In this document: piece by piece, positions 1 through 20,000 of the stretch
How positions within the stretch are numbered: the stretch's first letter is position 1
How the letters are laid out: each line of letters starts with the position of its first letter
DNA from: Theionarchaea archaeon
GTDB taxonomy: Archaea; Methanobacteriota_B; Thermococci; Methanofastidiosales; SZ-28-30
DNA: 20,000 bases
Assembly (NCBI GenBank): GCA_018992565.1
Contig: JACVGW010000004.1
Span: forward strand, 48,241-68,240
Direction of reading: 5' to 3'
The notes under the pieces: model-generated
What the model was told of the DNA's origin: nothing
What the model saw: only the letters and a program-made list of their open reading frames with translations
Database searches by the model: none
Position numbers and translations under genes: made by a program

Positions 1-577
1 CATCCTCCTGTATCTGTGCCAGACCTGTTTCAGATGGCGAGAAGGAGGTTCAACCTGCAGCCTCCATGACCTACCTGGATGCACAGTCTGTTATCAGCTT
101 CGGAGTCCTGAGGTACTGGACGAAAAGCACAGAGTCATCCAGAATGTGAGAGAAGCGCTTTCAGTTCTTGAATCATGTCCGGGTGTGGCGAATCTCATGC
201 CACAGGTCCATATGAACATCGCCATGAGTCTGGAACATGCGAAGAATCCCATGGAAGTGGCTGCTTTTCCTGGAAGGCTGGCACCAGTTCATGGAGTCGT
301 CACAGCAGTCTCAGATCCTGAATTTGGCGCATCCCACCACTTGGCTTCTCTTCTGCTGAAGACAGGAAAACGAGCAGTGATCAACATCAGGTATACTGAT
401 ATGCTCGCCTCTGCCCTCGAGAACCTGGGTATTACATTCTCGTATTCAACAGATGAATGTGGAGATGTCCTCATTGACACAGGAGGGTTTGGAATTGAAC
501 CCTGTGCGTATATATTCGGAAAAGACGCAGTGAATGCAGCTTTCACTCTTCGAAGGATTTCTCAAATTCTTGAATAG
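1..577 (+). CDS. ThiR-like regulator: Cys-rich linker plus C-terminal ThiN (thiamine-phosphate synthase-like) domain; 5' end lies outside the window
   Basis: Frame +2 is open from base 2 (ILLYLCQTCFRWREGGSTCSLHDLPGCTVC...) into the listed ORF 146..577. ThiN motifs are present: LMPQVHMNIA, VAAFPGR, PEFGASHH, INIRY, GGFGIEP. The upstream CxxC-x9-CxxH-x4-CxxC matches the C-terminus of the HTH protein at 4349..4741. The HTH itself is not visible and is inferred. Confidence 0.75.
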   Translation, partial: ILLYLCQTCFRWREGGSTCSLHDLPGCTVCYQLRSPEVLDEKHRVIQNVREALSVLESCPGVANLMPQVHMNIAMSLEHAKNPMEVAAFPGRLAPVHGVVTAVSDPEFGASHHLASLLLKTGKRAVINIRYTDMLASALENLGITFSYSTDECGDVLIDTGGFGIEPCAYIFGKDAVNAAFTLRRISQILE

Positions 578-1148
578 TCTCAACCAGCCGGGTAACCAAT
601 AGCCGTGTCTCCTCAGTGGGCATTTCATCGCATGGTTTGTACTTGAACGCTTTTCTCATGAGGAGTGGAATCTCAATCTGAACCCCTTTGTCTCTGGTCA
701 GGTTAACAACGTTCTTGGGATTCTTGGCAGAAAGATTTCTGCAGATTCCTCCGTCCTCGATAGCATCTACCACATCAAAGTCTTCTCTGAGGGACTGCAC
801 AATGCTGCGCCTCAGCGCCTGATTCAGGCCGCCCACGCAGATGACGTTGCGTTTTATGACATGACCATGTATGGAAATTGCTGTAGACACGTGCTCAAGG
901 AACTGTGCGAGCTTCTCTGAGTCCCTGGGGCTGATTTTGTTGGAGGAGATGTGAAACTTCCAGTCTCGCTTCTGGGTTCGGGGGGAGATGACATACAATG
1001 ATGAATTGCTGTTCTGAGCGATGCAGACAGCAATCTGCTCTGTACCTCGCTCTATATTTCCCCCGTGAACAGCCATAACTCCCACTTTTCCCTGGAGGAT
1101 ACTGTATTCAATGACGTCCTGGTGGGTCAGAAGCTTCGCCAATTTCAT
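543..1148 (-). CDS. Poly-gamma-glutamate hydrolase family protein (PghP/DUF867-like zinc peptidase)
   Basis: Family motifs AVHGGNIERGT, FHISS, ISIHG, VGG, NPKNVVN and GVQIEI. Putative Zn ligands in HGGNIE and SIHG, catalytic Glu in QIE. Confidence 0.8.
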   Translation of the reverse strand: MKLAKLLTHQDVIEYSILQGKVGVMAVHGGNIERGTEQIAVCIAQNSNSSLYVISPRTQKRDWKFHISSNKISPRDSEKLAQFLEHVSTAISIHGHVIKRNVICVGGLNQALRRSIVQSLREDFDVVDAIEDGGICRNLSAKNPKNVVNLTRDKGVQIEIPLLMRKAFKYKPCDEMPTEETRLLVTRLVETIQEFEKSFEE

Positions 1149-1169
1149 CGACGTCCCTATGAAGAATTC

Positions 1170-1182
1170 TATATAAAGGTTT
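1170..1182 (-). promoter_or_regulatory. Archaeal BRE/TATA promoter of the PGA-hydrolase gene (probably leaderless)
   Basis: Minus strand AAACC-TTTATATA, with the TATA ending about 21 nt upstream of the ATG at 1148. Confidence 0.6.
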
Positions 1183-1247
1183 ACGATTCTCTTTCTACAT
1201 ACGTACAGGGAGTACTGATAACGTCCGGTGCAGAAGTAAAAAGGGTA

Positions 1248-2234
1248 CTACCCACGACATCTCTCTCTCAGCGTAGAAATCTTCTGGATGCGGAAGATGA
1301 CGCTGTACAACTCCCTGTAAAATGAAGGTTGTTCCTGAAGCAGAAAAGAGCACAGATCATGATACGCAGCGTCAGCATTCCTGGTGAGGGCGGTGGCAAT
1401 AAAATCGGCTATTTCTTTCTTCAGGCTGACCTCTCTTAGGGAGGTGTGCTCACAGAGATCCTTGACTGCTGCTTCAAGAAGTGAGAGATGTTGGGCCAGA
1501 GAGAGGAGAACCAGCCCTCCCTTGTGAGAGACTATGAAGTTCATTGCCTGCTTTTTGAGAGAAAAAGACCCAAAATCATGAGATGGTTGATCCCAGAAGC
1601 TGCAGATGTGCCCTGCAAGGTTCAGATGGTCCAGGCATGATTTTTCTTCTGAGGTAACTGCGGGAGGATTGGAGTCCTGGCAGCTACTCGCTTCTGAAAT
1701 GCACTCCATCCTGGTGGACAGGCACGTGCAGATGACTGCGCCTTCTACAATCCGCGAAAGCAGCTCCCTCGTCCTGGTAATGTCCTCTTCACTTTCAGCA
1801 TGCCTGATGATAGTTTTTCCACTTACAGAAAGCAAGATCTCTTTCTGCTGAAAGTCAATGCGGGCGATACCCAGTTGCTTGGAGCACCGTACTGGCTCTG
1901 TCCAGGCTGGGAGGATGTCACATACTAGAGGGTCTAACCATCCATACTCCACCTCGCGGTGAGCCAGGTACAGTTCTGCCATCACCATACCTGACTCTGT
2001 AGAGCAGGGTTCAATGAGGGAAGTGGGTTTTACTTTTGTAGGTAAGGGCTGTATGGTCTGTATCAGCGTCTGCATTGACGCGATATCCAGTGAATAACCA
2101 CTCTTCAACCAATGACACTTTTCCAGAGGTTCCCGGTTGAAAATGACATTGCGTAAAAAGGTAGAACAGCTTTGATATCCGCAGATCCCACAATCCTTCT
2201 GGGGCATTGCCTGATATGCACTGCAGAGGTCCAT
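1248..2234 (-). CDS. Uncharacterised Fe-S protein with an N-terminal C-x2-C-x4-C-x16-C [4Fe-4S] domain and a second Cys cluster
   Basis: MPQKDCGICGYQSC-x16-C is the FeS module of RnfB/AcsC N-termini. A second Cys cluster reads CTCLSTRMECISEASSC. Start placed at ATG 2234 because SD-like GGGGTGA (2239-2245) precedes it and overlaps the sufS stop. Confidence 0.65.
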   Translation of the reverse strand: MDLCSAYQAMPQKDCGICGYQSCSTFLRNVIFNREPLEKCHWLKSGYSLDIASMQTLIQTIQPLPTKVKPTSLIEPCSTESGMVMAELYLAHREVEYGWLDPLVCDILPAWTEPVRCSKQLGIARIDFQQKEILLSVSGKTIIRHAESEEDITRTRELLSRIVEGAVICTCLSTRMECISEASSCQDSNPPAVTSEEKSCLDHLNLAGHICSFWDQPSHDFGSFSLKKQAMNFIVSHKGGLVLLSLAQHLSLLEAAVKDLCEHTSLREVSLKKEIADFIATALTRNADAAYHDLCSFLLQEQPSFYRELYSVIFRIQKISTLRERCRG

Positions 2235-2238
2235 GGCG

Positions 2239-3429
2239 TCACCCCGCAAGAGTCCTGGCAATCTCTTTCACAACATCAACCATCTGTTCCACTTCCTGTG
2301 CAGTGTTATAACAGTGATATGACGCCCTGACTGTTCCTGGAACATGCAGTTTCTTCATGATCGGGAGAGCACAGTGATGGCCTGAACGAACCATGATCCC
2401 CTGGGTGTCCAGTATGGATGCCACGTCATGAGGGTTCATGCCTTCCATGGTGAAAGAAACTACACCTGCGTGGGTTTCCATCTCCTGAGAGCCGTACCAG
2501 GTTACCTCAGGGATTTCAGACAGTCCATCCAGGGTCAGTCTGGTGAGCAGCGCTTCCTGCCTCTGTATCTCGGAGAACCCAATTTCTTGAATATACTCCA
2601 CAGCAGCTCCCAACCCAATGGCACCTGCAATATTGGGAGTCCCTGGTTCAAATCCATAAGGAGCATCTGCCAGGTCATAGCCTGTAAGGGAGACGTCCCG
2701 AACTGCCCCTCCTCCCAGAAAGCAGGGATCCATCTGATCCTGAACGCTCTTTCTCATGAACAGCACTCCAATACCTGTTGGACCCATGGGGCCTTTGTGA
2801 CCTGAAAAGGCAAGGAAGTCACATCCCAGCTTTTCTACATCCAAAGGGACATGTCCTGCAGCCTGAGCTGCATCCACACAGAATAATGCTCCTTCCTTTC
2901 TGGCCACTGCCCCGATTTTCTGCACGGGAAGAACAGTGCCCACTGCATTGGATATGATGCTGCAGGTGACCAGGTGAGCTCCCTCAATTTTCCCCAGCTC
3001 CTCCTCTTCCAGGATGCCAGGAGGTGAAGCCTCCATGATCTTCAGTGTAACGTCCCTGTCCTGTAATCTGAAAAAAGGCAGGAAGTTTGAATGGTGTTCC
3101 AGTTCTGTGGACACCACGATATCACCTGCATGAAAGGCCATCCCCAGGGCCACACGATTCAGTGCCTCCGTGGTGTTTGCAACAAAAATGACTTCTTCAG
3201 AAGATGCATTGATGAAATCAGCCACGTTCTCACGTGCCTCACTGAAGGCCCGGGAAGCTTCTTCAGAAAGAGAATGCACGCCTCTATGCACATTTCCCCG
3301 GTATTCCATGTAGTACCTTGTGACAGCCTCCACCACATGCCGGGGAGTCAAACTAGTAGCCGCGTTGTCAAAGTAAACGACCTTGCTGGTCAATGGAATA
3401 TCGGCTCGGACCTCATCCGGAACCCTCAT
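2239..3429 (-). CDS. sufS: Cysteine desulfurase, SufS/group II type (PLP-dependent, class V)
   Basis: YFDNAATS, GNVHRG, EHHSN, DAAQ, FSGHK (PLP lysine), GTPNIAG and RSGHHCA (group II catalytic Cys motif). ATGA overlap with the nadA stop. Confidence 0.92.
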   Translation of the reverse strand: MRVPDEVRADIPLTSKVVYFDNAATSLTPRHVVEAVTRYYMEYRGNVHRGVHSLSEEASRAFSEARENVADFINASSEEVIFVANTTEALNRVALGMAFHAGDIVVSTELEHHSNFLPFFRLQDRDVTLKIMEASPPGILEEEELGKIEGAHLVTCSIISNAVGTVLPVQKIGAVARKEGALFCVDAAQAAGHVPLDVEKLGCDFLAFSGHKGPMGPTGIGVLFMRKSVQDQMDPCFLGGGAVRDVSLTGYDLADAPYGFEPGTPNIAGAIGLGAAVEYIQEIGFSEIQRQEALLTRLTLDGLSEIPEVTWYGSQEMETHAGVVSFTMEGMNPHDVASILDTQGIMVRSGHHCALPIMKKLHVPGTVRASYHCYNTAQEVEQMVDVVKEIARTLAG

Positions 3430-4301
3430 TCCATCAACTCAAACATTGCGTCAATAGCCTTCTTTGCTTTTCGAGCCACCTCTGGATCAACCATAACCAT
3501 GTTTTCTACAGGTTTTTCTCTGAGAACGTATTCCACACTCTCACGTGTTATCATCTTCATATTGGGACAGACAGTGTAGGCAGAAAGGGCATGAACGATC
3601 TTTCCTGGGCACTCGTTTCTGATTTTGTGCAACATTCCATTTTCAGTTCCAATAATAACTTCTTTGGAATCAGTATTCTTCACGTAGTTGAGAATTCCCT
3701 CTGTTCCTCCCACGTAGTCTGCCAGATCGATGACCTCAGGTCTGCATTCAGGATGAACAGCCACCGTAGCCTGAGGATGGTTCTCCTTCATGAGGAGAAC
3801 GTCTTCAGCCATCAACTGATGGTGTGTGGGACAGTTACCTCCTTCAGGGACTATTATAACCTCCTTGTCCACAAACCGTTTGACATAGCTGCCCAGGTTC
3901 CTATCAGGGGTAAAGAGTATGGTATCTGTGTCCAATCGGGAAACGATGGAAACTGCGTTGGCTGAAGTGCAGATAGTATCTGAGACTGCTTTTACTGCGG
4001 CCGTGGTATTGACATACGCCACTACAAGAGCCCCGGGATACACCTTCTTGGCCTGGAGGATATCCTCTGATGTGACTTGATGGGCCATGGGACATTGACT
4101 CAGAGGCTCTGGCATAAAGACCCGTTTCTCAGGATTGAGGATGGCTGCAGTCTCTGCCATGAAATCGACTCCACAGAAGATAATGTCATTACATTCTGTT
4201 TCACGGGCGATCTGACATAACTTTAGAGAATCACCTGTAAGATCAGCTCTATCCTGCACGTCAGGTCGCTGATAATTGTGAGCCAGGATTATAGTATCCA
4301 T
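3426..4301 (-). CDS. nadA: Quinolinate synthase
   Basis: ILAHNYQ, GDSL, FCGVDFMAETA, YVNT, CTSAN, PDRNLG, HPEC, IGTE. The three cluster cysteines are in CPMA, CPTH and CPNMK. Confidence 0.96.
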   Translation of the reverse strand: MDTIILAHNYQRPDVQDRADLTGDSLKLCQIARETECNDIIFCGVDFMAETAAILNPEKRVFMPEPLSQCPMAHQVTSEDILQAKKVYPGALVVAYVNTTAAVKAVSDTICTSANAVSIVSRLDTDTILFTPDRNLGSYVKRFVDKEVIIVPEGGNCPTHHQLMAEDVLLMKENHPQATVAVHPECRPEVIDLADYVGGTEGILNYVKNTDSKEVIIGTENGMLHKIRNECPGKIVHALSAYTVCPNMKMITRESVEYVLREKPVENMVMVDPEVARKAKKAIDAMFELME

Positions 4302-4302
4302 G

Positions 4303-4319
4303 GTATAACACCGTTATAC
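4303..4319. promoter_or_regulatory. Perfect 7-3-7 inverted repeat, candidate operator GTATAAC-acc-GTTATAC
   Basis: Read directly. It lies between the TATA box and the nadA start codon, a repressor position. Confidence 0.7.
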
Positions 4320-4330
4320 TTATATATAAG
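4319..4330. promoter_or_regulatory. Palindromic (bidirectional) TATA box CTTATATATAAG shared by nadA and the HTH regulator
   Basis: Self-complementary 12-mer lying 17-18 nt from both divergent start codons (4301 and 4349). Confidence 0.65.
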
Positions 4331-4348
4331 CATTTCCGAAGGGGAGAT

Positions 4349-4741
4349 ATGAAGCCTCCCTGTGAACTGGCAGTGAAGGAGCTTCTTCCTTCCTTGCGAG
4401 CCGCTATCGTCAAAGAACTGTCTGAAAAATATCATATGAAACAGATAGATATTGCTGAAGCTGTTGGGATAACCCAGGCCTCAGTAAGCCAGTATCTGCA
4501 CGTGGAGAGGGCGAAAGAGGATAGAATTACTCTCATAGAGGGGTTTGATGAAGGAGTGAAGACAATTGCAGAAAAGATAGCTCTCAATCGCATGTCAAAA
4601 ACTGCTGTGCTTCACGCAGTGTGTGAGCTGTGTACAAGGATCCGAGAGTCAGAGGCATTCTGTCAGATCCACCAGGATATGGTAATGCTTGAAGGCTGCG
4701 ATATCTGTAAACCCGCCCAGTGCAAGGAAGAACGAGGTTGA
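4349..4741 (+). CDS. XRE-type HTH transcriptional regulator (COG2522-like) with Cys/His-rich C-terminus
   Basis: MKPPCE...LLPSLRA N-terminus, HTH KQIDIAEAVGITQASVSQYL, and C-terminal CELC-x9-CQIH-x8-CDIC. Confidence 0.85.
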   Translation: MKPPCELAVKELLPSLRAAIVKELSEKYHMKQIDIAEAVGITQASVSQYLHVERAKEDRITLIEGFDEGVKTIAEKIALNRMSKTAVLHAVCELCTRIRESEAFCQIHQDMVMLEGCDICKPAQCKEERG

Positions 4742-4764
4742 GTGGGATAGAAGCCAGATAAGCA

Positions 4765-5439
4765 TCAATGGAAGATACTGTAGATTTTTCCAGCTTTTTT
4801 CTTACCAATACCTTCTACCTGCTGCAGTCGCTTCTCAGTGGCATTTGCCACTGCAGCAATTGAACCAAAGTGATCCAGCAAATTCCTGGCCAGAACATCC
4901 CCCACAGAAGGGACCGATGCCAGCACGTACCGTCTGAGATCCATTTCTGGCAAGTGGGGAGACAGGTGTTTTCTGAACCAACGTGAACTGGGAAGCACGT
5001 CATTTTTCCCCTGGGTTTCCCGCTGGATCAGAATCCTGAGACACTGGTACAGCGCCTCGTCATCCTCACAGACAACGAGAGGAATATCATACACGAAGAG
5101 GATTTCCATGTATGCTCCCATGATCTGCGGCCAGGGTATGGATAGGTCCTGGTCAAAGGCACCATGGACTATGAGCAGTTTTCTCTTCAGTGGATACCCC
5201 AGTAAGGTATCAGCCTTCATGAGACGCAGCAGTTGATCCCACAGCCTGTTAGACCTCAGAGAAGAGAGAAAGTCTGATGTGGACTTACGCTCAATGAGTA
5301 CCCCCGTATCGCTGGAGACCAGGAAAAAATCACCCAAAGGCAGATGCGTCACATCAATGTGGACAGGTGGGGTCTGGCTACCTAAGGGCATGAGCAGCGA
5401 CTGAACAGCACTCTCACGGTGATCTATGAGTATATGCAT
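4765..5439 (-). CDS. Short XPF/ERCC4-family structure-specific endonuclease (nuclease + HhH2, no helicase)
   Basis: IDHRE, LPLGDF, IERKSTSDF and RLWDQ nuclease motifs; HhH pair VPSVG...VEGIGKKKA. ATG 5439 preferred over TTG 5460 because a TATA-like TTTTATAG (5461-5468, minus) sits about 21 nt upstream. Confidence 0.85.
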   Translation of the reverse strand: MHILIDHRESAVQSLLMPLGSQTPPVHIDVTHLPLGDFFLVSSDTGVLIERKSTSDFLSSLRSNRLWDQLLRLMKADTLLGYPLKRKLLIVHGAFDQDLSIPWPQIMGAYMEILFVYDIPLVVCEDDEALYQCLRILIQRETQGKNDVLPSSRWFRKHLSPHLPEMDLRRYVLASVPSVGDVLARNLLDHFGSIAAVANATEKRLQQVEGIGKKKAGKIYSIFH

Positions 5440-5540
5440 CAATGTCAGGTGGGGGTTCAACTATAAAATATTGTGTGCTCGCTGCAATATGTAGAAGGTT
5501 CTCGTGCAACACTGATGTTCCTACCTCTCCGTCATGAGGG

Positions 5541-6587
5541 TCACGTGAGCCGTTCCAGCACTGTCTTCATTCTGTTGATAGCCTCCTCCATTCTATCACT
5601 TACCAGTGAAAGCCTGAAATGGTTCCGGTAATCACCAAAGAAAACTCCCGGAATAACTGACACACCTTCTTTAAGAAGTTCCTCGCCAAATAATTCACTG
5701 TTCACAGGTATTTTCGGAAACAGGTAAAATGCACCCTGACATGGGACAAAAGGTATCCCATTGTCTGCAAGCCCTTTCTCTACGACTTTCTTTCTCTTCA
5801 GATAGATTTCCTTCGCCTTTCTATCAGTTTCATCTCTGAGGGTGAGTGCCTTCAATGCAGCCCATTGAGCAAATTCTACAGAACACGTGATTGTGTGCAC
5901 CTGGAAATCCTCGAGTCTCCGAATCCATTCAGAACTGGAAATCACATATCCTAACCTGTAGCCAGTCATGGAGAATCTCTTGGAGAAGCTTCCTATGTAG
6001 ATGAGGTCTTCACAGTCAAATTCTGTGAAAGAGACAAAATCATCATAGACCAGGAAGGAGTAGATTTCGTCTGCCAGCAGGGTGATATGATAGTCATTGC
6101 ACAAATCCACCAGTTCTTTCATCTTGGACGGGGCGAGAATAGTCCCTGTGGGGTTGTTGGGGTAATTGGTGAACATGAGGTCAAATGTGCTGTCCAGTGA
6201 TTCAAAGGAAGGAGAAAACTTGTCCTCGAAGGTGGTGTGAATGGTATGGTAGGGTTTCTTGAGGAATTCCAGGTTCTCTTCATACGCAGGCCAGCCAGGA
6301 TGAATGACTGCTGCTTTGTTACAGAGGTAGGTTGCAGCGTAGATGGGCAACTTCCCTCCAACAGTAATGAGAACCTGATCAGTTGAAACGTTGTGAATTT
6401 CAGCCAGAGCCTCCCGCAGCGGGGTAATACCATATGCAGAGGTATACCTGGTTTTGCCAGCTCGCAACGCTTCCACTGTGGCTTCAATAACGCGCTGATC
6501 CACAGCGAGATCGGGCTGGCCAATGTCCAGACGTATTTCTGGGTTATACTGCCTTATTTTCTCAATATAGTCATACATGGTACGCAT
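5541..6587 (-). CDS. PLP-dependent aminotransferase class I/II (aspartate aminotransferase-like)
   Basis: IGQPD, YTSAYGITPLR, NYPNNPTG, DEIY, SFSKRFSMTGYRLG (PLP lysine), GAFY, FRLS. SD TGAGGAG at 6594-6600. Confidence 0.9.
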   Translation of the reverse strand: MRTMYDYIEKIRQYNPEIRLDIGQPDLAVDQRVIEATVEALRAGKTRYTSAYGITPLREALAEIHNVSTDQVLITVGGKLPIYAATYLCNKAAVIHPGWPAYEENLEFLKKPYHTIHTTFEDKFSPSFESLDSTFDLMFTNYPNNPTGTILAPSKMKELVDLCNDYHITLLADEIYSFLVYDDFVSFTEFDCEDLIYIGSFSKRFSMTGYRLGYVISSSEWIRRLEDFQVHTITCSVEFAQWAALKALTLRDETDRKAKEIYLKRKKVVEKGLADNGIPFVPCQGAFYLFPKIPVNSELFGEELLKEGVSVIPGVFFGDYRNHFRLSLVSDRMEEAINRMKTVLERLT

Positions 6588-6806
6588 GAATATCTCCTCA
6601 TTTTCTAGGATTTATATCAACTTAAAAAGATTATGTGTAGATGTGGGGTAAGCCTTGAGAAGTAGGGAAAAGAGGAATACTCAGACTATAGAAAGAGCTC
6701 CAACATACACTGGTCGTGATAGTCTCAATGAGATTACACTGCATCAACTCACGTTCGTTAGAAACAGAAAATAAAAGTGAAAGTGAAGGATCATGCACAC
6801 GTTGCT

Positions 6807-6823
6807 GTACCTGTCGCTTGACC
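6807..6823 (-). other. 3' strand of the pre-23S bulge-helix-bulge processing stem (pairs with 9842-9858)
   Basis: RNA GGUCA-AGCG-ACA-GGUAC pairs with GUACC-CGCU-AAU-UGACC, giving a 4-bp helix flanked by two 3-nt bulges. The stem is extended by CAACGUGUGCA/UGCACACGUUG. Confidence 0.8.
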
Positions 6824-6836
6824 TGACTATTTCAGA

Positions 6837-9827
<2,991 letters not shown>

Positions 9828-9841
9828 CTTACTGAAGCCAG

Positions 9842-9858
9842 GGTCAATTAGCGGGTAC
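9842..9858 (-). other. 5' strand of the pre-23S bulge-helix-bulge processing stem
   Basis: Complementary to 6807-6823 with BHB geometry. Confidence 0.8.
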
Positions 9859-9931
9859 TCACAACGTGTGCACGACGTCACCATCACATGTGTGATTCAG
9901 TCCTTCATATGGAGTATACTGGTACTCCATA

Positions 9932-10005
9932 TGGACTCGGCGGGATTTGAACCCGCGGCCTCTGGCTTGCAAAGCCAGCGCTCATACCAACTGAGCTACG
10001 AGCCC
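9932..10005 (-). tRNA. tRNA-Ala(UGC) in the 16S-23S spacer; CCA not encoded, no intron
   Basis: GGGCTCG/CGAGTCC acceptor stem with G3:U70 and discriminator A; anticodon arm CTGGC-TT-TGC-AA-GCCAG; T-loop GGTTCAAATCC. Confidence 0.97.
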
Positions 10006-10020
10006 TCACGATAAACGTGA

Positions 10021-10045
10021 AATGACTTTATGGTGTTTGAGTCCA
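10021..10045 (-). other. 3' strand of the pre-16S bulge-helix-bulge stem (pairs with 11546-11570)
   Basis: RNA UGGACUCAAA-CACC-AUA-AAGUCAUU pairs with AAUGACUU-GGUG-AAA-UUUGAGUCCA, a perfect canonical BHB. Confidence 0.9.
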
Positions 10046-10052
10046 TGGAATT

Positions 10053-11520
<1,468 letters not shown>

Positions 11521-11545
11521 TATTGGTCTTAAGGGAGTTATAGGG

Positions 11546-11570
11546 TGGACTCAAATTTCACCAAGTCATT
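11546..11570 (-). other. 5' strand of the pre-16S bulge-helix-bulge stem
   Basis: Complementary to 10021-10045. Confidence 0.9.
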
Positions 11571-11731
11571 CCTACATCAAATCCAGCCTCTGCTGGACTC
11601 TCATCTCGTATGTCCCACGAGGAGAGCGACTTCTCATCTGAAGAGCATCTGCTCAATAAAGGATATAAAATACAATCCTTCTCGAAGTCGACGCCATGGT
11701 AATGGGACTATTCTATCTTTGTGAAAACGCG

Positions 11732-11783
11732 CTTTTAAACGTTTCGGTGCCTAGGTGTAAGGCTCCCTTTTAAACGTTTCGGT
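11732..11783 (-). promoter_or_regulatory. Tandem rRNA promoters: two identical 17-mers ACCGAAACGTTTAAAAG (BRE + TATA), 35 bp apart
   Basis: Exact direct repeat CTTTTAAACGTTTCGGT at 11732-11748 and 11767-11783 on the plus strand, oriented towards the 16S gene. Confidence 0.8.
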
Positions 11784-11955
11784 TGCCAACGCGCTCTTCA
11801 GACACAGGTGCGTGGATTACTCCCCTGCAAGTATCTCATGAGGTGTGCCTCATGGTGTTGATGAGCCTTCAAGATGAACCCTGCACACCCCACACCCTCT
11901 CCTTCCCCCCTGGACCTACAACCACCTTTTAAAACATGGAGTGAAATACCTGTCC

Positions 11956-14900
11956 ATGGATAGTGACGCTTCCATCATCTCACTGTTTCACCCTGCAGTC
12001 CAGGCATGGATTTCCTCCACCTTTCATTCCCTGACAGAACCCCAGAGGCTGGCCTTCCCCATGGTCAAGGAAGACCAGAACATCCTCTTACTCTCTCCCA
12101 CGGGGAGTGGAAAAACACTGGCTGGATTCCTGGCGTCTATTGACCATCTGGTCTCCCGGGCAGAGCAGAATCAGCTGGATGATATGGTCTATATCATATA
12201 TGTCTCCCCGTTACGGGCTTTATCCAATGATATAAAGAAAAACTTGATGGTTCCTCTGGAAGGTATCAAGAAGGAAGCTCCCTTCGCAGACATCCGGGTA
12301 TTCGTGCGGACAGGGGATACCTCCTCCTACAGAAGATCACGGATGCTCAAGAACCCCCCTCATATTCTCATTACCACTCCTGAAACCCTGCAAATCATTT
12401 TAAATGCTCCCAAGTTCAGGGAAAAACTGACCAAGGTTAAGTACGTTATCATAGACGAAATCCACGACTTATGCAATACCAAGAGGGGAGTGTCCCTCTC
12501 CTTATCACTGGAACGCCTCCAGAATGTGGCTGGGCCCTTTGTGAGGATTGGGCTTTCAGCTACACAGGCCCCGGTGGAGGAAATTGGAAAATTTCTTGTA
12601 GGCACCAACCGCCACTGCCATATCCTCATCGCTGAAAAAGAGAAGAAGTATGACCTTTCCATAGTGAAACCAGCATCACTCTCGTCTCTATCTCTGGAGA
12701 AATCCATAGAAGAAAGCTATGATATCCTCAAGGAACTCATTGAATCGCATAATGTTACCATTGTCTTCACCAATACACGTTCCCGAACAGAAAGAATTGT
12801 CTACCAGTTGAAGAACCGCGAGTTGTACTCTGTGGCAGCTCACCATGGGAGTATGGGCAAGGAAACCCGCCATGAGATTGAACACCTGTTGAAGAAAGGT
12901 TCCATCCAGTCTGTCATCACTTCCACCTCACTGGAATTGGGCATAGATGTGGGGGATGTGGATCTAGTGGTCCAGCTGGGTTCTCCCAAGAACACTGCCA
13001 AGCTCATGCAGCGGGTAGGGAGAGCAGGACATGGGAGAGATGCAGTCTCAAAGGGAGTGCTCATAGCTCAGGACAGGGATGAACTGGTAGAACTGGAGAT
13101 TCTCAAAAGAAAAGCCCTGTCCTACAGGCTGGAACCCGTTGAGATCCCTCACAATTGTCTCGATGTCATGGCCCAGCATCTCATCGGCATGAGCCTGGAA
13201 CAGGTATGGAACGTCAATGAAGCATACAGGATGATCCGGGGTTCATATTGCTTCTGTGATCTGCCCTATGAGGATTTTCTCACTGTCCTGGAGTACCTGG
13301 GAGGATACTACGCAGATTTGGAAGAGAAGCATGTGTACAGGAAATTATGGTTTGATGGAGAGAATTTCGGGAGGATAAAGAGTGCTCTGTACCTTTACTT
13401 CCTGAACTGTGGGACCATACCCTCGCAGGCCACATTTACCGTGGCGCTTGACGGCATCCCTCTGGGCACCCTGTCAGAGTCCTTTGTATCTCATTTAAAA
13501 GCGAAGGATGTTTTTGTCCTTGGAGGACGCTCTCTGGAATTCGTGAGAACTGAAGGAATGTACGTTGTGGTCAAAGATGCCCTGGGTGGGAAACCCACTG
13601 TCCCCTCCTGGAGGGGAGAGGCTCTGTCACGCTCATACGAATTCGGAGTTGACCTTTCAGACTTTAGAAAAGAGGTGGAACTCCACGGAGGAGCTGATCC
13701 TGATATTCAGCAGTACATAGAAGAACAGAAAAAAGCCACCGGAATTGTGCCCACAGCAGACATCCTCTTTGTGGAAAGATACATAGACGGAGACCACACC
13801 TACCACCTGATCTTTCACAGCCCCTTTGGCAGACGAGTTAATGAAGCCCTGGCAAGAGGATATGGACAGAAATTGGCCTGCCCGGACTTCACCGTGACAG
13901 ACAATGGGTTCATGCTCAATTCAGCAAGAGCCCTCAATTTCACCACAGGCATCCTGTCCAGTGAGGAGTTCCTTGAAGTCATACGAGCCTCAGTATGGGG
14001 AACGGAGCTCTTCTGCCAGCGGTTCAGACACTGTGCAGAACGAGGGTTCCTCCTTTTGAAGCGATACAAAGGGAAGTCTGTCACTCCCCGCACCCAGTAC
14101 TTCAGGGCCCGTTCATTGCTCAAAGAGCTGCCTTTTGACTTTCCCCTGGTGAAGGAGACCTTTAACGAAGTACTGTATTCTGCTCTGGATTGTAACCATG
14201 CACTGGAGATTCTCAAGAAAATTGAGAATGAAGACATCAAGGTAGTCATATCCGACTATACTACTATTCCCTCCCCCTTTGCTCTCTCCATTGTCATGGC
14301 AGGAGCCCAGGATGTCATCACCCTGAAAGACCGCAGTGAATTCCTGCAGCATATGCAGAAGGCAGTCACAGAGAGGATTATTGAGAAGACTCCTGCTTTT
14401 TCTCCTGCAGCAGTGGAAGAGTATTTTGCAGGACGCGCAAGAGAACCATATTCCACAGGGGAGTCCTCATCAGATGAAGCGCTGAAAGATGCTGTCCTGA
14501 AGATACTGTTCACAGGGATACGAACTGCAGCCCAGTTGCAGTCCGAGCTGGGCTGTGACTTAAAGAGAACTGAGAGAATTCTTGATACTCTCATCGAAGA
14601 AAATACAGTCTCCTGCGGGTATTTCACCGCTCCTGTCCTGCAGTACATGCTGATTAAGGACAGAAGATACCTTGAATATGGAGAAGGAATAGAAATAACT
14701 ACTGTTAATCAATTTTTGACCCGGAAACACTTCACTTATCCTTCTGTAGAAGCAGTATTCCACGCTTATGGGTACATGAGGTCCCGGAGGGCAATCTATG
14801 ATCGGGTAGGATTCTTTCATGAGCCTCTCATGAGGATCAAGGTCAGGGGGAGGCTGGTATATATTCTCCCAGAATCCAAATCCCTTTTTGTCTCAGCCTA

Positions 14901-16320
14901 CAGACAGGAACTACCTTCGGAAGAAGTCCACATACTGAAGTTCATCCGTGAAAATCCAGGATTGAAGAAAAAAGACATTGTCAAGGTGTGTGGATCGTAT
15001 TTCAATGGGCTAGAGGAAGCTTTATACCTCTACCGCGATGAACACAACAGGTTCTATCCACTGGAGGCAGAAATCACCTCTCCTGAAGAAGCAAGGAGAG
15101 AAATCGTCAGAAAGTATGTGACCTCCTGTGGTCCTGTATCCAAAGAAGAAGTCATGTACCATACAGGAACCTCGAATGGTATTGATCCACTCCTGGAAGA
15201 GTTCAGAAAGGTCACCATCTTCTCCCGCATAGTCCAGGAGATGTACTGTACGGAAGAAGATTTCCAGGCAATGAAAGCGCAGTCTGCTGCAGGAATCAGA
15301 ATCATCGATCATACTGATCCTCTCTATGACAAGATTCGACATGAATGCTGTTCAGTTCTGGGGGAGTCGGTTTCACCCATACTGGCTGATGGGCGCCTGG
15401 CAGGAGGTATTCTCTTCACGGCGGGTGACACCTTCTGTATTGAAGAATTCATCATGCGAGAACCAGTGTCTGCACAGGATTTACTGGAAGAGATTCTCAG
15501 GGTCTACAGGTTTTACAGATGGCAGGGAGCCAGGTCTGTGACAGTAAAGCCAGAGCTCCTGAAAACCGTGATTGAAACCACAGGAGTCTCCGTTGTAGAT
15601 GAAGTCCTGGTGGAAGCTCCACCTCTCACTGTCGAATCACCAGATATCCACAGGTCCCAGCTGAAGCTGCAGTCGCTGCTTGACATGAACCCTGCTGCAA
15701 CGGTATTGCAGCTACCTTTTCTTGACCTCAAATCTGCCCAGAAGAGAACCACAGAAGACATACAGGAACTGCTCCGGACTGGAAAGGCAGTGACTGTCTC
15801 CTACAATGGTAACCAGTACATCTGTCTTCCTGAAGATGTCTCCCTGTATACAAAGCCCGACATACCAGAACTGGTGAACCGAATACTGGATTCTTTTGGA
15901 CTTGTATCTCCCTTCCAAGTGCGAGAGCTCGTAGACGCAGAACTGTACGTCATTGAAGCCATCCTTGAGAAAACAGGGAGAAAGGTGTTCTACCAGAATG
16001 AGGTGTACTACTCTCTTCTCGTTCCCCTTGAAAAAGAATCTCCTGAAGAGGATTCCATACTGTTCCTCCCTGATACAGATCCCTATAGTATCCTCCACCG
16101 CCAGGAATGGCCCTTGAAGGGAACAATTATTCTGGTAAACGGGATTCCTGCAGGGTACTACACCACAGAAGACAGCCAAGCTGATCTCTACCTGTTTAAA
16201 GAATATAAGGACTACTGGGGGACGATCCTGGTAAAACTACCTTCAGAACACATCTCAATCCGCACCATCAATGGGAGACCAAGTAAGGACACACGGTTTG
16301 CTAGAGCGTTCTCCCGATGA
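11956..16320 (+). CDS. lhr: Long Lhr-family SF2 ATP-dependent helicase with about 600-aa C-terminal extension
   Basis: SPTGSGKT, YVSPLRAL, RTGDT, LITTPE, DEIH, IGLSAT, HHGS, TSLELGID, QRVGRAGH, DVMAQHL, GTIP, PSWRGE. ATG 11956 preferred over GTG 11941 because TTTTAAAA (11927-11934) lies 21 nt upstream. Confidence 0.9.
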   Translation: MDSDASIISLFHPAVQAWISSTFHSLTEPQRLAFPMVKEDQNILLLSPTGSGKTLAGFLASIDHLVSRAEQNQLDDMVYIIYVSPLRALSNDIKKNLMVPLEGIKKEAPFADIRVFVRTGDTSSYRRSRMLKNPPHILITTPETLQIILNAPKFREKLTKVKYVIIDEIHDLCNTKRGVSLSLSLERLQNVAGPFVRIGLSATQAPVEEIGKFLVGTNRHCHILIAEKEKKYDLSIVKPASLSSLSLEKSIEESYDILKELIESHNVTIVFTNTRSRTERIVYQLKNRELYSVAAHHGSMGKETRHEIEHLLKKGSIQSVITSTSLELGIDVGDVDLVVQLGSPKNTAKLMQRVGRAGHGRDAVSKGVLIAQDRDELVELEILKRKALSYRLEPVEIPHNCLDVMAQHLIGMSLEQVWNVNEAYRMIRGSYCFCDLPYEDFLTVLEYLGGYYADLEEKHVYRKLWFDGENFGRIKSALYLYFLNCGTIPSQATFTVALDGIPLGTLSESFVSHLKAKDVFVLGGRSLEFVRTEGMYVVVKDALGGKPTVPSWRGEALSRSYEFGVDLSDFRKEVELHGGADPDIQQYIEEQKKATGIVPTADILFVERYIDGDHTYHLIFHSPFGRRVNEALARGYGQKLACPDFTVTDNGFMLNSARALNFTTGILSSEEFLEVIRASVWGTELFCQRFRHCAERGFLLLKRYKGKSVTPRTQYFRARSLLKELPFDFPLVKETFNEVLYSALDCNHALEILKKIENEDIKVVISDYTTIPSPFALSIVMAGAQDVITLKDRSEFLQHMQKAVTERIIEKTPAFSPAAVEEYFAGRAREPYSTGESSSDEALKDAVLKILFTGIRTAAQLQSELGCDLKRTERILDTLIEENTVSCGYFTAPVLQYMLIKDRRYLEYGEGIEITTVNQFLTRKHFTYPSVEAVFHAYGYMRSRRAIYDRVGFFHEPLMRIKVRGRLVYILPESKSLFVSAYRQELPSEEVHILKFIRENPGLKKKDIVKVCGSYFNGLEEALYLYRDEHNRFYPLEAEITSPEEARREIVRKYVTSCGPVSKEEVMYHTGTSNGIDPLLEEFRKVTIFSRIVQEMYCTEEDFQAMKAQSAAGIRIIDHTDPLYDKIRHECCSVLGESVSPILADGRLAGGILFTAGDTFCIEEFIMREPVSAQDLLEEILRVYRFYRWQGARSVTVKPELLKTVIETTGVSVVDEVLVEAPPLTVESPDIHRSQLKLQSLLDMNPAATVLQLPFLDLKSAQKRTTEDIQELLRTGKAVTVSYNGNQYICLPEDVSLYTKPDIPELVNRILDSFGLVSPFQVRELVDAELYVIEAILEKTGRKVFYQNEVYYSLLVPLEKESPEEDSILFLPDTDPYSILHRQEWPLKGTIILVNGIPAGYYTTEDSQADLYLFKEYKDYWGTILVKLPSEHISIRTINGRPSKDTRFARAFSR

Positions 16321-17209
16321 TAAACTGAACCATGACATCCAGCATCTCTCTGTATTTATCCACAGTGAACATACCCAGGAACTGCCGTGCCTTCTCCAGA
16401 TAGTCTTCAGCTGTCTTGGTCGCTTCCTCAACAGCACCACACTCTACAACCTTCCGTGCGGTATCACCTTCATACAGACTGTCTCCCAGAATCTCAAGTG
16501 CCTTCACCACGACAAAATTGGGTCTGCCTTCCAGGAGGTCTGTCCCTACTGGTTTTCCAGACACAGATTCTTTCCCCACAATGTTGAGGATATCATCTTT
16601 TATCTGGAAAGCAAGTCCCAGATTCCTTCCAAATCGCCGGGATTCCTCTAAGATCGCCCCATCGTCAGTGGCAGCAATAGCACCCAGAAATGTGGAAACA
16701 CTGAATTGATAGGAGGTTTTGGCCTCGCAGATACGCATGTATTCGTCTTCTGTCACCTTGGAAAAGTCAATATCCAGCTTCTCACCCAGTGTCGTCATGC
16801 GGGCAGCGTAAGCCAGTTCTTTCAGGGCCGCAGGTTTCACTTTTTCTGAGAAAACCTCCAGAGCCTTCCAGGTAAGGTAATTTGCTGTTAACAGCGCGTC
16901 CTTGTAGCCATACTTAACATGAAGAGACTCCTGTCCTCTCCTCAACACATTCCCATCGATCATGTCGTCGTATATCAATGAGACATTGTGCAGGATTTCC
17001 AGAGCCAGTGCAGAAGGGAGAACATCCTCAATTGTGCCTCCCAGTCCCTGGCAGGTCAGCACAGACAGAATGGGTCTCGCTCTTTTTCCTCCTGCTCTGA
17101 TATGGTACAGTGCAGGATCTCTGATAGCCGGGTCATCATCCTGGAAGACTTCATCTATCTTCCTGTTGATCAGTTCCATGTACTCATGGAAAATTACTGG
17201 AATACTCAT
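16301..17209 (-). CDS. Trans-polyprenyl diphosphate synthase (IdsA/GGPP synthase family)
   Basis: GGKRARP, first Asp-rich motif DDMID followed by LRRG, AKT, second motif FQIKDDIL, GKPVGTDLLEG. Confidence 0.92.
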   Translation of the reverse strand: MSIPVIFHEYMELINRKIDEVFQDDDPAIRDPALYHIRAGGKRARPILSVLTCQGLGGTIEDVLPSALALEILHNVSLIYDDMIDGNVLRRGQESLHVKYGYKDALLTANYLTWKALEVFSEKVKPAALKELAYAARMTTLGEKLDIDFSKVTEDEYMRICEAKTSYQFSVSTFLGAIAATDDGAILEESRRFGRNLGLAFQIKDDILNIVGKESVSGKPVGTDLLEGRPNFVVVKALEILGDSLYEGDTARKVVECGAVEEATKTAEDYLEKARQFLGMFTVDKYREMLDVMVQFIIGRTL

Positions 17210-17243
17210 TCGTACACCTTCTGCCCTCTTTTTTGCATAGATA

Positions 17244-17258
17244 TTATATAGTTTTCGG
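17244..17258 (-). promoter_or_regulatory. BRE/TATA promoter of the polyprenyl synthase gene
   Basis: Minus strand CCGAAAA-CTATATAA about 35 nt upstream of ATG 17209, followed by SD-like AGGTG. Confidence 0.6.
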
Positions 17259-17358
17259 TTCTAAAATTTTTGAATGTTATTCCCTAGAAAGAATTCATAT
17301 GTAGGAAATATACCCTTCTCACCACAAGAAATTGCCATATCATAGAATCTACACACTC

Positions 17359-18402
17359 TCAAAGCCCGTGAAATGGAAATACCAGTCGCTTAACCTCTTT
17401 TACCATGGCTTCAGCATACTCTCTCCCTGTATTTGACGTTGCATAGGTGGATTCAAAAGGGATATCAACAGTGTGACCCACCAGTACTGCCATTGCCATG
17501 GACCAGGCCTTTGGAACCACATTCAAGTCATACCCCCCGCCGCCCAGAACCACTCTTCGGGGATGGAGGTCCTTGATCAGCTCCACCACCTTCAGATAGC
17601 CCCGAATACTCAGCCTGAAGTCAGCCAGGGGATCATCTGTATTGGTATCCACTCCCAGCTGGCACACCAGAACGTCAGGCCGGAAGGCTTCAATCAAGGG
17701 AGGAACAACCTCGAGAAAGCTCTCAATATACACATCAGCTGCTGTATACGGGTAGAAAGGAATATTAACGCTGTAACCCTTTCCTTCCCCCTCCCCGATT
17801 TCCTCAGGGAACCCAGTCCCGGGAAATAGAAACTGGCCAGATTCGTGAAGGGAAATAGTCAGGACTCTGTTTGACCGGTAGAAGATCTCCTGGACTCCAT
17901 CTCCATGGTGGGCATCAATATCAACATACGCTATCTTCTCATTAGATTTCAACAACGTGGCAATGGCCAGCGCAGGATCATTAAAAATGCAGAACCCAGC
18001 TGCCTGAGCAGAGTGGGCATGATGCAGTCCCCCTGAAATGTTGACTGCCATATCTTTTTGTGCAAGATGTTCTGCCGCACAGATGGATGCCCCTGCGTAC
18101 ATGGAAGAACTGTGGTAAATACCGGGAAACAAGGGGTTATCAGAGGTCCCCAGCCCATAGGTAAACTGGGGAATTCCCTTGTCTGCCTGTTTGACTGCAT
18201 TAATATAATCTAACGTGTGAACCTGTGATAATTCTTCATCTGTGGCTGGACGGGGCTCTACAATATCGTAATCATCTACAATCTTTCTCACTTTCATAGT
18301 ATCATAGGTGAGTTTCAATCGTATGGGCTTTAGTGGATGCATTCCGGTAAAATCATAACTGAGAAATTCATCAGTATAAAAAAAAGACGGTTTTCCTGTC
18401 AT
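17359..18402 (-). CDS. acuC: AcuC/histone deacetylase-family Zn-dependent deacetylase
   Basis: HPLKPIR, GGLHHA, GFCIFND, DIDAHHGDG, HESGQFLFPGTG, DDPLA, GGGGY. ATGA overlap with the upstream gene. Confidence 0.9.
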   Translation of the reverse strand: MTGKPSFFYTDEFLSYDFTGMHPLKPIRLKLTYDTMKVRKIVDDYDIVEPRPATDEELSQVHTLDYINAVKQADKGIPQFTYGLGTSDNPLFPGIYHSSSMYAGASICAAEHLAQKDMAVNISGGLHHAHSAQAAGFCIFNDPALAIATLLKSNEKIAYVDIDAHHGDGVQEIFYRSNRVLTISLHESGQFLFPGTGFPEEIGEGEGKGYSVNIPFYPYTAADVYIESFLEVVPPLIEAFRPDVLVCQLGVDTNTDDPLADFRLSIRGYLKVVELIKDLHPRRVVLGGGGYDLNVVPKAWSMAMAVLVGHTVDIPFESTYATSNTGREYAEAMVKEVKRLVFPFHGL

Positions 18403-19389
18403 GCAATCCGTCTCACTGCAAAATTCACAATGTATTTGGCTACAGACTCTGGGAGATAGTACACCAGACTGAGAACCGTATTTCTCTGGTACACAACAAT
18501 GAAATCATCTCTGTACTGCTCAACTGCTGTATGAGCCAGATACTTCTGTTCTTCGGGGGTGTATGCTGAGAAGTCAAACAGGGTCTGGGTTACACTGTTG
18601 ATGATATCTGCTTTTACTTCCCATAAGTAGTCCNNNNNNNNNNNNNNNNNNNNNNNNNNNNNNNNNNNNNNNNNNNNNNNNNNNNNNNNNNNNNNNNNNN
18701 NNNNNNNNNNNNNNNNNNNNNNNNNNNNNNNNNGCCAGATACTTCTGTTCTTCGGGGGTGTATGCTGAGAAGTCAAACAGGGTCTGGGTTACACTGTTGA
18801 TGATATCTGCTTTTACTTCCCATAAGTAGTCCTCAGGCATGGACAGGAGAGTCTCATCCTGAACCCCTGGGTAGTACTGACCCTTGATGCACTGCTCAGC
18901 CTGTATTCCTGTGACATTGGCTACAATGGGGAAACTGAAGGATTTGTCAAGGACAGTGGGAGTGACGTAGATATCCACCGGGATAGGATGAACTGCATCG
19001 ATTATGGATTTCAGAGCGGGAGCATCTATAACAACTATTCTGTCAATGTCTGCATGGGTTTCTGCCTCTGCTATGGCCCATGCATTCTGGATGCCTTCTT
19101 CTAAATCCGGGGATTTTATCAGCGTATCAGATAGGTAAATCCCCTGAGATTTCAAAGTCTCGGTAGACGAGAGTGGGTCAACCTTGATGAGACTTCCCTG
19201 TAGATGGGCATCTTTGAAGAGAGCAACGCTGGCAACTTCTATTGTGCCTGGATCATCCTTCGTTTCGTCCAGGAAGAGGAAAAGGATTGTTTCATTGGAT
19301 AGGTGTGATATTCCTGTTGCAGTAATATAGATGAAAGAAATAATGAAAAGGAGGACAACACCGAGGACAGCATAGAGTTTTCTGTTCAC
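18399..19389 (-). CDS. Membrane-anchored LCP/DUF4012-like extracytoplasmic protein (263 aa after repairing the assembly gap)
   Basis: GTG start at 19389 with SD GGAGG and GTGA overlap with the upstream stop; N-terminal TM helix; ILFLFLDE and IDRIVVID...IIDAVHPIPV resemble the LCP fold. Removing 100 N plus one 99-bp duplicate leaves 792 bp in one frame. Confidence 0.6.
18535..18832. other. Scaffold gap (100 N, 18634-18733) flanked by an exact 99-bp duplication; assembly artefact
   Basis: 18535-18633 is identical to 18734-18832. Confidence 0.92.
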
Positions 19390-19907
19390 GATTCCTCCCC
19401 TCCTGTCCTGGTGATGTTCTGAATCTTTTCTGTCAGAGGCACTTTCTGGAGCCGTGTTCCGCACTCAGGACAGTACTTGGTTTTCATGGGGATCTCCGCT
19501 GAACATTGAGGACAGACATACACTTTCTGGGGTTCTCCTTTTTGCTGAGCAACAACAAGGAGAGTGGGTCGGGTGAGAAATCCTCCTACACACCCTCCAA
19601 TGATGGCAGCCACGAACCCTGCCATGATCTGATAGAGGGAGAATTCGTAGTCAAGAGAAAGGAATTCTCTGGTCACCTGGAAGAGGAATATTGCAAAGAA
19701 TCCTGAAAAAAAGGCTGAGACTCCTCCTTTCCATGGACCTCTCGTTATGAGACCTGCAACACATCCTCCAACAAAAAGGGCCAGCAGGTACGAGTAAGCA
19801 GGAACGAAATCCGCGTATAGCAACAGGAAGAGGAGAATAGATGCTATGAGAAACCCAATAACCAGACCATCCAGAAAGCTTGTTATTTCTTGCCTAATAG
19901 TAGTCAT
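19386..19907 (-). CDS. Gly-rich four-TM membrane protein with C-terminal zinc ribbon
   Basis: About four hydrophobic helices with GG motifs (FVGGCVAG, IIGGCVGG), then CPQC-x10-CPEC. TATA-like TTTTTAAA on the minus strand about 30 nt upstream. Confidence 0.75.
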   Translation of the reverse strand: MTTIRQEITSFLDGLVIGFLIASILLFLLLYADFVPAYSYLLALFVGGCVAGLITRGPWKGGVSAFFSGFFAIFLFQVTREFLSLDYEFSLYQIMAGFVAAIIGGCVGGFLTRPTLLVVAQQKGEPQKVYVCPQCSAEIPMKTKYCPECGTRLQKVPLTEKIQNITRTGGEES

Positions 19908-20000
19908 GGGATCACTCTCTGTCTTTAGAGTGAAAGGTTTAAAAAGATTACTGTGGGGGTTTCACTGGTCCTTAGCTGGAGATGCAGAAGAGACAGAATA

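Follow-up and report, generated by a model that had tools for sequence, protein, structure and literature searches.

A small cysteine-rich helix-turn-helix protein as a candidate regulator of Fe-S cluster assembly and cysteine supply in Archaea

A shared operator links a small HTH protein to Fe-S and sulfur genes

Computational analysis of a Theionarchaea archaeon genome and of its relatives links a perfect palindrome, located between nadA and a divergent regulator gene, to the encoded 130-aa helix-turn-helix (HTH) protein and to a regulon of Fe-S and sulfur genes. The reading that we prefer, and to which we would give about an even chance on the sequence evidence, is that this protein represses the genes of Fe-S assembly and cysteine supply along with its own gene and senses Fe-S through a Cys/His module.

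The nadA/regulator spacer carries a palindrome against a common TATA box

In the window (the whole stretch of DNA analyzed, 20,000 nt), a 47-bp spacer (4302-4348) separates the regulator gene (4349-4741, plus strand) from the divergent gene for quinolinate synthase, nadA (3426-4301, minus strand; PF02445, 358.9 bits; NF006878, 366.3 bits), which is the first gene of its operon. NadA is a [4Fe-4S] enzyme and needs its cluster. The nadA start codon is at 4301 and the regulator ATG at 4349. The perfect palindrome GTATAAC-ACC-GTTATAC (4303-4319, no strand assigned), identified as a putative operator from its sequence, genome count, and conservation, spans positions -2 to -18 of the nadA start codon. 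It adjoins a self-complementary TATA box common to both promoters (TTATATATAA, 4320-4329, no strand assigned), which lies within a 12-nt self-complementary stretch (4319-4330), and, seen from the regulator promoter, it falls on the side of the BRE. Every element that the earlier note had read in the spacer, namely its 47 bp, the palindrome at 4303-4319, and the TATA box at 4319-4330, is present in the sequence. The TATA center (~4325) is 24 nt from the nadA and regulator start codons alike. Archaeal TATA boxes usually lie at about -26/-27, and with this spacing both divergent transcripts, from their predicted starts, are therefore probably leaderless or near-leaderless. The operator's place, in between or up against the TATA box and the start codons, would suit a repressor that also regulates its own gene.

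The end of nadA is overlapped by 4 nt by a gene encoding a SufS-like class-V cysteine desulfurase (2239-3429, minus strand; PF00266, 429 bits; TIGR01979, 418 bits against a cut-off of 475). The third gene of the operon encodes a protein with the Pfam "FeS" domain PF04060 (1248-2234, minus strand), which likely starts at the ATG at 2234, while the ORF finder gave a TTG start at 2261. Contigs from a metatranscriptome library fall in nadA (3739-4178) and bridge the nadA/sufS junction (3236-3465); DNA carry-over in an RNA library is possible, so this hints only weakly at co-transcription. No RNA-library contig lies over 4224-5500, a region that includes the regulator gene, and the contigs do not show transcript ends. 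At the edge of the window is the 3′ part (1-577, plus strand) of a gene for a ThiN-fused, ThiR-like paralogue of the regulator (269 aa; PF10120, 123.7 bits), and the start codon of this gene, with a one-mismatch palindrome, lies 233-249 nt before the window. The window also contains genes for a Hef-like nuclease and an Lhr-type helicase, as well as a 16S-tRNA-23S rRNA operon (6836-11520).

The palindrome exceeds chance in the host genome

The exact 17-mer is present once in the window, where allowing up to 3 mismatches gave 2 matches against 0.30 expected. In the 2.8-Mb host genome there are 1 exact and 3 one-mismatch sites; 60 permuted palindromes of the same composition had a mean of 0.017 exact and 0.28 one-mismatch sites, and not one of them had as many as 4 sites at 0-1 mismatch. 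Three of the four host sites are intergenic and beside a TATA box. These are the exact site in the nadA/regulator spacer (4303-4319 of the window), a site in the iscU-iscS promoter (C8:13822), and a one-mismatch site in the promoter of the ThiN-fused paralogue that ends at the start codon (G000:C127:47992-48008), the latter two lying between a TATA box and a start codon. The fourth site is inside an argininosuccinate-lyase-like ORF. A regex scan for the 13-nt core ATAAC-N3-GTTAT found 4 copies in the host genome, and we estimate that composition alone predicts ~4. A site at C32:1284 is likewise within an ORF. Since raw core counts are thus close to those expected from composition, the argument rests on position and conservation. 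The palindrome is not a product of chance. When the scan for GTATAAC-N3-GTTATAC that the earlier note had proposed was run over the host genome and, as TATAAC-N3-GTTATA, over its relatives, sites exceeded controls in the host genome and in the two families nearest to the window and recurred at the promoters of Fe-S and sulfur genes.

Operator and regulon are conserved within the order

Conservation was examined in a set of 34 genomes of the order, in which f1 and f2 are the two families nearest to the window and f3 and f4 are sister families. A homologue of the regulator was found in 16 of 31 related genomes, and a profile search of the whole order found one in 17 of 34. The palindrome was kept in seven of the eight best-match stand-alone loci with upstream DNA (L013, L015, L016, L017, L018, L020, and L028); L019 is the exception, and L014 was left out because it is at a contig end. 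The regulator spacer faces nadA in G001, G004, G010, G013, G016, and G019, and in G003 it faces sufS, without nadA. The motif is therefore conserved in orthologous spacers, beside either nadA or sufS. The layout in f2 is mirrored, with the operator between the common TATA box and the regulator start codon and upstream of the nadA BRE, so nadA in this family could be activated or unaffected.

Targets in the relatives were sought as exact matches to TATAAC-N3-GTTATA. In all 10 genomes of f1 and f2 the promoter of iscU(-iscS) has an exact site beside a TATA box, with iscU of G002 identified by eye from its N-terminus. Exact sites were also found upstream of cysK (G004, G010, and G013), of the genes for Nfu and TusA (G003), of the aconitase gene (G004), and of an operon composed of a 52-aa TRASH/YHS ORF and an HMA P-type ATPase gene (G004). 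One further site in G010, at an ABC-2 permease junction, may be due to chance. The single operon suggested in the earlier note as the target of the regulator has thus grown into a coherent Fe-S and sulfur regulon that includes iscU-iscS, sufS, nfu, tusA, cysK, aconitase, and a metal ATPase.

The family-wide association is with iscSU and cysK

A scan of the genome collection recovered 80 loci with homologues of the regulator in Thermoplasmata/Thermoplasmatota, Methanomassiliicoccales, Methanocella, Methanobacteriaceae, Hadarchaeota, Bathyarchaeia, Heimdallarchaeota, Aenigmatarchaeota, and Nanoarchaeota. Carriers include gut and rice-field methanogens (Methanosphaera, Methanobrevibacter, Methanocella, and Methanomassiliicoccales) as well as uncultured lineages. 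In the same scan the nearest named relative was a Theionarchaea MAG, with 85% protein identity. In 33 of 79 loci the 120 nt that precede the regulator gene contain the core TAAC-N3-GTTA, which was not found there in the other 46; 11 control palindromes were found at 0-2 of the 79. The density of the core in these 79 loci is 3.58 per kb within the upstream zone versus 0.035 per kb elsewhere.

Within 4 kb of the regulator, iscU was found in 36 of the 80 loci, iscS in 20, a cysK-like gene in 42, and nadA in 1, and at least one of iscU, iscS, sufS, cysK, and nadA was found in 55. Homologues of the PF04060 FeS protein are beside the regulator in 8 of the 80. Sites upstream of cysK were found in Thermoplasmata, where the regulator gene is directly upstream of cysK, and in one Heimdallarchaeota locus. 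Other sites precede genes for an HMA ATPase (Hadarchaeota) and iscS (Aenigmatarchaeota), and those in Methanobacteriaceae precede glutamate-cysteine-ligase-like and serine acetyltransferase (cysE-like) genes, as read by eye from their N-termini. The synteny of regulator and nadA, which the earlier note had singled out, is kept in f1 and f2 (G000, G001, G004, G010, G013, G016, and G019), but only a single wider locus has nadA. What ties the regulator to nadA is thus peculiar to this order, and the link across the family is to iscSU and cysK. With an exhaustive profile search the number of cluster representatives was 2003 at E ≤0.001, of which 942 were at E ≤1e-10, most of them 100-140 aa long, with a minority of ~300 aa.

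The regulator has an HTH and two tiers of conserved ligands

The 130-aa protein has C5-E6 near its N-terminus, followed by an HTH (residues ~32-51) and, toward the C-terminus, a helical module of Cys and His residues, C92-x2-C95-x9-C105-x2-H108-x8-C117-x2-C120. This is the CxxC-x9-CxxH-x8-CxxC pattern that had been noted from the sequence before, and the invariant C5 can be added to it. An HTH had been noted as well and is indeed seen, but it scores below the Pfam cut-offs only: HTH_3 (PF01381) has 18.1 bits against a gathering threshold of 23, and HTH_5 (ArsR-type) has 19 bits against 22. In NCBIfam, NF033788 has 20 bits against a cut-off of 55. Precomputed PF01381 labels are attached to a few homologues, and to 23-68% of members in atlas clusters. 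The Rrf2 winged-helix domain PF02082 had no match in Pfam or NCBIfam searches at E up to 0.01, these databases also gave no match in the regulator to NiaR, NadR, or NrtR domains (3H, NMN adenylyltransferase-like, and Nudix), and the ThiN domain PF10120 was not found in the protein with Pfam. There is no room in 130 aa for a second effector domain.

The AF2 model is all-helical (pLDDT 82, pTM 0.77), with C92/C95 and C105/H108 on two late helices. Foldseek found no match in the PDB at E ≤0.001, and the best hits from VIA-align wide were to unrelated helical proteins (Z 5.8). The HTH alone aligns to DeoR/SorC regulators over 46-51 residues, with Z scores of 5.2 and 4.5, and a sequence-profile search of the PDB returned generic HTH matches only, at E 0.0026 or worse. 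A homodimer prediction scored 0.10 against a mark of 0.42, which counts neither for nor against a dimer.

Ligand conservation was counted in 151 diverse representatives of the family. The residues of a first tier are kept almost throughout (C5 in 143, E6 in 147, C92 in 141, and C95 in 145) and those of a second tier less often (C105 in 113, H108 in 98, C117 in 119, and C120 in 115). Orthologues in f2, which are 107-111 aa long, have first-tier ligands only (C5 and the CxxC); they lack C117 and C120, have Tyr in place of H108, and two of the three lack C105. Operator and regulon are still kept in f2, and C105, H108, C117, and C120 are therefore not needed for this regulon. We propose a partition into two sites, one formed by the near-universal C5, E6, C92, and C95 and the other an accessory Cys3His zinc-type site formed by C105, H108, C117, and C120. 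The former would connect the N-terminus, immediately ahead of the HTH, with a late helix.

Alternative readings of the regulator and its operator

Protein, operator, and regulon could be as described here and the Cys/His module hold structural zinc only, with the input coming from a partner protein, a small thiol metabolite, or the autoregulated level of the protein itself. We consider this unlikely but worth serious attention. Nine ThiN-fused paralogues, which sense through ThiN, keep all seven Cys/His residues (13 of 13 alignment rows), and since these proteins possess an effector domain of their own, the sites may have a structural role. The CxxC...CxxH...CxxC pattern is also zinc-finger-like, and there is a non-significant match to a plant zinc-finger chain (E 0.24). 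Input from a partner would be in keeping with the position of the regulator gene immediately 5′ of cysK in Thermoplasmata, but neither a second domain nor a conserved partner was identified. Against structural zinc, a regulon centered on Fe-S assembly and labile Fe-S enzymes is best fitted by a cluster sensor, and the near-invariant C5-E6 together with the late-helix CxxC would seem to resemble a regulatory cluster site and not a classic zinc knuckle.

It is rather improbable that the Cys-rich module senses a thiophilic metal (Cu, Zn, or Cd), thiol oxidation, or persulfide, in which case the regulon would answer metal or thiol stress by raising cysteine, gamma-Glu-Cys, Fe-S repair, and metal export. 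The sites before the TRASH/YHS ORF and HMA P-type ATPase gene in G004 and before the HMA ATPase gene in Hadarchaeota are in line with such a role, as are those before cysK, cysE-like, and glutamate-cysteine-ligase-like genes. However, metal-export targets are found in 2 lineages only, versus iscU-iscS in all 10 genomes of f1 and f2. An Fe-S sensor would moreover respond to the same stresses, and to this extent the two readings overlap.

That the palindrome is instead the site of the ThiR-like paralogue, encoded 4.6 kb away, and mediates a response to thiamine phosphate is very improbable, even though the paralogue has the same recognition-helix residues (Q43, A44, S47, and Y49) and its own palindrome, with one mismatch and ending at the start codon, is kept in G001 and G002. 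Exact sites were counted for each family, with the reversed pattern as a control. The 10 genomes of f1 and f2 have 30 exact sites (control, 2), and the stand-alone protein is present in 9 of them. The 17 genomes of f3 have 7 (control, 6), with the stand-alone protein in 1 and weakly in 1 more, and the 7 genomes of f4, which have the ThiN-fused form only, have 0 (control, 1). The regions upstream of the fused genes in f4 have neither a TAAC-N3-GTTA-like motif nor a clear common palindrome, and in four f3 genomes that lack the regulator, neither the core nor a site with up to 2 mismatches was found at the iscS-iscU loci. Conversely, the sites are retained in G004, G010, and G019, where the stand-alone form is the sole family member. 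The operator thus follows the distribution of the stand-alone protein and not that of the fused paralogue. Furthermore, the targets are not thiamine genes, and neither ThiC nor a true Thi4 was found in the host genome, which is 88% complete. Spacer conservation and co-occurrence with the stand-alone protein across the order thus support the view, already taken from the window alone, that the palindrome is the predicted operator of the divergent regulator. Five f3 genomes have one and the same 15-mer, and in the one examined (G008) it lies upstream of a PadR-like gene; a similar site may therefore serve a different factor.

A nadA regulator specific to NAD metabolism, responsive to pyridine nucleotides or niacin like the bacterial NiaR, NadR, and NrtR, would account for the divergent synteny with nadA in f1 and f2. 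This reading is scarcely credible and was rejected, since a single one of the 80 wider loci has nadA close to the regulator, versus 36 with iscU and 42 with cysK, and no other NAD gene was found among the sites; in addition, the G003 spacer faces sufS in place of nadA, and the protein matches no NAD-regulator family. The A/T-rich, TATA-like half-sites and the ~4 core copies predicted per genome from composition might point to a feature that arose by chance or to part of the basal promoter (an extended bidirectional TATA/BRE). This reading was rejected as extremely improbable, since all promoters examined have a separate canonical TATA box adjoining the palindrome, conservation of the AAC-N3-GTT core extends across phyla, and the sites are absent from the iscS-iscU promoters of four of four relatives without the regulator.

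Discussion

Our preferred reading, that of an autoregulated Fe-S-sensing repressor, would work as follows. The regulator would recognize TATAAC-N3-GTTATA (core, TAAC-N3-GTTA), presumably as a dimer, and, when bound to the operator, would block recruitment of RNA polymerase at the promoter of nadA, sufS, and the FeS-protein gene. As the same operator extends into the BRE position of the promoter from which the regulator itself is transcribed, binding would also result in autoregulation. Members of the regulon would be the genes for labile [4Fe-4S] enzymes and those that assemble Fe-S clusters or supply sulfur and cysteine. The site made of C5, E6, C92, and C95 most likely holds an Fe-S cluster and would report Fe-S status, such that the holo protein would bind and repress, and the protein would come off the DNA once shortage of Fe or S, oxidants, or thiophilic metals had cost it the cluster. 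NadA and aconitase have solvent-exposed clusters, in which one Fe is not bound by cysteine, and the presence of both enzymes in a regulon induced by scarcity of clusters, or by damage to them, would therefore be coherent. Both cofactor and direction of the switch are what we infer from the regulon and the ligands; Fe-S sensing is stated with this caution because the fused paralogues keep all seven Cys/His residues and some orthologues only three.

ThiR is reportedly the archaeal regulator of thiamine genes, with an HTH fused to ThiN. The regulator described here has 32% identity (E 3.7e-8) to the ThiN-fused paralogue on the same contig, and their DNA-binding domains are homologous. The fused paralogues and the regulator share P4, C5, Q43, A44, S47, Y49, C92, C95, C105, H108, C117, and C120, and a similar palindrome is found at the fused paralogue's own promoter. 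Unlike ThiR, the regulator is without ThiN, and its predicted targets are nadA, sufS, iscUS, cysK, nfu, tusA, and acn and not thiamine genes. The earlier note took the family to be one without a characterized regulator of nadA. No such regulator was found in the literature searched, but the DNA-binding domain itself is known from ThiR-type proteins.

Several bacterial regulators offer functional parallels. In Rrf2 regulators of the IscR/NsrR type, an Fe-S cluster held by three Cys and a fourth ligand controls DNA binding. Like the bacterial Rrf2 protein IscR, which carries a [2Fe-2S] cluster, the archaeal regulator is a small all-helical HTH protein with Cys/His ligands near the C-terminus and is predicted to be an autoregulated repressor of iscSU-type genes, with a regulon that takes in scaffold, desulfurase, carrier, and Fe-S enzymes. 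It differs from IscR in having no Rrf2 domain, no structural match, another operator, and an archaeal host, and its cofactor is predicted only. SufR, the [4Fe-4S] repressor of suf genes in cyanobacteria and actinobacteria, likewise combines an HTH with a C-terminal Cys cluster, a divergent Fe-S assembly operon, and self-repression (predicted in our case). There is, however, no sequence relationship to SufR, only a weak structural likeness of the regulator to DeoR/SorC-type HTHs; the Cys spacing is different, and the targets are MIS/ISC-type iscSU and a SufS-like gene, not sufBCD.

CymR is an Rrf2-family repressor of cysteine metabolism in Bacillus and Staphylococcus, and CysK is its partner in Bacillus. 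The resemblance to CymR lies in the predicted targets, which include cysK and, in some lineages, cysE-like genes; the two proteins are nevertheless from unrelated families, the regulon found here also covers Fe-S assembly, and there is no sign of CysK as a partner. In Bacillus subtilis, a dedicated desulfurase is coupled to NAD synthesis in the nifS-niaR/nadBCA divergon, where NadA needs its [4Fe-4S] cluster and the regulator gene is divergent. NiaR, in contrast to the regulator in this study, senses niacin and is unrelated to it, and here the desulfurase gene is in the nadA operon and the regulator is also predicted to act on iscSU. On the sequence evidence, the best reading is of a new family that would do a job of the IscR, SufR, or CymR type in Archaea while being unrelated to all three.

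Full-text literature searches, which covered a minority of subscription journals, found no description of an archaeal regulator of this kind. In excerpts of a 2026 review on Fe-S clusters (PMC13066941), the only sensors named are bacterial (IscR, SufR, NsrR, RirA, and FNR), and the archaeal MIS system (IscS-IscU) is described as the least studied. The excerpted part of a paper on Fe-S in Methanosarcina mentions no regulator of this kind.

A broader reading, which we put forward tentatively and would ourselves rather bet against, is that the family represents an ancient, pan-archaeal master regulator of Fe-S metabolism, with ~2000 clusters at 50% identity. Its members would share a new cluster site composed of C5-E6 and the late-helix CxxC and would control the minimal IscS-IscU (MIS) machinery, cysteine synthesis, and labile [4Fe-4S] enzymes, and ThiR would have been derived from it by fusion to ThiN.

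The finding provides a candidate regulator of Fe-S biogenesis in Archaea together with a defined operator and a testable regulon, and it would account for the origin of the DNA-binding domain of ThiR. If the cofactor is confirmed, the protein would represent a new fold among Fe-S-sensing transcription factors.

Regulator variants and operator look-alikes

Three regulators of family f2 (L016, L018 and L020) are natural short forms of 107-111 amino acids, in which the last CxxC is absent and a Tyr occupies the position of His108. Cys105 is also missing from two of the three. Despite the missing Cys and His residues, these short forms retain the operator, the synteny with nadA, and the iscUS/cysK sites.

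Upstream of the regulator gene in Methanocella (L109, L111, L115 and L119), at a distance of about 15-45 nt, a TTAAC-N3-GTTAA site is followed downstream by a second palindrome of the TATAAC-N4-GTTATA type, in which the same half-sites are separated by 4 nt. In the f3 genome G008, an identical palindrome (L145:1501-1515) and a TATA box precede the genes for a PadR-like regulator and a cupin. The Cys-rich regulator was not found in G008, where a different factor may use the look-alike site. The same 15-mer recurs in G014, G029, G031 and G033, the first of which has a regulator homolog.

Gene content of the window

The window opens within a plus-strand gene, whose 3' part (1-577) it contains, encoding a ThiN-fused, ThiR-like paralog of the regulator, 269 amino acids long from its ATG. 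The start codon is directly preceded by a copy of the palindrome with one mismatch (gene and copy together, G000:C127:47992-48817), which is also kept in two relatives, G001 and G002. Neither ThiC nor a true Thi4 was found in the organism's own genome, which is 88% complete. Convergent to this gene is one for a poly-gamma-glutamate-hydrolase-like protein (543-1148, minus strand), and the pairing recurs in G001 and G002 (L030 and L031).

An ORF-poor stretch of the window is explained by a complete archaeal rRNA operon on the minus strand (6836-11520), comprising the 16S (10052-11520), a tRNA (9932-10005), and the 23S (6836-9828). A gene for an Lhr-type helicase of 1459 amino acids follows on the plus strand (11941-16320), with DEAD, Helicase_C, WH_Lhr and DEAD_assoc domains. 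An AlkZ-like glycosylase region lies at the C-terminus of this protein.

Links to metal export and Fe-S assembly

The palindrome was found upstream of a 52-aa TRASH/YHS ORF and an HMA P-type ATPase gene in G004 (L050:2390-2583), and upstream of an HMA ATPase gene in Hadarchaeota (L120:4897-4925), which connects metal export to the regulon in two lineages far apart from each other.

The "FeS" protein gene (1248-2234, minus strand) encodes 328-337 amino acids with a PF04060 domain at the N-terminus, and the rest of the protein has no domain assignment. Of the 80 archaeal loci with regulator homologs, 8 have a homolog of this gene next to the regulator gene and to iscU and sufS; they come from Thermoplasmata, Methanomassiliicoccales, Hadarchaeota, and Nanoarchaeota. 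The PF04060 protein is possibly an accessory factor for Fe-S assembly in archaea that has not been described before.
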